Of a stretch of 49,207 nucleotides of DNA, positions 1 through 49,207 are shown one piece after another. Each line of letters opens with the position of its first letter. Position 1 is the first letter of the stretch. The stretch is taken from assembly GCA_964621395.1 (NCBI GenBank), contig CAZULS010000001.1, forward strand, positions 311,106 through 360,312, read 5' to 3'. The notes beneath the pieces are model-generated. The model made no database searches and was not told the origin of the DNA. It saw nothing but the letters and a program-made list of their open reading frames with translations. The position numbers were made by a program, and so were the translations under genes. The stretch comes from an uncultured Candidatus Saccharibacteria bacterium. Its GTDB lineage: Bacteria; Patescibacteriota; Minisyncoccia; Phycocordibacterales; JACNGX01.

Positions 1-1906
1 TGTGTTTCACCACACCGCGTGTTTCGCGGAGAAGGTCTTGAGAATCACGCAGATACACAAAACCGCGAGAAATGATATCGGGGGATTTTTTGAGTGCCCC
101 GGTTTTCATATCAACAAGCGCCACAATCATGAGGATACCGTCTTGAGCAAGTGCCTGGCGGTCGCGGAGAACCACTTCTTGAGATTCACCCACGGAGAAG
201 CCGTCAACCATCACCACATTCGATGGTGCCTTTTCTTTCTGAACGGTGAGTTTTTTGTCCGGTCCGCCAATGTCGATAATGGTACCGTTGTCGGGCACAA
301 TGATACGCTCTTTCGGAAAGCCGTTGTGTTCATGAATCACCTGCGCGTGCACGCGAAGCATGGAATGGTATCCATAGCCGGGCATGAAATATTTCGCACC
401 AACCTGCTTGTTAATCCAGGCAAGCTCACCGGCATTGCCGTGGCCTGTGGAGTGCACATCAGACACACGGTAGTGAATAAGATGAATATCATGACGATAG
501 AGATTGTCTTTCAAGCGCTGCACAGAGATTTCATTCCCGGGAATAACCGATGAGGAAAGCACCACCGTATCTTTTGGCGTGAAGCGGATATGTTTATGTG
601 TTTTATTGGAAATACGCATGAGAACAGCGAATTCTTCTCCCTGAGCACCGGTTGCCAAAACAACCAGCTTGCGCGACGGATATTTATCCATGTCTTCAAT
701 CGGAATAATGGTGTCGGGTTTCACTTTGAGAAGATTCGCTTTCTTGGCGATTTCAATGTTGGTCTTAATACTGCGTCCATCAACCACCACTTTCTTGCTG
801 TGCTTTTCTGAAAGCTCAATGAGCTTGATGAGACGAGCGAATTGCGAGGCAAAGGTGCCGATGATAAGACGATCGGGCACATCGCGAATGATTGTTTCAA
901 GATTATTTTGAATTTCACGTTCGGTGATGGAAAAGCCGGGATTCTCGATATTGGTGGAATCGGCGATGAAAAGAAGATTGTCTTGAGAGCCGACATGACT
1001 CCATGTTTTCTTTTCGGCGTCTGTAGGATCTCCCCCTTCATGATCGAGCTTGAGGTCGCCGGAAATAACGATGTTGCCATGCTTTGTTTTCACCGATGCG
1101 CCCATGGAATCAGGGATGGAGTGCGTTACCGGGAAGAATTCCACACGGGTCTTTCCAAGTGTGATGGATTCACCGGGCTCAACGAGTTTGATATTAAGTG
1201 CCGGCAAATGAGGGAATTCCTCTTGGCGCTTGCGAATCATGAGCTCGGTTAATGCGCGAGTGTAAATGGGCGGATTGCCGATGCGATCCATGATATATGG
1301 GATACCCCCGATGTGATCGAGGTGACCATGCGTGATGACGACACCGCGAATACGGCCCTTGCGCTCTTCAAGGTATTTGGTGTTTGGAAGGAGGTAATCA
1401 ATACCCGGTGTTGCCTCTTCGGTAAACTGAAAGCCGACATCAAAGATAATGATATCCTCACCATATTCAACGACCGTCATATTGAGTCCGACTTCCTCCA
1501 CGCCTCCCAAAGGAATGATGCGAACATTGTCTCCTACGGCAGGGAGTTTCAGCGTGCTTCTTCCAGCACTCTTTGAAGATGTGCTGCGCGAAGGACGTGG
1601 CGGTGTCGGACGAGCCTGCGGGCGGCCTTGGCGGGCGCTCTGTGTGCGTGGCTTGCGCGCATGCGTCGGCTTTGCGTTTCCGTGTGTGCGTGTTTTGGAG
1701 GAAGAAGGACGACGGTGCGTCTTTTGTGTGTTTTGCGTGCCAGACGGACGTCGACGCGGGGAAGAAGACGCGGTAGAGGGTGTTCTTTTGGGAGAAGCTT
1801 TTCGATGTGGTGCTTTTTTCGCCACACTACGTCTTCCATGGGAAGACGTGCTTCTCTCTGATGTGTGTGTGTTTCGTGCTGAAGTTTTTTTCTGATAAGG
1901 AGTCAT
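1..1906 (-). CDS. rnj: Ribonuclease J (3' end runs off the window; missing from the ORF track)
   Basis: Minus-strand translation from ATG 1906 gives RIIPLGGVEEVGLNMT...DVGFQF...PGIDYLLPN...ITHGHLDHIGGIPY (metallo-beta-lactamase/beta-CASP RNase J motifs), preceded by a ~120-aa R/S/T/P-rich extension. Confidence 0.95.
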   Translation of the reverse strand, partial: MTPYQKKTSARNTHTSERSTSSHGRRSVAKKAPHRKASPKRTPSTASSSPRRRPSGTQNTQKTHRRPSSSKTRTHGNAKPTHARKPRTQSARQGRPQARPTPPRPSRSTSSKSAGRSTLKLPAVGDNVRIIPLGGVEEVGLNMTVVEYGEDIIIFDVGFQFTEEATPGIDYLLPNTKYLEERKGRIRGVVITHGHLDHIGGIPYIMDRIGNPPIYTRALTELMIRKRQEEFPHLPALNIKLVEPGESITLGKTRVEFFPVTHSIPDSMGASVKTKHGNIVISGDLKLDHEGGDPTDAEKKTWSHVGSQDNLLFIADSTNIENPGFSITEREIQNNLETIIRDVPDRLIIGTFASQFARLIKLIELSEKHSKKVVVDGRSIKTNIEIAKKANLLKVKPDTIIPIEDMDKYPSRKLVVLATGAQGEEFAVLMRISNKTHKHIRFTPKDTVVLSSSVIPGNEISVQRLKDNLYRHDIHLIHYRVSDVHSTGHGNAGELAWINKQVGAKYFMPGYGYHSMLRVHAQVIHEHNGFPKERIIVPDNGTIIDIGGPDKKLTVQKEKAPSNVVMVDGFSVGESQEVVLRDRQALAQDGILMIVALVDMKTGALKKSPDIISRGFVYLRDSQDLLRETRGVVKH

Positions 1907-1989
1907 AGGTAGTAGGTTAGTATGTTAGTAAAATAGTAAGTCAGTAAGTCAGGAGATTAGTATGTTAGTAAAATAGGAGGTTAGTATGA
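1905..1989. repeat. Degenerate 8-mer tandem repeat (GTTAGTAT/GTCAGTAA-like) upstream of rnj
   Basis: taggtagtaggttagtatgttagtaaaatagtaagtcagtaagtcaggagattagtatgttagtaaaataggaggttagtatg. Confidence 0.7.
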
Positions 1990-2015
1990 GTCGCCGCTAC
2001 GCGGCTCTCCTCCTT

Positions 2016-2040
2016 GTCATTCCGGGCTTGACCCGGAATC
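2016..2040 (+). repeat. GTCATYCC-type REP-like palindrome
   Basis: gtcattccgggcttgacccggaatc; same family at 7646, 8875, 9039, 20008-20161, 27765-27840, 36336-36439, 45346. Confidence 0.8.
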
Positions 2041-2128
2041 TTCGATATATTATTTCTAGAGGTGATGGGACAACGGTAAGGAGGTGATTTGTAATTCGTA
2101 TATTTGTATATATTCGTAATTCGTTTTT

Positions 2129-3910
2129 TTATCTTTCCATCTCGGCAAATATCGGCCAGACATATTCCGTTTCGATATACCAATCAATAATGCCGAAGAA
2201 ACGCTCCGACGGCGTGGTGACCGATCCAATCTTTACACCCTTGAGTGCCTCGGGAAGAATGTAGAGAAAATCAGGAGCATACAGAAGTACGGCGGGTACT
2301 TCATCGGCAATCTCTTGGGCTGCTTCGGCAATAAGTTCTGCGCGGAGCGCGCGGTCACTTTCCTCACGGGCCTCTTCAAGGAGATCGTCGACGGAAATAT
2401 TGGCATAGAGTGCAACATTAAGTCCGGGATCATTTCTCTGTGATGAGTGCCAGAAGGCGAAAAGGTCGCTATCGCGCCCAACGATTTCTCCGAAGAGGAG
2501 CGCATCATAGAGCCTGGGGCGGATGATTTGTGAGGAGAGATCACCCGCTTCATAGTATTGCACCGTGACGGACACACCGAGGGCATCCCATGTGCTTCGT
2601 ACGTATTCGGCAACCGTCTTCAATTCCGGTGTATTGGACGTGGCAATCGAGAAGGAAAGTGTGCGAGTGGAGCCGTCGATGTTCTTCTGCCAAGAACCGG
2701 TGATGGGTTCGGGCTGTTCTTCACTTGCCTCGTCGGGTATCCATTCCCAGTTACCGCTTTGTAGGATTTCGCGTGCCTCTGAAAGAGGGTTGGTCGAGGT
2801 GGCGGCAGAAGTCTCTTCTGCAAAGAAGTAGCCGAGCGCTCCGGGCGGAATGGGGGAGGAAATAGCAGTGCCGTATCCGAGGAGAACATCGCTTATAATG
2901 CGCTCTTTATCGATTGCCGCCTCAAGCGCTCGACGAGCATATACATCAGTGAAGATGTCCGCCTGGTCCTGGTTGAAGAATACGCCAAAGACGCGTGGGA
3001 GGGGATAACGAAGAATGCGAGCATTGCTTTCCTCAAGGGTATAAGCTGCTTCAGGCGTGATGGCGTGTACGGATTCTATGTCTCCTTTCTCATATGCGCC
3101 AAGGAGTTCCGCTTCATTATCGTAGAAACGAGTGCGAAGACGAGAGATATAGGGTTCACCGGCAGCAAAATCATCAAATGATTCAAGATCGTAATACGAC
3201 GGAATGCCGGATGTGTCGCGCTTCATACTCCGGAGGATATAGGGGCCGGAGCCGATAGGTTCGATATTAAACTGACTAAAACTGAATTCCTCGGCGGTGA
3301 GATTCCCCCAAATATGTTTGGGAAGAATGCCGAGTGTGGTATTGGAGAGAAATGGTGCATAGCTCTCGGGCAAGGTGAAGGTAACGGTGCGTTCGTCGAT
3401 TGCTTCAGCAATGACCCCGTCCCAATTGGCTCTTCGTGGACTCTTCAGCGCACTATCTTGCGCTTTGCTCACGGTGAAGACGACGTCTTCAGCGGTGATT
3501 GGCTCGCCATCGTGGAAGAGCGCATCATCACGAAGAGTGAAGGTGTAGAGAGTGCCGTCGTTGGAAACGGTGTACTGCTCCGCCACATAGGGAACAATGT
3601 CGCCGTTTTCGGTTATACGGGTGAGACCGGCATAGAGAAGTTCGGTCATGTCGCGATCAGCGGAAGAAATTGCCAATACCGGATTTACAAAGCGGGGCGT
3701 GCCGATGATGCCTTCGGAATGCGAGCCACCATGGGTTGGTACTTCTATAAGAAAACGTGTATTGGCAATCCAACCCAAAGAAAGGAGGCCGATAATGGCA
3801 ATCCATATAAAGACAGTGAATATAAGACGCTCTCTCTGCGAGAACGATTGCACAATGGTGGCAATACGAGTGAAAAAAGAAGAACGAATCTTCGAAGGGT
3901 GAGGTTTCAT
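2129..3910 (-). CDS. Peptide/nickel ABC transporter substrate-binding protein (family 5), membrane anchored
   Basis: N-terminal TM helix, then EGIIGTPRFVNP, YTFTLRDDALFHDGEPITAEDVVFT, PIGSGPY. ATG 3910 preferred over the ORF-track GTG at 3949. Confidence 0.9.
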   Translation of the reverse strand: MKPHPSKIRSSFFTRIATIVQSFSQRERLIFTVFIWIAIIGLLSLGWIANTRFLIEVPTHGGSHSEGIIGTPRFVNPVLAISSADRDMTELLYAGLTRITENGDIVPYVAEQYTVSNDGTLYTFTLRDDALFHDGEPITAEDVVFTVSKAQDSALKSPRRANWDGVIAEAIDERTVTFTLPESYAPFLSNTTLGILPKHIWGNLTAEEFSFSQFNIEPIGSGPYILRSMKRDTSGIPSYYDLESFDDFAAGEPYISRLRTRFYDNEAELLGAYEKGDIESVHAITPEAAYTLEESNARILRYPLPRVFGVFFNQDQADIFTDVYARRALEAAIDKERIISDVLLGYGTAISSPIPPGALGYFFAEETSAATSTNPLSEAREILQSGNWEWIPDEASEEQPEPITGSWQKNIDGSTRTLSFSIATSNTPELKTVAEYVRSTWDALGVSVTVQYYEAGDLSSQIIRPRLYDALLFGEIVGRDSDLFAFWHSSQRNDPGLNVALYANISVDDLLEEAREESDRALRAELIAEAAQEIADEVPAVLLYAPDFLYILPEALKGVKIGSVTTPSERFFGIIDWYIETEYVWPIFAEMER

Positions 3911-3998
3911 TGATCGTATGAGTCGAGACGCAAAAGAATGCGTCAACACGCAAGTGTATAAAGATATATTGAGAGAATCAACAAATACCGAAAGGTAT

Positions 3999-4195
3999 TA
4001 GAACCAGTCTCACTGAAAACATTGAAAAATAAGGGAATCATATTCAAGAGCTGCGCTTGGCAGTTCTCGCACCCAAACAGCGGCTGCACCTTGTCGCTCA
4101 ACCACACCGCACGAGAGTGCGGCATGGTTTCCGCGACGTCGGTTCGCTCGCTGTTTGGGTGCGAGAACAAGCCATTTTCAGTGAGACTGGTTCTA
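3999..4195 (-). mobile_element. 197-bp MITE-like structured element, copy 1
   Basis: TIR GAACCAGTCTCACTGAAAA with TA on both sides; nested internal stems; near-identical to 11785 and 28695. Confidence 0.9.
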
Positions 4196-4200
4196 GTGTG

Positions 4201-4431
4201 TTAGATAAAGAGATGCGCGAGTGCGGAGAGTGCGAAAAGAATGGCAAGCACAATAGTGATATGGAAGAGTGTTTTCTCAGCGCCCCGGCGAGAATGGAAA
4301 CCCGCTCCCTCGTCGTTCCCTCCAAACACGCCACCCAAACCGGCACCGGTTTGCTGGAGAAGAATCGCGATAATCAGAAAGAAGGACAGAACAATCTGCG
4401 CCCAAGGGAGAAGAGAAACGAGAGATTCCAT
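4201..4431 (-). CDS. secG: Preprotein translocase subunit SecG
   Basis: ILLQQTGAGLGGVFGG...RRGAEKTLFHITIVLAILF; two TM helices; 76 aa from ATG 4431. Confidence 0.93.
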   Translation of the reverse strand: MESLVSLLPWAQIVLSFFLIIAILLQQTGAGLGGVFGGNDEGAGFHSRRGAEKTLFHITIVLAILFALSALAHLFI

Positions 4432-4445
4432 TACAGAGAGTATAG

Positions 4446-4505
4446 CAAAGAAGCGCCTCGTATGCAAGGCGCGCTAGCGCGCCTTGCATACGAGGCGCTT
4501 CTTTG
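4446..4505. repeat. Perfect 60-bp palindrome with no loop, upstream of secG
   Basis: caaagaagcgcctcgtatgcaaggcgcgct|agcgcgccttgcatacgaggcgcttctttg. Confidence 0.95.
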
Positions 4506-4659
4506 GAGAATGAAGAATTATGAATTAAGCCTATATCATACACATATAAATATGTATATGATCGGCCAAAGGAATTAAGAATACCGCGCCTCCGGCGCGG
4601 CACAAAAAAAGCGACGCATTCACGCCGCTCTGAATCATCTTGTGTTTTTCCCGCAGTCT

Positions 4660-5100
4660 CTAGTCTCTGTTGCCCCCTTCTCCAGTCCTACTGTCTTTTC
4701 TGACGTACTCTTTAAAAACATGAGATGCGAGGAGGAAAAGAAGGTATACGTAAGGAGAAATAGTAAGCAGTACTCCTATCTGAAACATAAGAATACTGAA
4801 GAAAGGTAAATAGACCAAAGAAATGACGGAAAGGAAAAAAGACACAACTGAACCCAGAAGGCATATCCATGTTCCAGGCTTGTCAGGAAGAGCTCCGCCC
4901 CAAAGGAGTATAAAAACCCCAACGATGAGTATGAAAATTAAACCGAGCCACCCACCGAAATAGATTATCCAGATAGGAATAAGGGGATACATCCACCAGA
5001 GCCTGTCTTCCCCATCCCTGTAATCATCGGGCCAGAACATTCTGGCAAGACATACAGCACTGAGGAACAGTGCGATAATCAATCCAATATGTTCTTTCAT
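4660..5100 (-). CDS. Hypothetical multi-pass membrane protein
   Basis: 146-aa hydrophobic ORF with several TM segments; no recognised motif. Confidence 0.65.
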   Translation of the reverse strand: MKEHIGLIIALFLSAVCLARMFWPDDYRDGEDRLWWMYPLIPIWIIYFGGWLGLIFILIVGVFILLWGGALPDKPGTWICLLGSVVSFFLSVISLVYLPFFSILMFQIGVLLTISPYVYLLFLLASHVFKEYVRKDSRTGEGGNRD

Positions 5101-5176
5101 TGTGATAGTACTTTTGCGTTTTTGGAGATTCTTTTTTCACTTTATCATGTTATGACAATTTTGCAATATCATTAGT

Positions 5177-5204
5177 TTGACTCCATAAAAGAAAACGGTA
5201 TAAT
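5177..5204 (+). promoter_or_regulatory. Sigma70-type promoter of groESL
   Basis: TTGACT-16 nt-TATAAT. Confidence 0.65.
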
Positions 5205-5284
5205 GGAACAGCTTAACGATTTTCTTATGCTTCCGAGTGTAGGAATCTGCGCGTTTTGCGCAGGACGCAAAACGCGCAGATTCG

Positions 5285-5373
5285 TTTACTGTGGCCGACG
5301 AGCCCCGCTCTTTTGGCGACGCGTCGCCAAAAGAGCGGGGCTCGTGTAGGCTCGTTAATAGTTTAACGTTTAT
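5285..5373 (+). promoter_or_regulatory. 89-nt structured leader element shared with nrdJ
   Basis: tttactgtggccgacgag[palindrome]ctcgtgtaggctcgttaatagtttaacgtttat; homologue at 17534-17622. Confidence 0.75.
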
Positions 5374-5383
5374 AGTTTTCCTT

Positions 5384-5704
5384 ATGTCTGAAACAGAAAA
5401 AAACACCACAACAACAATTCAGCCGCTGGGGAATCGCGTCCTTGTGGAAGTGCAGGACGACTCCGCGCAAGTAACCGATGCGGGCATTATTATTCCTGAC
5501 ACGGTTGACCGTGAGAAGCCGCAGCAAGGGAAGGTGATTGCAGTGGGCGAAGGGCGAGTGACCGATGCCGGAGAGACAATTCCGATGCGGGTGAAAGAGG
5601 GCGATGTCATTCTCTTTTCCAAGTATGGTCCTGATGAAGTGACCGTTGATGATACAGAATATTATATTATCGGGGAGGAGAGTATACTTGCAATAATCAA
5701 ATAA
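5384..5704 (+). CDS. groES: Co-chaperonin GroES
   Basis: IQPLGNRVLV...GIIIPDT...EKPQQGKVIAVGEG...VKEGDVILFSKYG...ESILAII; start at ATG 5384. Confidence 0.97.
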   Translation: MSETEKNTTTTIQPLGNRVLVEVQDDSAQVTDAGIIIPDTVDREKPQQGKVIAVGEGRVTDAGETIPMRVKEGDVILFSKYGPDEVTVDDTEYYIIGEESILAIIK

Positions 5705-5706
5705 GT

Positions 5707-5837
5707 ACTCCGAATGTACGAATATATACAAAAGTACAAATGATACGAAAATCTACGAATATTCCCTCTGTGCCCGAACCGACATTTGTATGTATTTGTA
5801 CCATTTGTAGATTTGTAGTGATTTGTATATTCGGAGT
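5707..5837. repeat. Inverted arrays of TACGAA/TACAAA units between groES and groEL
   Basis: actccgaatgtacgaat...tacgaat facing atttgta...attcggagt; related arrays at 2086-2125, 10208-10313, 40683-40737. Confidence 0.8.
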
Positions 5838-5868
5838 CCATCCTTAATTCTTTATTCATCATTCTTAA

Positions 5869-7533
<1,665 letters not shown>

Positions 7534-7591
7534 AAGTTCGAAGTTAGAAATTAGGAATTAGAGTGCGCGCTTACGCGCGCAGAAAGAAACC

Positions 7592-7624
7592 AAAAGCGCG
7601 GCGACCTTCGGTCGCCGCGCTTTT
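7592..7624 (+). terminator. Intrinsic terminator after groEL
   Basis: aaaagcgcggcgacc-ttc-ggtcgccgcgctttt. Confidence 0.85.
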
Positions 7625-7704
7625 GTATACACTTTTTTTACCACCGTCATCCCGCACTTGATGCGGGATCTTGATATTCATGAGCCACTTTTTTGAATGC
7701 AGGT

Positions 7705-7732
7705 AACGTTGGGACAACGTTGTCCCAACGTT
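7705..7732. repeat. 28-bp perfect palindrome with three AACGTT units (REP-like)
   Basis: aacgttgggacaacgttgtcccaacgtt; relative at 33097-33124. Confidence 0.85.
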
Positions 7733-7781
7733 GTCTGGCAATAAAAAACCACCCCCGAAGGGGGTGGTGAAAGTGCTTGTG

Positions 7782-8081
7782 TCAGTCGAGGAACTTTATA
7801 TTTTGTGTTGCTGTATGTGATGCAGCACAGATTTTCCCGTCACAGTCTCTTTTGTAACATAAGAGCCTTGTATTGGGCTTCGGGAAAGGGGATAGGATTG
7901 TACCTACGACAGTGCCTTTACTGAAATTCTGTATTCTATCCCCCATGGCAAAAATAAAATCAAGTCCGAGCCGTTCCGACAGTTCCCTGAAGGATTCATT
8001 GGAATCATCAACGGGGATAGATTGTCCGTCGATAATGATAACGTTGGTGTCAACTTTTTGAACTGTAACTGCTTCGTCCAT
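7782..8081 (-). CDS. Hypothetical protein
   Basis: 99 aa from ATG 8081 (MDEAVTVQ...), followed by a terminator-like hairpin at ~7748-7769. Confidence 0.55.
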   Translation of the reverse strand: MDEAVTVQKVDTNVIIIDGQSIPVDDSNESFRELSERLGLDFIFAMGDRIQNFSKGTVVGTILSPFPKPNTRLLCYKRDCDGKICAASHTATQNIKFLD

Positions 8082-8286
8082 AACATGAATCTTTGAATGT
8101 TTTAGGAAATACAAAAAACAAGAGTGCCAACGTCTTTTATACCACCCATCTGAAAGCAAATCAAGCGCCTGTGATCTGTGGATACATATTGCCCCGTATA
8201 TCACTCTTCATGTATAATACAAGAAATGGGCGTAGCCCATTTCTATCCTTAATTCTTAATATTTAATCTCCTATTCTCCTAACTCT

Positions 8287-8841
8287 ATGATTCTCTACAT
8301 TATCCTTGCAGTCATCGTTGTTGTTGCCGTATGGGTAATTGGCATGTACAACGGCTTCGTGCGCTTGGTGAAGCGTACGGAAGAAGCGTGGGCTGATATT
8401 GATGTCCAGCTCAAGCGTCGCTACGATCTTATTCCGAATTTGGTAAATACGGTAAAGGGCTATGCTTCACATGAAAGCGCCACATTCGAAAAGGTGACGG
8501 AAGCCCGCACAAAGGCAATGCAGGCCGGAAGCATTTCTGAGCACGCCGAAGCGGAAAATATGCTTGCCGGCACATTGAAATCACTCTTTGCTGTTGCGGA
8601 GAGTTATCCGGAGCTCAAGGCAAATGAAAACTTTCTTGAGCTACAGCGAGAACTTTCCGACACGGAAAACAAGATTCAGGCTGCGCGTCGTTTCTACAAT
8701 ACCAATGTGCGCGATCTCAATACCAAGGTTGATATGTTTCCTTCCAATCTCATTGCGCAAATGTTTAGCTTCGGTGCACGTGATTTCTTCGAACTCGAAG
8801 AAGGTTCCGAACAACGCGAACCGGTAGAGGTATCGTTCTAA
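8287..8841 (+). CDS. lemA: LemA family protein
   Basis: N-terminal TM; AWADIDVQLKRRYDLIPNLV, AVAESYPELKANENF, RRFYN. Confidence 0.97.
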   Translation: MILYIILAVIVVVAVWVIGMYNGFVRLVKRTEEAWADIDVQLKRRYDLIPNLVNTVKGYASHESATFEKVTEARTKAMQAGSISEHAEAENMLAGTLKSLFAVAESYPELKANENFLELQRELSDTENKIQAARRFYNTNVRDLNTKVDMFPSNLIAQMFSFGARDFFELEEGSEQREPVEVSF

Positions 8842-8874
8842 TTAACCGATTGTGGTCATTTCCCACTCACCACT

Positions 8875-9086
8875 GTCATCCCGCACTCCTGCCGAGCTTC
8901 ACTTTCACTGAACACATTAAGATATCGTAGACGGTAGGAGAGGGGATGAAAGATATTTTACTGCAAATGATATTGGTGAAAGTGGGGCTCTGGTGATGCG
9001 GGATCTCCCCGAATAGTCTTCAGAAGTAATATATCGAAGATTCCGGCTTGCCCCGCCTTTGGCTTGGGGACCAAGTCCGGAATGAC
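8875..9086. repeat. Inverted pair of GTCATYCC REPs, each with an insertion in its loop
   Basis: gtcatcccgcact[~105 nt]tgatgcgggatc and gattccggcttg[ccccgcctttggcttgggga]ccaagtccggaatgac. Confidence 0.75.
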
Positions 9087-9118
9087 ACCAAATTTTTAAT
9101 CGTTTATCGTTTTCAAAT

Positions 9119-9268
9119 ATGTTTTTCCTCGGATCACTTCTCATTGTTACTGGCGTTGTCTTTCTTTTAAAGAATCTTGGCGTTATTTCTGAATTTAGCT
9201 CAAGTCTCTTTTGGCCGATTCTTGTTATCGCACTCGGTGTACACCTTCTCTTCCGTAACAGGTGGTAG
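9119..9268 (+). CDS. Small two-TM protein, DUF5668/LiaF-TM-like (below ORF-track cutoff)
   Basis: MFFLGSLLIVTGVVFLLKNLGVISEFSSSLFWPILVIALGVHLLFRNRW; G..LI..G..FLL.NLG......WP..LI..G pattern. Confidence 0.8.
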   Translation: MFFLGSLLIVTGVVFLLKNLGVISEFSSSLFWPILVIALGVHLLFRNRW

Positions 9269-9285
9269 GAACCTTCTACATATCT

Positions 9286-10182
9286 ATGGCAACATTGTAT
9301 ACGGAAGCAACACACAATACGCGCAAGACGTGGTTTCTCATGACCACGTTTTTGCTCGTGGTCATCGCCCTTGGCTGGGCTGTTTCGTGGTATATGGATA
9401 GCCCGAGCATTGTCTACGGTGTGGTGATTTTTGCGTTGGTGATGAATATTGCGAGCTATTGGTTTTCGGATAAAATCGTTCTCAAAATGGCCGGTGCGCG
9501 AAAAGCCTATAAAGAGCAGGACTGGGAGCTTATCACCACTGTGGAGAATCTCGCAATCACTGCAGGGCTTCCGGAGCCAAAAGTGTATGTGATTAACGAC
9601 CCGTCACCCAATGCCTTTGCCACCGGACGCAATCCCGAACATGCGGCTGTTGCTGCAACGACAGGTCTCCTTTCACTCCTTGATAAAAGCGAGCTTGAAG
9701 GTGTGATGGCACACGAGCTCGCCCATGTGAGAAATCGCGACACGCTTATCGGCACGGTCGTGGTTGTGTTGGTCGGTTTTGTGACGATTCTCGCTGATAT
9801 TTTTCTGCGATGGTCGTTTTGGGGTGGAGAGTCTGATCGGGGAGGCGATTCTCGTATTCGCGCGATTATGACGGTCGTTGCCATTGTCTTGGCGATTCTT
9901 GCGCCGGTGTTTGCCAAGCTTCTGCAGCTTGCCATTTCCCGCAAACGTGAATTTCTTGCCGATGCATCCGGGGCACTTCTCACGCGCTATCCCGAAGGAC
10001 TTGCCTCAGCGCTCCGCAAAATTGAAAGTGCCCACATTCCGCTCAAGCGTGCACAGCATGCTACAGCCCACCTCTATATCTCCAATCCCTTCAAAGACAC
10101 GAAGAAAGATTTCTTAGGTAAACTTTTCATGACTCATCCACCAACAAGCGAACGCGTCGCGGCACTTCTGGGAAATAAGTAA
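9286..10182 (+). CDS. htpX: Zinc metalloprotease HtpX (M48)
   Basis: PNAFATGRNP, ELEGVMAHELAH, ISRKREFLADA, THPP; start at ATG 9286. Confidence 0.96.
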   Translation: MATLYTEATHNTRKTWFLMTTFLLVVIALGWAVSWYMDSPSIVYGVVIFALVMNIASYWFSDKIVLKMAGARKAYKEQDWELITTVENLAITAGLPEPKVYVINDPSPNAFATGRNPEHAAVAATTGLLSLLDKSELEGVMAHELAHVRNRDTLIGTVVVVLVGFVTILADIFLRWSFWGGESDRGGDSRIRAIMTVVAIVLAILAPVFAKLLQLAISRKREFLADASGALLTRYPEGLASALRKIESAHIPLKRAQHATAHLYISNPFKDTKKDFLGKLFMTHPPTSERVAALLGNK

Positions 10183-10207
10183 GGTAAAACGAATGACAAG
10201 TGTCGGG

Positions 10208-10313
10208 TACGAAGTACGAATAAGTACGAACATACGAACACAAAGTATTGCGAGTATATTCGGTTCGGGAAATAACCCCCTCTTCGTATGTTCGTACTTA
10301 TTCGTAGTTCGTA
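10208..10313. repeat. 31-bp inverted repeat built of TACGAA units
   Basis: tacgaagtacgaataagtacgaacatacgaa ... ttcgtatgttcgtacttattcgtagttcgta. Confidence 0.85.
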
Positions 10314-10320
10314 ATCTTTT

Positions 10321-10962
10321 ATGCAAAAACAAATCTCACATAGAGGATGGGGTGCCTATACCCCAAAAGAAAACACGCGCGAAGCATTTCGTCGTGCTGA
10401 AGAAGCCGAAGAGGTGAACGGCGTGGAATTTGATGTGCGTTGGAGTAATGAACGTGCTGAGCCGGTCGTGTGCCATTGTTCGTGGCAGGAGAGAGATGCC
10501 GAGTCATTGGATGAGGTTCTCGCCTTTCTTGCCTCAGCACAAACAATGGATGTCGTACTTATTGAGCTCAAAGAATACTATCCGTTTTTCTGGGCAGAAA
10601 TAAAAAAACTTCTGGAATATTATCATCTTGTAGACAAGACAATTCTATTTGCATCTCCTCGTATTGCAAAAAAGTTCCCATGGGAAACACGCGAGCGCAT
10701 GCAACTCGGTGTTATTTCTATATATCCATGGCGCATACATCACTACGCCAAACTCAAACCCGCGAGCATTCTTTTTGGATACGATAAACTCATATGGAAA
10801 CAAATTCTTTTTCGTATTTTCTGGCGGGACGCATTTATTCGTCGTCTGTGTCGTATACATCCAAATATAAAATTCATCCTCGGCATTGCCCAGAATGAAA
10901 AGCATGTAGTGCATATCAATTCCCTTGAAGGGTTGTATGGGTATACGGTGGATAAGAAGTAG
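10321..10962 (+). CDS. Glycerophosphodiester phosphodiesterase-like protein
   Basis: SHRG...ENT...AF, GVEFDVR, PVVCH, IELK (GDPD motifs). Confidence 0.8.
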   Translation: MQKQISHRGWGAYTPKENTREAFRRAEEAEEVNGVEFDVRWSNERAEPVVCHCSWQERDAESLDEVLAFLASAQTMDVVLIELKEYYPFFWAEIKKLLEYYHLVDKTILFASPRIAKKFPWETRERMQLGVISIYPWRIHHYAKLKPASILFGYDKLIWKQILFRIFWRDAFIRRLCRIHPNIKFILGIAQNEKHVVHINSLEGLYGYTVDKK

Positions 10963-11010
10963 GAGAGCCTATATCATTGTAAGCAATGATCGGCCACGTT
11001 AGGAAATTAA

Positions 11011-11433
11011 TTACCAAAGAGTGCGCAAGTCAATTATTCTGTATTTTCCCAAAATAATGTTATCGAAGTCATGGCTGTATTGTTCCATGTTATTTGGCCA
11101 TTCTCTTCGAAACAAATCCTTGTCCTCTGTTGTGTTATATATTGCCTTTACTTTGAAATCAGAATATGTTTCAAGGGTTTCAGCGTAACAGTATCCTTTG
11201 AATTCAGAATAACCAGAACCAACTAGCTGATAGGAGAAGGAGTCTCTATTTTTTAAATAATCTATCTGTTCTTCTGCAAGATGTCTGCAGCCTTCTTTTA
11301 TTTTTAGTAGTTCAGAACCTGTTACTCTATAGGGAAGTTCTCTTTGTCTCTCGGTAAATAGGAACCAGAGAGCAAAGAGAACAGCAATTATTATAAGCAG
11401 AGGCTTCTTCTTGTTTTTTAGAGCCCAATTCAT
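11011..11433 (-). CDS. Hypothetical membrane-anchored protein
   Basis: 140 aa, N-terminal TM, AT-rich, downstream of tRNA-Ser. Confidence 0.65.
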   Translation of the reverse strand: MNWALKNKKKPLLIIIAVLFALWFLFTERQRELPYRVTGSELLKIKEGCRHLAEEQIDYLKNRDSFSYQLVGSGYSEFKGYCYAETLETYSDFKVKAIYNTTEDKDLFRREWPNNMEQYSHDFDNIILGKYRIIDLRTLW

Positions 11434-11470
11434 AAATTGATTTTACCATAACGATATCAAAAAACAAATT

Positions 11471-11641
11471 AGGAAGAGGGATTCTCTCCTTACAGGAGCA
11501 GTGCAGGTTTCCCATTTTTTCGGAGCAGAGCTCCTCAAAAATATGGGAGAACCTTTTCGAATCCCTCACGGAAGCCAAGCAGTTGGCTTCCTCCTCTCCG
11601 CCAAACAAAAATCGCATCCCAAAGTATGCTGATTTTTGAAT
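11471..11641 (-). other. tRNA-Ser 3' tail element with anti-tRNA segment
   Basis: On the minus strand after the tRNA: hairpin, tggcggagagg-a-[ggaagccaactgcttggcttcc]-gt-gagggattcgaa, stem-loop body, then a sense copy gaatccctc. Confidence 0.75.
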
Positions 11642-11731
<90 letters not shown>

Positions 11732-11784
11732 GTATGTATTTAATTACGTAATTAATTATATAATAAATTATATAATTAATTATT

Positions 11785-11981
11785 TAGAACCAGTCTCACT
11801 GAAAACGTTGAAAAATAAGGGAAACATATTCAAGAGCTGCGCTTGGCAGTTCTCACGCCCAAACAGCGGCTGCGCCTTGTCGCTCAACCGCACCGCACGA
11901 GAGTGCGGCGCGGTCTCCGCGACATCGGCTCGCTCGCTGTTTGGGCGTGAGAACAAGCCATTTTCAGTGAGACTGGTTCTA
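11785..11981 (-). mobile_element. 197-bp MITE-like structured element, copy 2
   Basis: Same TIRs and TA flanks as 3999-4195. Confidence 0.9.
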
Positions 11982-12074
11982 ATTTTTTCTTTCCCAATTT
12001 TCTTTCGCCCGTATATCATACCTTTTTTGAATAATATGTCCATATAGCTACTCTTTCTGCTATACTAAGTGTAT

Positions 12075-12578
12075 ATGAACACCATTACAATCATTCTTGG
12101 GACGGCGCGGGAGAATAATGCCACTGGGCGCATTGCCGATATTGTGCGCTCGCATGTTGCGGAAAAGGGCTTCACTGTCATTTTTGTAGACATAAAAGAC
12201 TTTCTTTTTGGGAAAACAATGACGCTCACGGATAACGCTGAGGAGATTAATTCATGGGTAGATATTGTTACGAAGTCCGACGGTTTTCTTTTCGTAGTGC
12301 CGGAATATAATCACTCGTATCCGGGCGAATTGAAAATCCTTCTCGACTCACTGACAAAAGAATATGCCGGAAAGACGGCGGGAATTGTGAGTACGTCGGC
12401 GGGGAATTATGCCGGTGTGCGTATGGTGGATTCGCTCAAAATGCTTCTTCATTTGCTCGGCTTCCGCCTCGCAAACCGAAGTGTGAATGTCGGTAATATC
12501 CAAGAAGACATCGACAAAGACCGCATCACAAAACACCTTGATACGGTGTTGGAGGAGATGGATAATATGAAAAAATAA
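12075..12578 (+). CDS. NADPH-dependent FMN reductase
   Basis: ILGTAR, DGFLFVVPEYNHSYPGELK, GKTAGIV. Confidence 0.9.
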   Translation: MNTITIILGTARENNATGRIADIVRSHVAEKGFTVIFVDIKDFLFGKTMTLTDNAEEINSWVDIVTKSDGFLFVVPEYNHSYPGELKILLDSLTKEYAGKTAGIVSTSAGNYAGVRMVDSLKMLLHLLGFRLANRSVNVGNIQEDIDKDRITKHLDTVLEEMDNMKK

Positions 12579-12579
12579 T

Positions 12580-13179
12580 ATGGCAGTTGTCTGTGTATTC
12601 GGAGACAGCACCGCATGGGGTGCGTATGATATGGAAAAAGGCGGATGGGTCGAACGACTCAAGCTTTTTGCGTTTGAAGAGAATCAGGAGGAATCGTTTG
12701 TATATAATCTTGGTGTAGCGGGGGGAACGTCTGGAGACATCTTAGAACGATTTGAGTCCGAGGCGCATATACGGGAAGTGGAAGCTCTTGTCTTCCAAAT
12801 GGGAGGAAACGACTCAGCATATCTTAAGGACTCAAAGAAAGAAATGGTTCCACTCGATCAGTTTAAAAGTAACGTGGAAAGTATTATCACGAAAGCAAAG
12901 AACATGGTTGGAAAAGAGAACGTTGTTTTTGTCGGATTTAAAAATTGCGATGAATCAAAAACTGTCCCCGTGCATTGGTGCGATTGGTGTTATACCAATG
13001 AACGTATTAAAACGTACAACAACACATTGGCACAATTATGTGAGAGAAACGAAATAACATTTGTGGATTTATTCGGTCTGCTTTCTGCCGACGAGCTTGC
13101 GGACGGTTTACATCCCGATACACGAGGACATGAGAAGATTTTTCATCATGTGAAGGAATATATTGAACCGCTTTTGTGA
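12580..13179 (+). CDS. SGNH/GDSL hydrolase
   Basis: FGDS, YNLGVAG, GGND, DGLHP. Confidence 0.93.
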   Translation: MAVVCVFGDSTAWGAYDMEKGGWVERLKLFAFEENQEESFVYNLGVAGGTSGDILERFESEAHIREVEALVFQMGGNDSAYLKDSKKEMVPLDQFKSNVESIITKAKNMVGKENVVFVGFKNCDESKTVPVHWCDWCYTNERIKTYNNTLAQLCERNEITFVDLFGLLSADELADGLHPDTRGHEKIFHHVKEYIEPLL

Positions 13180-13193
13180 TATACTCAGTTCAT

Positions 13194-13577
13194 ATGAAAA
13201 CAATACTTGTTGATGCGTGGCATACGTTTGTTACTGAGGACGGTGTATTTGATGAAATGCAGGAATTGCTTGATTCATTTCCTCATACAAAAATTATTCT
13301 CACAAATGCCAATGATGAAGAGATGATGAAGTTCGGCATTGTTGATATGCCGTATGAAGTGTTTACACTCAAGCACGAACCAAATAAAACCGATCCGGTG
13401 TATTACACGACTATGCTGGAACATTTTGATCTTACTCCAGAAGACGTGGTGTACTTCGAGCACAATGAAGAAGCGGTAAAGAGCGCACAATCTGTGGGCA
13501 TTACCACATATCATTATGATAAAGATGAAAAAGACCTGGACGCTTTGAAAGATTTTCTCATGGAACAGCTCGCGTAG
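13194..13577 (+). CDS. HAD-superfamily hydrolase (cap-less)
   Basis: ILVDAWHT, ILTNAN, PNKTDP, VYFEH...AQSVGI. Confidence 0.8.
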   Translation: MKTILVDAWHTFVTEDGVFDEMQELLDSFPHTKIILTNANDEEMMKFGIVDMPYEVFTLKHEPNKTDPVYYTTMLEHFDLTPEDVVYFEHNEEAVKSAQSVGITTYHYDKDEKDLDALKDFLMEQLA

Positions 13578-13646
13578 GGGAGAATAAAAAAGACCGCGCG
13601 GCCCCACGTCGCTGAAGTTTTGTGGGGTGAAGCGCGGTTTTTGTGT

Positions 13647-13847
13647 TCAATTACTCTCGCCTTCTCCCTGTATGAGAAGAGAGTAGGGAGTTTCTTTTTC
13701 TTCTGTGTGGACCCTGAAAGCATTAAAGATACCCTGAAGCAATTTTTTATCCCGGACGTGAAAAAGGACACCTCCGAGCATTGCTTTTATCATGGCATCA
13801 TATATTTTTTCAGGTCCCAGAACGTATGACAAAAAATAATGTTCCAT
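13647..13847 (-). CDS. Small hypothetical protein
   Basis: 66 aa from ATG 13847, ending at a shared terminator; no motif. Confidence 0.35.
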   Translation of the reverse strand: MEHYFLSYVLGPEKIYDAMIKAMLGGVLFHVRDKKLLQGIFNAFRVHTEEKETPYSLLIQGEGESN

Positions 13848-14170
13848 GGTTGGTTTTTTTAATTTAACTCTTCTTTGGGGAAACATGTTCCCCAAGAGTT
13901 TGCGCACGTACAGTTTTTACACACATCTGTACAAATGCAAACATATTTTTCGTAGAAATAATCCTTGAAACCTGGGCAGAAAGATTCTGCCACGTTAAGA
14001 TATTCTCTGATGATTTCTTTAATGTTGTTTTCCATAAGAACAGATTTCAGAGTTATTGGATACTGTAAATTATGCTGGAACCTTTATATCAGAATGCTTG
14101 CAAAAAGTCAAGGGGTATGGTATGGTTCTGGAGAATTGTTCTTGTTTTCCTTAATTTTAACCTCAGAATC

Positions 14171-14398
14171 ATGCTAAATTCATTCCCCTGGAATAGGGAA
14201 AGGGTGGGAAAGGCATCGCCGCTTCTCACTGTTGGTGTCTTAATGATAGCTACGTTCTCCTCGCTCAGCTACGCTGCTTTGTCGGCAATACACGAACGAG
14301 GAAAACGGAAAAGAAAAGAAAGGGAAGAATCGGGCGGCGTGACTTACGAAATGTGTGGGCTCGGGAGCACCACCTCCCCGCTTGATGGGAGTATGTAA
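14171..14398 (+). CDS. Small hypothetical membrane protein
   Basis: 75 aa, one TM helix plus basic tail, followed by hairpin acgaacctc...gaggttcgt-T tract. Confidence 0.45.
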   Translation: MLNSFPWNRERVGKASPLLTVGVLMIATFSSLSYAALSAIHERGKRKRKEREESGGVTYEMCGLGSTTSPLDGSM

Positions 14399-14570
14399 TT
14401 TTTACCCCTTACTCCGAAACTTCATTATACGAACCTCATGACGAGGTTCGTTTTTTTGTGTTTAGATCCCATGCCACCTACTTTATCAAGGATCCATCGG
14501 GGCAGGAAACTACTCTTTTCCTATAAGCTACAAGCTATCAGCCATAAGCTCCATATGCTATACTTCCCTC

Positions 14571-15926
14571 ATGTCAAAAGTAGAGAATAAGGGGAAAACG
14601 AAGAAGGGTGCGGGGGCAGAGGCTTCTGCCACCGCGCCCAACCACACACATGCCGGGTACGAATATGTGAAGACGGTTGAGGGAATAGCGGAGTATCGTC
14701 TCAAAAAGAATGGTCTCACGGTGTTGGTGAAAGAAGACAATACCGCACCGGTTGCGACGGTGACGGTCACGTACCGTGCAGGATCATCACATGAAGTACT
14801 CGGACACACCGGCGTGGCACATATGCTTGAGCACATGATGTTTAAGGAGTCGGAAAATTTCCGCCGGAAAGATAAGCGTAATCTCAAGTACATGCTCGAT
14901 AAACGAGGAGCAATTCTCAATGCAAGTACCGGATATGATCGCACGAAATATTATGAATGTATTGGGGTTGAACATGTGGAAACAGCCATTGCGCTTGAGG
15001 CGGATCGCATGCGTCGCGCTATTATAGAAGATAAAGAATTGCAGCCTGAGAAAGTGGTAGTGCGAAATGAATATGAAATAGGTCACAATGATCCGTTTTG
15101 GGTTCTCTATTATGAAATGATGTCTGCTGCGTTTAGAGTTTTTCCGTATCATCATCCCATTATTGGTTGGCTTTCCGATATTAAGGGATATACGGTAGAA
15201 GAATTACAGACGTTTTATGATACCTACTATCATCCGAATAATGCGACGGTGTCGGTTATCGGAAATCTTCCCGAAAAAGAGGTACTTAATCTCATCAGGG
15301 TACACTTCGGTATGTATGAGGTGGAGAAAAAAACATCCCCGGATATCCTTACCGAAGAACCAGCACAAGAGGGGGAAATCCGTATTCGTATAAAACGTCC
15401 GGGGAGTATGAATGTTGTCGGTATCGGACATAAAAAGCCGGGGGCTTCTCACAAAGATGTGCCCGCATTACTCGCGCTCTCAGCAATTCTCATCGACGGA
15501 AAATCAAGCATGCTTCATCGTGCACTCATTGATACTGGCATGGCAACGACTATTGATTGGGACAATGATCCAACCAGGTATGAGAGCTTATTTAATGTGT
15601 TTGTGGTGCTTGCTCCTGGTATTGCTCATGAGGATGTAGAGCGTGTTGTGAAAGATGCATATGCACATATTGCAAAGAAGGGAATATCAGAAGAAGTACT
15701 TGAACGTGCCAAGGCACGACTGAAGGCGAAATACGCGTTTGAAATGGATGGAACGCTTGGGCTGTCTGATACTGTGTCTGAAGCGGCGGCTGTCGGCGAC
15801 TGGACGCTCGCTTTCTCACTTCCGGAGCGCATTGCCGATGTTTCAGCACGTGATGTGAAGCGCGTGGCGAAGAAATATCTGAAAGATGATACGTGCACGG
15901 TTGGCTATTATGAAGCGATAACATAA
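14571..15926 (+). CDS. M16 family zinc peptidase (catalytic subunit)
   Basis: TGVAHMLEHMMFK (HxxEH), NASTGYDRT, FYDTYYHPNNA. Confidence 0.95.
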   Translation: MSKVENKGKTKKGAGAEASATAPNHTHAGYEYVKTVEGIAEYRLKKNGLTVLVKEDNTAPVATVTVTYRAGSSHEVLGHTGVAHMLEHMMFKESENFRRKDKRNLKYMLDKRGAILNASTGYDRTKYYECIGVEHVETAIALEADRMRRAIIEDKELQPEKVVVRNEYEIGHNDPFWVLYYEMMSAAFRVFPYHHPIIGWLSDIKGYTVEELQTFYDTYYHPNNATVSVIGNLPEKEVLNLIRVHFGMYEVEKKTSPDILTEEPAQEGEIRIRIKRPGSMNVVGIGHKKPGASHKDVPALLALSAILIDGKSSMLHRALIDTGMATTIDWDNDPTRYESLFNVFVVLAPGIAHEDVERVVKDAYAHIAKKGISEEVLERAKARLKAKYAFEMDGTLGLSDTVSEAAAVGDWTLAFSLPERIADVSARDVKRVAKKYLKDDTCTVGYYEAIT

Positions 15927-15931
15927 ACCAT

Positions 15932-17230
15932 ATGCAATTTTTTTCACAACGCATGACAACCACGGAGTCTGGCGGTATCACTTGCATGGCAATACCGGTG
16001 CCCGGAAGTGATGCTGTTACAATCATGGGCAGTTTTCCTGCCGGAAAAATATATGGCATGGATGTGCATCCGTTTGTGGCACATATGACGGTGCGCATGC
16101 TCGAGGAGGGGACGGAGGAGAAGACAAAAGACGAGCTTTCTGAAGCATTGGAAGCAAAGGGTGCGGACGTGTCATTTGAGAGCGATATACTCCACGCGCG
16201 ATTCACACTAAAGTGTTTGAAAGAAGACGTGAAAGACGTGCTTGATATTGTTGTCGATATGCTTGAGAGGCCGCGTTTTGCTGTGAATTCATTCGATTAT
16301 ATGAAAAAGCGTGTGGCAGCTGAGCTTACAGCCGAAAGCGATGATCCAGCAGCCGTGGGGAAGCGTGCGCTTACGAGAACGCTGTATTCGGAGAATCATC
16401 CACTGCATCTTTTGGCACACAAGGATGCCGCCCGATCACTGGAAACACTTTCTCTTAAAATGGTGAAGGAGTTTCATACGACACATTACGGTCGCGGAGC
16501 GCTTCGCATTGCTATTGTGGGAGACATTGAAGGAGGAGAGGTGAGTAGAGTGGTCCATGATGTGTTTGGTCGTCTGGAGGAGAGAACAGTAACAACACCT
16601 GTTGTCCCGGAACCGCTATCACGATATGAAAAGAATGTCATGCGTATTGCCGGTAAAGAGTCAGCGGTCTTTTTTGTGGGTGCACCGCTCAGTGTTGGTC
16701 CGTGGGACGAAGAATATGATGCATTGAAATTTGGTTTAGATGTTTTGGGTGGTGGTATTTTTGCAAACCGCCTTCATGAAGAAGTACGTGAGAAAAAAGG
16801 GCTGACATACCACACACGTATGCGGGTAGACGGTTTTGATGGACGCATGTACGGCTATTGGTATGCATACGGTTTTTTCCCACCACGGTCACTCAAAGAA
16901 GGAGAAGGTGCTATTCTTGAAGAGATTGAAAAACTTGTGAATGATGACGGTATAACACTTGTGGAATCCGAAGAGAAGAAAATAGAGCTTACCGGGCGCT
17001 TTCCCGTGATGTTTGACCGACGAGAAACATTTGCCGCACTTGCCTTGAAAGCGTCTGAGCAAGGGCTTCCCGATACCTATTGGGATGAGTATGCGGAGCG
17101 CATCAATAATCTCACGCGTAAGGAGGTGAATGATGCGTTGAGAAAACATATTAATCCAAGACGTTTGGGGAAGGTTGTGGCTGGAGATGTTGAGAAGAAG
17201 AAAAAATCAGAGAAAAGTAAGAAACGATGA
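15932..17230 (+). CDS. M16 family peptidase (non-catalytic partner)
   Basis: No HxxEH; RLHEEVREKKGLTY motif; directly downstream of the catalytic subunit. Confidence 0.9.
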   Translation: MQFFSQRMTTTESGGITCMAIPVPGSDAVTIMGSFPAGKIYGMDVHPFVAHMTVRMLEEGTEEKTKDELSEALEAKGADVSFESDILHARFTLKCLKEDVKDVLDIVVDMLERPRFAVNSFDYMKKRVAAELTAESDDPAAVGKRALTRTLYSENHPLHLLAHKDAARSLETLSLKMVKEFHTTHYGRGALRIAIVGDIEGGEVSRVVHDVFGRLEERTVTTPVVPEPLSRYEKNVMRIAGKESAVFFVGAPLSVGPWDEEYDALKFGLDVLGGGIFANRLHEEVREKKGLTYHTRMRVDGFDGRMYGYWYAYGFFPPRSLKEGEGAILEEIEKLVNDDGITLVESEEKKIELTGRFPVMFDRRETFAALALKASEQGLPDTYWDEYAERINNLTRKEVNDALRKHINPRRLGKVVAGDVEKKKKSEKSKKR

Positions 17231-17533
17231 ACGGCCCTAAAGCACGACAAGTCGTGCTCGGGCACGGTAGGAGATTAATGATTAGGAAATTAAAAATTAA
17301 AGTAAAACGCGATGTTTGCCTTCGGCAAACATCGCGCTTTCTTTTGAGGGAAGGGGAAGGGAGGAAATGCTACGCAGAAGAAAAAAATGTTTGTCAAAAG
17401 TGTTGAGAGGTAATGGTGGATATCGCGCGCGGTCTTTACAGACCGCGCGCGATATTTTTAAGTGTAGTCTTTATACGGTTTTCCACAGCACTCCTCTCCG
17501 TTGCTCGGGTTAAAATGGTGGTGCACATTTTAT

Positions 17534-17622
17534 TTTACTGTGGCCGACGAGTCCCGCCCTTTTGGCGGCATGCCGCCAAAAGGGCGGGACTCGTTTAGGC
17601 TCGTTAATAGTTAATCGTTTAT
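17534..17622 (+). promoter_or_regulatory. 89-nt structured leader element shared with groES
   Basis: tttactgtggccgacgag[palindrome]ctcgtttaggctcgttaatagttaatcgtttat. Confidence 0.75.
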
Positions 17623-17632
17623 CGTTTTTAGC

Positions 17633-19915
17633 ATGGTAAAAGGATCTGTAACCACGAAAAAGACTTCCGAATTGTTTACGCAGATTCGGAAGCGCGACGG
17701 GGAAATTTTTCCGTTTGATATTACTCACATTTCAAACGCCGTCGGAAAAGCAATGAAGAAAACAGGGGAAGGGGATGAATTTGAAGCATATCGTATCGCT
17801 GAAAAGGTTGTACAAGAATTGTACAAGATACACATGAAAGACAAGGGATACATTCCCGACGTGGAAGAAGTGCAAGATGTCGTGGAACGTGAGCTCATTT
17901 GGGAAGATTTTGCTGCGACAGCCAAAGCATATATTCTGTACCGTGAAAAGCGTGCCCAAGAGCGACGTAAGAAAGGAGCGGTCCCGGAGCATGTGAAAAA
18001 GCTGACAAAAGAATCAAGTGCGTACTTCCGTAATCAGCTTGCCGAGTTTGTCTTCTACCGCACATATGCACGCTGGATTGAAGAAGAGGGGCGCCGTGAG
18101 ACATGGATTGAAACCGTTGATCGCTACATGGCGTTTATGAAAAAGAATCTCGGAAGCAAGCTCTCCGCGAAGGATTTTAAGCGAGTGCGCGAAGCAATAC
18201 TCAAGCAGGAAGCAATGCCCTCCATGCGACTTTTGCAATTTGCAGGCACTCCCGCCGAGCGCACGAATGTGTGTGCATACAACTGCTCGTATATTACGCC
18301 AACACGTGCGGAAGATTTCGGTGAAGCGATGTATGTCCTTATGTGCGGTTCGGGCTTGGGTTTTTCTGTGGAGAGTAAGTATGTGCACCAGCTGCCACAG
18401 ATCAAGGAACAAAACGGGAAGAAGACAAAGACATTTGTTATCCCCGATACGAAGGAAGGATGGGCCGACGCACTCACACACGGTATCAAAACGTGGTATT
18501 CCGGAAAAGATGTGGAGTTTGATTATTCCGAGCTCCGTCCTGCAGGTGCCAGGCTGAAGACGATGGGCGGACGTTCATCAGGACCGGAGCCCTTGCGCAA
18601 TGTTCTTGCCTTTACTCGGGAAAAGATTTTGAAAAAACAAGGGCGCCGACTTTCCAATATCGATGTGCATGACATTCTCTGTAAGATTGGCGAGGTAGTG
18701 GTTGCCGGCGGTGTACGCAGAAGCGCTCTCATTTCACTCTCCGATCTCGACGATGCTGACATGCGCGATGCAAAGCATGGGCAATTTTACTACACCGAAC
18801 CGCAGCGCGTCATGGCAAACAACTCCGCCGTGTATACGGAAAAGCCTTCCAATGAAGATTTCATGGACGAATGGGTGGCGCTCATGAAAAGCGGATCCGG
18901 AGAGCGTGGTATCTTCAACCGCGATGCTCTGAAGACGTCTTTACCGGAGCGCCGTCTGACATTCTTGGAAGGAAAAGTGAATGACTTGGGAAGCAATCCG
19001 TGTGGAGAAATTGTACTCCAGCCGCACCAATTTTGTAATCTCTCCGAGGTGGTGGCGCGTGCCGAAGACACTGAAGAGACGTTGCTCGAAAAAGCGCGCG
19101 TTGCGACGATTCTTGGGACCTATCAGGCAACACTAACAAATTTCGGATATCTATCAAAACAATGGCAAAAGAATTGTTCAGCGGAAAGTTTGGTCGGAGT
19201 GTCAATCACCGGCCAGTGGGACAGCAGCGTTGTGCGGAAAGAAGAAGTTCTCAAAAAACTCAAGAAAGAGGTACTTAAAACAAACCGCACTTATGCCAAG
19301 AAATTCGCGATCAATCCGGCAACATGTGCCACGACGGTAAAACCTTCGGGAACCGTCTCCCAACTGGTGGATTCCGCTTCAGGTATGCATCCACGCCATG
19401 CGCAATATTATATCCGCCGTGTACGCATTGCTGCAAGCGATCCACTTTTCTCAATGATGAAAAATCAGGGTATTCCGTGCAAGCCGGAAGTGGGGCAATC
19501 AATAAACGACGCCAACACGTTTGTCCTCGAATTTCCAATCAAATCACCAAAAGGGTCGGTGTATAAGAACGACCTCTCTGCTATTGAGCAGCTTGAGCAT
19601 TGGAAGAAACTCAAGCTCAATTACACCGAGCATAATCCGTCGGTGACCATTTCCGTCGGTGAAGATGAATGGATCGCCGTTGCCAACTGGGTGTATGCCA
19701 ATTGGATAATCGTCGGCGGACTGGCATTTCTGCCGCGTGACAATCACGTCTACCAGCTGGCGCCGTATGAAACGATTGATAAAAAACGATATGATGAGCT
19801 TGTCAAGGACCTCGGTACGATAGATTTTTCTGAAATTGTTCTCTATGAAAAACATGATGCGACAGAGGTAAAAAAAGAGCTCGCATGTGCCGGAGGAACG
19901 TGTGAGATTGTGTAG
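17633..19915 (+). CDS. nrdJ: Class II (B12-dependent, RTPR-like) ribonucleotide reductase with N-terminal ATP cone
   Basis: IRKRDG ATP cone, GGVRRSALI, NPCGEI...FCNL, TVKPSGT, C-terminal ELACAGGTCE; no nrdB nearby. Confidence 0.92.
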   Translation: MVKGSVTTKKTSELFTQIRKRDGEIFPFDITHISNAVGKAMKKTGEGDEFEAYRIAEKVVQELYKIHMKDKGYIPDVEEVQDVVERELIWEDFAATAKAYILYREKRAQERRKKGAVPEHVKKLTKESSAYFRNQLAEFVFYRTYARWIEEEGRRETWIETVDRYMAFMKKNLGSKLSAKDFKRVREAILKQEAMPSMRLLQFAGTPAERTNVCAYNCSYITPTRAEDFGEAMYVLMCGSGLGFSVESKYVHQLPQIKEQNGKKTKTFVIPDTKEGWADALTHGIKTWYSGKDVEFDYSELRPAGARLKTMGGRSSGPEPLRNVLAFTREKILKKQGRRLSNIDVHDILCKIGEVVVAGGVRRSALISLSDLDDADMRDAKHGQFYYTEPQRVMANNSAVYTEKPSNEDFMDEWVALMKSGSGERGIFNRDALKTSLPERRLTFLEGKVNDLGSNPCGEIVLQPHQFCNLSEVVARAEDTEETLLEKARVATILGTYQATLTNFGYLSKQWQKNCSAESLVGVSITGQWDSSVVRKEEVLKKLKKEVLKTNRTYAKKFAINPATCATTVKPSGTVSQLVDSASGMHPRHAQYYIRRVRIAASDPLFSMMKNQGIPCKPEVGQSINDANTFVLEFPIKSPKGSVYKNDLSAIEQLEHWKKLKLNYTEHNPSVTISVGEDEWIAVANWVYANWIIVGGLAFLPRDNHVYQLAPYETIDKKRYDELVKDLGTIDFSEIVLYEKHDATEVKKELACAGGTCEIV

Positions 19916-20007
19916 GGGTATAAATCTCAAGAGCGGAGAAAGCGTTCGGGTGTTTTTTTGATACTTTTTTGTAGCACCATTCGGGAAAAATATTTCACCT
20001 AAAAGTT

Positions 20008-20161
20008 GTCATTCCGTGCTTGACACGGAATCTAGGACAAGATCCTGAATCAAGTTCAGGATGACAATTCACTTTTTTGTCATTCCTGGCTTGACCAGGA
20101 ATCTTCGCTGTCTTGTTTTTAATGGGTGCTTGAGAATATCCTGAATCAAGTTCAGGATGAC
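20008..20161. repeat. Cluster of four GTCATYCC REPs in two inverted pairs (BIME-like)
   Basis: 20008-20032, 20041-20065, 20079-20103, 20137-20161. Confidence 0.85.
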
Positions 20162-20241
20162 AAGTAGATATTTTTGCATATTCCTAATCCACGACTATTT
20201 TGTTTTCAAGGCGGGGTTCTGGTATACTATAGGATATACTC

Positions 20242-20434
20242 TAGAACCAGTCTCAGAAAATGGCTTGTTCTCGTACCCACACTGCGAGCGAACCGACGTC
20301 GCGGAGACCACAACGTACTACTCGTACGTTATGGTTGAGCGACAAGGTGCAGCCGCAGTGTGGGTGCGAGAACTGCCAAGCGCAGCTCTTGAATTTTATT
20401 TCCTATTTTTCCGTTTTCAGTGAGATTGGTTCTA
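20242..20434 (+). mobile_element. MITE-like structured element, copy 3 (opposite orientation, diverged)
   Basis: tagaaccagtctca...tgagattggttcta; internal stems show compensatory changes. Confidence 0.88.
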
Positions 20435-20471
20435 TCATTAGTATTATCTCATTTATTTGTATTTTCATACT

Positions 20472-22805
20472 ATGCTATCTCGTATTTTTGCCAATGCACC
20501 GCTCGTTCTTCTGGTGCTGGGGGCGATTGTTCTCACGCCGCTTTTCCTCACTCCGGGCCTCGGTATGTCATTTTCAAAGCTATCTCTTCTCGCAGCTACC
20601 GTATTTCTTGCGCTCATCGTGTATGTAGCGTTTAGTTTGCAGAACGGATCAATTGCCATTCCCAAGACTCGACTTTGGATCGGTGTTGGTGCGTTGTTAC
20701 TCGCCACACTCATTTCTGCTCTGTTTTCGTCTGTTCCGGTTGTCTCGTTTCTCGGAGCAGGGGGTGAGGTAGGAACGGTGTTTGCGCTCCTTATCTTTGT
20801 TGCACTTTTTGCTATTGCCGCCCTGACCTTCCGGTCGCGTGAACACGCACTCTATCTCTATCTTGGATTGGGGGGTGTAGGGTTTGTCGTGGCACTTCAT
20901 TATCTTCTCAATCTTATGTTGCTCCACATGGGAAGTGCTGCACTCTCATTTGGCATCTTCACCAATACGACCATGAACGTCATTGGCAAGTGGAATGAAT
21001 TCGGCATTTTTTACGGGCTCATTACTATCCTTTCGCTTCTCGCACTTCTCCTTGGCCCAAAAACGCGCCTGCTCCGTATCGTGTCCTCCGTTTTTCTTGT
21101 CGTGGGCTTGGTGATGGTTGCGATTGTGAACTTCTCTTTCGTATGGTGGATTGTTGGTATCTTCTCTCTTCTTCTCTTTGTGTACATGATTTCATTCGGA
21201 CGCGCTCTTTCAGCGAAGACAGAGGGTGGTGGAACATATCAAGTGCCGTTTATTCCACTTGTGGCGCTGCTTGTCTCAGTTGTGTTTCTTTTGCCGGGAA
21301 ATCTCGGCGGAGTACTTTCCGACACGCTTGCAATATCTGATTCCGAAGTACGTCCTTCAATAGAAGGAACGGCCCGTATTACAGCGCTTTCATGGCAGGA
21401 CGGATGGAAAGACGCAATTATCGGTATTGGACCAAATCGTTTTTCCTCCGCTTGGGTAACGCACAAGCCCGGAGGTGTGAATCAAACAGATGCATGGAAT
21501 ACTGATTTCAATGCAGGTATCGGAACCATTCCCTCTATGGCGGTCACTCTCGGTATTGTTGGTATTATTGCGTGGCTGTTCTTCCTAGTCCTGTTTGTCA
21601 TTGAAGGAGTAAAAGGTATTGTCCGTGTGAGCTCACGGGAAGCCTCACGCCTGGGTATCATTATGTCATTCCTCGCGGCACTCTATTTGTGGATTGTGGC
21701 TCTTATGTACACACCAAGCGCAATGCTCTTCGCATTTGCCTTCCTTTTCTCAGGTGTGTGTGTCGGGCTTCTCGCACGTGAAGAAGTTGTTCTCATGAAG
21801 CGATTCTCTTTTATTGAGGATCCCCGTGTCGGATTTGTTTCCGTGTTGGTTGGCGTTGTTATATTGATTGGAGGAGTTGCTGCCTTGTATGGTGTGTCCT
21901 CGCGATATGTCTCAGGTGTGATGTTTAAGAACGGTGTTGCGGCATTTCAGCGCGGCGACGTCGATGGTGCAATTACCAACATGGTATCGGCAGTGCGTGT
22001 GTATGAACACGATTCGTATTACCGGGCATTGACTCAAGGATATGTGGCGCGTCTTGGTACGATTTCAGTCGATGATGTTGGAGAAGAAACTGCTCTCGCG
22101 CAATTCCGTGAGATATTGGGACTTGCTATTACATCTGCTGAAGCTGCCATTGCCTATGACAACACAAATCACGCCAATGAATTTACGCTTGCGTCTGTAT
22201 ACACTGAAGCTGCTGCCTACGGAGTAGAAGGGGCTCGAGAGCAAGCAATCGCTGCATACGACAAAGCCGCAGCTCTTAATCCGTCTAATCCGGAAATTCC
22301 GTATATGAAAGCGCGATTGGCTGTGCAGGGTGGGGACATCGAGACAGCACGCGCTCTTATTGCTGAGGCTGTTGGACTAAAGAATAATTACACCGCTGCC
22401 ATTTTCCTTCTTGCCCAGATTGAGGAATTAGAAGGGAATATGGACGAGGCAATCTATTTGGCGGAAGCTGCTTCCTCGCTTGCACCGCTTGATGCCGGGC
22501 TCCACTTCCAGCTCGGACTTCTCAAGTACAAAGAAGAAGATTATGCCGGAGCAAGAACAGCACTTATCCGAGCGGTGACCGTACTCCCGACATACAACAA
22601 TGCATTGTACTTCCTCGGACTCTCCTACGATATGCTCGATGAGAGAGAAAATGCTATTGCCGTATTCACCGAACTTGCTCGTCGATTACCCGAGAATACT
22701 GATGTCAGAACGGTGCTTGATCGTTTGAATCAAGGAACATCAGCGATTCCCGAAACAGTAGAAGAGGCACCTGAAGATAGTGAAGAGCCGCCGATTGAAG
22801 AATAA
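20472..22805 (+). CDS. Polytopic membrane protein (O-antigen-ligase-like) with C-terminal TPRs
   Basis: More than 12 TM segments, loop IGIGPNRF, TPR-like helices; adjacent to murJ. Confidence 0.8.
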   Translation: MLSRIFANAPLVLLVLGAIVLTPLFLTPGLGMSFSKLSLLAATVFLALIVYVAFSLQNGSIAIPKTRLWIGVGALLLATLISALFSSVPVVSFLGAGGEVGTVFALLIFVALFAIAALTFRSREHALYLYLGLGGVGFVVALHYLLNLMLLHMGSAALSFGIFTNTTMNVIGKWNEFGIFYGLITILSLLALLLGPKTRLLRIVSSVFLVVGLVMVAIVNFSFVWWIVGIFSLLLFVYMISFGRALSAKTEGGGTYQVPFIPLVALLVSVVFLLPGNLGGVLSDTLAISDSEVRPSIEGTARITALSWQDGWKDAIIGIGPNRFSSAWVTHKPGGVNQTDAWNTDFNAGIGTIPSMAVTLGIVGIIAWLFFLVLFVIEGVKGIVRVSSREASRLGIIMSFLAALYLWIVALMYTPSAMLFAFAFLFSGVCVGLLAREEVVLMKRFSFIEDPRVGFVSVLVGVVILIGGVAALYGVSSRYVSGVMFKNGVAAFQRGDVDGAITNMVSAVRVYEHDSYYRALTQGYVARLGTISVDDVGEETALAQFREILGLAITSAEAAIAYDNTNHANEFTLASVYTEAAAYGVEGAREQAIAAYDKAAALNPSNPEIPYMKARLAVQGGDIETARALIAEAVGLKNNYTAAIFLLAQIEELEGNMDEAIYLAEAASSLAPLDAGLHFQLGLLKYKEEDYAGARTALIRAVTVLPTYNNALYFLGLSYDMLDERENAIAVFTELARRLPENTDVRTVLDRLNQGTSAIPETVEEAPEDSEEPPIEE

Positions 22806-22828
22806 TCGCGAACTCCCCATTTCCCCTT

Positions 22829-24511
22829 ATGGTACGAAAAGTCCTTGCATTCATGCATACGGAGATTGCAAATATACACCATGCAGCATATCTGCTTGGT
22901 GTATTTGCTTTTGGCTCTCAGCTTCTTGGCCTCGTCCGCGATCGTATGCTCGCGCACCACTTCGGTGCCTCATCAATGCTTGATGTGTATTACGCGGCAT
23001 TTCGTATTCCTGACACGGTCTATATTGCCATCGCCTCGCTTGTGTCGCTCTCAGTGCTCGTACCATTTCTTTCAGAGAGCTTTGCACGGGACAAAGACTC
23101 CGGCGGCAATGAACATACCCGTGCACTCCTTGGAAGTGTGACGACACTATTCTTTGCTCTTATTGCCGGCATCTCTCTGGTACTTCTCATTGCCATGCCG
23201 GCTCTTGCTCAAATCGTTGCTCCCGGTTTTACCGGCGAGAGTCGAGAATTATTTATCCTTCTTTCCCGCATTCTCCTTCTTTCACCGATTATTCTGGGAT
23301 TTTCAAATGTTTTGGCGAGTATCACGCAAAGTAAACAGAAGTTTTTCGTCTATGCCATTGCGCCAATGCTCTACAATCTCGGCATTATCATCGGCATTAT
23401 TTTCTTCTTGCCGATGTGGGGCATGAGCGGGGTTGTGGCGGGGGTGATTGTCGGTTCGCTCCTGCATGTGCTTATTCAAGTGCCGACGGTGCTCCGTGAA
23501 GGACTCTTTCCGCGTCTTACATTCAAGCCGGATATGAGTATCGTGAAGAAGATCACCGCGCTCTCGATACCACGCTCGCTTGCGCTCGCTTCCACCCAGC
23601 TTGTCTTTCTTTTCTTGACAGCTCTTGCCACGAAGCTCTCCGAAGGCTCCGTCACCGTACTGTCTTTTTCCTTTAATATTCAATCCGTACCGCTCTCTAT
23701 TATTGGTGTGAGTTATTCGGTGGCGGCATTTCCGGCGCTTGCGCGTTTTGTTGCCGAGGGGGAAGGGAAACGCTTTGCCGAGCATATGGCACTTGCCGCG
23801 CGTCATATCATTCTCTGGTCTATGCCGGCGATTATGCTTTTTATTGTCCTTCGTGCGCAGATTGTGAGAGTGGTTCTCGGATCGGGAAACTTTGATTGGA
23901 GTGATACTCGCCTCACGGCCGCGGCTCTCTCGGCCTATGTGGTGTCGGTTGTTGCTCAGGCATTGCAGCTTCTTTTCGTGCGCGGATACTATGCTGCCGG
24001 AAGAACAACCATGCCACTTGTGGTGAATGCGATTTCAGCAGTTGTGATTATTGCGTTTGCATTCGGAGGACTGTATGCCTTTGGAGCGTATCCGGAATTC
24101 CGACTCTTCCTTGAGGCAATATTCCGTATCGAAGGACTTTCCGGAACCGATGTGGTCGTTCTGCCGCTTGCTTATTCACTCGGCATGATTGTGAATGTGG
24201 TGCTTCTGTGGTGGTTCTTCAACCGCGATTTTCATGCCTTTTCGCTCAAGATGGAGCGCGCCTTTGCCGAAATGCTTGTTGGCTCATTTGTCATGGGAAT
24301 TGTTGCCTACGGTATGCTTGGTGTGGTTGAGCCGTTCGTTGATACCGACACATTCATTGGTATTTTCCTTCAGGGTGCAATAAGTGGGCTTGTCGGCATT
24401 GCCGCAGGGACAGCCATACTTCTTCTTATGGGGAATAAAGAGATTAGGGAGCTTATAACGGTAATTAGAACTCGAGTGGGTATGACGTCAGAATTAAGAA
24501 TTAAGAATTAA
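22829..24511 (+). CDS. murJ: Lipid II flippase MurJ
   Basis: SQLLGLVRDR, YYAAFRIPD, YNLGII, RGYYA. Confidence 0.93.
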   Translation: MVRKVLAFMHTEIANIHHAAYLLGVFAFGSQLLGLVRDRMLAHHFGASSMLDVYYAAFRIPDTVYIAIASLVSLSVLVPFLSESFARDKDSGGNEHTRALLGSVTTLFFALIAGISLVLLIAMPALAQIVAPGFTGESRELFILLSRILLLSPIILGFSNVLASITQSKQKFFVYAIAPMLYNLGIIIGIIFFLPMWGMSGVVAGVIVGSLLHVLIQVPTVLREGLFPRLTFKPDMSIVKKITALSIPRSLALASTQLVFLFLTALATKLSEGSVTVLSFSFNIQSVPLSIIGVSYSVAAFPALARFVAEGEGKRFAEHMALAARHIILWSMPAIMLFIVLRAQIVRVVLGSGNFDWSDTRLTAAALSAYVVSVVAQALQLLFVRGYYAAGRTTMPLVVNAISAVVIIAFAFGGLYAFGAYPEFRLFLEAIFRIEGLSGTDVVVLPLAYSLGMIVNVVLLWWFFNRDFHAFSLKMERAFAEMLVGSFVMGIVAYGMLGVVEPFVDTDTFIGIFLQGAISGLVGIAAGTAILLLMGNKEIRELITVIRTRVGMTSELRIKN

Positions 24512-24647
24512 GGAAATGCGGCGCGGCTGCGCCGCGCCAAAAAAGAAAAGCGCGGGAAATCTTTGATTTCCCGCGCTTTTCTTTTTCCGCTCAACATGGT
24601 ACATTGGAAAAAGATAATAGTATCTCACAACAAAACATACAAGCATT

Positions 24648-25163
24648 ATGAATATTATTAGGGATATATACTCTGATGTGGGCAATTTTCTCTTTCCCTG
24701 CATTCCTTCGTATGAAGAAATGGTTGAAGAAGCAGCTGAACTTCGGCTGAATAGGGACATTACATGTGACGCACCTGCTAACGCAAAGATAGTCATTCCT
24801 TATGTTCTTCGAGAAGCAAAGAAAGGCAATAGTCATGTGAAAATATGTCTTGTCGATAAAGACCTGTTTCTCTTTGAAGATGAGTCTATCCTTGAGCTAC
24901 TTGAGCAGTGTACGGTAACTTTGTACCTTCTCGAAGATAATCAGCCAGAGAAGACAAAGAGACTTGAAGGTGTTATGGAGAGCTTTCCAAGAAGTGAGGT
25001 GGTACGTATTCAGAAGGATACAAGGACGACCTCATTTATTGTGGCTGGAAACATATGTTTCTGGCGCGGTATATCGTCGGGGAGGTTCGAGCGTGATTTT
25101 AAAAGAAAGGTGAATTTCAATCACAAAGACATGGTAGACATTCTTACCATGCAGATTAGATAG
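24648..25163 (+). CDS. Hypothetical protein (probable paralog of next gene)
   Basis: 171 aa; C-terminal SFIVAGN...VNFNHK. Confidence 0.7.
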   Translation: MNIIRDIYSDVGNFLFPCIPSYEEMVEEAAELRLNRDITCDAPANAKIVIPYVLREAKKGNSHVKICLVDKDLFLFEDESILELLEQCTVTLYLLEDNQPEKTKRLEGVMESFPRSEVVRIQKDTRTTSFIVAGNICFWRGISSGRFERDFKRKVNFNHKDMVDILTMQIR

Positions 25164-25277
25164 AGAACCGCCTCAAGCGGTTCTTTTTGTGTGATAAAAG
25201 CATGCTTTTCTTTTTCCGCTCAGTATGATACATTGCGGGAAGGAAAATACTCAAAACATAAATGAGAAGGGGGTTAT

Positions 25278-25880
25278 ATGCTTTGGTTTGGGAAAAAGAG
25301 GGATAAATCTTTTGAAGAAAAGATCAGAGAATATATGTCAAAAGACAGCGATGAAAGTGTGTATTCTCAAGACGTGGAAAAAATAACGGAAATGAAAAAG
25401 GTATTACTTGAGAAGGCTCAACAAAGAAGGGAAGCAGTGCATGTGTTTACAGACGATCGCATGCCAGAATGGTATAAGGATATTGGCTCAGAACTCAAAC
25501 AGGTAAGTGGAACATGCAGTATGTTTTTTTACAGTCTCGAGCCAGATTTTTGTGATATTCCCAGTGAGCTACAGAACTTGGGAGTACACTTCAGTATCGT
25601 GCCGGTAACCAGGGCGAAGATCGGATACCCAAGACCATTTTTGATTGTCGGTAATAGTATCTGTTGTCTTCTGGATACGGGTCGGTTTGGTTTTCAGAAG
25701 GGATCGGTAACTCTGAATTTCAACAAGCCGATGTTTAGGGAACTCGTTCTTTCAGGTCTTAAGACAGAAATTGTCCTCCAGGAGGCTTTTTCGAAAGATT
25801 TTCGAGGAAAAGACGGGGAAGAACTTTCGATTTTCGAGGGTCATATTGTTCCCTGTTGCCGAAAGCGCTATCTCGCATGA
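25278..25880 (+). CDS. Hypothetical protein (probable paralog of previous gene)
   Basis: 200 aa; PFLIVGNS...LNFNKP; SD-like gaagggg upstream. Confidence 0.7.
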   Translation: MLWFGKKRDKSFEEKIREYMSKDSDESVYSQDVEKITEMKKVLLEKAQQRREAVHVFTDDRMPEWYKDIGSELKQVSGTCSMFFYSLEPDFCDIPSELQNLGVHFSIVPVTRAKIGYPRPFLIVGNSICCLLDTGRFGFQKGSVTLNFNKPMFRELVLSGLKTEIVLQEAFSKDFRGKDGEELSIFEGHIVPCCRKRYLA

Positions 25881-25946
25881 ACCGCCCCTTTCAGGCGGTT
25901 CTTTTTATGCGACAAAAGGAGGAAAATGTGGTATGCTCAAACGATT

Positions 25947-27743
25947 ATGGATAGAACACATATCCGCAATTTTACTATTATCGCGCATATTGATCACGGC
26001 AAGTCGACCCTTGCCGATCGCATGCTTGAGCTGACTGAGACGGTTGAGAAGCGCACACTCAAAGATCAAACACTCGATTCCATGGATTTGGAGCGTGAGC
26101 GCGGTATTACCATCAAGATGGCGCCGGTGTCTATGGCATATGAGCACGGGCGGGAAAGACACATGCTCAATCTGATTGATACGCCCGGGCATATCGATTT
26201 TTCCTATGAAGTCTCTCGCGCTCTTAAGGCCGTGGAAGGGACGGTGCTACTGGTAGATGCAACCCAGGGTGTTCAAGCACAGACGCTTTCAGTGCTTTCC
26301 ATGGCACGTGAACTCGGGCTCGAAATCATTCCCGTTATCTCGAAAATTGACTCACCGCTTGCGCGCCCTGATGAGGTGCGCTTGGAAGTGGCAGAGCTCT
26401 TGGATTGCTCTCCTGATGACGTCTCCGGTGTCTCGGGGAAAACGGGAGAGGGTGTGGAGGAGCTCCTCGGGCGCATTGTGCGCGATATCCCTGCACCGAA
26501 GAGTGAGCTTCAAGGAGAGGGGAGTCGCGCGCTTATTTTCGATTTTGAATATTCCACCCATAAGGGTGTGATTGTGTATGTGCGTATGCTTGATGGATCA
26601 ATCGTCCCGGGCGACGCACTCACCTTCGTGCAAACGGGTAAACACTGCAAGGCGCTCGAAACGGGTGTTTTCACGCCTCTTGAGGTGTCTACGAGTGGCT
26701 TGGACGTGGGCTCAATCGGCTATATCGTTACCGGCGTGAAAGAGGCGGGTGTTGCCTCGGTGGGTGATACATTGGTGCTTCGCGGGAAATCTTTGCCGGC
26801 GCTTCCGGGATATCAGGAACCAAAGCCGGTGGTGTGGGCGTCGGTCTTCCCTGAGAGCCAGGATGACTTTATGCAACTTCGATTGGCACTTGAGCGATTA
26901 CAGCTCTCTGACCCTTCGGTCTCTTTTGAGGAAGAAGCGTCAGGAGTGATGGGGCGCGGTTTTCGTTGCGGATTTTTGGGGATGCTTCACTTGGAGATTG
27001 TCACCGAGCGTTTGCGTCGAGAGTTTAATCTCGAGCTTGTGGTGGCAAGTCCGTCGATTACCTATGATGTGGTGTATCAGGGTGGCAAGCGAGAAACCAT
27101 CTATTCGCCGTCTTTGTTTCCCGATCATGGCACGTATGAGAAAGTATATGAGCCGTGGGTGGATGCGCGTATTATCTTTCCGGCTGAATATGCCGGTGCC
27201 GTCACGAAGCTCCTGTATGACCACGAATCAGAAGCAGGGCACATGGAAAATTTTGGTGACGGGCGTATGTCGCTTTCGCTTGAGATGCCGCTCCGTGAGC
27301 TTATGCGCAACTTTTTTGATGAGCTCAAAAGTGCCACATCCGGTTTTGCCTCTCTTTCATACGACATTACCGAATTGCGTATTGCCCAGGTGACAAGAAT
27401 GGATGTGCTCGTTGGAGGTGAGAGTGTGCCCGCCTTTACTCGAGTGGTCGCCGAGCGGCGCATTGAAGAGGAGGCGCGGAGTACGGTGGAGCGATTGCAT
27501 AAGATCTTGCCGCGGCAAATGTTTGTCGTGAAGATTCAGGCAAAGGCATTGGGGCGCATTATTGCTTCTGAGACACTCTCAGCATTCCGCAAGGATGTGA
27601 CAGCAAAGCTCTATGGCGGTGATATCACCCGAAAGATGAAGCTCCTCGAGAAGCAAAAAAAGGGAAAGAAGAAAATGAAAGGGATGGGAAAGGTCAACAT
27701 CCCGCAAGACGTCTTCATCAAAATGGTCCGCCCGAAGGATTAG
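25947..27743 (+). CDS. lepA: Elongation factor 4 LepA
   Basis: IRNFTIIAHIDHGKSTLADR, DTPGHIDF, GFLGMLH, KLYGGDITRK; start at ATG 25947. Confidence 0.99.
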   Translation: MDRTHIRNFTIIAHIDHGKSTLADRMLELTETVEKRTLKDQTLDSMDLERERGITIKMAPVSMAYEHGRERHMLNLIDTPGHIDFSYEVSRALKAVEGTVLLVDATQGVQAQTLSVLSMARELGLEIIPVISKIDSPLARPDEVRLEVAELLDCSPDDVSGVSGKTGEGVEELLGRIVRDIPAPKSELQGEGSRALIFDFEYSTHKGVIVYVRMLDGSIVPGDALTFVQTGKHCKALETGVFTPLEVSTSGLDVGSIGYIVTGVKEAGVASVGDTLVLRGKSLPALPGYQEPKPVVWASVFPESQDDFMQLRLALERLQLSDPSVSFEEEASGVMGRGFRCGFLGMLHLEIVTERLRREFNLELVVASPSITYDVVYQGGKRETIYSPSLFPDHGTYEKVYEPWVDARIIFPAEYAGAVTKLLYDHESEAGHMENFGDGRMSLSLEMPLRELMRNFFDELKSATSGFASLSYDITELRIAQVTRMDVLVGGESVPAFTRVVAERRIEEEARSTVERLHKILPRQMFVVKIQAKALGRIIASETLSAFRKDVTAKLYGGDITRKMKLLEKQKKGKKKMKGMGKVNIPQDVFIKMVRPKD

Positions 27744-27764
27744 CGCCTTTGTACCCGAGAGGGT

Positions 27765-27840
27765 GTCATCCCGCACTTGATGCGGGATCTCGAGAGAGTT
27801 TTCTCATAATGTTTAGATCCCGCATCAAGTGCGGGATGAC
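27765..27840. repeat. Inverted pair of identical GTCATCCC REPs
   Basis: gtcatcccgcacttgatgcgggatc ... gatcccgcatcaagtgcgggatgac. Confidence 0.9.
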
Positions 27841-27902
27841 AGCAAATAGATATTACTGCTATACTAATCTCCTACCTTACTAACGTACTAACCTACTATC
27901 TC

Positions 27903-28007
27903 ATGTTATTCAACCCAAAACACAAAAAAATCATCAAAGCCGTATGGTCTGTGCTCGCAGTACTCATTATGGTCAGTATGGTCATGTTGTACTCATTTTT
28001 TGTATAA
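27903..28007 (+). CDS. 34-aa single-TM microprotein (not in ORF track)
   Basis: MLFNPKHKKIIKAVWSVLAVLIMVSMVMLYSFFV; TATACT upstream. Confidence 0.6.
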   Translation: MLFNPKHKKIIKAVWSVLAVLIMVSMVMLYSFFV

Positions 28008-28019
28008 TGAGGAAACACC

Positions 28020-28397
28020 ATGAAAGTCGGACCTAAGCGCTATCTCTGGAAACGCATGGCAGCATCGCATGTGACGATTGCCATGTTGGTTATTGCGGTG
28101 CTTTTTCTTGGAAATGCGACATGGAATGTATATCGCGGATATGCAGCCGCGCATGAAAAGGAAATGATGGCGAAGGATAATCTTGAGGCAATGGTTGCGC
28201 GAGCTGAGGCACTTGAGGTCGATATTGCACGACTCACAAGCGAGAAAGGGAAAGAAGAGGAAATTCGCACTCGTTTTGGATATGGTAAAGAAGGCGAGCA
28301 CATGATTGTGGTCGTTGATGAGAAGGAGAGTGAAGATAATGCGCCAAGGAATGATGCATGGTATATGCGTTTCTGGCATTGGATAACAGGAAGATGA
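28020..28397 (+). CDS. Septum formation initiator (FtsB/DivIC-like)
   Basis: TM, coiled coil, then EEEIRTRFGYGKEGEHMIVV. Confidence 0.82.
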   Translation: MKVGPKRYLWKRMAASHVTIAMLVIAVLFLGNATWNVYRGYAAAHEKEMMAKDNLEAMVARAEALEVDIARLTSEKGKEEEIRTRFGYGKEGEHMIVVVDEKESEDNAPRNDAWYMRFWHWITGR

Positions 28398-28444
28398 GTT
28401 ATATTCTAGGTTTAACCTAGAAATAGAAAAACTGGAAATGAAGA

Positions 28445-28515
28445 GCGGAATTAGTTAAGTGGTATAACATCAGCTTCCCAAGCTGAGATCGCGAGTTCGA
28501 TTCTCGCATTCCGCA
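28445..28515 (+). tRNA. tRNA-Gly(CCC)
   Basis: GCGGAAT acceptor, tcagc-ttCCCaa-gctga, GTTCGATTC; CCA not encoded. Confidence 0.95.
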
Positions 28516-28694
28516 CAGCCAAAGCGAACCGCCCTGAAGGGGCGGATTTCGCTTTGAGCTGTGCGGAATGAGCGAGCCAACTGCTTGGCTCGCGTCGAGA
28601 ATCGAATGCTCTCCAATATTGCGAGCCGCGCCTGCCTGCCGGCAGGTCCAGCGATACTTGAGAGAATACGAGCCCTTGGGCGAAGTATTATGAT

Positions 28695-28891
28695 TAGAAC
28701 CAGTCTCACTGAAAACGTTGAAAAATAAGGGAAACATATTCAAGAGCTGCGCTTGGCAGTTCTCACGCCCAAACAGCGGCTGCGCCTTGTCGCTCAACCG
28801 CACCGCACGAGAGTGCGGCGCGGTCTCCGCGACATCGGCTCGCTCGCAGTTTGGGCGCGAGAACAAGCCATTTTCAGTGAGACTGGTTCTA
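28695..28891 (-). mobile_element. 197-bp MITE-like structured element, copy 4, inserted in a tRNA-tail module
   Basis: Same TIRs; removing it with one TA restores gatTAGTAatcgtGGGAC. Confidence 0.92.
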
Positions 28892-29012
28892 GTAATCGTG
28901 GGACGATTCTCTCCTTTTTATCAGCCAAAGCGAACCGCCCTGAAGGGGCGGATTTCGCTTTGAGCTGTGCGGAATAGCAAGTGCATTTATGCACTTGCGT
29001 GCGGAATCGAAC

Positions 29013-29113
29013 CGAGCACCACTTTCACTGATTGAGTTATTTGAAGTATTGAATATAGACAGCTCCGTGTAATTTGTAATGGGATTTTAGTGTATAAGTG
29101 AAAGTGGTGCTCG
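29013..29113. mobile_element. ~100-bp element with 17-bp perfect terminal inverted repeats
   Basis: cgagcaccactttcact ... agtgaaagtggtgctcg; relatives at 8894-8990 and 33852-33945. Confidence 0.7.
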
Positions 29114-29233
29114 ACGTCCAGGAGTACTTTGCGGATTGCGAATACCTGGAGCAATACGCTTAGTAACTCCGGGACGATTCTCGCACTAATGAGCGAGCCG
29201 TACTATAGGCTCGTGTCGAGAATTATTTTCGCC

Positions 29234-29261
29234 TTGACATAACATATACTCACGCTACAAT
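29234..29261 (+). promoter_or_regulatory. Sigma70 promoter of hicBA (leaderless)
   Basis: TTGACA-16 nt-TACAAT, 6 nt before the ATG. Confidence 0.7.
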
Positions 29262-29267
29262 AGTCTT

Positions 29268-29489
29268 ATGAACAATTTTGACTTTCAGTCTGTTGTGTGG
29301 AAAGAGGGGGAATATTATGTTTCTCAGTGTTTGGATGTGGACGTGTCAAGCTTTGGGAAGACAAAAAAGGAGGCGCTTGATAATCTTGCCGACGCACTTG
29401 ATTTGTATTTTGAAGATATGCCTGTGCCCAAGAAGGCAGAACGTGTGTCTCACCCGACAATTGTCCCCGTAACTCTCAAGCATGCCTAG
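29268..29489 (+). CDS. hicB: HicB family antitoxin
   Basis: VVWKEGEYYVSQC...VSSFGKTKKEALDNLADALDLYFE. Confidence 0.88.
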   Translation: MNNFDFQSVVWKEGEYYVSQCLDVDVSSFGKTKKEALDNLADALDLYFEDMPVPKKAERVSHPTIVPVTLKHA

Positions 29490-29887
29490 ACCGTATCCCG
29501 TACGGATTATTATCAAAACCCTTGAGCATAAGGGTTTTGTCTTTGTCTCTCAAACAGGCAGTCATGCGAAATATCGTAAGGAAGGTACCCCGACACGCAC
29601 GGTGATTGTCCCAATTCATACCAAAGATATATGAGAGCCTGTTCATAATCTCAACGGAATTGAATGAAAGAGATATATCCTTGCCGGCTTAACGCACCAT
29701 ATACCGGCTGCAAATCCCTCAAAGCGTCTCGAAGTACGAGAGTACTCCGTCGACACTTTTCACGATTTTCGCTCGGTATATGGTGCATTACGCACGACAT
29801 GAGATTATAAGCAGGCTCTGATATGGAACATTTCGCTCTATTCTCCGTCAGTCGGGTTTGAAAAAAGAAGATTTTTCGAAAAAATAA
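29482..29887 (+). pseudogene. hicA: HicA toxin gene split by a MITE
   Basis: 5' part ...KGFVFVSQTGSHAKY...VIVPIHTKDI (29482-29631); 3' part YGTFRSILRQSGLKKEDFSKK* (29822-29887). Confidence 0.9.
29635..29818 (-). mobile_element. 184-bp MITE with GAGCCTG TIRs and TGA target duplication
   Basis: gagcctgttcataatctca ... tgagattataagcaggctc, with TGA on both sides. Confidence 0.9.
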
Positions 29888-29913
29888 AAACACCCCGAAG
29901 GGTGTCTTATTTT

Positions 29914-31062
29914 CTACGCACAAATCGCGCCTCGAATTGCCGGCACCACCTCTCTGTCCATCACATCCGGTAGTATGCGATCCACAGACGGCTCAATAAC
30001 ACCTGCAATAGCTTTTGCCGCGGCGATTTTCACTTCTGTCATGTGTTTCGACATAATACATTTTCGCGGGAATGTGTGAGCGTCGAGAAGACCGCGGAAG
30101 ATGCCCGGGAAAACGAGCGCATTGTTGATTTGATTGGGGAAATCGGATCGCCCGGTGCCTACGATAAACGCACCGGCTGCATGTGCCACATCAGGCATAA
30201 TTTCCGGCTCCGGATTTGCCATAGCGAAGATGATGGGTTTATCAGCCATTCCCTGTACCATATCCTCAGAAAGAATGCAGCACTTTGAAACACCGATGAA
30301 TACGTCAGCGCCGACAAGAGCGTCTTTCATATCGCCGGAGAGTGCGCGCGGATTGGAATGCTCTGCGATACGTTTCTTATAGGGATTAAGATCTGTACGC
30401 TCAGTAGCGACGATTCCTTTACTATCGACGAGAACAATATCTTTTATCCCATATGCACGAAGGAGCCGTGTGATGGCAATTCCTGCGGCACCGGCACCGT
30501 TTACCACAATGCGAAGTTCTTCCACTGCGCTTCCTCGGAGTTTTGCGGCGTTTAGAAGTGCGGCGAGGGTGACGATAGCGGTACCGTCTTGGTCATCGTG
30601 AAAGACGGGAATAGGGAGTTCGTTTTCTAGGCGATCAAGAATATCAAAACATCCCGGTGCGGCAATGTCTTCAAGATTAATGCCGCCAAATGATGGCGCA
30701 ACATGTTTACAAAACTGAATGATTTCCTCAACGTCCTGGGTTTTAATACACAAAGGTACGGCATCGATATCAGCCTGCGATTTAAAAATCATCACTTTTC
30801 CTTCCATGACAGGCAAAGCAGATTCCGGCCCAATATTTCCCAAACCAAGCACAGCGCTGCCGTCTGAGACTATGGCAACGGTATTGCTTCTATTGGTGAG
30901 AGCTTGAATTTCCCTTGGTTCTTCTGCAATGCGCTCACACACTTTCGCAACACCGGGAGTATAGGCGAGCGCCAAGTCAGACGCGTCTTTGAGTGGCGCT
31001 TTTGCTCGCGTTTCTATTTTCCCGCGATGATTGCGATGATAAGAGAGAGGGTCGGTGCTCAT
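29914..31062 (-). CDS. NAD(P)-dependent malic enzyme
   Basis: LAYTPGVA, DGSAVLGLGNIG, GINLEDI, FHDDQDGT, GAGAAG, GRSDFPNQINN. Confidence 0.96.
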   Translation of the reverse strand: MSTDPLSYHRNHRGKIETRAKAPLKDASDLALAYTPGVAKVCERIAEEPREIQALTNRSNTVAIVSDGSAVLGLGNIGPESALPVMEGKVMIFKSQADIDAVPLCIKTQDVEEIIQFCKHVAPSFGGINLEDIAAPGCFDILDRLENELPIPVFHDDQDGTAIVTLAALLNAAKLRGSAVEELRIVVNGAGAAGIAITRLLRAYGIKDIVLVDSKGIVATERTDLNPYKKRIAEHSNPRALSGDMKDALVGADVFIGVSKCCILSEDMVQGMADKPIIFAMANPEPEIMPDVAHAAGAFIVGTGRSDFPNQINNALVFPGIFRGLLDAHTFPRKCIMSKHMTEVKIAAAKAIAGVIEPSVDRILPDVMDREVVPAIRGAICA

Positions 31063-31127
31063 AGGAGGGTGTGTGCTCGATAGTATAGCATCTTTCGCCA
31101 GAGCAGAGAAAGGGGTATGATGGAGTC

Positions 31128-32384
31128 ATGAATATACATGAACAGCATAATGACAACATGACCATTGATGAAGCACGCAGAAGCGCTGCTGAAGAAGAGA
31201 TGTTCTGTAAGATTCATTACAGAAAGGAAGAAGAAAAGAGAAAAGCTGCAGAAGATAAGGAATTTGAAAGAGCAGGAGAAAGAATAAAAGAAAAAAGAGA
31301 GACAGAACGGAGGAAGAAAATTCGCGAGATTCAGGAAAGACTGAACAAGGAAGTTCCCTCGCGCACAGTGCCACCACCGCGTGGGGTTGTTCGTCCTGGG
31401 GAAAGGCATTTTGAGAAAGAGGAGGAAGAGTTATCTGATAGGGCCGAAACCTCGGGCATGAGTCGTCGCACTTTCTTAAGGAAGGCGGCAATTGGTACGG
31501 CGGTCGGTTTCTTAGGTGTGAAGGGTCTCATAAATCTCTTTTCCGGAAAGGATGAAGATGAAGGAGAAGGACCGCGCTTTGAGGTGGGTAAACATGATCG
31601 GGAATGGCTTTTGGAGCGTGTGCGTGAGACAGGGGAGTTCATTTCACCTGAACATCGCACAGTACTGAATACAGAAGTAATGGATGCCCTCAAAGATTAT
31701 TGGAAGGGTGTGTATATGGGAGAGAAGGATAAATGGGATGAGAATGGTCGAGAGATACGCTATGACATTCCAGGTGCATATGGAAGAATGCTTAAGTACG
31801 ATGATGTCATAAGAGGTGAGTTTAAAAAATGGGAGGTTCCCCCTGATTTACGATTTCTCTCTATTGTAGAATCACATTGGAATAATTTCGGTAAAAGATA
31901 TTCTCTAAAAACAGCGGGAGGACCGTTTCAGTTTATGGCATCGACTGCGAAATGGTTGGGCTTGAAAATAGACCCCTCGACAGGTGTTGGGATTGATGAG
32001 CGCTTCATTCCTGAAAGGAGCGCATGGGCGGCGGCAAAGTATCTAAAGTGGATGATGAAAGGGAATGGGAATGATCCTAATCTTGCACTCCATGAATATA
32101 ATGGGGGTTTTGCATTGCGATATCGTCGTCGAGTTGAAAGAGAAGGAGGGGAGCCTACATACGAGGAGTTCCTTGAACATATGGCTGCAGGAATTAATAA
32201 GAGAAAAAGGGATGTGCTACGTTTTAAAGAAGGAGAAAAAGCGTTTTGGAAAGACTTAAAAGAAGGATGGGAAGGGGGTGTGTTGGGAAACTATAAGGAA
32301 AATATTGAGTATACAGCGAAAGTGCGCGCGGTGATTGAATTGGTGAATGACCCGGAATGGAAATGGAAGAATGGTGTCGCGTAA
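31128..32384 (+). CDS. Lytic transglycosylase (SLT domain) with charged N-terminus and internal twin-arginine-like anchor
   Basis: SIVESHW, AGGPFQFMASTAK, DERF...SAWAAAKYL, ALHEYNGG; SRRTFLRK plus hydrophobic stretch at about aa 110-137. Confidence 0.85.
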   Translation: MNIHEQHNDNMTIDEARRSAAEEEMFCKIHYRKEEEKRKAAEDKEFERAGERIKEKRETERRKKIREIQERLNKEVPSRTVPPPRGVVRPGERHFEKEEEELSDRAETSGMSRRTFLRKAAIGTAVGFLGVKGLINLFSGKDEDEGEGPRFEVGKHDREWLLERVRETGEFISPEHRTVLNTEVMDALKDYWKGVYMGEKDKWDENGREIRYDIPGAYGRMLKYDDVIRGEFKKWEVPPDLRFLSIVESHWNNFGKRYSLKTAGGPFQFMASTAKWLGLKIDPSTGVGIDERFIPERSAWAAAKYLKWMMKGNGNDPNLALHEYNGGFALRYRRRVEREGGEPTYEEFLEHMAAGINKRKRDVLRFKEGEKAFWKDLKEGWEGGVLGNYKENIEYTAKVRAVIELVNDPEWKWKNGVA

Positions 32385-32420
32385 AACACAATATACCCCC
32401 ATAGGGTATATTGTGTTTTA
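32382..32420. promoter_or_regulatory. Operator-like inverted repeat upstream of the glutaredoxin gene
   Basis: taaaacacaatataccc-ccata-gggtatattgtgtttta. Confidence 0.55.
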
Positions 32421-32477
32421 CGTCATGTATGGTACACTGGAGGTGTCAGTTTTATTATTCATTAGTTATTTTATTGT

Positions 32478-32717
32478 ATGGATCAAAAAGACGTGATTGT
32501 GTATTCCACACCAACATGTGCCTTTTGTCACATGGCAAAGGAGTTTTTCACTGAGAAGGGTGTGCAGTATACGGAATATGATGTTGCTGCTGATGAGGCA
32601 AAGCGCAATGAAATGGTTGAGAAGACCGGTCAGATGGGTGTTCCGGTGATTGTCATCGGTGACGAAGCTGTTGTCGGTTTCGACCAGGCACGTATTGCCG
32701 AGCTTCTTGGGCTCTAA
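32478..32717 (+). CDS. Glutaredoxin (NrdH/YruB-like)
   Basis: YSTPTCAFC, GQMGVPVIVIG, VVGFD. Confidence 0.93.
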   Translation: MDQKDVIVYSTPTCAFCHMAKEFFTEKGVQYTEYDVAADEAKRNEMVEKTGQMGVPVIVIGDEAVVGFDQARIAELLGL

Positions 32718-32808
32718 ACTCCAAGTTTCGCTCAAGTAAAAAATATGTTTAAATAAAAAGCGTCGAGAGGCGCTTTTTATTGTGTCTTACGATATGGCTT
32801 CAATATAT

Positions 32809-32880
32809 CCCCTCGTAGCTCAACGGATAGAGCTGCTCCGTCCTAAGGAGAAGATGTGGGTTCAACTCCTACCGAGGGGA
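32809..32880 (+). tRNA. tRNA-Arg(CCT)
   Basis: CCCCTCG/CGAGGGG acceptor, ctcc-gtCCTaa-ggag, GGTTCAACTCC. Confidence 0.9.
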
Positions 32881-33096
32881 CAAATACGAAAAAGAGCGCC
32901 TTTAGGCGCCTTTTTCGTTTGTCCAACCCCACATATATCACCATTATAGAATAGTTACTCGTTTGCGGTGTTGTCGCTGAGTGGGATAAGCACATCTTGA
33001 AACTCACCAATGTGGGGCTGGGCTGGTTAAGGATATTGATGAAATAGAACTATCAGTGAAAGTGGGACTGGGCAATGTATCGTGTCATCTTTATAC

Positions 33097-33124
33097 AACG
33101 TTGCCCCAACGTTGGGGCAACGTT
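33097..33124. repeat. 28-bp perfect palindrome with three AACGTT units
   Basis: aacgttgccccaacgttggggcaacgtt. Confidence 0.85.
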
Positions 33125-33267
33125 ACCTCCTGAACATGGGTTCCATATGAGCTTCACCTCCCTACCTTTGTGTGCTACAATACACCAACCGACAAGAAGG
33201 ACATGATAATATTCTCCATTCAATTCCGTTGAGAACAGTAAATAGGTTCTTACGTCGGTTTGTCATT

Positions 33268-33570
33268 ATGTTGACGGACAGTCAAGAAAAAAAGATGCTT
33301 GAGGAGGCGCTGAAGCTGGCCAAAGAGAACAACGACATGCTCCGTAAAATGCGCCGCGCTCAGATCTGGGAACGGGTCACGCGTATTGTCTATTGGTGTG
33401 TTGTGATTATCGTGGCACTTGCTGGATACTATATCCTCCAGCCATTTTTCGAAGGTGTCGGAGAAGCGTATAACACTGTTCGTGAGAGTGTCGCAGAAAT
33501 CAAAGGAGTCGCAGACTCTCTTCCCGAACTCCCGTCATTTCTGGGAGGTGGGAAAGACACAGTAGAATAA
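33268..33570 (+). CDS. Hypothetical single-TM protein
   Basis: LEEALKLAKENNDMLRKMRR, then TM, then YYILQPF; start at ATG 33268. Confidence 0.8.
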   Translation: MLTDSQEKKMLEEALKLAKENNDMLRKMRRAQIWERVTRIVYWCVVIIVALAGYYILQPFFEGVGEAYNTVRESVAEIKGVADSLPELPSFLGGGKDTVE

Positions 33571-33580
33571 AAGAAGATAA

Positions 33581-33768
33581 GAGAACCTGTCTCGCAAAAA
33601 ATGACTTGTTCTTGTGCCAGATATTCGAGCGAACCGAAGTCTCGGAGACCGAAGCGTACTTTTGTACGGTGAGGCCGAGAGACAAGGTGCAGCCGAATAT
33701 GTGGTGCGAGAACTGTCAAGCGAAGCTCTCAGAGACTTTCCTTTATGTTTTTTGTGAGATAGGTTCTC
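33581..33768 (+). mobile_element. MITE-like structured element, copy 5 (most diverged)
   Basis: gagaacctgtctcgcaaaaa ... tttttgtgagataggttctc; keeps agcgaaccga and gacaaggtgcagccg. Confidence 0.8.
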
Positions 33769-33774
33769 CCCAAT

Positions 33775-33851
33775 GCCGAGGTAGCTCAGTTGGCTAGAGC
33801 ACTGGTCTGAAGAACCAGGTGTCGGCGGTTCGAGCCCGCCCCTCGGCACCA
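33775..33851 (+). tRNA. tRNA-Phe(GAA)
   Basis: GCCGAGG acceptor, ctggt-ctGAAga-accag, GGTTCGAGCCC, encoded CCA. Confidence 0.96.
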
Positions 33852-34349
33852 AGCACCACTTTTATAAATAGACACATGGTATACCCATGTGTCTATTTGC
33901 TTAGCCCTCTCTGTGGTATTTTTCGTAATCAATAAAAGTGGTGCTTGGTGCCGAGGGAATGCCACACCTCACACGTGATTTTTTTATATAGAGCCAGGTT
34001 TCTTTAATGCCTATTATATTTGTTTATGAACATAAAAGCGTATGAGGTGTGGCATGTGCGGGCTCGAACGGCGCAGCTATATCGGAGCAGTTTACTGCGA
34101 CGATTGCGAGCCGCGTCTGATACCACTCTTTCATTTTTCTCTCAAAACAATTGTTAGAGATAATGTAGGTAAAGAGAAGTGCGATATACGCTATAGATAC
34201 GAGAGTGGTATCAGACGAGCCCGCCCACAAAATATTTCGAGCAAAATGTAACATGTGCGGGCTTGAGACTAGCCTATAGACAAATTATCTTTCTTGATGT
34301 AGTCTACGGAGAGGTTAGTTACGGAAAAATAATTTAAACATGATATAAA

Positions 34350-34928
34350 ATGGGTTTACTTGATAGGTTAAAAGGGGGAAATACAAGAGCAATTACAGAA
34401 CTCTTTGTATTAGTGCATCCGTTCTTTGATTTTTCTGAATTTGGCACACCGAAGTCACAATGGGACAAATTTAGAAGTATGTGGGAAATGTCGATTAAGT
34501 CTGCAGCACAACGTCCAGGATGTTTTGCAATCGTATACTTCAATGACATTCTTATGAAGAATCCTTCACTGGAAGAAGTCCGCAGGCTTTATATTTCCAA
34601 AGAATCTAAAGCGATGGGCGAATTGGTCCATTCTTCCTTCGGGAGGAGCCGGTACTTATTTATTGCAGCAATGAATCTTGCTTTCCCGGGCCTCGCTCAC
34701 GATTCGTCGGTAGAGGAAAGGCTCGATAAGGAAAAGGTGACAGTAAACATACGTGGTGTATATGCCACACGCTGTGTTAGTGATGCAAAAATTGGTATTC
34801 GAGATGCGTATAACATTCCCGAAGAGCGCATCTTAATCGACTTTTCTGAATCGGTCTTTGCAGAAGATTATCTTGCGGAAGAACATGGTTTTCCAGATAA
34901 CCTTCTTACAAGGTTTGCCCTGTACTAA
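34350..34928 (+). CDS. Hypothetical protein
   Basis: 192-aa ORF ending at a bidirectional terminator. Confidence 0.65.
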   Translation: MGLLDRLKGGNTRAITELFVLVHPFFDFSEFGTPKSQWDKFRSMWEMSIKSAAQRPGCFAIVYFNDILMKNPSLEEVRRLYISKESKAMGELVHSSFGRSRYLFIAAMNLAFPGLAHDSSVEERLDKEKVTVNIRGVYATRCVSDAKIGIRDAYNIPEERILIDFSESVFAEDYLAEEHGFPDNLLTRFALY

Positions 34929-34956
34929 AAGACGGAGCATCTGATGCTCCGTTTTT
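34927..34956. terminator. Bidirectional intrinsic terminator
   Basis: aaaagacggagcatc-t-gatgctccgttttt between convergent genes. Confidence 0.8.
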
Positions 34957-34975
34957 CTATGGTTGGATAACTAAC

Positions 34976-35461
34976 CTACGAAGCCTTTACCTTCACCCTT
35001 GAAATTTTTTCGCGGTCTACTTTCGGGAGGCGGATGGTGAGAAGGCCGTTTTTCTCTTTTGCCACGGCTTCTTCCGGTTCAATTTCTTCAGGGAGTACAA
35101 TACTTCGTGAGAATGAGCCCCAATAGAGTTCGCGGAAGAAATAGTCGTCGCTCTCGGACTCTGAGGATTCCATGCGTTCGCCACGAATGGTAACCATTTC
35201 GCGCGTGATATCCACTTCTATGTCGGAAGGGTCTACACCGGCAATCATCGCTTTGATGATTATATCATCGGCTGTTTGGCACACATCGACGGCAAGCTCT
35301 CCCTCCTCAGTCATTTCATCAGAAAGCCACTCGTCGTCTTCTTCCGACTTCACAATCTCGCGCTCATCGGGCTCTTCACCGCGAAAGTCCTCCTCATGCT
35401 CATCGCTCATATCAACGGTGCCGGTGAGTCGCTCAAAAAATGATGGTTTGTTCTTTGGCAT
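34976..35461 (-). CDS. Hsp20/alpha-crystallin small heat-shock protein
   Basis: LAVDV, VTIRGER, ELYWGSFSRSIVLP, NGLLTIRLPK. Confidence 0.95.
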   Translation of the reverse strand: MPKNKPSFFERLTGTVDMSDEHEEDFRGEEPDEREIVKSEEDDEWLSDEMTEEGELAVDVCQTADDIIIKAMIAGVDPSDIEVDITREMVTIRGERMESSESESDDYFFRELYWGSFSRSIVLPEEIEPEEAVAKEKNGLLTIRLPKVDREKISRVKVKAS

Positions 35462-35479
35462 AAGTGGAAGGGCGTTGCG

Positions 35480-36184
35480 CTAGCTACGGATAAGTTGTTG
35501 CGAACGTTGTTTAATACCTTCGAAAAGGAAAATGATAAAGATGGCACCGATCCACAGCCACAGAAAAATGGAAAAAGGATCAGGTCCGTTTTCCTTCATT
35601 ATAAAGAAATTAAAGGCGGTATGTAAAGCGGTTGCTATACACAGTCCAAAAATGCCCATTATTTTCCTACCGAGGGGGCGGAAAAACGAAAACGCAATCA
35701 TGGCACCTACGCTTGCCGAGGCGATAACGTGCAGGAGCGTTGCGCCGAGAAAGCGAAGATTACCGGTGAGGAAAGAAACGAGCGTTTGACCGCTTGTAAT
35801 CGGCTGGATGAGAAAGAGGGTGTTTTCAAGAGCGGCAAAACCAAGGGCGACGGTAATCATATAAATCATAGCATCGATTGGTTCGTCGAAATGGCGCGAA
35901 CCGGTAATGACAAGAATGATGGTGCCGAATTTCACCGTTTCTTCGATGGCGGCCCAAAGCGCGAGGCGAATGGGACCTTCGGCGACAAAGTTGGCGACGA
36001 GCATTTCGAGTGGATACACGAGAATGACAGATGCCATACCGGCAAAGAATGCGAGCATGATAAGTCCGCGCGGTTCGGGGCGTTTTTTGTCTTCTTTCAG
36101 CCAAAACCAAAGCCATACAAGTGCAGGCAGAACACCTCCAAGAAGGGCATAGAAGAGAGCTTGCGGTGTGAGTGTTTCGAGCAT
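35480..36184 (-). CDS. PrsW family intramembrane metalloprotease
   Basis: D...PEP, AAIEETVK, LGFAALEN, LLH, LHTAFN; start at ATG 36184. Confidence 0.93.
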   Translation of the reverse strand: MLETLTPQALFYALLGGVLPALVWLWFWLKEDKKRPEPRGLIMLAFFAGMASVILVYPLEMLVANFVAEGPIRLALWAAIEETVKFGTIILVITGSRHFDEPIDAMIYMITVALGFAALENTLFLIQPITSGQTLVSFLTGNLRFLGATLLHVIASASVGAMIAFSFFRPLGRKIMGIFGLCIATALHTAFNFFIMKENGPDPFSIFLWLWIGAIFIIFLFEGIKQRSQQLIRS

Positions 36185-36335
36185 GGGAGAATACGTGCTT
36201 CTATTATACACCGCTTTATGTGTGCTTGGGGAGAAAGAGGGGACAGGAAAAAGAAAGATGAAATATGAAATACGAAATATGTAAAAAAGCGCGGCAACCG
36301 TTGGTTGCCGCGCTTTTTGTATATATCTATTTCCT

Positions 36336-36439
36336 GTCATCCCGCACTTGATCCTAAACCACAAGTGGTCGGATACGATGCGGGATCTAAAAATAATGAG
36401 ATTACTCTCTTTGGATTCCGGCTCGGGGGCCGGAATGAC
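36336..36439. repeat. Inverted GTCATYCC REP pair, first copy with a loop insertion
   Basis: gtcatcccgcacttgat[cctaaaccacaagtggtcggatac]gatgcgggatc ... gattccggctcgggggccggaatgac. Confidence 0.75.
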
Positions 36440-36575
36440 AAGGGCTTTTGTTATATGCGTGCGCGGCGAAGCCGCGCACGACTAACAACTACTAACTAAA
36501 AACTAACAACTTCTCCGATGTGTTCCCCAACACCTAAACGACCACTTTCTCTCAACTCTCACACTCTCAACTCTT

Positions 36576-38843
36576 TTATTCACTCTTCGGCCACTTCTCA
36601 ACCATAAGAAGTGAATCATGCCCAGGCATAAGCGACCAAATTTTTTCGGTGATAAACGGCATGAAAGGATGCAAGAGTTTCAATGTTGTGGAGAGGATAG
36701 TATAGAGCACATACTGTGCAGCATGCTTGTCTTCGGGAGTGCCGTCTCCGATACGTGCTTTACTCTCTTCGATAATCACATCGGCAAATGTATGCCAGAA
36801 ATAGTGGTAGAGCTTCTCGGCTGCGAGATACAAGCGGAAGTGCTCGATATCGCTTGTGATATCGGCTGTGAGCTCATCAAGCTCTTTCATGCGCGCAGTG
36901 TCGTTTTCGGTGAGCGTCGGCTCCTGTGAAGTATCAAAATCAGCACATTGCGTCATCACAAAGCGCGACGCGTTCCATATCTTATTGGCGAATTTCTTTT
37001 GTGCGCGGATTTTGTCTTCTCCGAGATTGATATCATTTCCCACCGCTGCGCCAATGATGAGTGACATGCGGGTTGCATCGGCACCATACGAAGCAATGGC
37101 ATCGCGAGGGTCCATTGCATTGCCGAGTGATTTACTCATTTTGCGTCCTTGGCCGTCGCGCACGATACCGTGGAGATACACATACTTAAAAGGAATATCA
37201 CCGATGAGGTAGGTTGTCATGAGAATCATGCGTGCTACCCAGAAAAAGATGATGTCGTACCCTGTCTCAAGGACGGTCGTGGGATGGTATGTTTTGAAAT
37301 CATCGGTTTCATCAGGCCAGCCAAGCGTGGAGAATGTCCAGAGACCGGATGAGAACCATGTGTCGAGCGTGTCAGGGTCTTGCTCCCACGTGCCTGATGT
37401 CCCTAACGTATAGGGCGCGTCTCCAGGAGCTTCAGTACCCACATGGATATCTTCACCGTTTTCGGTTTTCTTATACCACACAGGAATACGATGCCCATAC
37501 CAAATTTGTCGACTGATGCACCAGTCGTTAAGGTTATCAATCCAGTGATTGTATGTTTTTGCAAATCGCTCGGGCATGATGGTGGTCTGCCCGTTTTCCA
37601 CAACCGTATGCATGAGTTTCTTCAGCGTAACCATCTCGCCGTGCGCGATACCTTCGATGCCGTGTCCTTTGAAGGGAAATTCTTTATTCACGTTCACAAA
37701 CCACTGTAATTTCGGAAGTGGCTCGATAATGCCACCGGTGCGTTCCGCTGTTGAAACATTTTGTGTAATCTCTTCTTCCTTTTCGAGAAGACCTTCCTCT
37801 CTGAGCCAGGACACGATTTCTTCGCGAGCGTCTGTTGTTTTCTTGCCATGCAAGCGTGGTTCATCCACATCCATTTTCCCATATTCGTTGATGACTTGAA
37901 TCATCGGCAGATCATGACGTTCCTTCATGGCGAAGTCCACCATAGAGTGAGCGGGCGTGACACCCACAGCGCCGGTGCCATATTCAGGGTCAACGTCTTT
38001 GTCGGCAATGATACGGATATGAAGCGGCACACCACAGAAAACGACATCATGCTCTGTGCCAATATATGCTTTATAGCGGGTGTCATCAGGATGCACTGCT
38101 ACGGCCGTGTCGCCCACTTTGGTTTCCGGGCGTGTGGTGGCAATGGCAATGGGGAAGTTTTTTCCGTAGCGAAAGGTGTAGACATGTGCCTTGCGTTCTT
38201 CGTACACAATCTCATCATCGGAGATGGTCGTCTGTCCTTTCGGATCCCAATTGACCACTCTATAGCCACGATAGATGAGTCCGTCATTATACATGCGGAT
38301 AAACGCTTCGTTGACTGCTTTCCTTCGTGTATCATCGAGAGTAAAGGCTTCACGGCTCCAATCCACCGACGCTCCCATCTTGGCGATTTGATCCACGATA
38401 TTATCGTGGCTGTCCTGAGCAAACGCATCGACTCGCTCCAAAAATGCCTCACGACCTAAATCGTGTCGGCTTTTCTTTTCTTTTTTCTGGAGCTCTTTTT
38501 CCACCTTGCTTTGTGTGGCAATTGCCGCATGATCTGACCCGGGAAGCCACAGCGTGCGCTTGCCGCGCATACGTTCAAAACGAGTGAGAATATCTTCCAC
38601 AGCAAGCATGGCTCCGTGACCCATGTGCAAGATACCGGTCACATTTGGCGGGGGCAGTACCATGGAGAATGTGGGTGCGTCGGGCTCAGTGATACCTTTT
38701 TCAATACATGTGTCGGGGTTGAAGAAACCGCTCTCTTTCCATGCGGTGTAGATTGCTTCTTCGGTCGCCGCAGGATCATATGGCGAGAGAAGTTCCTCCG
38801 GAATATTCGGAGCGGGGGAGGAGGGTGTGGTATCTGTGCTCAT
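36576..38843 (-). CDS. valS: Valine--tRNA ligase (lacks the C-terminal coiled coil)
   Basis: PPPNVTGILHMGH, DHAAIATQ, WCISRQIWYGH, KMSKSLGN; ends at WP. Confidence 0.98.
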   Translation of the reverse strand: MSTDTTPSSPAPNIPEELLSPYDPAATEEAIYTAWKESGFFNPDTCIEKGITEPDAPTFSMVLPPPNVTGILHMGHGAMLAVEDILTRFERMRGKRTLWLPGSDHAAIATQSKVEKELQKKEKKSRHDLGREAFLERVDAFAQDSHDNIVDQIAKMGASVDWSREAFTLDDTRRKAVNEAFIRMYNDGLIYRGYRVVNWDPKGQTTISDDEIVYEERKAHVYTFRYGKNFPIAIATTRPETKVGDTAVAVHPDDTRYKAYIGTEHDVVFCGVPLHIRIIADKDVDPEYGTGAVGVTPAHSMVDFAMKERHDLPMIQVINEYGKMDVDEPRLHGKKTTDAREEIVSWLREEGLLEKEEEITQNVSTAERTGGIIEPLPKLQWFVNVNKEFPFKGHGIEGIAHGEMVTLKKLMHTVVENGQTTIMPERFAKTYNHWIDNLNDWCISRQIWYGHRIPVWYKKTENGEDIHVGTEAPGDAPYTLGTSGTWEQDPDTLDTWFSSGLWTFSTLGWPDETDDFKTYHPTTVLETGYDIIFFWVARMILMTTYLIGDIPFKYVYLHGIVRDGQGRKMSKSLGNAMDPRDAIASYGADATRMSLIIGAAVGNDINLGEDKIRAQKKFANKIWNASRFVMTQCADFDTSQEPTLTENDTARMKELDELTADITSDIEHFRLYLAAEKLYHYFWHTFADVIIEESKARIGDGTPEDKHAAQYVLYTILSTTLKLLHPFMPFITEKIWSLMPGHDSLLMVEKWPKSE

Positions 38844-39015
38844 GGAAATGAGTATAGCAATGCCACACCTTTTACGCTAGTCTTTCGTGGCTGTGAATAT
38901 GGTGTTTTGTTGTATGTTTGATTATGTGATGCATATAGGTGTGTGAGGTGTGGCATTATGATAAGACAAAAAGATAGCCGCTCCGAGGGAGCGGCTTGAA
39001 AAGGTTTGGGCGCTT

Positions 39016-39249
39016 TTAACGCCTGAGCTTACGGAGAAGATCCTCAAGAAAGGTTTCGGCCATGGCGGCTCCCGCACTTCCTTCATTCCAGAAGTTTGAG
39101 AGTCTGTAAACGGCTGTATCGAAACCGAGAATCTCTATCGCTCCGAAGGCCATCAATATAAGAACCACAAGGACAATGCCCCAGCCAAGTGGTCCCAGAG
39201 AGTTTGTTCGTGCTGGGAGCACGTCACTGTATTTATATTTTCTAGTCAT
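39016..39249 (-). CDS. Small hypothetical membrane protein
   Basis: 77 aa with one TM helix. Confidence 0.5.
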   Translation of the reverse strand: MTRKYKYSDVLPARTNSLGPLGWGIVLVVLILMAFGAIEILGFDTAVYRLSNFWNEGSAGAAMAETFLEDLLRKLRR

Positions 39250-39403
39250 TTTTTTCAAAAGGTTATGGTTATGGGGATTTGACAACTTTTCTATTCTGTA
39301 CTAATTATAAACTATTTATCGATGAATGTCAATACCTTGTCCACAGGGTCGAAAAAGCGCATTTCGCGGGGCGAAATGCGCTTTGACGTGTATAGACATT
39401 ATT

Positions 39404-39458
39404 ATTTTCCCGAGGTTAAACCTTTGGATTAATCAATCAGGTTTAACCTCGGGAAAAT
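39404..39458. repeat. AGGTTWAACCT-type REP-like inverted repeat
   Basis: attttcccgaggttaaacct...aggtttaacctcgggaaaat; relatives at 28404-28422 and 40807-40858. Confidence 0.75.
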
Positions 39459-40637
39459 TCATTCCCCAAGCGAGAGATTTCCTTGGGCAATGATATGTTC
39501 CGGCTCTACGGTGTCGCCACGCAGAAGGCGGAAATAGCCTGCTAGTCCAATCATTGCAGCGTTGTCGGTCGTGGCGCTTTTATCGGGCAGATGAAACGAC
39601 ACGTCGGGCAGCTCGCTTTCAACGACTTTCACGAATGCCCCGCGGAGTGCCTCATTTGCTGAGACGCCACCACCAAGGACGATTGCTTGCGCACCGTATT
39701 CTTTCGCCGCTGCAATGGTTTTGTGTATGAGGACTTCAATCACCGCGCTTTGGAACTCACGGGCGAAGATGCGTTTCATATCTGCAGAGAGTGTTTCAAA
39801 CTTTTTGGCGGCGTAGAGCACGGATGTTTTGATACCGGAAAAAGAGAAATCATAATCGCCCGAATTGAGCATGGGGCGCGGAAATACAATATCGTCGTCG
39901 GCTCTCGGAGGAGCTTCGTCTGTAAGCTTGGAAATGGCGGGTCCACCCGGATACGGCAAATCCAAGACGCGTGCCACCTTATCAAATGCCTCACCAACAG
40001 CATCATCGCGTGTGCCCCCGATGAATGTACAGGAGAAAAGATCATGCATGAGAACGAGTTCGGTGTGTCCACCGGAGACGAGGAGTGCGAGCGCAGGGAA
40101 AGAAACAATGTGTGATCCGAGCGGAAACGTGTTTCCTTTGGAGAAGCCGGAAAGAATATGTCCTTCCATGTGATTGACGGGTACGAGCGGCAAACCCCAG
40201 AGGGTGGCAAGTGCGCGAGCGAAATTGATACCAACCCAAAGCGCCGGCTCAAGTCCGGGGCCTTCGGTGACAGCGATAGCATCAATGTCAGGACGAGCAA
40301 GCGGCACCGCCTCAAGCATAGCGGCATAAAGCTCAGGTTCACGCTCCAGAATACGCGCAATATCTTCTTGAACATCTTCCGGCGCATTCTCGAGCGTGTT
40401 TTCGGGGATCTCAAAGCCTGCATCATCAAGCGCACGCAAACACACCGGCACGAGATTTTTGGCGTGCTCTCGTTTGGCAAGCGAAGGATACACGCCGCCA
40501 TAGGGTGCGTGGATATCAATTTGCGAATGGACGATGTTGCTTCGGATGTGCATTTCCGATTCGTATATATCACCCGTACCTTCCACGATTGCCACAGCTG
40601 TTTCGTCACAACTTGTTTCAATAGCAAGAATAATCAT
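39459..40637 (-). CDS. tsaD: tRNA N6-adenosine threonylcarbamoyltransferase TsaD
   Basis: LAIETSCDET, VNHMEGH, LVSGGHT, DDAVGEAFDK, DNAAMI. Confidence 0.98.
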   Translation of the reverse strand: MIILAIETSCDETAVAIVEGTGDIYESEMHIRSNIVHSQIDIHAPYGGVYPSLAKREHAKNLVPVCLRALDDAGFEIPENTLENAPEDVQEDIARILEREPELYAAMLEAVPLARPDIDAIAVTEGPGLEPALWVGINFARALATLWGLPLVPVNHMEGHILSGFSKGNTFPLGSHIVSFPALALLVSGGHTELVLMHDLFSCTFIGGTRDDAVGEAFDKVARVLDLPYPGGPAISKLTDEAPPRADDDIVFPRPMLNSGDYDFSFSGIKTSVLYAAKKFETLSADMKRIFAREFQSAVIEVLIHKTIAAAKEYGAQAIVLGGGVSANEALRGAFVKVVESELPDVSFHLPDKSATTDNAAMIGLAGYFRLLRGDTVEPEHIIAQGNLSLGE

Positions 40638-40948
40638 CAGGTCAGTATAGCAGTATGATAGGAGGTTAGGAAGTCAGTAAGAACTCCGAATATACGAATA
40701 CATACAAATCTACAAATGATACGAATATGTACGAAACGTGCCTCACACCGCAAGCGGTCGGGCGCAAGACAGGAATCTTCAGTATATTGTCTCTAGAGGT
40801 TACGCGAAAACCGAGGTTGAGCTTTGGTATTCATACCAAAGCTCAACCTTGGTTTTCCGGATTGCATCTCATGTATTTGAGAATGACAGGAATAAATTTG
40901 ATATAATAGAGATAATCGTTTAATAGTGTATCGTTCATCGTTTTTTCT

Positions 40949-41950
40949 ATGGAACTCATTTTTTGGATTATTATCTTTCTTGTGTCACTTGTGGCGATGG
41001 TGAAGGGTGCCGATTGGATGCTCGCGGCAGCGGAGAAAATCGGACTCGCGCTCGGCCTCTCTTCGTTTATCGTCGGTGTGGTGATTGTGGGATTGGGAAC
41101 ATCGTTTCCCGAGGTTATTTCTTCATTCGCGGCGATTCTCCAGGGTGCGCCTGAAATTGTTCCGGCCAATGTGATTGGTTCGAATATCGCCAATATTTTG
41201 CTTGTGGTCGGTCTTTCGGCTGTAGTTGGCGGACGACTTGCCGTCACCAAGAATCTCATTGATCTTGATTTGCCGCTTCTGGCGATTGCTTCAGCACTCT
41301 TTCTTCAAATCATCTGGGACAAGCAGATTGTCTTTACTGAAGCGATATTGCTCCTCATCATGTTTGTCATTTATCTTGCCTACACTATCATCCATCGCGA
41401 GACAGTCGGCGAGGAGGTAAATGGTAATAACGAAGAGCCGACGGAACACACACCCACGCGTGCTGAACGACGACACTTGGGAGAGACGATCGAGCGTCCG
41501 AAGATTGGTGCCAAGGACATTGGCGTGCTTCTTGTGGGACTCGCTGGGCTTGTCATAGGTGCCAACTACTTGATTGAATCGGTGATCACCCTTTCTGAGA
41601 TTTTAAACATTGCACCGGGAGCAATCTCGCTTGCCGCTGTGGCACTCGGTACGTCGCTTCCCGAGCTTTTGGTTTCTGTGCGTGCGGCATGGCAAAAAAA
41701 GCCGGAAGTGGCACTCGGTAATATTTTTGGGTCAAATGTATTCAATATTTTGCTTGTTGCCGGTTTGCCCGGACTTTTCGCCACCTTGCCCGTTGATGAG
41801 CAGACATTTACCCTCGGTATGCCGATTATGCTCATTGCCACGGTGCTCTTCATCATTTCCGGCATTTCCCGCCGCATCCATGTGTACGAAGGCGCGATGT
41901 ATGTGGTCATTTATGTCTTCTTTGTCGGACGACTGTTTGGGTTGTTTTAA
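40949..41950 (+). CDS. Calcium/sodium antiporter (CaCA, YrbG-like)
   Basis: Two alpha repeats: GTSFPE...GSNIAN and GTSLPE...GSNVFN. Confidence 0.95.
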   Translation: MELIFWIIIFLVSLVAMVKGADWMLAAAEKIGLALGLSSFIVGVVIVGLGTSFPEVISSFAAILQGAPEIVPANVIGSNIANILLVVGLSAVVGGRLAVTKNLIDLDLPLLAIASALFLQIIWDKQIVFTEAILLLIMFVIYLAYTIIHRETVGEEVNGNNEEPTEHTPTRAERRHLGETIERPKIGAKDIGVLLVGLAGLVIGANYLIESVITLSEILNIAPGAISLAAVALGTSLPELLVSVRAAWQKKPEVALGNIFGSNVFNILLVAGLPGLFATLPVDEQTFTLGMPIMLIATVLFIISGISRRIHVYEGAMYVVIYVFFVGRLFGLF

Positions 41951-42046
41951 GATTTGAAATACGAAAAACGAAATATGAAAAACCGCCGGCTTCTTGCCCC
42001 ACTTCGCTAAAGCTTCGACGGGGCAAGAAGCCGGCGGTTTTTACAA

Positions 42047-42838
42047 TTAAGAATAGCTCAATTTGGTTGGTGTGTTGTGACCCGCAATAAATTCCTTGAA
42101 AGCTTCCATATCTTTTTGAGAGCCTAAAATTCGAATTTGTTTTTCATCTTTTACTAAAATCTGGCTACCTTCTTTATCAGTCCATTGGGCATATTCAGCA
42201 TAATTTAGGTTTCCTTTCTCTTGGATGAGGGTATCTGTGTCTCCCCAGTTATACATTAAACTACCTCCCGCACCTCTGTCAGCGTTATGAGAACGTGTAA
42301 GTTCGTCAAATAATGATTGATTATCTCTAAAATACTTCACTTTCTTTACGTTTAGTAATATAGGTAGTACATAAGGAGTGTCTGAGTACCACTCTACTTC
42401 CTCATCATATAGTTTTCTCATGTTAACTTCAGGATATTTTCGGGAGAAAGATACCATCTGTTTTTTGAAGTCGTCAAAAGTTGGGCGCTTAGGTTTTTCC
42501 GGATCGAATCTTTTTAAAGCATCTTCTGCGAATAATTGTGCCGTTCCTCTTTCGAAACTAAACCAATTTCCCAGTCCGGAGACGCGTGCGGTTAGACCCT
42601 TTTTATTTTTTATCTCAGATAATTTATTCCCTGTTTCTTTTTCTATTGTAGATGTTCCATGGTAAACAATATCTTTTACTTTACTCTCAGGAAATATGGT
42701 TTCTAAATATTGGGAATATTGTTCCTCAGTCCCCACACGGCTTATCTCTGGATTTTGTTCAAACACAAAATCAACACCTTCCTTTACGGAGGGTTTTTCA
42801 GTAGCATTGTTTAGTACCGTGCTTTTTAAGTTCTCCAT
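42047..42838 (-). CDS. Hypothetical protein, possible ADP-ribosyltransferase-like fold
   Basis: VYHGT...GNWFS...AQLFA...LPILLNVKK...QILVKDEKQI pattern; AT-rich. Confidence 0.65.
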   Translation of the reverse strand: MENLKSTVLNNATEKPSVKEGVDFVFEQNPEISRVGTEEQYSQYLETIFPESKVKDIVYHGTSTIEKETGNKLSEIKNKKGLTARVSGLGNWFSFERGTAQLFAEDALKRFDPEKPKRPTFDDFKKQMVSFSRKYPEVNMRKLYDEEVEWYSDTPYVLPILLNVKKVKYFRDNQSLFDELTRSHNADRGAGGSLMYNWGDTDTLIQEKGNLNYAEYAQWTDKEGSQILVKDEKQIRILGSQKDMEAFKEFIAGHNTPTKLSYS

Positions 42839-42945
42839 TTTGTAATCATTGAAGTTAGAGTAGTAATAGCTCCTCTTTTTGGTATTTCTGCAGCAACAAA
42901 AAATTCACCTGCTGTGCCCGTTATGTCGTAGTTTATTCTTTTCAT
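42826..42945 (-). pseudogene. Truncated fragment resembling a PD-(D/E)XK nuclease N-terminus
   Basis: MKRINYDITGTAGEFFVAAEIPKRG... (G.AGE..VAAE...RG helix), then similarity ends. Confidence 0.45.
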
Positions 42946-42960
42946 ACCTTTGACTAAATG

Positions 42961-43047
<87 letters not shown>

Positions 43048-43220
43048 GTGTTGGAAATTAAATAATAAATTACATAATTAATTATATAATTTATTATTTA
43101 ATTAATTTTGACATGACACGCTCAAAACGTGAATATGTACGAAACATACTACCACTTTTTGCTATTTTTTCAAAACGTGTTACAATAATCGCCATTCGCG
43201 GTCTTAATTCCGTGAATCAC

Positions 43221-43292
43221 GGCCCTATCGTCTAACGGTTAGGACGTCAGGTTTTCATCCTGGAAATCGGGGTTCGATTCCCCGTAGGGTCA
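43221..43292 (+). tRNA. tRNA-Glu(TTC)
   Basis: GGCCCTA acceptor, cagg-ttTTCat-cctg, GGTTCGATTCC. Confidence 0.95.
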
Positions 43293-43400
43293 CAAATTGA
43301 AGAGGTGAGGGCGCGTGATGTTCCTTTCAGGAACATCGCGCGCCGAATATCTGCCGAAGTATTCGTTATACAGTTGTTTTTATGCTATCATAAGGCGCAT

Positions 43401-44828
43401 ATGGAGCAAAAGAAACAAGTGATTACACCGCAGGCGGAAGATTTTGCACAGTGGTATCAGGATGTTGTGAAAGAAGCCGGTCTTGCCGAGAGTTCAGAAG
43501 TGCGCGGCTGCGGCATTATAAAGCCGTACGGGTACACAATATGGGAACTCATCAAAGATGAACTTTCCAAGCGTATTGCCGACACGGGAGCAGAGAATGT
43601 GTATTTCCCGATGTTTGTGCCGATTGCTCACTTGGAGGCGGAAGCCGATCATGTGGAAGGATTCTCTCCCGAGCTTGCCGTGGTGACTCACGCAGGAGGT
43701 GAAGAGCTTACCGAAAAGCTTGCTGTGCGCCCGACGAGCGAGGCGGCAATGTACACCACGTATGCCAAGTGGGTGCAGAGTTATCGTGATTTACCGATGC
43801 GACTGAATCAGTGGAATAATGTTGTGCGTTGGGAGAAGCGCCCGCGTGCTTTTTTGCGGTGGAGTGAATTTCAATGGCAAGAGGGGCATTCGGTTTTCCC
43901 CGACGAAGAATCTGCTCGCGACGAAGTGTGGGACATGCTCAATCTCTACAAAGAAATGTATCGGTATTTGTCCATCCCCGTGTTTGACGGACGAAAATCA
44001 GATATGGAAAAATTTGCCGGTGCGGTGATGACGACGACTGTTGAGGCGATGGCGCGGGACGGAAAAGCAATTCAAGGAGGGACGAGTCATTATCTCGGTA
44101 CCAATTTTGCCAAGGTGTTTGATGTGACGTATCTCGGTGAAGATGGCCAGCAGCATTTGGCACATCAAACGAGCTGGGGCTTAAGCTGGCGCAGTGTGGG
44201 TGCGCTTATCATGGCACATGGTGATGACAGTGGTTTACGCTTGCCGCCGAATGTGGCACCGATTCAGGTGGTGATTGTGCCGATTTACAGAGATGAGAAC
44301 AAAGATGCAGTGCTCTCTTATGCGCATGATATTGCAGATAAAATGGAGGGAGTGCGTGTGCATGTTGATGACCGTGATGGGCAAACCCCGGGATTTAAAT
44401 TCAATGAATGGGAGGTAAAAGGTGTGCCGGTACGCTTCGAAATTGGTGGTAAAGAGGTGGATGAAAAAGCAGTCACGGTGTATCGCCGTGATCTTGGAGA
44501 GAAAGAGACAAAGACACTCGATGAGGCAATTGCCACTCTTCCGGAATTGTTTACATCGATTGGCGACACATTGTTTGAACAGGCACATGCATTTGCCAAG
44601 AATCACATTCATCGTGTTGAAAGTATTGATGAAATAGACGATAGGGCCGGTTTCTTCGAAGCGAGTTGGTCGGAAACCGTTGAATCTGAAAAAATCTTAA
44701 AAGAGCGCTTCTCTATGGTGTCACGTGTGTTGCCCAGGGAATATGAGAACGCCACACCAAAAAATGCGAAATGTTTCATTACCGGAGAGCCGGCAAAACA
44801 CGATTGGTATTTCGCGAAGAGTTATTAA
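43401..44828 (+). CDS. proS: Proline--tRNA ligase, archaeal/eukaryal type
   Basis: EADHVEGFSPE, VRPTSE, FLRWSEFQWQEGH, QTSWGLS, C-terminal AKSY; no INS editing domain; start at ATG 43401. Confidence 0.98.
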   Translation: MEQKKQVITPQAEDFAQWYQDVVKEAGLAESSEVRGCGIIKPYGYTIWELIKDELSKRIADTGAENVYFPMFVPIAHLEAEADHVEGFSPELAVVTHAGGEELTEKLAVRPTSEAAMYTTYAKWVQSYRDLPMRLNQWNNVVRWEKRPRAFLRWSEFQWQEGHSVFPDEESARDEVWDMLNLYKEMYRYLSIPVFDGRKSDMEKFAGAVMTTTVEAMARDGKAIQGGTSHYLGTNFAKVFDVTYLGEDGQQHLAHQTSWGLSWRSVGALIMAHGDDSGLRLPPNVAPIQVVIVPIYRDENKDAVLSYAHDIADKMEGVRVHVDDRDGQTPGFKFNEWEVKGVPVRFEIGGKEVDEKAVTVYRRDLGEKETKTLDEAIATLPELFTSIGDTLFEQAHAFAKNHIHRVESIDEIDDRAGFFEASWSETVESEKILKERFSMVSRVLPREYENATPKNAKCFITGEPAKHDWYFAKSY

Positions 44829-44869
44829 AAAACGGCGCGACTTAGTCGTGTCTTTCTTTGCCGTGGAAT

Positions 44870-45346
44870 ATGCAAACGATACTCTACAAAGGAGAGAACG
44901 ATGACGATAAGGTGATGTATGTCATGCGCGGTTTGCCTGGTTCTGGAAAAACAACAATGGCGCGAACACTTTCGAAATATGTGTATGCAACGGATGATTT
45001 TTGGATGAAAGATGGAAAGTATGTGTTTAATATTGAACGATTGAAAGAGGCGCATCGCTGGAACGTCAATCGTGTTGAAGATGTTTTGAAAGAAAGTATG
45101 TCGCCAATTGTGGTAGATAATACCAATCTTGAATCCCGTGATATCAAACCGTATCTTCTACTAGCAATGGAGTATAACTATTCCGTTATTCTTGCAGAAC
45201 CTGATACTCCATGGAAACACGATATCGCCGTTCTTGCAGAGAAGAATCTCCATCATATTGGAGCAGAAGTACTGCAAAAGAAACTGGTGCGATTTAAACG
45301 TGATATCACACTGCGGGATGTACTTGATGCGGAAGTAAATATCTAG
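44870..45346 (+). CDS. AAA_33/N4BP2-like P-loop (polynucleotide) kinase
   Basis: VMRGLPGSGKTT, TDDF, AHRWN, IVVDNTN, EPDTPW. Confidence 0.88.
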   Translation: MQTILYKGENDDDKVMYVMRGLPGSGKTTMARTLSKYVYATDDFWMKDGKYVFNIERLKEAHRWNVNRVEDVLKESMSPIVVDNTNLESRDIKPYLLLAMEYNYSVILAEPDTPWKHDIAVLAEKNLHHIGAEVLQKKLVRFKRDITLRDVLDAEVNI

Positions 45347-45499
45347 ATTCCCGCTCGGGAGCGGGAATGACAGGAACAGAGAGTATCGTAATTTCTGGCT
45401 TGACCCCAAAACCAGAGGTGGAGTAAGAAAAGACAAAAACGGCGCGGACATGAAATGTCCGCGCCGTTTTGCTAATTCCGAATTTCTAACTTCTAATTT

Positions 45500-46621
45500 C
45501 TAGAGCAGTATTTTCCGCTCCGGATGTGCGAAATAGTCTTGCGCGCCGATACTCCAGAGTTGGGTGTCGTTGCCGTCGGGCTTGGCCGTGCCGTTTTCGT
45601 CGATGAGAAAGAGTTCGGGCGTGGCATCCGTTATGTGCGGAACAATACGCTCGCTTATTTCTTTCACATGGGGGAGATTGTGTTTGCGCGCCGCCATGTG
45701 GATCATAGCTTGCTCGTATGTCCACACAGTACGGGCATGGTATTTGTCGTGCATGTCTTTTTCCGTTTCGGCATCAATAGTGCGGTAGCCAACGGCTGTT
45801 TCAAGGGCTTGGGAAAAGAGGGCGATGCGCTCGGCGATGTCGTTGGGGACGTCTTCCGGCTTAAGATAGGCGAGGCCGTGGAGGAGTCCGGAGGAGATAC
45901 CGTCGATAGGACCGCGTGTGTCACGGGCAATGCGATACAAACCACGGTCACTCTGCCAGAGCTGAATAAGCTCGCTGAGCATGACCTCGGTCGTATGCTC
46001 GTAGGTATGCTTTTCAAGGAGCGTATCAGCGGCGCGAAGCGCTCGGAGGTTTTGAATATGAGCGAATGTGTACACAATCGGATATACGGGAATACCGCCC
46101 GTTCGACGTGCCACTTCAGAATCTTTCCAATAGGTCACCTTAAGTGCGTATTCATCGGCATCGGAAAATGACGGATCCACACTAAACCAGCCGTCACGAA
46201 TGTGATTCAAGATATACAACGATGCGCGTTCGATGCGTTCTTTTTCTTGCTCGGCAAGCGCGCCATCGCCACTTACTTTCTTATAAATATCATGCCCAAT
46301 GAGATACAGCGCTGTAGTGTCGCAGGCATTGAATTCGGTGGAGCGTCCGCGATAAATAACCGGCGGATACTGATGGAAAATTTTCCCCGGCTCTTCACCG
46401 GTAAACGGATCTTTCCTTTCTCCCTGGCGCGCACCGGAAAAAAGAAGCTGATCATGGAGAAGCGAGACATTACTCGTGAGGATGCCGGTGATGATGCCAT
46501 CGCGCGTGAAATTCTGCGGGAAGTCATGAGCAAACACACATCCTTCCCGTTTTTCTTTATTGATACCGGCTTTGTAAAGCGTGTAGCCGGCGAGGATCAT
46601 GCGAAGGTCTTGGGGAATCAT
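45500..46621 (-). CDS. Glycogen-debranching / amylo-alpha-1,6-glucosidase-like glycosidase
   Basis: FTRDG, GEEPGKIFH, DTTALYL, YWKDS, YH...VW, PELF, QLWS. Confidence 0.8.
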   Translation of the reverse strand: MIPQDLRMILAGYTLYKAGINKEKREGCVFAHDFPQNFTRDGIITGILTSNVSLLHDQLLFSGARQGERKDPFTGEEPGKIFHQYPPVIYRGRSTEFNACDTTALYLIGHDIYKKVSGDGALAEQEKERIERASLYILNHIRDGWFSVDPSFSDADEYALKVTYWKDSEVARRTGGIPVYPIVYTFAHIQNLRALRAADTLLEKHTYEHTTEVMLSELIQLWQSDRGLYRIARDTRGPIDGISSGLLHGLAYLKPEDVPNDIAERIALFSQALETAVGYRTIDAETEKDMHDKYHARTVWTYEQAMIHMAARKHNLPHVKEISERIVPHITDATPELFLIDENGTAKPDGNDTQLWSIGAQDYFAHPERKILL

Positions 46622-46687
46622 ATGTTAGGAGGTTAGTAAATTAGGAAATTAAGCATTAAAAAAGACACATATAGTATAGCATGTCTC

Positions 46688-46896
46688 TTCAATTCCTGTG
46701 TCGCCGCACAGATACAACACATGAATGTCCCGGAGTTACTAAGCGTATTGCTTCGCTAAAGCTCGCAATCCGCTAAGTACTCCTGGACGCGGCTCGCAGC
46801 CCCGCAAGCGGGGACCCACTGCTCCGCCGTTCAATTCATGTGTCGCCTCACAAATACATAATAAGCACGGAGGCATGCTCCGTACTTATGTATTTG
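46688..46896 (-). other. tRNA-Val 3' tail element (anti-tRNA, GTCCA...GGGAC module, second anti-tRNA)
   Basis: Minus strand: hairpin, ggcgacacatgaattgaac, gcgagccgcgtccaggagtacttagcggattgc...gcaatacgcttagtaactccgggac, attcatgtg, ggcgacacaggaattgaa. Confidence 0.8.
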
Positions 46897-46970
46897 TGGG
46901 CGACACAGGAATTGAACCTGTGACCTTCACAATGTCAATGTGACGCTCTAACCATCTGAGCTAGCCGCCC
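46897..46970 (-). tRNA. tRNA-Val(GAC)
   Basis: GGGCGGC acceptor, tcaca-ttGACat-tgtga, GGTTCAATTCC. Confidence 0.95.
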
Positions 46971-47054
46971 GTGGGATTATCTTACACTTTTGCAGCACTG
47001 ATTTCAATGGGAATGTAGTGAAAAAATTTAACAGATGATATAATTCAACGTATT

Positions 47055-47819
47055 ATGATTAATAAAACAACAGATGAAGACGGAGGTGTTGGATTTAAGA
47101 AATTTAATCAACAAAGCGGAGGGGATTATTGGGAGAATTATTTTAGGCGAGACAAAGAATTCTACGATACGATTAAAAAACATATGTCAAAATATATTCC
47201 CCGAAGAGACACGCGTGGTCTTGATATAGGTGCTGGTCCTGGAGTCGGTGCGCGTTTGCTTGTTGATCTAGGATTTGCAACCAGGCTGACCGGATTGGAG
47301 CCTTCGCAGACACATCTCGATGGCAAGAGACTCTCCGAAGAACTGCTTTCTCAGAAAAGTTCTGTTGAATATCATGTAGAGAATGGTGGGATTGCAGATG
47401 TAGATGTTTACAGTAGAGCTGTTTTTGATTATATATTAATACTCAGAGCATCTCATGAAATAGGGGAATCGTTGGGGAGTAAAGAATCTTTCTTTTCTGA
47501 ACTCTCGAGAATATCTCAATCGCTAAAGAAGCCTGGCTTCTTGATTATTGCAGAGCCTCAATATTCAGAGGATATTAATCCAGAGGAAGTCGTAAAAAAA
47601 GTACAGAAATACCAACTAGAAAACATCGGGCATTGCCATGTGCCCGATGATTATATCAATGCTAGAGAAATGCGAATACAAATCGAGAAATTGGGATTAC
47701 AACTAAAAAAAGAGACGATTTTGCCCAATGGTAAACTTTTAGATTATCTGCGGTCGGAAGAAATGAGTATAGAAGAGAGTCCTTGCAGTTTTTACGTGCA
47801 AACTTTTATGAAGCAGTAA
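47055..47819 (+). CDS. Class I SAM-dependent methyltransferase
   Basis: LDIGAGPG motif I, GLEPS, FDYI, LKKPGFLIIAE. Confidence 0.85.
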   Translation: MINKTTDEDGGVGFKKFNQQSGGDYWENYFRRDKEFYDTIKKHMSKYIPRRDTRGLDIGAGPGVGARLLVDLGFATRLTGLEPSQTHLDGKRLSEELLSQKSSVEYHVENGGIADVDVYSRAVFDYILILRASHEIGESLGSKESFFSELSRISQSLKKPGFLIIAEPQYSEDINPEEVVKKVQKYQLENIGHCHVPDDYINAREMRIQIEKLGLQLKKETILPNGKLLDYLRSEEMSIEESPCSFYVQTFMKQ

Positions 47820-48516
47820 AAGTATCGTCTCGTATATAAGAAACATCTCTGTGTTGCTCCAATTCTTTCTTGAATTGTTGTACAGAATCAGAATCAGGAG
47901 TCCACTCCTGAGGATTCTTGAGAAAATGAATTAACATCTCTGCAATACGTCCAGGAAAATATCCCTTATGGGCGAGTCCTTCAACTAATTCGTGGGCGGA
48001 GATGAGGGAGTATGTCTGTATATTTTTTTCTTGAAAGGTAGGTATTTTGTCCCACGTATTATAATCGACAATCACAATCATTGATGAGTATTGAAATCCT
48101 TCTTTATCGGCCTCCTCAAAGACGGAGGTCATGCCTTTTCCTTTGGCGCTTAGATTATCAATGAATATTATTTTCGCACCCTTATGATATTTTCCATCAA
48201 ATGCTTCTTTTGAGCCATAGCTCTTCCTCTCTCCTCGAGCAAATATCCAGGGTATGCCGGAAGCAAGCGAGGCCGCTGATGCTAGGCTAATTCCTGTTGT
48301 GGAGATACCGCATAATATATCACAACCGCCTATGTCTTTTGCTTCCTGAGCAATTTGCTCGCCGATAAATTTGAGAAAATCTGGATTAGACACAGAAACA
48401 TCCGCCCACATTGGTATTACCACGGGCGTATTTGGTTTTGAAAAATGACCAACAAGGAAGCTCTTCTGTTTTGCGACTTCCTCTATTATTCTTTCTTTTA
48501 TTTTTGATTTATCCAT
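47806..48516 (-). CDS. Orotate phosphoribosyltransferase-like (type I PRTase), divergent
   Basis: GISTTGISLA, FARGERKSYG flexible loop, IIFIDNLSAKG PRPP loop. Confidence 0.75.
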   Translation of the reverse strand: MDKSKIKERIIEEVAKQKSFLVGHFSKPNTPVVIPMWADVSVSNPDFLKFIGEQIAQEAKDIGGCDILCGISTTGISLASAASLASGIPWIFARGERKSYGSKEAFDGKYHKGAKIIFIDNLSAKGKGMTSVFEEADKEGFQYSSMIVIVDYNTWDKIPTFQEKNIQTYSLISAHELVEGLAHKGYFPGRIAEMLIHFLKNPQEWTPDSDSVQQFKKELEQHRDVSYIRDDTFTAS

Positions 48517-48578
48517 AAGAATGATTATAAAGTAAAACCCCTGGCATTTTCAACCAGGGGCGGGACCATGTCCCTTGA

Positions 48579-49103
48579 TTATTCCACGGAAGTTGCCACC
48601 GAAGAAAGCTTCTCAAGCAACTCGCGACCATTAGAAAAGGTCTCAAGATTGACTTTCGCTCCCACCGCTCGCATGGACTGTAGGAACCCAGGAAGGATTC
48701 TGCATTTCTCATGCGCGATGATTACCTTCCTGTAGGCAGCGGCATACCCGAGCTCAGTAAGTGTTCCTGCGCCGCCACCGATTACGACGACAACATTCGC
48801 GCTTTCAACGAGAAGGCTGTTTCTTGCGAAGCCCATCCCGGTGTAGGTGATGGTGCCTCCAGGAAGTGGAAAGCCTTTCTCTTCGTGTTCTACCTTTGAG
48901 TCCCAGGGCGAGATGCCAAGGAGCTTTTCTGTTGGACCGCCAGCAGCAATAAAGGACTGAACGAATTTGTAGGGGAGGCCAGTGCCCGCACCCCAAACAA
49001 TTTCCTCAATACTCTGCATGTTTGCTACGACTTCCCCGCAACAACCTGCAAGATCCCTTTCGTTTCCGAACGGCTTCGATCCACCACACACTGCTATTTT
49101 CAT
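48579..49103 (-). CDS. LOG/SLOG family protein
   Basis: IAVCGGS, GAGTGLP, GISP, YTGMGFARN, IGGGAGTLTE. Confidence 0.85.
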   Translation of the reverse strand: MKIAVCGGSKPFGNERDLAGCCGEVVANMQSIEEIVWGAGTGLPYKFVQSFIAAGGPTEKLLGISPWDSKVEHEEKGFPLPGGTITYTGMGFARNSLLVESANVVVVIGGGAGTLTELGYAAAYRKVIIAHEKCRILPGFLQSMRAVGAKVNLETFSNGRELLEKLSSVATSVE

Positions 49104-49207
49104 GACCAGGTCCTCCTTATTATTAGATTTATTCTTGTTTAAAATACAAGTTCTCCTCCCTACCTTTAAATACGAATTGATATAATCATTCGTATGAAAA
49201 ACAAAAA

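Follow-up and report, generated by a model that had tools for sequence, protein, structure and literature searches.

Five copies of a non-coding mobile element lie in the 49,207-nt stretch of Saccharibacteria DNA that we analyzed (the window), and we are highly confident that the element is an IS5-type MITE, sharing its ends with an autonomous IS5-type insertion sequence (IS). There is good reason to believe that its interior is conserved as the fold of one particular strand, the shape being kept while the letters of the stems turn over. The explanation we favor, with moderate confidence, is an IS5-type MITE that is moved in trans and carries a passenger hairpin, kept as a one-strand fold for the spread or survival of the element. 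An earlier note on this DNA had proposed that the interior is selected as an RNA or single-stranded DNA fold; covariation, strand bias and loop conservation all support that proposal.

The same note had located the five repeats, and all of them are real and as placed. Copy 1 (3999..4195, minus strand) measures 197 nt including the flanking TA on each side, scores 218.4 bits with our covariance model R1 and belongs to a young cluster of eight copies. On its folding strand, the 5' TIR (4175..4195, minus; TA followed by GAACCAGTCTCACTGAAAA) agrees in 21 of 22 letters with the IS end in L215. It is followed by a covarying 117-nt interior hairpin (4058..4174, minus), whose length is held across copies, by a variable 3' segment of ∼38 nt with a small AT-rich hairpin (4020..4057, minus), which is missing in some relatives from other classes, and by the 3' TIR (3999..4019, minus), which pairs with the 5' TIR. 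The interior has a long lower stem and an apical stem-loop, with two internal loops (GCGA/GCAGCC and GGA/GA) and two short helices (3 bp and 5 bp) as its other parts, and the predicted fold of copy 1 amounts to -122 kcal/mol. Copy 2 (11785..11981, minus; 218.5 bits) is found between a tRNA-Ser (11642-11731, minus) and an ORF at 12069, copy 3 (20242..20434, plus) in the spacer between ORFs 17633-19915 and 20457-22805, and copy 4 (28695..28891, minus) downstream of a tRNA-Gly (28445-28516). Copy 5 (33581..33768, plus; 177.8 bits), the most diverged of the five, ends just before a tRNA-Phe (33775-33851). The strands that the note had singled out (minus for copies 1, 2 and 4, plus for copies 3 and 5) are those with the better fold. 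When the window was searched with Rfam, six tRNAs alone reached the gathering threshold; at E values up to 5, the five copies returned chance matches to microRNAs and lncRNAs, far under threshold.

The genome that holds the window (G000, 744 kb) contains many more copies. An nhmmer search located 49 loci, 38 of them full-length, and R1 identified 40 full-length copies plus five that are weaker or internally deleted (about 45). The copies are 188–199 nt long and together occupy 7.5 kb, ∼1% of the genome. Pairwise identity among the 38 full copies ranges from 0.50 to 1.00 (median 0.65), and interior length is 116–119 nt in all 38; of 34 matches in other genomes, 26 fall within 116–124 nt. Copies without the interior do occur (44–128 nt, each seen once), so the interior may be dispensable for persistence and possibly for movement. 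The distribution in the order is patchy: 16 of 150 other genomes carry the element, with 1–12 matches each, and R1 finds no copy in G001 and two in G002, both of the same genus, versus about 45 in G000. A core-pattern scan of genome contigs returned at least 101 stretches, of which 80 were checked with R1; eight were confirmed, all in Patescibacteria-labelled MAGs, and the other 72 are chance matches in GC-rich genomes; these counts do not speak for absence from other phyla. We rejected a coding reading of the interior because its sole recurrent frame from ATG to TGA is not maintained across copies, the apical loops of which differ in length by 1 nt and thereby break the frame. The note had allowed that this might be an already described MITE; a full-text literature search found no published description of this Patescibacteria family.

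An end-motif scan located the IS. In the related genome G042, an element of 841 nt (G042:C49:211-1051) has 22-nt ends TAGAACCAGTCTCAATGAAAAT, and 21 of the 22 MITE end letters are identical to them. Its two overlapping ORFs match PF13340 (99.3 bits), PF01609 (65.1 bits) and PF13586 (43.5 bits) and encode a DUF4096 + DDE (IS5-family) transposase. Three IS relatives on metagenome contigs have transposases that are 45–57% identical and ends TAGAACCTATCTCA or TAGAGGCGGTCTCA, and MITE variants bear these same end types. What had been called MITE-like is thereby placed on firmer ground, with almost identical ends in an IS5-family IS from a related genome and from metagenomes. The ISs span 841–860 nt, their DUF4096 and DDE_Tnp_1 frames overlap at an A AAA AAG run, and TA is present on both sides of all three complete copies. 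Judged by size, a 2–4-bp TA duplication and ends that start with GA or GAG, the parent IS presumably belongs to the IS427/IS1031/ISL2-type groups. Searched with R2, the IS loci L218–L221 (the G042 IS among them) gave no interior-hairpin match. A match of 28 nt with one end of that G042 element had suggested that the folding strand is antisense to the transposase, and we dropped this claim because both ends of the metagenome IS L249 carry the same extra letters.

The absence of a transposase from the window, as noted earlier, extends for this family to the whole of G000, which has no PF01609 match and no match with the IS protein. Among the 151 genomes sampled from the order, four have the IS transposase, and of the 17 MITE carriers G042 alone has it; its contamination estimate, 7%, is the highest. 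For the recent eight-copy cluster in G000 there is thus no visible mobilizer.

Comparison of G000, G001 and G002 revealed different occupancy at four sites. G002 lacks copies at two spacers that are occupied in G000 (the spacer matching the copy 3 site measures 93 nt and holds no copy), and G000 is empty at one site where G002 holds a copy. At the fourth, a G000 copy lies in frame inside dus, where G001 and G002 both have none; dus in G000 is exactly 195 nt longer than in the other two genomes (195 = 193 + 2). The junctions of the G001 and G002 empty sites are too diverged for a 2-bp duplication to be read. One paralogous empty site within G000 (GTTGT-TA-GTTGG, compared with the occupied GTTGT-TA[GAACC...GGTTC]TA-GTTGG; the left match is just 5 letters) points to a putative duplication of TA on insertion. 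TA is found on both sides of 20 of 38 MITE copies, including every copy of the young cluster. The terminal positions (columns 2/205) covary as a helix (A-U 33, G-C 3), a pairing that pure target duplication does not predict. A search of sequencing runs found no RNA run with this DNA. Contigs assembled from four DNA runs contain no clean joint across any copy, because contigs break at repeats, and are silent on excision and on expression.

To describe the interior we used a MAFFT alignment of the 38 full-length G000 copies that was not fitted to any structure (A2). The earlier note had claimed compensatory changes in the stems, and the alignment bears this out: 96.1% of 2437 cells are paired (81.6% in shuffles), both sides have changed at 51 of 66 pairs (26.9 in shuffles), and none of 500 shuffles reaches any of five pairing measures. 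When the partner is shifted by 1–3 columns, pairing falls to 32–42%. The helix formed by the TIRs (helix 1) behaves in the same manner, with 97.2% of cells paired over 21 pairs and 17 pairs changed on both sides (37 distinct copies). The stem variants on which the claim had been built all recur in the alignment, both in the long stems (ttctcgcaccc.../...gggtgcgagaa versus ttctcacgccc.../...gggcgtgagaa) and elsewhere (cccacactgcg/cgcagtgtggg; gtcgc/gcgac versus gtctc/gagac; gcac/gtgc versus gtac/gtac).

The internal loops, described before as nearly fixed, are so in part. GCGA/GCAGCC and GGA/GA are unpaired and conserved and constitute the unpaired conserved letters of the core, but part of the supposed loop sequence is a 3-bp helix that itself covaries (ACC/GGT, GCC/GGC, GAC/GTC and GTC/GAC). 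Judged from its letters, each internal loop may form tandem G-A pairs with a single base bulged out. The purine-rich letters GCGA/GCAGCC and GGA/GA hold in other orders and classes of Patescibacteria, contrary to what one would expect if loop conservation were lost in a larger alignment. The conservation of GCGA and GCAGCC roughly equals that of the first seven TIR letters (29 copies from other genomes; the cross-genome alignments A3 and A4 were fitted to the model structure and hence lean towards the fold of the model). In other classes the TIRs differ (TAAGAGACTG..., TAAGACC..., TAGAGATGG...), and the core and a length of 117–123 nt are kept.

The claimed preference for G-U pairs on one strand holds inside and outside this genome. 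The favored strand has 155 G-T cells versus 24 A-C cells in the G000 copies, and 68 versus 36 in 29 copies from other genomes, so the covariation is not free of strand bias. G-T is present in some copy at 41 of 66 pairs, A-C at 16 of 66. The favored strand folds better in 38 of 38 G000 copies with RNA parameters and in 37 of 38 with DNA parameters, and the folding strand is the more stable one in 27 of 29 copies from other genomes. Its mean advantage is 15.6 kcal/mol with RNA and 6.5 kcal/mol with DNA parameters, or 16.9% versus 11.9% in relative terms. At three pairs (columns 36/128, 68/98 and 74/92) G-U is the commonest state, with G-C and A-U as variants. A G-U pair between G-C and A-U is the usual intermediate as an RNA helix drifts.

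These observations bear on the nature of the folding molecule, where we lean slightly towards a putative RNA fold rather than a DNA fold. A single-stranded DNA hairpin, acting in the lagging-strand template, in DNA uptake or as a transposition intermediate, is a less probable but serious alternative; such a hairpin would draw both ends together or be recognized by the mobilizing enzyme. Tandem G-A mismatches and G-T pairs are tolerated in DNA hairpins also, and the favored strand remains the better one with DNA parameters in all but one copy. The folding strand coincides with the leading-strand sequence (the lagging-strand template) in 24 cases versus 13, an excess that, if real, would fit a role as single-stranded DNA; it is weak, however, and not significant as a rule of orientation (p = 0.10), and it is confounded because genes also point along replication. 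Against DNA, a G-T majority at three pairs is easier in RNA, where G-U is nearly equal to A-U, the advantage of the favored strand is larger with RNA parameters, and IS4/IS5-kind DDE transposases act on double-stranded ends.

The direction of copies with respect to host transcription also counts for single-stranded DNA, as the two are independent. Between same-direction genes, 13 copies have the same direction and nine the opposite one, which is not significant, and downstream of a gene 18 copies are sense and 13 antisense. Because copy direction is independent of neighboring genes, selection on the fold has probably acted in the spreading lineages, rather than on each insertion as a site of host gene control. 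We also rejected a preference for stop codons, since one of 40 copies has the stop of its neighbor on the terminal TAG and two more genes end inside copies. A precedent for compensated hairpins of single-stranded DNA is given by REPINs, according to the available text on these elements (PMC3116915).

A REPIN-like route also underlies a second alternative, which we regard as very doubtful: that the mover is a resident RAYT-like Y1 (HUH) tyrosine transposase, acting on a single-stranded DNA hairpin next to TA without duplication. G000 does contain a single intact Y1 gene bearing the motifs HUH (HFH) and YxHxNP (23.7 bits against PF01797 in six-frame translation, cut-off 23; 22.3 bits as a protein; 36.1 bits against NF047646, cut-off 80) and no matching DDE transposase, and the paralogous site fits an insertion 3' of TA without duplication equally well. 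The gene is present in 13 of 17 MITE-bearing genomes, but 87 of the 151 genomes in the order have it, among them the copy-less G001, and the co-occurrence is weak (13/17 versus 74/134, Fisher p = 0.12). The TIRs are not palindromic REP units and lack GTAG and CGTC tags. No copy of the element borders the Y1 gene, the lone full one on that contig being 15 kb off, and 21 of 22 end letters agree with a DDE IS. Other hairpin repeat families in G000 could be the Y1 substrate.

Highly improbable, in our view, is the absence of any selection on the fold, with a foldback palindrome being kept by templated repair or by gene conversion between its arms and with the strand asymmetry as a mutational by-product. 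Intramolecular repair can homogenize long inverted repeats, and recent changes look near neutral, with a strand preference that is mild among lineage-private changes (17 single changes to G-U versus 10 to A-C, p = 0.25); even so, the density of recent changes in stems (74 changes in 130 columns) is about half that in unpaired positions (78 in 76). Yet gene conversion supplies no reason for 155 G-T cells versus 24 A-C cells, and a mutational strand bias needs copies that share the direction of replication or transcription, which is barely the case here. Gene conversion would also erase asymmetric loops, whereas the letters of GCGA/GCAGCC and GGA/GA are retained in other orders and classes. Interior length is held to a narrow range (38/38 copies here, 26/34 matches elsewhere). 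That the copies form a host small-RNA gene family, functional in place and mobile in appearance only, is equally improbable: strong covariation, conserved loops, 96% pairing at ∼65% identity and the 7.5 kb (∼1% of a 744-kb genome) taken up could be cited for it, but copy positions are not common to same-genus genomes, no promoter-like or terminator-like site is found inside copy 1, the ends match a transposon, one copy lies within a coding gene and no Rfam family matches.

We thus return to the trans-mobilized MITE with its passenger hairpin. A small IS5-family transposase (DUF4096 + DDE) is most likely what moves the element in trans; it would insert the element at TA and duplicate the TA, each copy adding about 195 nt net. 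The 117-nt hairpin between the 21-nt TIRs is a passenger and not a derivative of the insertion sequence. Its stems vary freely while staying paired, wobbles are tolerated on the folding strand only, and the loops keep their letters and positions. The fold may serve the spread or survival of the element itself in lineages that still produce new copies, and it would act as RNA, in folding-strand transcripts that arise by read-through or are element-borne and to which a protein may bind. A more far-reaching version, which we consider unlikely at present, holds that IS5-type MITEs across Patescibacteria cannot spread without the 117-nt hairpin, which would be a functional nucleic-acid module. Such a module could be a folded RNA or a single strand bound by the DUF4096-DDE transposase or by a host protein, and it would outlast the turnover of the TIRs.

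Like other IS5-derived MITEs, the family has TIRs in common with an IS (841–860 nt), is flanked by TA and is non-coding, dispersed and multi-copy; unlike them, its interior is no remnant of an IS deletion but an independent 117-nt hairpin whose loops are conserved. The Tourist MITEs of PIF/Harbinger are the eukaryotic counterpart of IS5-derived MITEs. Correia/NEMIS elements of Neisseria and RUP of pneumococcus have TA at both ends, TIRs of 20–26 nt and whole-length hairpin potential in transcripts. Our family resembles them in the terminal TA and the TIRs, in other hosts and with no sequence relation. Correia/NEMIS and RUP are linked to IS630-type transposases, and no such partner was found in G000 when searched with PF13358. 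A conserved internal-loop core is not a known trait of either.

The NEMIS fold is mentioned in the available portion of a review (Delihas 2011, PMC3184786), which also describes bcr1 of the Bacillus cereus group, a mobile repeat of ∼155–200 nt in which compensating changes keep the fold and for which transcription and RNA-level structure are reported. The present family differs from bcr1, which has 5-bp direct repeats, a cruciform-like two-hairpin fold, a host in the Firmicutes and no sequence relation. The Chunjie MITE of Geobacter is alike in size (178–235 bp), in its 21-bp TIRs and in a very stable predicted fold (about -98 to -130 kcal/mol, compared with -122 kcal/mol for copy 1). Chunjie differs in being AT-rich and in its 9-bp direct repeats, and the same portion of the review reports neither covariation nor conserved loops for it (PMC3184786). 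With REPIN/RAYT systems, as far as the available text on them goes (Bertels and Rainey 2011, PMC3116915), G000 has in common a single RAYT-like gene; unlike in REPINs, the ends of the element are not REP palindromes and are common with a DDE IS, and the RAYT-like gene shows a weak association with the element. Going by these portions of the literature, bcr1 and REPINs are already known examples of bacterial MITE-like repeats with compensating hairpins. The available text of the Minerva preprint (10.64898/2026.09.22.753630) does not mention MITEs or Patescibacteria.

The family takes up ∼1% of its genome, sits at many gene boundaries and lies once in frame in dus, and it therefore matters for the annotation of CPR genomes. 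It breaks assemblies (in the G101 assembly, contigs end within element copies) and could pass for a new small-RNA family. The common view is that MITEs require their ends alone. The middle of this family is as conserved as the ends, and it persists while the TIRs change across the phylum. If the fold is needed for spread, DDE cut-and-paste elements can depend on RNA or single-strand structure, an idea that is testable because the element and a small transposase have both been identified. If the module reading is true, Patescibacteria would harbor DDE-transposon derivatives that need a strand-specific fold, in addition to their ends, in order to move.

Window self-comparison and alignment recovered the five copies of a ~197-nt repeat proposed in the earlier note, at the positions and on the strands claimed: copies 1 (window 3999-4195), 2 (11785-11981) and 4 (28695-28891) are minus relative to copies 3 (20242-20434) and 5 (33581-33768), as the inverted pairs I1-I7 show. 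All five lie in spacers between open reading frames or tRNA genes. Other repeats also occur in the window. A 72-nt structured module flanks copy 4 on both sides (28498-28569 and 28904-28975, the first overlapping the 3' end of tRNA-Gly), and a perfect 60-nt palindrome lies ~250 nt from copy 1 (4446-4505; two 30-nt arms that are 100% complementary and directly adjoin; I15). Spacers contain 8-nt periodic AGTAnnTT-type arrays (1911-1986, 40636-40679 and 46619-46662, inverse at 27850-27901; D2, I10, I13) and TACGAA-rich palindromes and repeats (10208-10313, 5702-5768/40678-40744; I17, D7, I8). Short hairpin repeats of the GTCATCCCGCACTTGATGCGGGAT type are found at 7646-7678, 27769-27853 and 36323-36434 (I9, I16, I19).

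An nhmmer profile built from the five window copies matched the genome, G000 (744 kb in 6 contigs, 47% G+C, estimated completeness 96.7%), at 49 separate loci, of which 38 are full-length. The 38 full copies total 7.5 kb, or ~1% of G000. A covariance model of the whole element (R1), built from these 38, returned 40 full-length copies at >160 bits and five more that are weaker or internally deleted (85-196 nt), and an end-motif scan found 44-nt and 68-nt remnants that are hardly more than two ends. Internally deleted derivatives of 44 nt (G000:C2:231223-231266), 68 nt (G000:C1:156371-156438), 85 nt (G000:C1:6802-6886), 107 nt (G000:C1:277939-278045) and 128 nt (G000:C5:10362-10489), each seen once, keep both terminal repeats and little or no interior hairpin. 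Pairwise identity among the 38 copies ranges from 0.50 to 1.00 (median 0.65); the family is old and diverse, except for a young eight-member cluster to which window copies 1, 2 and 4 belong. In another genome carrying the element, G101, contigs terminate within copies (L083, L091, L096, L097), and the element thus breaks that short-read assembly.

The 38 copies were aligned with MAFFT without structural guidance; from this alignment RNAalifold predicts that the two ends pair into a 21-bp helix and enclose a long hairpin, 116-119 nt in every copy, and a variable 3' segment of ~40 nt. Paired cells amount to 96.1% of 2437 (81.6% in shuffles) and 51 of the 66 pairs change on both sides, compared with 26.9 in shuffles; none of five measures was reached by any of 500 shuffles. 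The shuffle control is blind to the relatedness of the copies; the slide control is not and is equally clear, pairing falling to 32-42% when the 3' partner is slid by 1-3 columns. The compensatory change of the long stems, all of whose quoted variants are present in the five-way alignment, is thus real and far beyond chance. The internal loops, described as nearly fixed, do contain conserved unpaired letters, but part of the supposed loop is a covarying 3-bp helix (ACC/GGT, GCC/GGC, GAC/GTC, GTC/GAC). The unpaired letters are GA opposite GCA, inside GCGA/GCAGCC, and, at a second conserved site, GGA opposite GA; a third site, GAY opposite AA, is less conserved. In our own reading, the GA/GCA and GGA/GA loops may form tandem G-A pairs plus one bulged base. 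Conservation of the loops extends to a larger alignment: among 29 copies of other genomes, conservation of GCGA and GCAGCC is ~80-90%, about that of the terminal repeat's first seven positions.

Wobble pairs are favoured on one strand only, as had been proposed. The 38 copies contain 155 G-T and 24 A-C cells, next to 2246 Watson-Crick cells, 78 other mismatches and 5 gaps; counted by pair, G-T occurs in some copy at 41 of 66 pairs and A-C at 16, and singletons number 19 and 10, respectively. Alifold assigns an energy of -98.7 to the favoured strand and of -63.4 to its complement. When copies were folded singly, RNA parameters made the favoured strand the more stable in 38/38 (by 15.6 kcal/mol on average) and DNA parameters in 37/38 (by 6.5 kcal/mol). 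For copy 1 the favoured and other strands give -122.4 and -112.1 as RNA, and -74.6 and -72.7 as DNA, each with z < -12. The 29 copies of other genomes show 68 G-T versus 36 A-C, and the same strand folds better in 27 of them; their alignment was fitted to the model and is biased in its favour. Folding energies alone do not separate RNA from DNA.

We lean only slightly towards the fold acting, putatively, as RNA rather than as single-stranded DNA. In favour of RNA, three pairs have G-U as their most frequent state, beside G-C and A-U variants, and RNA parameters give the favoured strand a greater advantage than DNA parameters do; bcr1 provides a precedent, a compensated structure reported at the RNA level (PMC3184786). 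Action as single-stranded DNA, the main rival, would accord with a direction of the element that is independent of transcription, with a weak replication-strand excess (24 versus 13 by GC skew, p = 0.10) and with the DNA precedent of REPINs (PMC3116915). By crude longest-ORF gene calls, copies between same-direction genes point the same way in 13 cases and the opposite way in 9, those downstream of a gene are sense in 18 and antisense in 13, and those upstream divide 26 versus 22. No promoter-like or terminator-like site was found in copy 1, and a neighbour's stop codon falls on the terminal TAG in only 1 of 40 copies. On these findings, it is unlikely that the element's role depends on being transcribed with host genes in one set orientation.

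Private changes, judged per copy against the three nearest relatives, number 74 in 130 paired columns and 78 in 76 unpaired ones, about half the density. Single private changes led to G-U in 17 cases and to A-C in 10 (p = 0.25), and to other mismatches in 10; another 21 privately changed positions each form one side of a compensated pair. This mild recent bias, set against the strong overall one, suggests that most of the strand signal arose in those lineages that went on generating copies; selection on resident copies is also compatible.

The end motif occurs in 64 of 401 genomes of the order, with 48 matches in G000 and at most seven in any other; a reversed-motif control gave scattered single matches only. 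In the related genome G042, two ends 841 nt apart (L215:211-1051, G042:C49) enclose two overlapping ORFs, matching DUF4096 (PF13340, 99.3 bits) and DDE_Tnp_1 (65.1 bits) with DDE_Tnp_1_2 (43.5 bits), respectively. Programmed frameshifting is suggested by an A AAA AAG run within the overlap, and the terminal repeat contains the stop codon of the transposase. The TA-flanked 22-nt ends, TAGAACCAGTCTCAATGAAAAT, share 21 of 22 letters with the MITE ends. Three metagenome contigs carry transposase relatives (45-57% identical), two of them within complete, TA-flanked elements of ~850-860 nt; their ends, TAGAACCTATCTCA... and TAGAGGCGGTCTCA..., are also found among MITE variants. Domain and end matches indicate that the parent is a small IS5-family insertion sequence, which by the ISfinder definitions would probably stand near the IS427, IS1031 or ISL2 groups. 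Its transposase is rare (4 of 151 genomes of the order) and present in only one of 17 MITE-carrying genomes, G042. The lack of a transposase noted for the window holds, for this family, across all of G000, where IS630-type DDE_3 was not found either.

Outside G000 the interior measures 116-124 nt in 26 of 34 matches, the others being truncated, deleted or expanded. A model of the interior hairpin alone (R2), run on a further phylum-wide sample of 150 genomes, detected it in 7 (117-139 nt), between different terminal repeats (TAAGAGACTG..., TAAGACC..., TAGAGATGG...) and in some elements without the 3' segment, which leaves 164 nt. A core-pattern scan of all species genomes gave eight true loci among the 80 matches listed, all in Patescibacteria-labelled MAGs, and is no measure of absence elsewhere. 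The interior hairpin has outlasted turnover of the ends. Because R2 has no match in the insertion sequence loci (L218-L221, that of G042 included) and the interior is kept between differing ends, the hairpin is a passenger rather than a transposase-gene remnant.

Among 150 other genomes of the order, R1 detects the element in 16, which belong to many families and have 1-12 matches each; of two same-genus genomes, G001 has no copies and G002 two. G002 lacks copies at the sites of window copy 3 and of C1:100322, and the site of one G002 copy is empty in G000. The most informative case of mobility is a copy (G000:C2:262595-262791, L214:1196-1392) lying in frame and sense within a dihydrouridine synthase gene (Pfam Dus, 181.5 bits), whose frame stays open across the insert (+65 residues). 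The gene has no insert in G001 or G002, and that of G000 is longer by exactly 195 nt, that is, 193 + 2. The insertion resembles the in-frame palindromic elements of Rickettsia. TA stands on both sides of 20 of the 38 copies, including all eight of the young cluster. A single paralogous unoccupied site (GTTGT-TA-GTTGG; occupied at C1:105017 as GTTGT-TA[GAACC...GGTTC]TA-GTTGG) fits duplication of TA on insertion. Simple duplication gives no account of two flanking positions that change as a pair (A-U 33, G-C 3; columns 2/205). A REPIN-like link of the MITE to the single RAYT-like Y1 gene of G000 (L201:1258-2055, G000:C4:21540-22337) is a minor contender. The gene has HUH and tyrosine motifs, its own family scores lie at or below the curated cut-offs, and 87 of the order's 151 genomes carry relatives, up to 13 in one genome and many with internal stops. 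Such relatives also occur in G001, which has no MITE copy; co-occurrence is 13/17 versus 74/134 (p = 0.12), and the MITE ends are not REP palindromes.

That bacterial MITE-like repeats can form stable folds and undergo compensating changes is already published, for bcr1 and Chunjie (PMC3184786) and for REPINs (PMC3116915). Full-text literature searches found no published account of MITEs in Patescibacteria or CPR, and Rfam holds no family matching the element. The element belongs to a known type, the MITEs, as a family not described before; its structured, strand-specific core is unusually well conserved. This analysis adds the parent insertion sequence, shows that the core persists phylum-wide while the ends change, and puts numbers on the strand bias. 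It also adds an in-frame insertion in dus whose absence from two same-genus genomes is exact, and finds no significant orientation with respect to host genes or the replication strand.

Follow-up and report, generated by a model that had tools for sequence, protein, structure and literature searches.

Here we describe tails of structured, gene-free DNA that stand behind more than half of the tRNA genes of a Patescibacteria genome (G000; 744 kb, 96.7% complete), the source of the 49,207-nt stretch of DNA that was analysed (the window, to which all positions refer). Read on the tRNA strand, each unit of a tail (170–400 nt, with no gene carried) comprises a terminator-like hairpin (H1), the reverse complement of tRNA positions ~54–74 (the antisense arm), a cargo and a direct copy of positions ~57–74. 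We tentatively read the tails, at a little below an even chance, as a non-autonomous fold-back repeat family for tRNA 3′ ends, in which the arms would be DNA copies of the neighbouring gene and the cargo would be selected as a tRNA-sense single strand. Patchy presence, variable arrays, near-identical modules and inserts suggest, at the level of sequence, that the tails behave as a repeat family and not as a housekeeping part. No description of such tails was found in those parts of the literature that a full-text search reached.

Unit anatomy and the tail behind tRNA-Gly(CCC)

The antisense arm is usually split at positions 65/64 by a conserved 25-nt hairpin (Hvar). The module type of cargo consists of a further hairpin (H2) and a 60-nt rod hairpin (the module), and at least two other cargo types occupy the same slot. 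Arrays take the form tRNA–H1–arm–(cargo–copy–H1–arm)n, with an antisense arm last in the loci read. A first-pass annotation of the window had described six unit parts, all of which are in the sequence (some coordinates were off by a few bases), and had correctly called the element non-coding. Its contrast between the inverted copies seen here and the direct repeats of ordinary att duplications has to be corrected: each unit also ends in a direct repeat of the tRNA 3′ end. The tail behind tRNA-Gly(CCC) has the following features:

28445–28516, + strand: tRNA-Gly(CCC) gene (ARAGORN; Rfam tRNA, 71.8 bits); its last ~21 nt (S0), copied in the arms, comprise the T loop (28496–28502), the 3′ strand of the T stem, the 3′ strand of the acceptor, and the discriminator plus C
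28517–28560, + strand: H1 copy 1, an inverted-repeat hairpin directly 3′ of the tRNA gene, with the look of a bidirectional terminator
28561–28570, + strand: acceptor part of the unit 1 antisense arm, reverse complement of tRNA positions 65–74
28571–28595, + strand: unit 1 Hvar, a 25-nt hairpin ending in GT that splits the complements of positions 65 and 64
28596–28606, + strand: T part of the unit 1 antisense arm, reverse complement of positions 54–64 (11/11 exact)
28607–28645, + strand: unit 1 H2 slot, with an atypical form of the pre-module hairpin
28646–28904, + strand: module copy 1, a 64-nt rod hairpin with a nested insert (partial model match)
~28696–28892: nested inverted-repeat insert of ~197 nt in module copy 1 (arms 28690–28715 and 28871–28896)
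28905–28921, + strand: sense copy closing unit 1, of which the first 7 nt (28905–28911) equal tRNA positions 57–63 and the remainder has diverged
28922–28975, + strand: second copy of an exact 54-nt repeat, comprising H1 copy 2 and the acceptor part of the unit 2 antisense arm
28976–29000, + strand: hairpin of a second kind in the unit 2 Hvar slot, different from the unit 1 Hvar
29001–29012, + strand: T part of the unit 2 antisense arm, a better fit to the T arm of tRNA-Pro than to that of tRNA-Gly
29013–29113, + strand: inverted-repeat insert of ~100 nt in the unit 2 H2 slot
29116–29175, + strand: module copy 2, a 60-nt rod hairpin (model R1, 81.6 bits)
29176–29186, + strand: sense copy closing unit 2 (tRNA positions 57–67)
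29191–29216 and 29217–29223, + strand: Hvar-kind hairpin and T-part fragment of a partial third antisense arm, at the end of the Gly array

H1 copy 1 sits at the middle of a palindrome whose two sides are the tRNA 3′ end and the antisense arm. The exact 54-nt repeat (28516–28569 and 28922–28975) is part of a 72-nt repeat with 90% identity. Both Gly H1 copies are terminator-like on both strands, each with a G+C-rich hairpin and a T run (a function predicted from a consensus scan). The reverse complement of the acceptor 3′ strand is seen three times (28561–28569, 28967–28975 and 28999–29007), and the 8-nt core of the unit 1 T part is found again at 29004–29011. Hvar starts with an A and ends in GT; between them, a 7-bp stem closes the conserved loop AACTGCTT. 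This frame recurs with covarying stems behind many tRNAs. An ordinary H2 hairpin is present at the unit 2 H2 position in a related genome. We considered a foreign (tRNA-Pro) arm at 29001–29012 but do not take it as clean evidence of transfer, the letters also being those of the Gly acceptor complement followed by the T-loop complement.

At 85% likeness in four DNA runs, contigs break at the repeats. One low-depth contig (run X3) joins 28515 to 28922 and skips unit 1, and one contig is without the insert at 29013–29113; both joints lie at repeats with less than 95% likeness, and neither counts as evidence.

The window holds other tails, among them the one behind tRNA-Val that the first-pass annotation had also noticed, with its module and with arms that do match Val:

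46896–46970, − strand: tRNA-Val(GAC) gene, the second tail host
46688–46895, − strand: tRNA-Val tail (model 87.3 bits), with H1 (46852–46895), an antisense arm without the Hvar split (46829–46851), H2 (46789–46828), module (46727–46788), sense copy (46717–46726) and a second, solo antisense arm (46688–46710)
11642–11731, − strand: tRNA-Ser(GGA) gene
11470–11641 (lower bound approximate), − strand: tRNA-Ser(GGA) tail, with H1, an antisense arm with Hvar, type 2 cargo and a sense copy
33775–33851, + strand: tRNA-Phe gene
33852–34150 (upper bound approximate), + strand: tRNA-Phe tail, with both antisense arm parts, an H2 hairpin and a disrupted module region; inverted-repeat inserts occupy its H1 and Hvar slots

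Copies of the tRNA 3′ end in arms and direct repeats

In G000, 25 of the 44 tRNAs have 10 nt or more of their own last 24 nt repeated exactly, in antisense, within the next 300 nt downstream, compared with 1/44 in the upstream control, so that the pattern exceeds chance; 19 of the 44 tRNAs are without an arm. Sense copies of at least 10 nt are found downstream of 12/44 tRNAs versus upstream of 1/44. The direct copy is often a perfect 17–19-nt repeat of the tRNA 3′ end (for example, Arg-TCT, Gln, His and Gly-TCC), and over the first units of 24 tails, tRNA, arm and direct copy are identical at 340 of the 408 positions compared. Behind Ile-GAT and Ala-TGC of the same genome there are plain direct duplications without antisense arms.

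The arms follow their cognate tRNA, as the first-pass annotation had expected, even where the tRNA itself has changed: in a congeneric genome, a species-specific variant of the tRNA-Gly T arm is present in both the arm and the direct copy, and this variant includes a T-loop position outside the span of the direct copy. Arm mismatches show no strand bias (20 G-T, 12 A-C and 45 other), as expected of decaying copies. Behind tRNA-Val and the tmRNA gene, which also carries tails, arm and direct copy have common changes that are absent from the tRNA or tmRNA, a class that accounts for only 2 of 408 positions in the larger set; these changes suggest that the arm and the direct copy pair or are copied from one another, and speak against the fold-back reading.

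The junctions are very precise in dozens of different tRNAs and genomes. Hvar invariably separates the complements of 65 and 64 and is flanked by the same A and GT, and the cargo is invariably bounded by the complement of 54 and position 57/58. In every case read, the tRNA keeps an intact 3′ end. Two readings were rejected. One is a mimic of the tRNA top half that would be cut by RNase P; the discriminator and the next base of these units are paired as well. The other is a direct copy that would serve as a spare 3′ half, or an intron, to be joined to the body of the tRNA; G000 has no RtcB match (PF01139), and the tRNA 3′ ends are intact.

Integration into tRNA and tmRNA genes classically leaves a direct repeat of the 3′ end of the gene. 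The tails are like such integrative elements in their 3′-end insertion, a direct repeat that starts in the T loop, an intact tRNA and tandem arrays, and they could be scars of integrase-driven elements, with the direct copy as the displaced 3′ end (attR) and the rest as a remnant of the element end. The perfect 17–19-nt repeats from the T loop that bracket units fit such an origin, as do the plain duplications at Ile-GAT and Ala-TGC. We nevertheless hold it to be very improbable. Integrative elements are unlike the gene-free tails, in which one conserved cargo stands behind ~28 tRNA types, whereas an integrase has one target; neither the inverted target copy in every unit nor the covarying hairpins are features of att sites. 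In G000, every direct repeat of a tRNA end lies within ~430 nt of its tRNA, which leaves no island. As to the marks of an integrative element, the flanking direct repeat is there, but a dedicated integrase was found neither in the element nor in the genome. No integrase was seen beyond one Xer-like gene, and a single tyrosine recombinase match (PF00589) was obtained in each of G000 and the copy-rich genomes G001, G002, G037, G051 and G056.

Fold and spread of the module

In the 12 module copies of G000 that were aligned, 10 of the 20 pairs of the rod have changed on both sides. Among 34 matches from other genomes, 98.4% of cells pair and 16/20 pairs carry compensatory changes; the covariation score was reached by none of 500 shuffles, and pairing in slid controls stays at or below 42% of cells. 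The covariation between units that had been pointed out in the first-pass annotation is thereby borne out. The module is also strand-biased (30 G-U versus 0 A-C), with the more stable fold on the sense strand in 76 of 81 copies; the H2 hairpin has no clear G-U bias. Compensatory changes thus keep the pairs on one strand only, as in a structured RNA or a single-strand fold. From arm to direct copy, the unit is predicted to form five helices (−91.8 kcal/mol, z = −7.6), and in the fold predicted for a read-through transcript, the downstream direct copy pairs with the tRNA 5′ strand, and the arm with the tRNA 3′ half. In our reading, recurring loop motifs with covarying stems include CTTG tetraloops closed by G-C and tandem G-A. 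Only tRNA reached the Rfam (release 15) gathering score in the window, and searches of the tails at E up to 10 or 1 gave sub-threshold chance matches only, likewise at loci with other cargo types; the module, of which the first-pass annotation knew no description, has no family match.

The module is present in ~20 copies in G000 (21 matches to model R1) and in 24 of 61 genomes of the same order, the other 37 being without it. Among named Patescibacteria records, a same-strand tRNA lies no more than 800 nt ahead of 70 of the 83 model matches, at a distance of 83–173 nt in 56 of these 70, and the hosts cover 28 anticodon types. This agrees with the placement at tRNA 3′ ends that had been proposed. 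None of the four checks by which the first-pass annotation could have been refuted, on placement, arms, covariation and known families, went against the observation. In three module-free genomes, both arms were found at 1 of 47 sampled tRNAs. Under strict filters, with 35 candidates scored in each genome, none of 150 other genomes sampled from the phylum gave a match. True matches do occur in some named records labelled Saccharibacteria, Woesebacteria or Peregrinibacteria, and our claim is therefore limited to the family being common in this order. A strict module pattern hit no viral contig. A phage origin was rejected: a looser pattern hit at least 118 viral stretches, of which none of the 80 examined matches model R1, and these are chance matches.

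Tails are also variable between close relatives. Unit order and type vary at the same tRNA in three congeneric genomes, modules that differ by one base are found behind different tRNAs, nested inserts or truncation break some copies, and one array holds perfect tandem units. By GC skew (hand tally), 16 tails point the same way as replication and 10 are head-on to it, so that orientation follows the tRNA and not replication. Many other nested hairpin repeats are present in these genomes.

The main rival to the fold-back reading, possible but on the unlikely side in our estimate, is that the tails serve the host as cis-acting RNA devices within the tRNA precursor. After read-through of H1, the arm would capture the tRNA 3′ half or pair with the direct copy, and the cargo hairpins would bind a factor, with control of 3′-end formation, quality control or decay of read-through tRNA transcripts as the outcome. 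A fold selected only on the tRNA-sense strand, loop motifs that are common in RNA, the predicted five-helix unit, a read-through fold that engages the tRNA with both of its copies, and an orientation that goes with transcription are all consistent with such devices, and tRNA 3′ processing is unusual in this order anyway, with an RNase Z match over the cut-off in 0 of 61 genomes. The module is dispensable, however, given the 37 genomes without it, of which the three sampled are also without arms, and the armless tRNAs of G000 argue in the same direction, as do copies interrupted by inserts or truncated and arrays that vary among congeners. Arm mismatches are not tilted towards wobble pairs, and H1 should end most transcription ahead of the arm.

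Candidate enzymes and the origin of the tails

The first-pass annotation had proposed a mobile element or a cis switch with arms templated from the host tRNA, and had named a reverse transcriptase, an integrase and an HUH protein as possible partners. The tRNA-derived arms are supported; the named enzyme classes do not fit. No reverse transcriptase (PF00078) was matched in G000, G001 or G002, the three genomes of the genus and the richest in modules, and the domain occurs in 8/24 module-positive versus 17/37 module-negative genomes. The integrase search yielded the one tyrosine recombinase per genome given above. The only HUH candidate of G000 is a RAYT-like gene with one weak Y1_Tnp match (22.3 bits; NF047646 at 36 bits, below the cut-off of 80), which is flanked by other short palindromes on a contig without a module. 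This gene is present in G000–G002, in 19 of the 24 module-positive and in 20 of the 37 module-negative genomes (related genomes, so that the counts are not independent), and with this query it is absent from G051, which has seven modules, and from the single-contig G048; its presence tracks the module weakly. Neither IS110 DEDD (PF01548) nor the TnpB domain (PF07282) gave a match in G000, and an integron integrase was not found. Over the 61 genomes, none of RAYT-like gene, reverse transcriptase, tyrosine recombinase and RNase Z separates those with the module from those without it. Clustering of 512 open frames from ~95 loci gave no neighbouring protein cluster that recurs in more than eight loci: the largest (8 loci) is presumably a housekeeping GTPase and the second (6 loci, beside tRNA-Pro) we take to be a small nuclease, both judged by their first residues.

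A mobile element served by a dedicated, unrecognised activity on single-stranded DNA or RNA, in which the arm and the direct copy would pair with the target strands and so choose the target, is in our view unlikely. The activity could be the RAYT-like HUH protein or a factor coded outside the assembled genomes. Such an element would account for the precise junctions, for antisense and sense target copies in one unit, like guides reading both strands, and for strand-specific hairpins; the many other nested hairpin repeats of the same genomes and the presence of the RAYT-like gene in G000–G002 and most module-positive genomes also fit. The distribution and the flanking palindromes of that gene do not, there is no lagging-strand template bias, the viral searches gave neither a strict match nor a module in 80 loci, and guides that are carried along leave the perfect fit of arms to ~28 tRNAs unexplained.

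Comparison with known systems gives partial likenesses. REP/REPIN sequences with RAYT, and IS200/IS605 miniatures, are likewise short, multi-copy intergenic hairpins with a strand-specific fold, and there is a single HUH Y1 gene here; unlike REP/REPINs, which go with RAYT, the tails differ from the palindromes beside the RAYT-like gene and are site-bound with target-derived flanks, and unlike IS200/IS605 miniatures they have neither TnpB nor a lagging-strand bias. The bridge (seek) RNAs of IS110/IS1111 also match both target strands with a structured non-coding part, but G000 has no DEDD recombinase, and the tail arms are 18–21 nt long, contiguous with the target copy and locus-specific. In integron attC and the CTX phage attP hairpin, too, an inverted pair in one strand can rebuild the target duplex and one strand is structured; the tails, by contrast, would mimic a different tRNA at each locus, and no integron integrase was found. 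Group IIC introns insert just 3′ of intrinsic terminator hairpins and are oriented by the hairpin. The tails share the site behind a terminator hairpin and the hairpin-set orientation, but have no intron RNA core, and their richest genomes no reverse transcriptase. An improbable further reading is programmable, nucleic-acid-guided insertion, in which the arm and the direct copy would pair with both strands at the 3′ end of a tRNA gene, a host factor or unrecognised enzyme would join the strands at the T loop, and the arms would be rewritten from the new target at each hop, such that one cargo could enter any tRNA or tmRNA gene and leave it unbroken.

In quasi-palindrome correction by template switching, an imperfect inverted repeat becomes perfect in one step. 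Under the fold-back reading, both tRNA-derived flanks would be DNA-level copies of the adjoining gene, and not guides brought from elsewhere, which would be written and later rewritten by such fold-back or template-switch copying over hairpins, with the direction of copying fixed by selection on the tRNA. The cargo would shift between tRNA loci via short sequences shared by the arms (GAATCGAA on one side and GATTC on the other), which are common to all arms because the T loop is conserved, and the local palindrome would be duplicated during the transfer. Selection on the tRNA-sense single-strand fold, most likely as RNA from H1 read-through, would keep the cargo; a dedicated enzyme may exist. 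Orthologous Gly loci have three H1 versions, which differ as though the left arm had been made to match the right in one copy and the right to match the left in another; these differences we read from sequence comparison as probable visible traces of template-switch correction. Quasi-palindrome correction fits these variants and the tRNA-following arms, but it is a process and not an element, and leaves the cargo and its first arrival at a tRNA unexplained.

Several observations go against the fold-back reading. Precise junctions are more easily produced by a site-specific activity than by rare template switches, and the high occupancy (25 of 44 tRNAs) speaks for an efficient process. Since H1 mostly resembles a good terminator, the amount of cargo sense RNA is in doubt, and H2, with no clear G-U bias, does not share the strand preference of the module. 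H1 is also not the same in successive units of several arrays (Arg-TCT, Asn and Ser-TGA), differences that a simple duplication of the local palindrome does not predict.

If the fold-back reading is true, ultra-small Patescibacteria would harbour a repeat family that fills most of their tRNA 3′ flanks and takes its own flanks from the neighbouring gene in both orientations, and there would be a route by which non-coding DNA spreads among all tRNA genes without harm and without an obvious enzyme. The tails account for assembly breaks and for odd intergenic DNA behind tRNAs in these metagenome-assembled genomes, and make the 3′ ends of tRNA genes stand out as fast-changing regions. Two conserved, well-defined hairpins, the 60-nt rod and the 25-nt Hvar with its invariant loop, are candidate sites to which a partner would bind. 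Were the arms guides, the system would merit interest as a means of targeted insertion; were the cargo a working RNA, it would be relevant to tRNA 3′-end formation in a lineage without an RNase Z match over the cut-off.

Tails downstream of tRNA genes

The genome under study (G000) comprises 744 kb in 6 contigs and is 96.7% complete, and seven of its tRNA genes lie in the window, C1:311106-360312. One of these, tRNA-Gly(CCC) at 28445-28516, is followed directly by two units and a partial third. Each unit consists of a hairpin (H1), an antisense arm split by a variable hairpin (Hvar), a cargo, and a sense copy of the tRNA 3' end; the cargo here is a 60-nt rod hairpin, hereafter the module, which is preceded by a further hairpin slot (H2). 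Inspection of the sequence found every unit part listed in the first-pass annotation.

Parts of the tail of tRNA-Gly(CCC), in window coordinates
28517-28560: unit 1, H1, a terminator-like hairpin
28561-28570: unit 1, acceptor part of the arm, reverse complement of tRNA positions 65-74
28571-28595: unit 1, Hvar, a 25-nt hairpin
28596-28606: unit 1, T part of the arm, reverse complement of positions 54-64
Between the T part of the arm and the module: unit 1, H2 region, atypical
28646-28904: unit 1, module, interrupted by a nested inverted-repeat insert
28905-28911: unit 1, sense copy of T loop and T stem
28922-28975: unit 2, exact 54-nt repeat of H1 and acceptor arm
Hvar slot: unit 2, a hairpin unlike that of unit 1, then the T part of the arm
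H2 slot: unit 2, a 100-nt inverted-repeat insert
29116-29175: unit 2, module
29176-29186: unit 2, sense copy
29191-29223: partial arm closing the array

The tail of tRNA-Val(GAC), on the minus strand, has the same order of parts with arms that match Val, and its module (46727-46788) is nearly identical to that of Gly unit 2, as had been noted.

The insert nested in the first Gly module (28696-28892) is an inverted repeat with CACTGA-type ends and 26-nt terminal inverted repeats, and the ends of the insert at 29013-29113 are related to them. In the runs of the source metagenome the former is covered about tenfold more deeply than its flanks and is therefore a high-copy miniature element that lands inside tails too. 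Upstream of tRNA-Gly, a short repeat at about 27760-27910 has dozens of matching places on both strands of the congeneric genome G002, and is a further interspersed palindromic repeat family.

Genome-wide, the covariance model of the module finds 21 places in G000. Behind its host tRNAs the module is always on the tRNA strand. The hosts are Gly-TCC, Gly-CCC, Thr-GGT, Val-GAC, Val-TAC, Arg-TCG, Arg-TCT, Asn, Pro-GGG, Lys-CTT, Leu-TAG, Leu-TAA and Glu-CTC. The single seemingly tRNA-less copy lies downstream of a tmRNA gene (C1:225461-225913, minus strand; 98.7 bits in Rfam, missed by ARAGORN), which is followed by two tail units, one module holding a 190-nt insert. In a model-free test (exact matches of at least 10 nt to the final 24 nt of the same tRNA, in the 300 nt beyond the gene), antisense copies were present downstream of 25 of the 44 tRNAs versus 1 of 44 in the upstream control, and sense copies downstream of 12 of 44 versus 1 upstream.

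Several tRNAs have the same kind of arms with other, conserved cargo. A type of about 70 nt (type 2) follows Ser-TGA and Ser-GGA (in the window, gene 11642-11731, tail 11470-11641), and one of about 110 nt (type 3) follows Ser-GCT, Pro-TGG and Gln-TTG; neither matched an Rfam family. Besides the tail in the window, loci of these types are at C1:48591, C2:19155, C1:135040 and C2:258810. Tyr, Cys and Arg-GCG have hairpin, arm and Hvar with the cargo absent. The 70-nt type is also nested within the module behind tRNA-Val(TAC). Separately, tRNA-Ile GAT (C2:1367) and tRNA-Ala TGC (C2:220776) have direct duplications of their 3' ends 100-140 nt downstream, with neither antisense arm nor module; these resemble ordinary scars of integration, of a different kind. 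On a small contig, at C5:5084, ARAGORN calls a tRNA with anticodon CTA (labelled Pyl) beside another tRNA-Val(GAC); this could be a suppressor-like tRNA, or the contig could be of foreign origin.

Arms that match the tRNA, folded cargo and turnover of units

The arms track the adjacent gene. Across 24 first units, tRNA, arm and direct copy are identical at 340 of 408 compared positions; the direct copy alone deviates at 22, both copies jointly at 2, and the arm alone at 43, of which some fall at the Hvar junction, our split of the arm being artificial there. A congeneric tRNA-Gly(CCC) orthologue has a different T stem and a T-loop change, and its arm carries all of these changes, including a loop position outside the direct copy, in line with the earlier claim that arms follow their tRNA. 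The arm is the complement of the tRNA 3' strand and not a copy of the 5' strand: at a G-U pair in the tRNA-Val acceptor stem it has A, not G. In tRNA-Val and tmRNA, some changes are common to arm and direct copy and absent from the gene; copying or pairing between these two therefore also occurs.

The module behaves differently from the arms. The 12 G000 copies align as a rod hairpin of 20 pairs with compensatory changes in 10, and the T/C preceding ACT covaries with the A/G of TAGTA/TAGTG. In a set of 34 hits from genomes other than G000, 98.4% of cells are paired, 16 of 20 pairs have changed on both sides, bearing out the covariation first seen in the window, and the covariation score was reached by none of 500 shuffles; sliding the partners by 1 to 3 columns lowers pairing to 29-42%. 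Wobble pairs are confined to the tRNA-sense strand (G-U/U-G in 30 cells, A-C/C-A in 0), and in 76 of 81 copies this strand folds more stably than the complementary one. Selection therefore acts on the fold of a single strand, be it RNA or single-stranded DNA. An Rfam search of the window and tails gave no family matching it, as anticipated. By contrast, the non-Watson-Crick cells of the arms include all types (G-T 20, A-C 12 and other 45 cells against the tRNA; 18, 10 and 30 against the direct copy) and thus resemble decaying copies, whereas the cargo resembles a selected fold.

Hvar occupies the exact junction of the position-65 and position-64 complements. The constant frame of this hairpin is A, a 7-bp stem (G first, C last), the loop AACTGCTT or a close variant, and GT, and the six inner stem pairs covary freely in at least 30 copies. 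With the same flanks, the slot also takes longer inverted-repeat inserts (Gly-TCC, Lys-CTT, Phe and Pro-CGG). Units turn over: their order and type at the same tRNA-Gly differ among three congeneric genomes, H2 and module types are combined variously across loci, and two tRNAs can have modules that are one base apart (Arg-TCG with Glu-CTC, Gly-CCC with Asn). In G002, one array has two perfect tandem units of 176 nt. All three congeneric tRNA-Gly arrays close with a solo arm adjoining the downstream gene, a rule of terminal antisense arms that is based on five arrays read closely and tallied by hand. The three H1 versions at the Gly locus look as though one side of the hairpin had been corrected to match its partner, with the direction of correction reversed between two copies; in our reading of these three sequences, which is not statistical, template-switch correction of imperfect palindromes would leave such a footprint.

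A cis-acting RNA role for the tails would agree with the strand evidence, the motifs and the predicted folds, yet the tails are dispensable, copies are broken and arm mismatches are unbiased, none of which fits such a role, and we consider it unlikely.

Distribution in related genomes

The tails are patchily distributed. The model matches 24 of 61 genomes of the same order, at up to 22 places per genome, compared with none of 150 in an even sample of the phylum under strict filters; the module is therefore common in the order and, across the remainder of the sample, scarce or missing. All genomes compared are metagenome bins, and relatives are not independent counts. A pattern scan of 185,579 species genomes returned 65 stretches: the model confirmed module hits in those from Patescibacteria and in neither of two records from other phyla. 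The predicted enrichment at tRNA 3' ends extends to these genomes, since 70 of 83 confirmed sense hits have a same-strand tRNA ending within 800 nt upstream (83-173 nt from the module in 56 of the 70; 28 anticodon types), against 12 of 83 with one starting within 800 nt downstream and 10 of 83 with an opposite-strand tRNA within 800 nt. Nine of the 13 hits without an upstream tRNA are no more than 250 nt from where the retrieved stretch begins. At loci read by eye, the arm matches the tRNA of its own locus, and downstream of the module is a direct repeat of that tRNA's 3' end; this repeat begins at position 56-58, extends one base past the discriminator and is often perfect across 17-19 nt. 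In three module-free genomes of the order, both arms stand behind only 1 of 47 sampled tRNAs; arms and cargo are therefore gained and lost jointly.

Mobilization and relation to known systems

The usual enzymes are missing, or follow the module weakly or not at all. Protein-family searches of G000 gave no IS110 DEDD enzyme, reverse transcriptase, TnpB domain or RtcB, and one tyrosine recombinase and one RAYT-like HUH tyrosine transposase gene (C4:21540-22334; L011:1258-2055). The latter has palindromes of its own on its flanks, short and of the CCAAAG...CTTTGG type, which occur at least nine times in G000; among relatives the gene reaches 13 copies (in G043). The first-pass annotation had advised looking for a co-occurring reverse transcriptase, integrase or HUH gene; across the 61 genomes, the first two do not separate genomes with the module from those without it, and the HUH gene tracks it only weakly. 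By hand tally, reverse transcriptases occur in 8 of 24 module-positive versus 17 of 37 module-negative genomes (and in none of the three of this genus), and the RAYT-like gene in 19 of 24 versus 20 of 37, being missed in one genome with 7 modules (G051); nearly every genome, including six copy-rich ones, has one tyrosine recombinase. Neighbour comparison found no protein recurring beside tails, and the viral contigs tested lack the module. Tails resemble integrative elements in the direct repeat at the tRNA end, and island-sized direct repeats of tRNA ends were not found; that they are plain integrase scars is very improbable.

Our tentative account, to which we give somewhat less than even weight, combines three steps. 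Arms would arise when fold-back or template-switch copying across hairpins takes the adjacent gene as template, and would keep in step with the tRNA because only changes sparing it survive; cargo would pass between loci through the T-loop-derived sequences common to all arms; and the cargo fold would act as an RNA produced by read-through. Three points tell against this account: precise junctions, high occupancy and the predicted strength of H1 as a terminator. Orientation relative to replication, from GC skew and hand tally, is mixed (16 co-oriented, 10 head-on), which speaks against a lagging-strand-template mechanism. Precise junctions and high occupancy would be easier to explain by a specific activity, and for that reason we allow a small, though real, chance that an unrecognised enzyme or guide mechanism moves the tails. 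The bolder form, a programmable nucleic-acid-guided insertion system with arms rewritten from each new target, we regard as highly unlikely.

None of the 61 genomes from the order has an RNase Z match above the curated cut-off, and the majority of tRNA genes here lack an encoded CCA, so the order may mature its tRNA 3' ends in an unusual way.

In their multi-copy hairpins the tails recall REP, REPIN and miniature IS200/IS605 elements, in their position behind terminators group IIC introns, and in their paired antisense and sense target copies bridge RNAs and folded single-strand att sites. Every membership test that we ran failed on some defining feature, and a full-text literature search, judged by titles and the openings of abstracts, returned no description of such tRNA tails. 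We place them with interspersed structured repeats and tRNA-gene-targeting elements, among which their new feature is flanks templated by the target, both inverted and direct.

Follow-up and report, generated by a model that had tools for sequence, protein, structure and literature searches.

What is the long non-coding tail behind the tRNA-Val(GAC) gene of a patescibacterial genome, and how did parts of it come to read as copies, in both orientations, of the 3' end of that same tRNA? The locus was studied in a stretch of 49,207 nt (the window; contig CAZULS010000001.1, positions 311,106 to 360,312 of the forward strand) from an uncultured Candidatus Saccharibacteria bacterium. Patescibacteria hold a huge uncultured share of bacterial diversity and have genomes smaller than 1 Mb. 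A preliminary description had proposed a constant core between target-specific arms with junctions at the T-loop, and this arrangement holds both at tRNA-Val and family-wide.

Organisation of the tail behind tRNA-Val

The tRNA-Val(GAC) gene lies on the minus strand at 46897-46970 (Rfam tRNA, 68.6 bits; ARAGORN sets its end one base further, at 46896), with the T-loop at 46910-46916, minus strand. The sequence elements previously listed behind it are all present, on the minus strand, as are all features given in this section. A promoter-like site 5' of the gene (TTGAAA, 17-nt spacer, TAAGAT; 46979-47007) was returned by a consensus scan with 9 of 12 positions and is a consensus match only. The tRNA segment from T-loop to discriminator (S1, 46897-46916) is followed directly by a terminator-like hairpin (hpT, 46849-46896) with a 12-bp stem and a T-rich tail. 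hpT forms the apex of a palindrome S1-hpT-A1, in which A1 (46829-46848) is an antisense arm, aggcgacacatgaattgaac, ending in ...GAAC. By sequence comparison, A1 complements the discriminator, the 3' acceptor strand, the 3' T-stem strand and the T-loop of tRNA-Val, with a single substitution that reads C>A in the sense direction.

Between A1 and the sense arm S2 lies a core of 106 nt, GGCGG...GGGAC, which forms a three-way junction; its two helices were delimited by consensus structure and covariation. P2 (46788-46828) comprises ggcgg...gcgagccgcg, with CGGC, a variable GC-rich hairpin and then GCGAGCCGCG; its gcgagccgcg recurs in Gly unit 1 of the window, as had been pointed out. P3 (46727-46787) is a long hairpin, tccaggagtacttagcggattgc / gcaatacgcttagtaactccggga(c), with GTCC/GGAC at its base, a conserved ACTTAG / CTTAGTAACT internal loop (ACUUAG/CUUAGUAACU in RNA), a bulged A and a GA-rich tip. 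S2 (attcatgtgt, 46717-46726) starts at nucleotide 58 of the T-loop, continues through the 3' strand of the T stem and pairs with A1 in helix P1. The sequence bears out the earlier observation that S2 shares the C>A change of A1: both carry A where tRNA-Val has C, and the inner arms therefore still pair.

Downstream of S2, a spacer identified from the sequence (tgtatctgtgc, 46706-46716) leads to A2 (46688-46705), a second antisense copy, ggcgacacaggaattgaa, whose presence had likewise been reported and which matches the reverse complement of the tRNA-Val 3' segment at 18 of 18 positions. Taken together, spacer and A2 repeat the right hpT arm and A1 at 26 of 29 positions (BLAST row valtail 43-71 against 357821-357793), and thus resemble the remnant of a second palindrome minus its centre. 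A hairpin followed by a TTTTTT run (46658-46687), read from the sequence and found to fold, though not flagged by the terminator scan, is the likely end of a transcription unit made up of tRNA-Val and its tail. The next gene starts at 46622, minus strand, and the insert holds no ORF.

Related units in the window

Gly unit 2 (29063-29189, plus strand; R1 match, 74.2 bits) stands behind tRNA-Gly(CCC) (28445-28516) and combines the P3 of the Val unit with Gly-specific arms. A 23-mer from the 5' arm of P3 occurs twice in the window, in the Val tail and, with one mismatch, at 29117-29139 behind tRNA-Gly, and in none of 100 shuffles. The two modules had been said to differ only at one flank base and in the apical loop; the apical loop does differ, but the other difference is not at the flank, being instead an internal-loop base of the 5' arm (A versus T). 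A weaker family unit with visible arms follows tRNA-Phe (33775-33851) at 34053-34230, plus strand (R1 match, 47.6 bits).

Association with tRNA genes and specificity of the arms

Searching the genome for the 3' anchor motif yielded 25 matches, 15 of them with at most one mismatch. All 15 lie behind a tRNA or tmRNA gene (14 on the same strand, 156-651 nt downstream of a tRNA gene, and one behind the tmRNA gene), and the core was not found elsewhere in this genome. Among 76 distinct full-length units from about 30 genomes, 68 have a tRNA or tmRNA gene on the same strand within 900 nt upstream, 52 of these within 100 nt. Compared with 102 distinct tRNA sequences, the sense arm found its unique best match in the adjacent tRNA in 36 of the 68 units, where about one would be expected by chance. 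Both results are as the preliminary description had anticipated.

Over 52 units, 451 of 467 P1 positions of S2 agree with the tRNA. Where S2 deviates, A1 sides with S2 in five cases and with the tRNA in five; with only 16 informative positions, this even split does not establish a general sharing of variants between the inner arms, such as is seen at Val. The antisense arm ends at the T-loop complement and the sense arm begins at T-loop nucleotide 57 or 58. GAAC, the plain complement of the T-loop, or GAAG (one unit) precedes the core in all eight aligned units, with P2 and P3 at the core ends. As a direct repeat, the 3' segment of the tRNA measures 10 nt with one change at Val (S1/S2) and 39 nt at Leu(TAG); at the Val locus of a congener the repeat takes in the entire 85-nt S-hairpin-A block. 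This arm logic is common to at least three core types that are unrelated to one another.

An antisense echo of the tRNA was found at 25 of the 44 tRNA genes in this 744-kb genome, against 1 of 44 in an upstream-flank control, and at 1 of 34 tRNAs in a complete genome from this order that has no model matches. The echo accompanies the elements and not tRNA genes in general.

Folding and covariation

In the consensus fold 91% of cells are paired, compared with 69% in shuffles, and changes on both sides are seen in 32 of 33 pairs; none of 500 shuffles reached the observed values. In helices 3 and 4 the paired fraction is 96-97%, and 19 of 20 pairs show both-sided changes. On the tRNA-sense strand G·T outnumbers A·C by 132:32, and with pairs taken from the opposite strand the ratio is still 26:11; in a control MITE, the asymmetry flips with the strand that is folded. 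The fold thus covaries strongly, and G·U is tolerated on the tRNA-sense strand. The hairpin hp1 (11 copies) has a conserved loop on covarying stems. For tRNA-Val with its tail, the minimum-free-energy fold (-150 kcal/mol, z = -9.5) pairs the tRNA 3' half with A1 and lacks the cloverleaf; an acceptor/T-stem-like helix is present in the predicted tail structure. A Xer/dif-like reading of P3, weighed by eye, was rejected, as its stem covaries freely and conservation is confined to loop and bulge bases.

Distribution and mobility of the core

A covariance model of the core matches 32 of 61 genomes of the order, with 0 to 22 copies per genome, and also records titled Saccharibacteria, Parcubacteria and Woesebacteria; it found no match in the other phyla sampled. 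The distribution is patchy and phylum-wide. Viral contigs gave six exact motif matches, none of which was confirmed by the model.

Coding DNA of congeners is 70-80% identical, and their intergenic DNA does not align. The Val core is nonetheless identical at 105 of 106 positions to a core between Ser-type arms of a congener, where the adjacent gene is about 80% identical. As a near-identical core sits between Val arms here and Ser-type arms there, the core is mobile and the arms are of local origin. The Val core also matches that of the Asn tail of the same genome (98/107), and the Gly(GCC) core of a congener matches the Pro(GGG) core of this genome (104/107). Among aligned units, P2 and P3 subtypes assort independently.

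The set of tailed tRNAs differs between congeners: in one, the orthologous Val(GAC) gene is inverted and has no tail, and in another the Val(GAC) locus carries a full S-hairpin-A / core / S-hairpin-A array. Units are often truncated or interrupted by MITEs, and tandem arrays with a period of 176 nt occur. Short-read assemblies break in the tails at tRNA loci, and contigs from four DNA runs stop at these repeats. A scripted search for empty targets, in which an antisense arm is joined to a sense arm via a GAAC loop, returned only ordinary terminators, many with CGAAG loops.

Search for enzymes and known families

In this 97%-complete genome no reverse transcriptase, TnpB, serine recombinase or IS110 was found. 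The IS91 Y2 domain had no match in it either, in a search whose control likewise matched nowhere. The sole PF00589 match is a Xer-type tyrosine recombinase, scoring as XerD/XerC/XerA type; it reaches 133 bits with the integron integrase model TIGR02249, against a cut-off of 265. An integron cassette with attC was rejected on this score and on the junctions, which read GAAC / GGGAC-GA and not RYYYAAC / GTTRRRY. A MITE was rejected as well: terminal inverted repeats are not conserved, and all P1 columns vary by tRNA while the core is conserved.

The genome does encode a RAYT-like protein of 265 aa with HUH and Y motifs, whose gene is flanked by REP-like hairpins of its own (ccaaag...ctttgg) that are unrelated to the cassette. 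In 61 genomes, element and protein occur together in 24, the element alone in eight, the protein alone in 15 and neither in 14. Genomes with 11 and nine element copies gave no RAYT-like match, an element-free genome has 13 protein matches, and six loci with the RAYT-like gene gave no match to the core model.

In searches against Rfam 15, among them one of 20 tail loci at permissive E-values, only tRNA and tmRNA were significant, the other rows being sub-threshold hairpin look-alikes. Full-text literature searches turned up no account of the cassette family, which is apparently undescribed.

Proposed origin of the tail

We tentatively favour a reading that we would not yet call probable: a mobile cassette without a transposase, which would spread through recombination or template switching and be transcribed together with its tRNA as a tRNA-mimicking trailer, by a mechanism that we infer. 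The Val tail would be a composite of a multiplied tRNA 3' segment and one 106-nt non-coding cassette. At the DNA level, the segment from T-loop to discriminator and part of the hairpin would have been multiplied in direct-inverted-direct order, S1-hairpin-A1 ... S2-(hairpin remnant)-A2. The cassette (P2, P3) is the part that moves and is exchanged, and the arms are copied locally from the target; a dedicated transposase is presumably not involved. The arms may stem from template switching of the fold-back type at the terminator hairpin, which would amount to a miniature inverted triplication like that of ODIRA. For ODIRA, template switching at short inverted repeats is reported to lead to inverted triplications, and forks to stall at tRNA genes (PMC11790251). 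Cassettes would then be spread or swapped between sites and genomes by recombination or template switching at T-loop-derived junctions, short sequences common to all tRNAs.

Transcription of the tRNA probably continues through the whole tail. In the resulting transcript, pairing of A1 with S2 would close the cassette by a helix equivalent to the stacked acceptor and T stems of the tRNA, and in many copies hp1 would occupy the place of the D and anticodon arms. Given this helix and hp1, the trailer would resemble a pre-tRNA and might be excised by RNase P and RNase Z. Against the mobile-cassette reading, the conserved unpaired nucleotides and the hp1 loop look more like functional RNA than junk, and where S2 and the tRNA differ A1 follows the one as often as the other. 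No copying event of the proposed type was caught in the sequences examined. A three-step template switch should be rare, yet 25 tRNAs are tailed, which argues for an enzyme or strong selection; the presence of a RAYT-like HUH protein, which co-occurs weakly with the element, also counts against an enzyme-free view.

A bolder form of the proposal strikes us as unlikely. The cassettes would be a new bacterial RNA class, both gene and parasite, which copies the 3' end of the adjacent tRNA as its own processing signals and which RNase P and RNase Z would release as a stable RNA of about 130-180 nt with tRNA ends. Such an RNA would carry the acceptor helix and discriminator of its tRNA, so that CCA-tailing is conceivable. 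The cognate synthetase might charge it, or it might act as a sink for enzymes or toxins directed at tRNA, and some Patescibacteria would possess a 'shadow tRNA' for over half of their tRNA genes.

Other explanations place the function in the RNA. Each cassette with its arms could be a non-coding RNA that is under selection and processed, and that imitates the acceptor/T-arm of its own tRNA, its spread being secondary; it might act on tRNA-handling proteins, drawing off processing, modification or toxin enzymes in the manner of a decoy or sponge, and CCA-tailing and aminoacylation are even conceivable. The tRNA-like order of parts (anti-acceptor, hp1, anti-T-stem, core, T-stem 3' strand, acceptor 3' strand, discriminator) speaks for this, as do the agreement of S2 with the tRNA (451/467), the strong covariation with conserved loops and bulges, the tolerance of G·U on the sense strand only, and the one arm logic around at least three unrelated core types. 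We nevertheless find such a companion RNA unlikely. Presence is very patchy (0 to 22 copies within one order, and the echo at 1 of 34 tRNAs in a complete genome), congeners differ in which tRNAs are tailed, and units are often truncated or MITE-interrupted, which is the behaviour of a dispensable, selfish element. Alternatively, the arms could act in cis, pairing with the 3' half of their own tRNA in the primary transcript to control folding, 3' processing or termination. The minimum-free-energy fold that joins the tRNA 3' half to A1 (-150 kcal/mol, z = -9.5) is of this kind, A2 is a perfect 18-mer complement, and most of the differences between A and the tRNA in a congener are of a kind that G·U pairing accommodates. 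However, the cloverleaf would form co-transcriptionally before A1 is synthesised, and A1 has a second partner in S2, with which it closes the conserved core. Antisense action on the tRNA also sits poorly with one arm being sense and the two arms pairing mutually; 19 of the 44 tRNAs in this genome have no echo, nor do 33 of the 34 in the relative, and the conserved core and its mobility are left unexplained. A cis regulator is thus very unlikely.

The remaining alternatives supply an enzyme. A non-autonomous single-stranded DNA transposon of HUH type (IS200/IS605 PATE, REPIN or IS91-like), moved by a Y1 or RAYT-like enzyme in trans, would insert 3' of GAAC, which is complementary to GTTC in the T-loop, and have GGAC as its end, with P2 and P3 as subterminal hairpins. 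The sharp core boundaries (GAAC | GGCGG ... GGGAC |) with one hairpin at each core end fit this, the strand asymmetry is also compatible with a single-stranded DNA intermediate, and the 265-aa protein with HUH and Y motifs is encoded in the genome. We still rate it as decidedly unlikely: the RAYT-like gene has unrelated REP-like hairpins of its own and no model match in six gene loci, the 11- and 9-copy genomes yielded no match to the protein, and the genome with 13 protein matches is free of elements. No empty target hairpin turned up in the sequences searched, the IS91 Y2 domain was without a match (as was its control search), and the model leaves unexplained how each new tRNA comes by fitting arms. 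Small integrative elements targeting the T-loop could instead have left the tRNA 3'-end direct repeat as an attL/attR pair. The repeats do start in the T-loop and reach or pass the tRNA end (39 nt at Leu(TAG), 85 nt at the congener's Val), and tRNA and tmRNA genes are classic integrase targets (PMC4383910, PMC1762012). Against such a scar stand an insert of only about 170 nt that is non-coding, a single tyrosine recombinase that is Xer-type, and the fact that integrase models predict neither an inverted copy nor arms matching 25 tRNAs around one core; we regard it as highly improbable.

Comparison with known systems

We know of no transposon, integrative element or RNA family that colonises tRNA gene ends by copying its target. 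If the mobile-cassette reading is right, structured cassettes colonise tRNA gene ends in this way throughout the Patescibacteria, and would represent a new enzyme-free mode of DNA spread, or a pointer to an undiscovered enzyme, as well as a new kind of tRNA mimic. They would explain why tRNA loci are gene-order breakpoints in these genomes, and provide an annotation model that clears hundreds of unexplained 'intergenic' bases per genome.

REP/REPIN sequences with RAYT and the PATEs of IS200/IS605 are short, hairpin-rich, non-coding, multi-copy and intergenic, with strand-specific hairpins. The cassette resembles them in all these respects, and in the presence of a RAYT-like gene in the genome. 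It differs in that its outer arms are copied from the adjacent tRNA and not conserved, in its link to tRNA and tmRNA genes, and in that the RAYT-like gene has different REP hairpins and does not track the cassette.

Other tRNA mimics are the tRNA-like domain of tmRNA, viral tRNA-like structures and mascRNA. A bacterial Y RNA, YrlA, is also reported as a tRNA-mimicking non-coding RNA (PMC4201824). As in these, an acceptor/T-stem-like helix closes a larger RNA in the cassette and could recruit tRNA-processing enzymes. In contrast to them, the cassette belongs to no Rfam family, copies the specific adjacent tRNA and not a generic one, has a three-way junction in place of the T-loop, and is present in many copies per genome, each at a tRNA gene.

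The Islander catalogue covers genomic islands that integrate into tRNA and tmRNA genes via tyrosine integrases (PMC4383910), and mycobacteriophage Ms6 is reported to have its attB in the T-loop of a tRNA-Ala gene (PMC1762012). Such islands and phages share with the cassette the tRNA and tmRNA targets, the T-loop junction, the direct repeat of the 3' end and an intact tRNA. The cassette, however, has no integrase (the single tyrosine recombinase of the genome is Xer-type), is about 106-170 nt long and non-coding, adds an inverted copy of the target, and presents the same core with arms for many tRNAs. ODIRA shares the direct-inverted-direct copies and short-hairpin junctions (S1-hpT-A1-core-S2 at Val, the full array in the congener), and fork stalling at tRNA genes is cited as a trigger for it; it is known from amplifications of kilobases to megabases in yeast and human, whereas here the segment is about 20-40 nt, many tRNAs are affected, and a specific cassette sits at one junction.

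Architecture of the tail behind tRNA-Val

The tail of tRNA-Val(GAC) (46970-46897, minus strand) was read from the sequence, and all parts listed in the preliminary description, including a second antisense copy, were present on the minus strand. Directly behind the tRNA lies a first hairpin of 48 nt (46896-46849), followed by the first antisense arm aggcgacacatgaattgaac (46848-46829), which with 1 change is antisense to tRNA-Val from the T-loop through the 3' strands of the T and acceptor stems to the discriminator. The core consists of a GC-rich hairpin with gcgagccgcg at its end (46828-46788) and the long hairpin quoted in that description (46787-46727), and is followed by the sense arm attcatgtgt (46726-46717), which shares the C>A change of the first antisense arm, as had been noted. 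After an 11-nt spacer (46716-46706), the second antisense copy ggcgacacaggaattgaa (46705-46688; exact over 18 nt) and a hairpin with a T-run (46687-46658) close the tail; the next gene begins at 46622. The long hairpin had been described as differing from that of Gly unit 2, the second tail behind tRNA-Gly(CCC), only in the apical loop and at one flank base; the loop difference was recovered, and the single-base difference was found in an internal loop instead of the flank. One further copy of its 5' arm is present in the window, at 29117-29139 behind tRNA-Gly(CCC), with 1 mismatch (0/100 shuffles). As the spacer and second antisense copy repeat the right arm of the first hairpin and the first antisense arm at 26/29 positions, the tail can be read as two palindromes (sense segment, hairpin, antisense segment) around the core, the second of which reads as one that has probably lost its centre.

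Fold and strand asymmetry

Eight uninterrupted tail units, aligned over 144 columns, fold into a three-way junction, in which the arms pair with each other as P1 (9 bp in the consensus fold), P2 is a variable hairpin closed by CGGC/GCCG, and P3 is a long hairpin that starts from a GTCC/GGAC base, contains a bulged A and a conserved internal loop (ACTTAG facing CTTAGTAACT), and ends in a GA-rich tip. The covariance model R1 was built from this alignment. Covariation was counted in 54 distinct copies from about 30 genomes: 91.4% of cells were paired, versus 68.7% in shuffles, changes on both sides occurred in 32/33 pairs, and 0/500 shuffles and no slid register came near the observed pairing and covariation. 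tRNA-Val was also folded together with its full tail, as proposed in the preliminary description, and was far more stable than shuffled sequence (z = -9.5).

Mismatches in the tail units were lopsided, with G·T to A·C at 99:27. As derivation of the structure from one strand could create such an asymmetry artificially, the count was repeated with RNAalifold on both strands, yielding 132:32 for sense-derived pairs and still 26:11 for opposite-strand pairs, whereas in a control MITE the excess tracked the folded strand (52:24 vs 9:79). The sense-strand excess thus survives both derivations while the control flips; what is maintained is therefore a fold of the tRNA-sense strand, in RNA or in single-stranded DNA.

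Tails across the source genome

The source genome (744 kb, 47% GC, 97% complete) has 44 tRNA genes, with an antisense copy downstream in 25 (at least 10 exact bases of the last 26 of the tRNA, within 400 nt) and a sense copy in 15; the upstream flanks, as control, contained 1 antisense and 1 sense copy. The 3' anchor of the Val-type core, TTAGTNAYTNNGGGAC, has 25 matches at up to 2 substitutions. All 15 with at most one mismatch lie, in keeping with the proposed location, downstream and on the same strand of a tRNA gene (14, at 156-651 nt) or the tmRNA gene (1). The ten with two substitutions were treated as chance: for nine, the nearest tRNA gene is >380 nt away or on the opposite strand, and the tenth is 236 nt behind tRNA-Thr(TGT), where no tail was seen. 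Antisense arms always end with the complement of the T-loop (...GAAC), and sense arms start at T-loop nucleotide 57 or 58 and end at the discriminator or past it, so that the T-loop junctions noted behind tRNA-Val extend to all tails of the genome. The same kind of arms flank at least two other, unrelated core types, one behind Pro(TGG), Ser(GCT) and Gln(TTG) and the other behind Ser(TGA), Ser(GGA) and Val(TAC). A small hairpin, hp1 (11 copies, conserved loop CAACTGCTTG, covarying stems), is located within the antisense arm exactly at the border of its anti-acceptor and anti-T-stem parts; together with hp1, the succession of antisense arm, core and sense arm has the topology of a tRNA, the place of the T-loop being taken by the core and that of the D and anticodon arms by hp1.

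Other repeats are inserted in tails, such as a palindromic 200-bp MITE in Gly unit 1 (28694-28892), with 21-bp terminal inverted repeats tagaaccagtctcactgaaaa and at least 18 long copies across the genome. The tmRNA gene, recognized by an Rfam match at its 3' end and without an ARAGORN call, is followed by two tail units (contig C1, 224700-225500, minus strand), the second with a further MITE (gagcctgttcagaatctca...) within P3, the end of which also has a copy at window position 29637. Directly behind the tRNA-Gly tail lies what we take, from reading by eye, to be a HicB-like and HicA-like toxin-antitoxin pair (29270-29640). A tRNA with anticodon CTA (contig C5, 5084-5314; ARAGORN label 'Pyl') resembles an amber suppressor and lies 83 nt upstream of a second, divergent tRNA-Val(GAC); both are tail-free, and their 18.6-kb contig may be a phage or other mobile element. 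Dozens of terminator-like hairpins with loop C-GAAG, GC-rich stems and A/T-run flanks (e.g. C1:66448, C1:84661, C2:95462) may constitute a lineage-specific terminator signature.

Distribution and arm specificity

R1 identifies 19 copies in the source genome and is positive in 32 of 61 genomes of the order (source genome counted; 0 to 22 copies each). In the loci examined, 68 of 76 distinct full-length matches have a same-strand tRNA or tmRNA gene upstream at a distance of no more than 900 nt, and in 52 of these the distance is at most 100 nt; the tmRNA case is one of the 8 exceptions. Compared with 102 distinct tRNA sequences, the sense arm has the neighbouring tRNA as unique best match in 36/68 units and among the top three in 45/68, which upholds the proposed target specificity of the arms. 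For the antisense arm, where the test is cruder and hp1 often breaks up the arm, the numbers are 17 and 27; 20 units are weak on both arms. In a complete genome of the order where R1 finds nothing, only 1/34 tRNAs examined has an antisense copy, which ties such copies to the element system rather than to tRNA genes in general. Scanning one genome per species for the exact motif yielded 62 loci: R1 confirmed 23 of the 24 with Patescibacteria lineages in the record titles (Saccharibacteria, Parcubacteria/Paceibacterota, Yonathbacteria, Campbellbacteria, Woesebacteria), 0 of the 38 from other phyla, and 0 of 6 motif matches in viral contigs. The element is thus spread patchily and phylum-wide.

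Exchange of cores between local arms

The Val core (106 nt, GAAC to GGGAC) is identical at 105/106 positions to the core of a Ser-type tail with arms gagagtgagggattcGAAC and GAATCCCTCC in a congeneric genome, as expected of the constant core and target-specific arms of the preliminary description; the conserved gene adjoining tRNA-Val is 80% identical between the two genomes. Within the source genome, 98/107 positions are shared with the core behind tRNA-Asn; four other cores share 79-86 positions with the Val core in alignments of 108-117 columns. Likewise, a congener's Gly(GCC) core matches the Pro(GGG) core of the source genome at 104/107 positions, with coding DNA at 70-77% identity. Core identity runs from GAAC to GGGAC, plus shared T-loop bases. 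The sense arm matches the local tRNA at 451/467 P1 positions in the 52 units that could be aligned (16 more could not). At positions where sense arm and tRNA disagree, the antisense arm follows the former in five cases (including Val) and the tRNA in five, pairs with both in five and with neither in one. Cores move, and arms stay local. P2 and P3 subtypes are combined differently among units, so units recombine with each other. A congener also has an orphan two-unit Ser-type tail with no upstream tRNA gene (locus L069, 1250-1660); the arms of its first unit match Ser(GGA/TGA) and the antisense arm of its second Ser(GCT), so blocks also move between tails of similar tRNAs.

In one congener, the orthologous tRNA-Val(GAC) adjoins the same conserved gene, inverted and tail-free (locus L051, 2527-2709); gene order breaks at the tRNA, and the window gene 5' of it (from 47046) has no counterpart. 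In another, tRNA, hairpin and antisense arm precede the core, whose P3 holds a MITE; behind it follow the sense arm, a second copy of that hairpin, another antisense arm and the terminator, so that a full 85-nt direct repeat surrounds the core, and 3 of 4 differences of the antisense arm from the tRNA are G·U-compatible. Elsewhere, tandem arrays with a 176-nt period lie behind tRNA-Pro, and Lys(UUU), tail-free in the source genome, is tailed in a congener. Within the evolutionary time span of a genus, tails are acquired, lost, duplicated and rearranged.

Possible origin and rival explanations

Our preferred, still tentative explanation combines copying by template switching, exchange of cores at the T-loop, co-transcription and a tRNA-like trailer. 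Direct-inverted-direct copies of the tRNA end with hairpin junctions would be expected products of fold-back template switching; as described in PMC11790251, ODIRA yields inverted triplications at short inverted repeats, and tRNA genes are sites of replication-fork stalling. All tRNAs have a single stretch in common, the T-loop, which makes the ...TCGAAC | core | (C)GA... junctions natural switch points, where copying may change over between donor unit and new tRNA, or units may swap cores. The tail would be transcribed with the tRNA, given the constant strand, a promoter-like site upstream and a T-run hairpin only after the last arm; the first hairpin behind tRNA-Val, however, is itself terminator-like. 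In RNA, pairing of the arms would give the core a closing helix that copies the acceptor and T stems of the tRNA, so that tRNA-processing enzymes may release it. The main weakness of this explanation is that neither a copying event nor an empty intermediate was seen in the sequence examined. That the element is instead a selected tRNA-mimic RNA, to which the strand-specific fold would be suited, is possible, with a distinctly smaller probability. A cis-antisense regulator of the tRNA is improbable.

An HUH-type single-strand transposon, which could act on single-stranded DNA of the tRNA-sense strand, is unlikely, if less so than the antisense regulator. The source genome encodes one weakly RAYT-like HUH/Y1 protein of 265 aa (contig C4, 21540-22334; locus L057, 2041-2838, plus strand) with motifs HFHIL and YIHLNP, and its gene is bracketed on both sides by several small hairpins of its own, (t)accaaag-N5-ctttgg(ta), so that this 744-kb genome seems to contain a classic pairing of RAYT and REP. 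Relatives of the protein are present in 39/61 genomes of the order, with a maximum of 13 in one genome; protein and tail element are both found in 24, the element only in 8, among them genomes that have 11 and 9 copies, the protein only in 15 and neither in 14, and 6 loci with the HUH gene contain no R1 match. Because of these separate hairpins, the lack of nearby R1 matches and the poor co-occurrence, the protein is probably not the enzyme of the element. Searches of the source genome for reverse transcriptase, TnpB, serine recombinase and the IS110 domain were negative; the IS91 Y2 search had no match, nor had its control query. The sole tyrosine recombinase is Xer-type, and scars of an integrase are the least probable explanation, with hardly any weight.

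Comparison with known systems

No description of the tail elements was found in the main texts covered by full-text searches, and the element falls short of every family considered in a defining test. It looks like tRNA mimics (YrlA, tmRNA), yet nothing in Rfam resembles it. Repeats with conserved terminal repeats differ in having such ends, which the tail element lacks. With REP/PATE repeats it shares hairpins and multiple copies, but no Y1 enzyme tracks it. As in tRNA-targeting islands, though without an integrase, the junction lies at the T-loop and the 3' end of the tRNA is restored.
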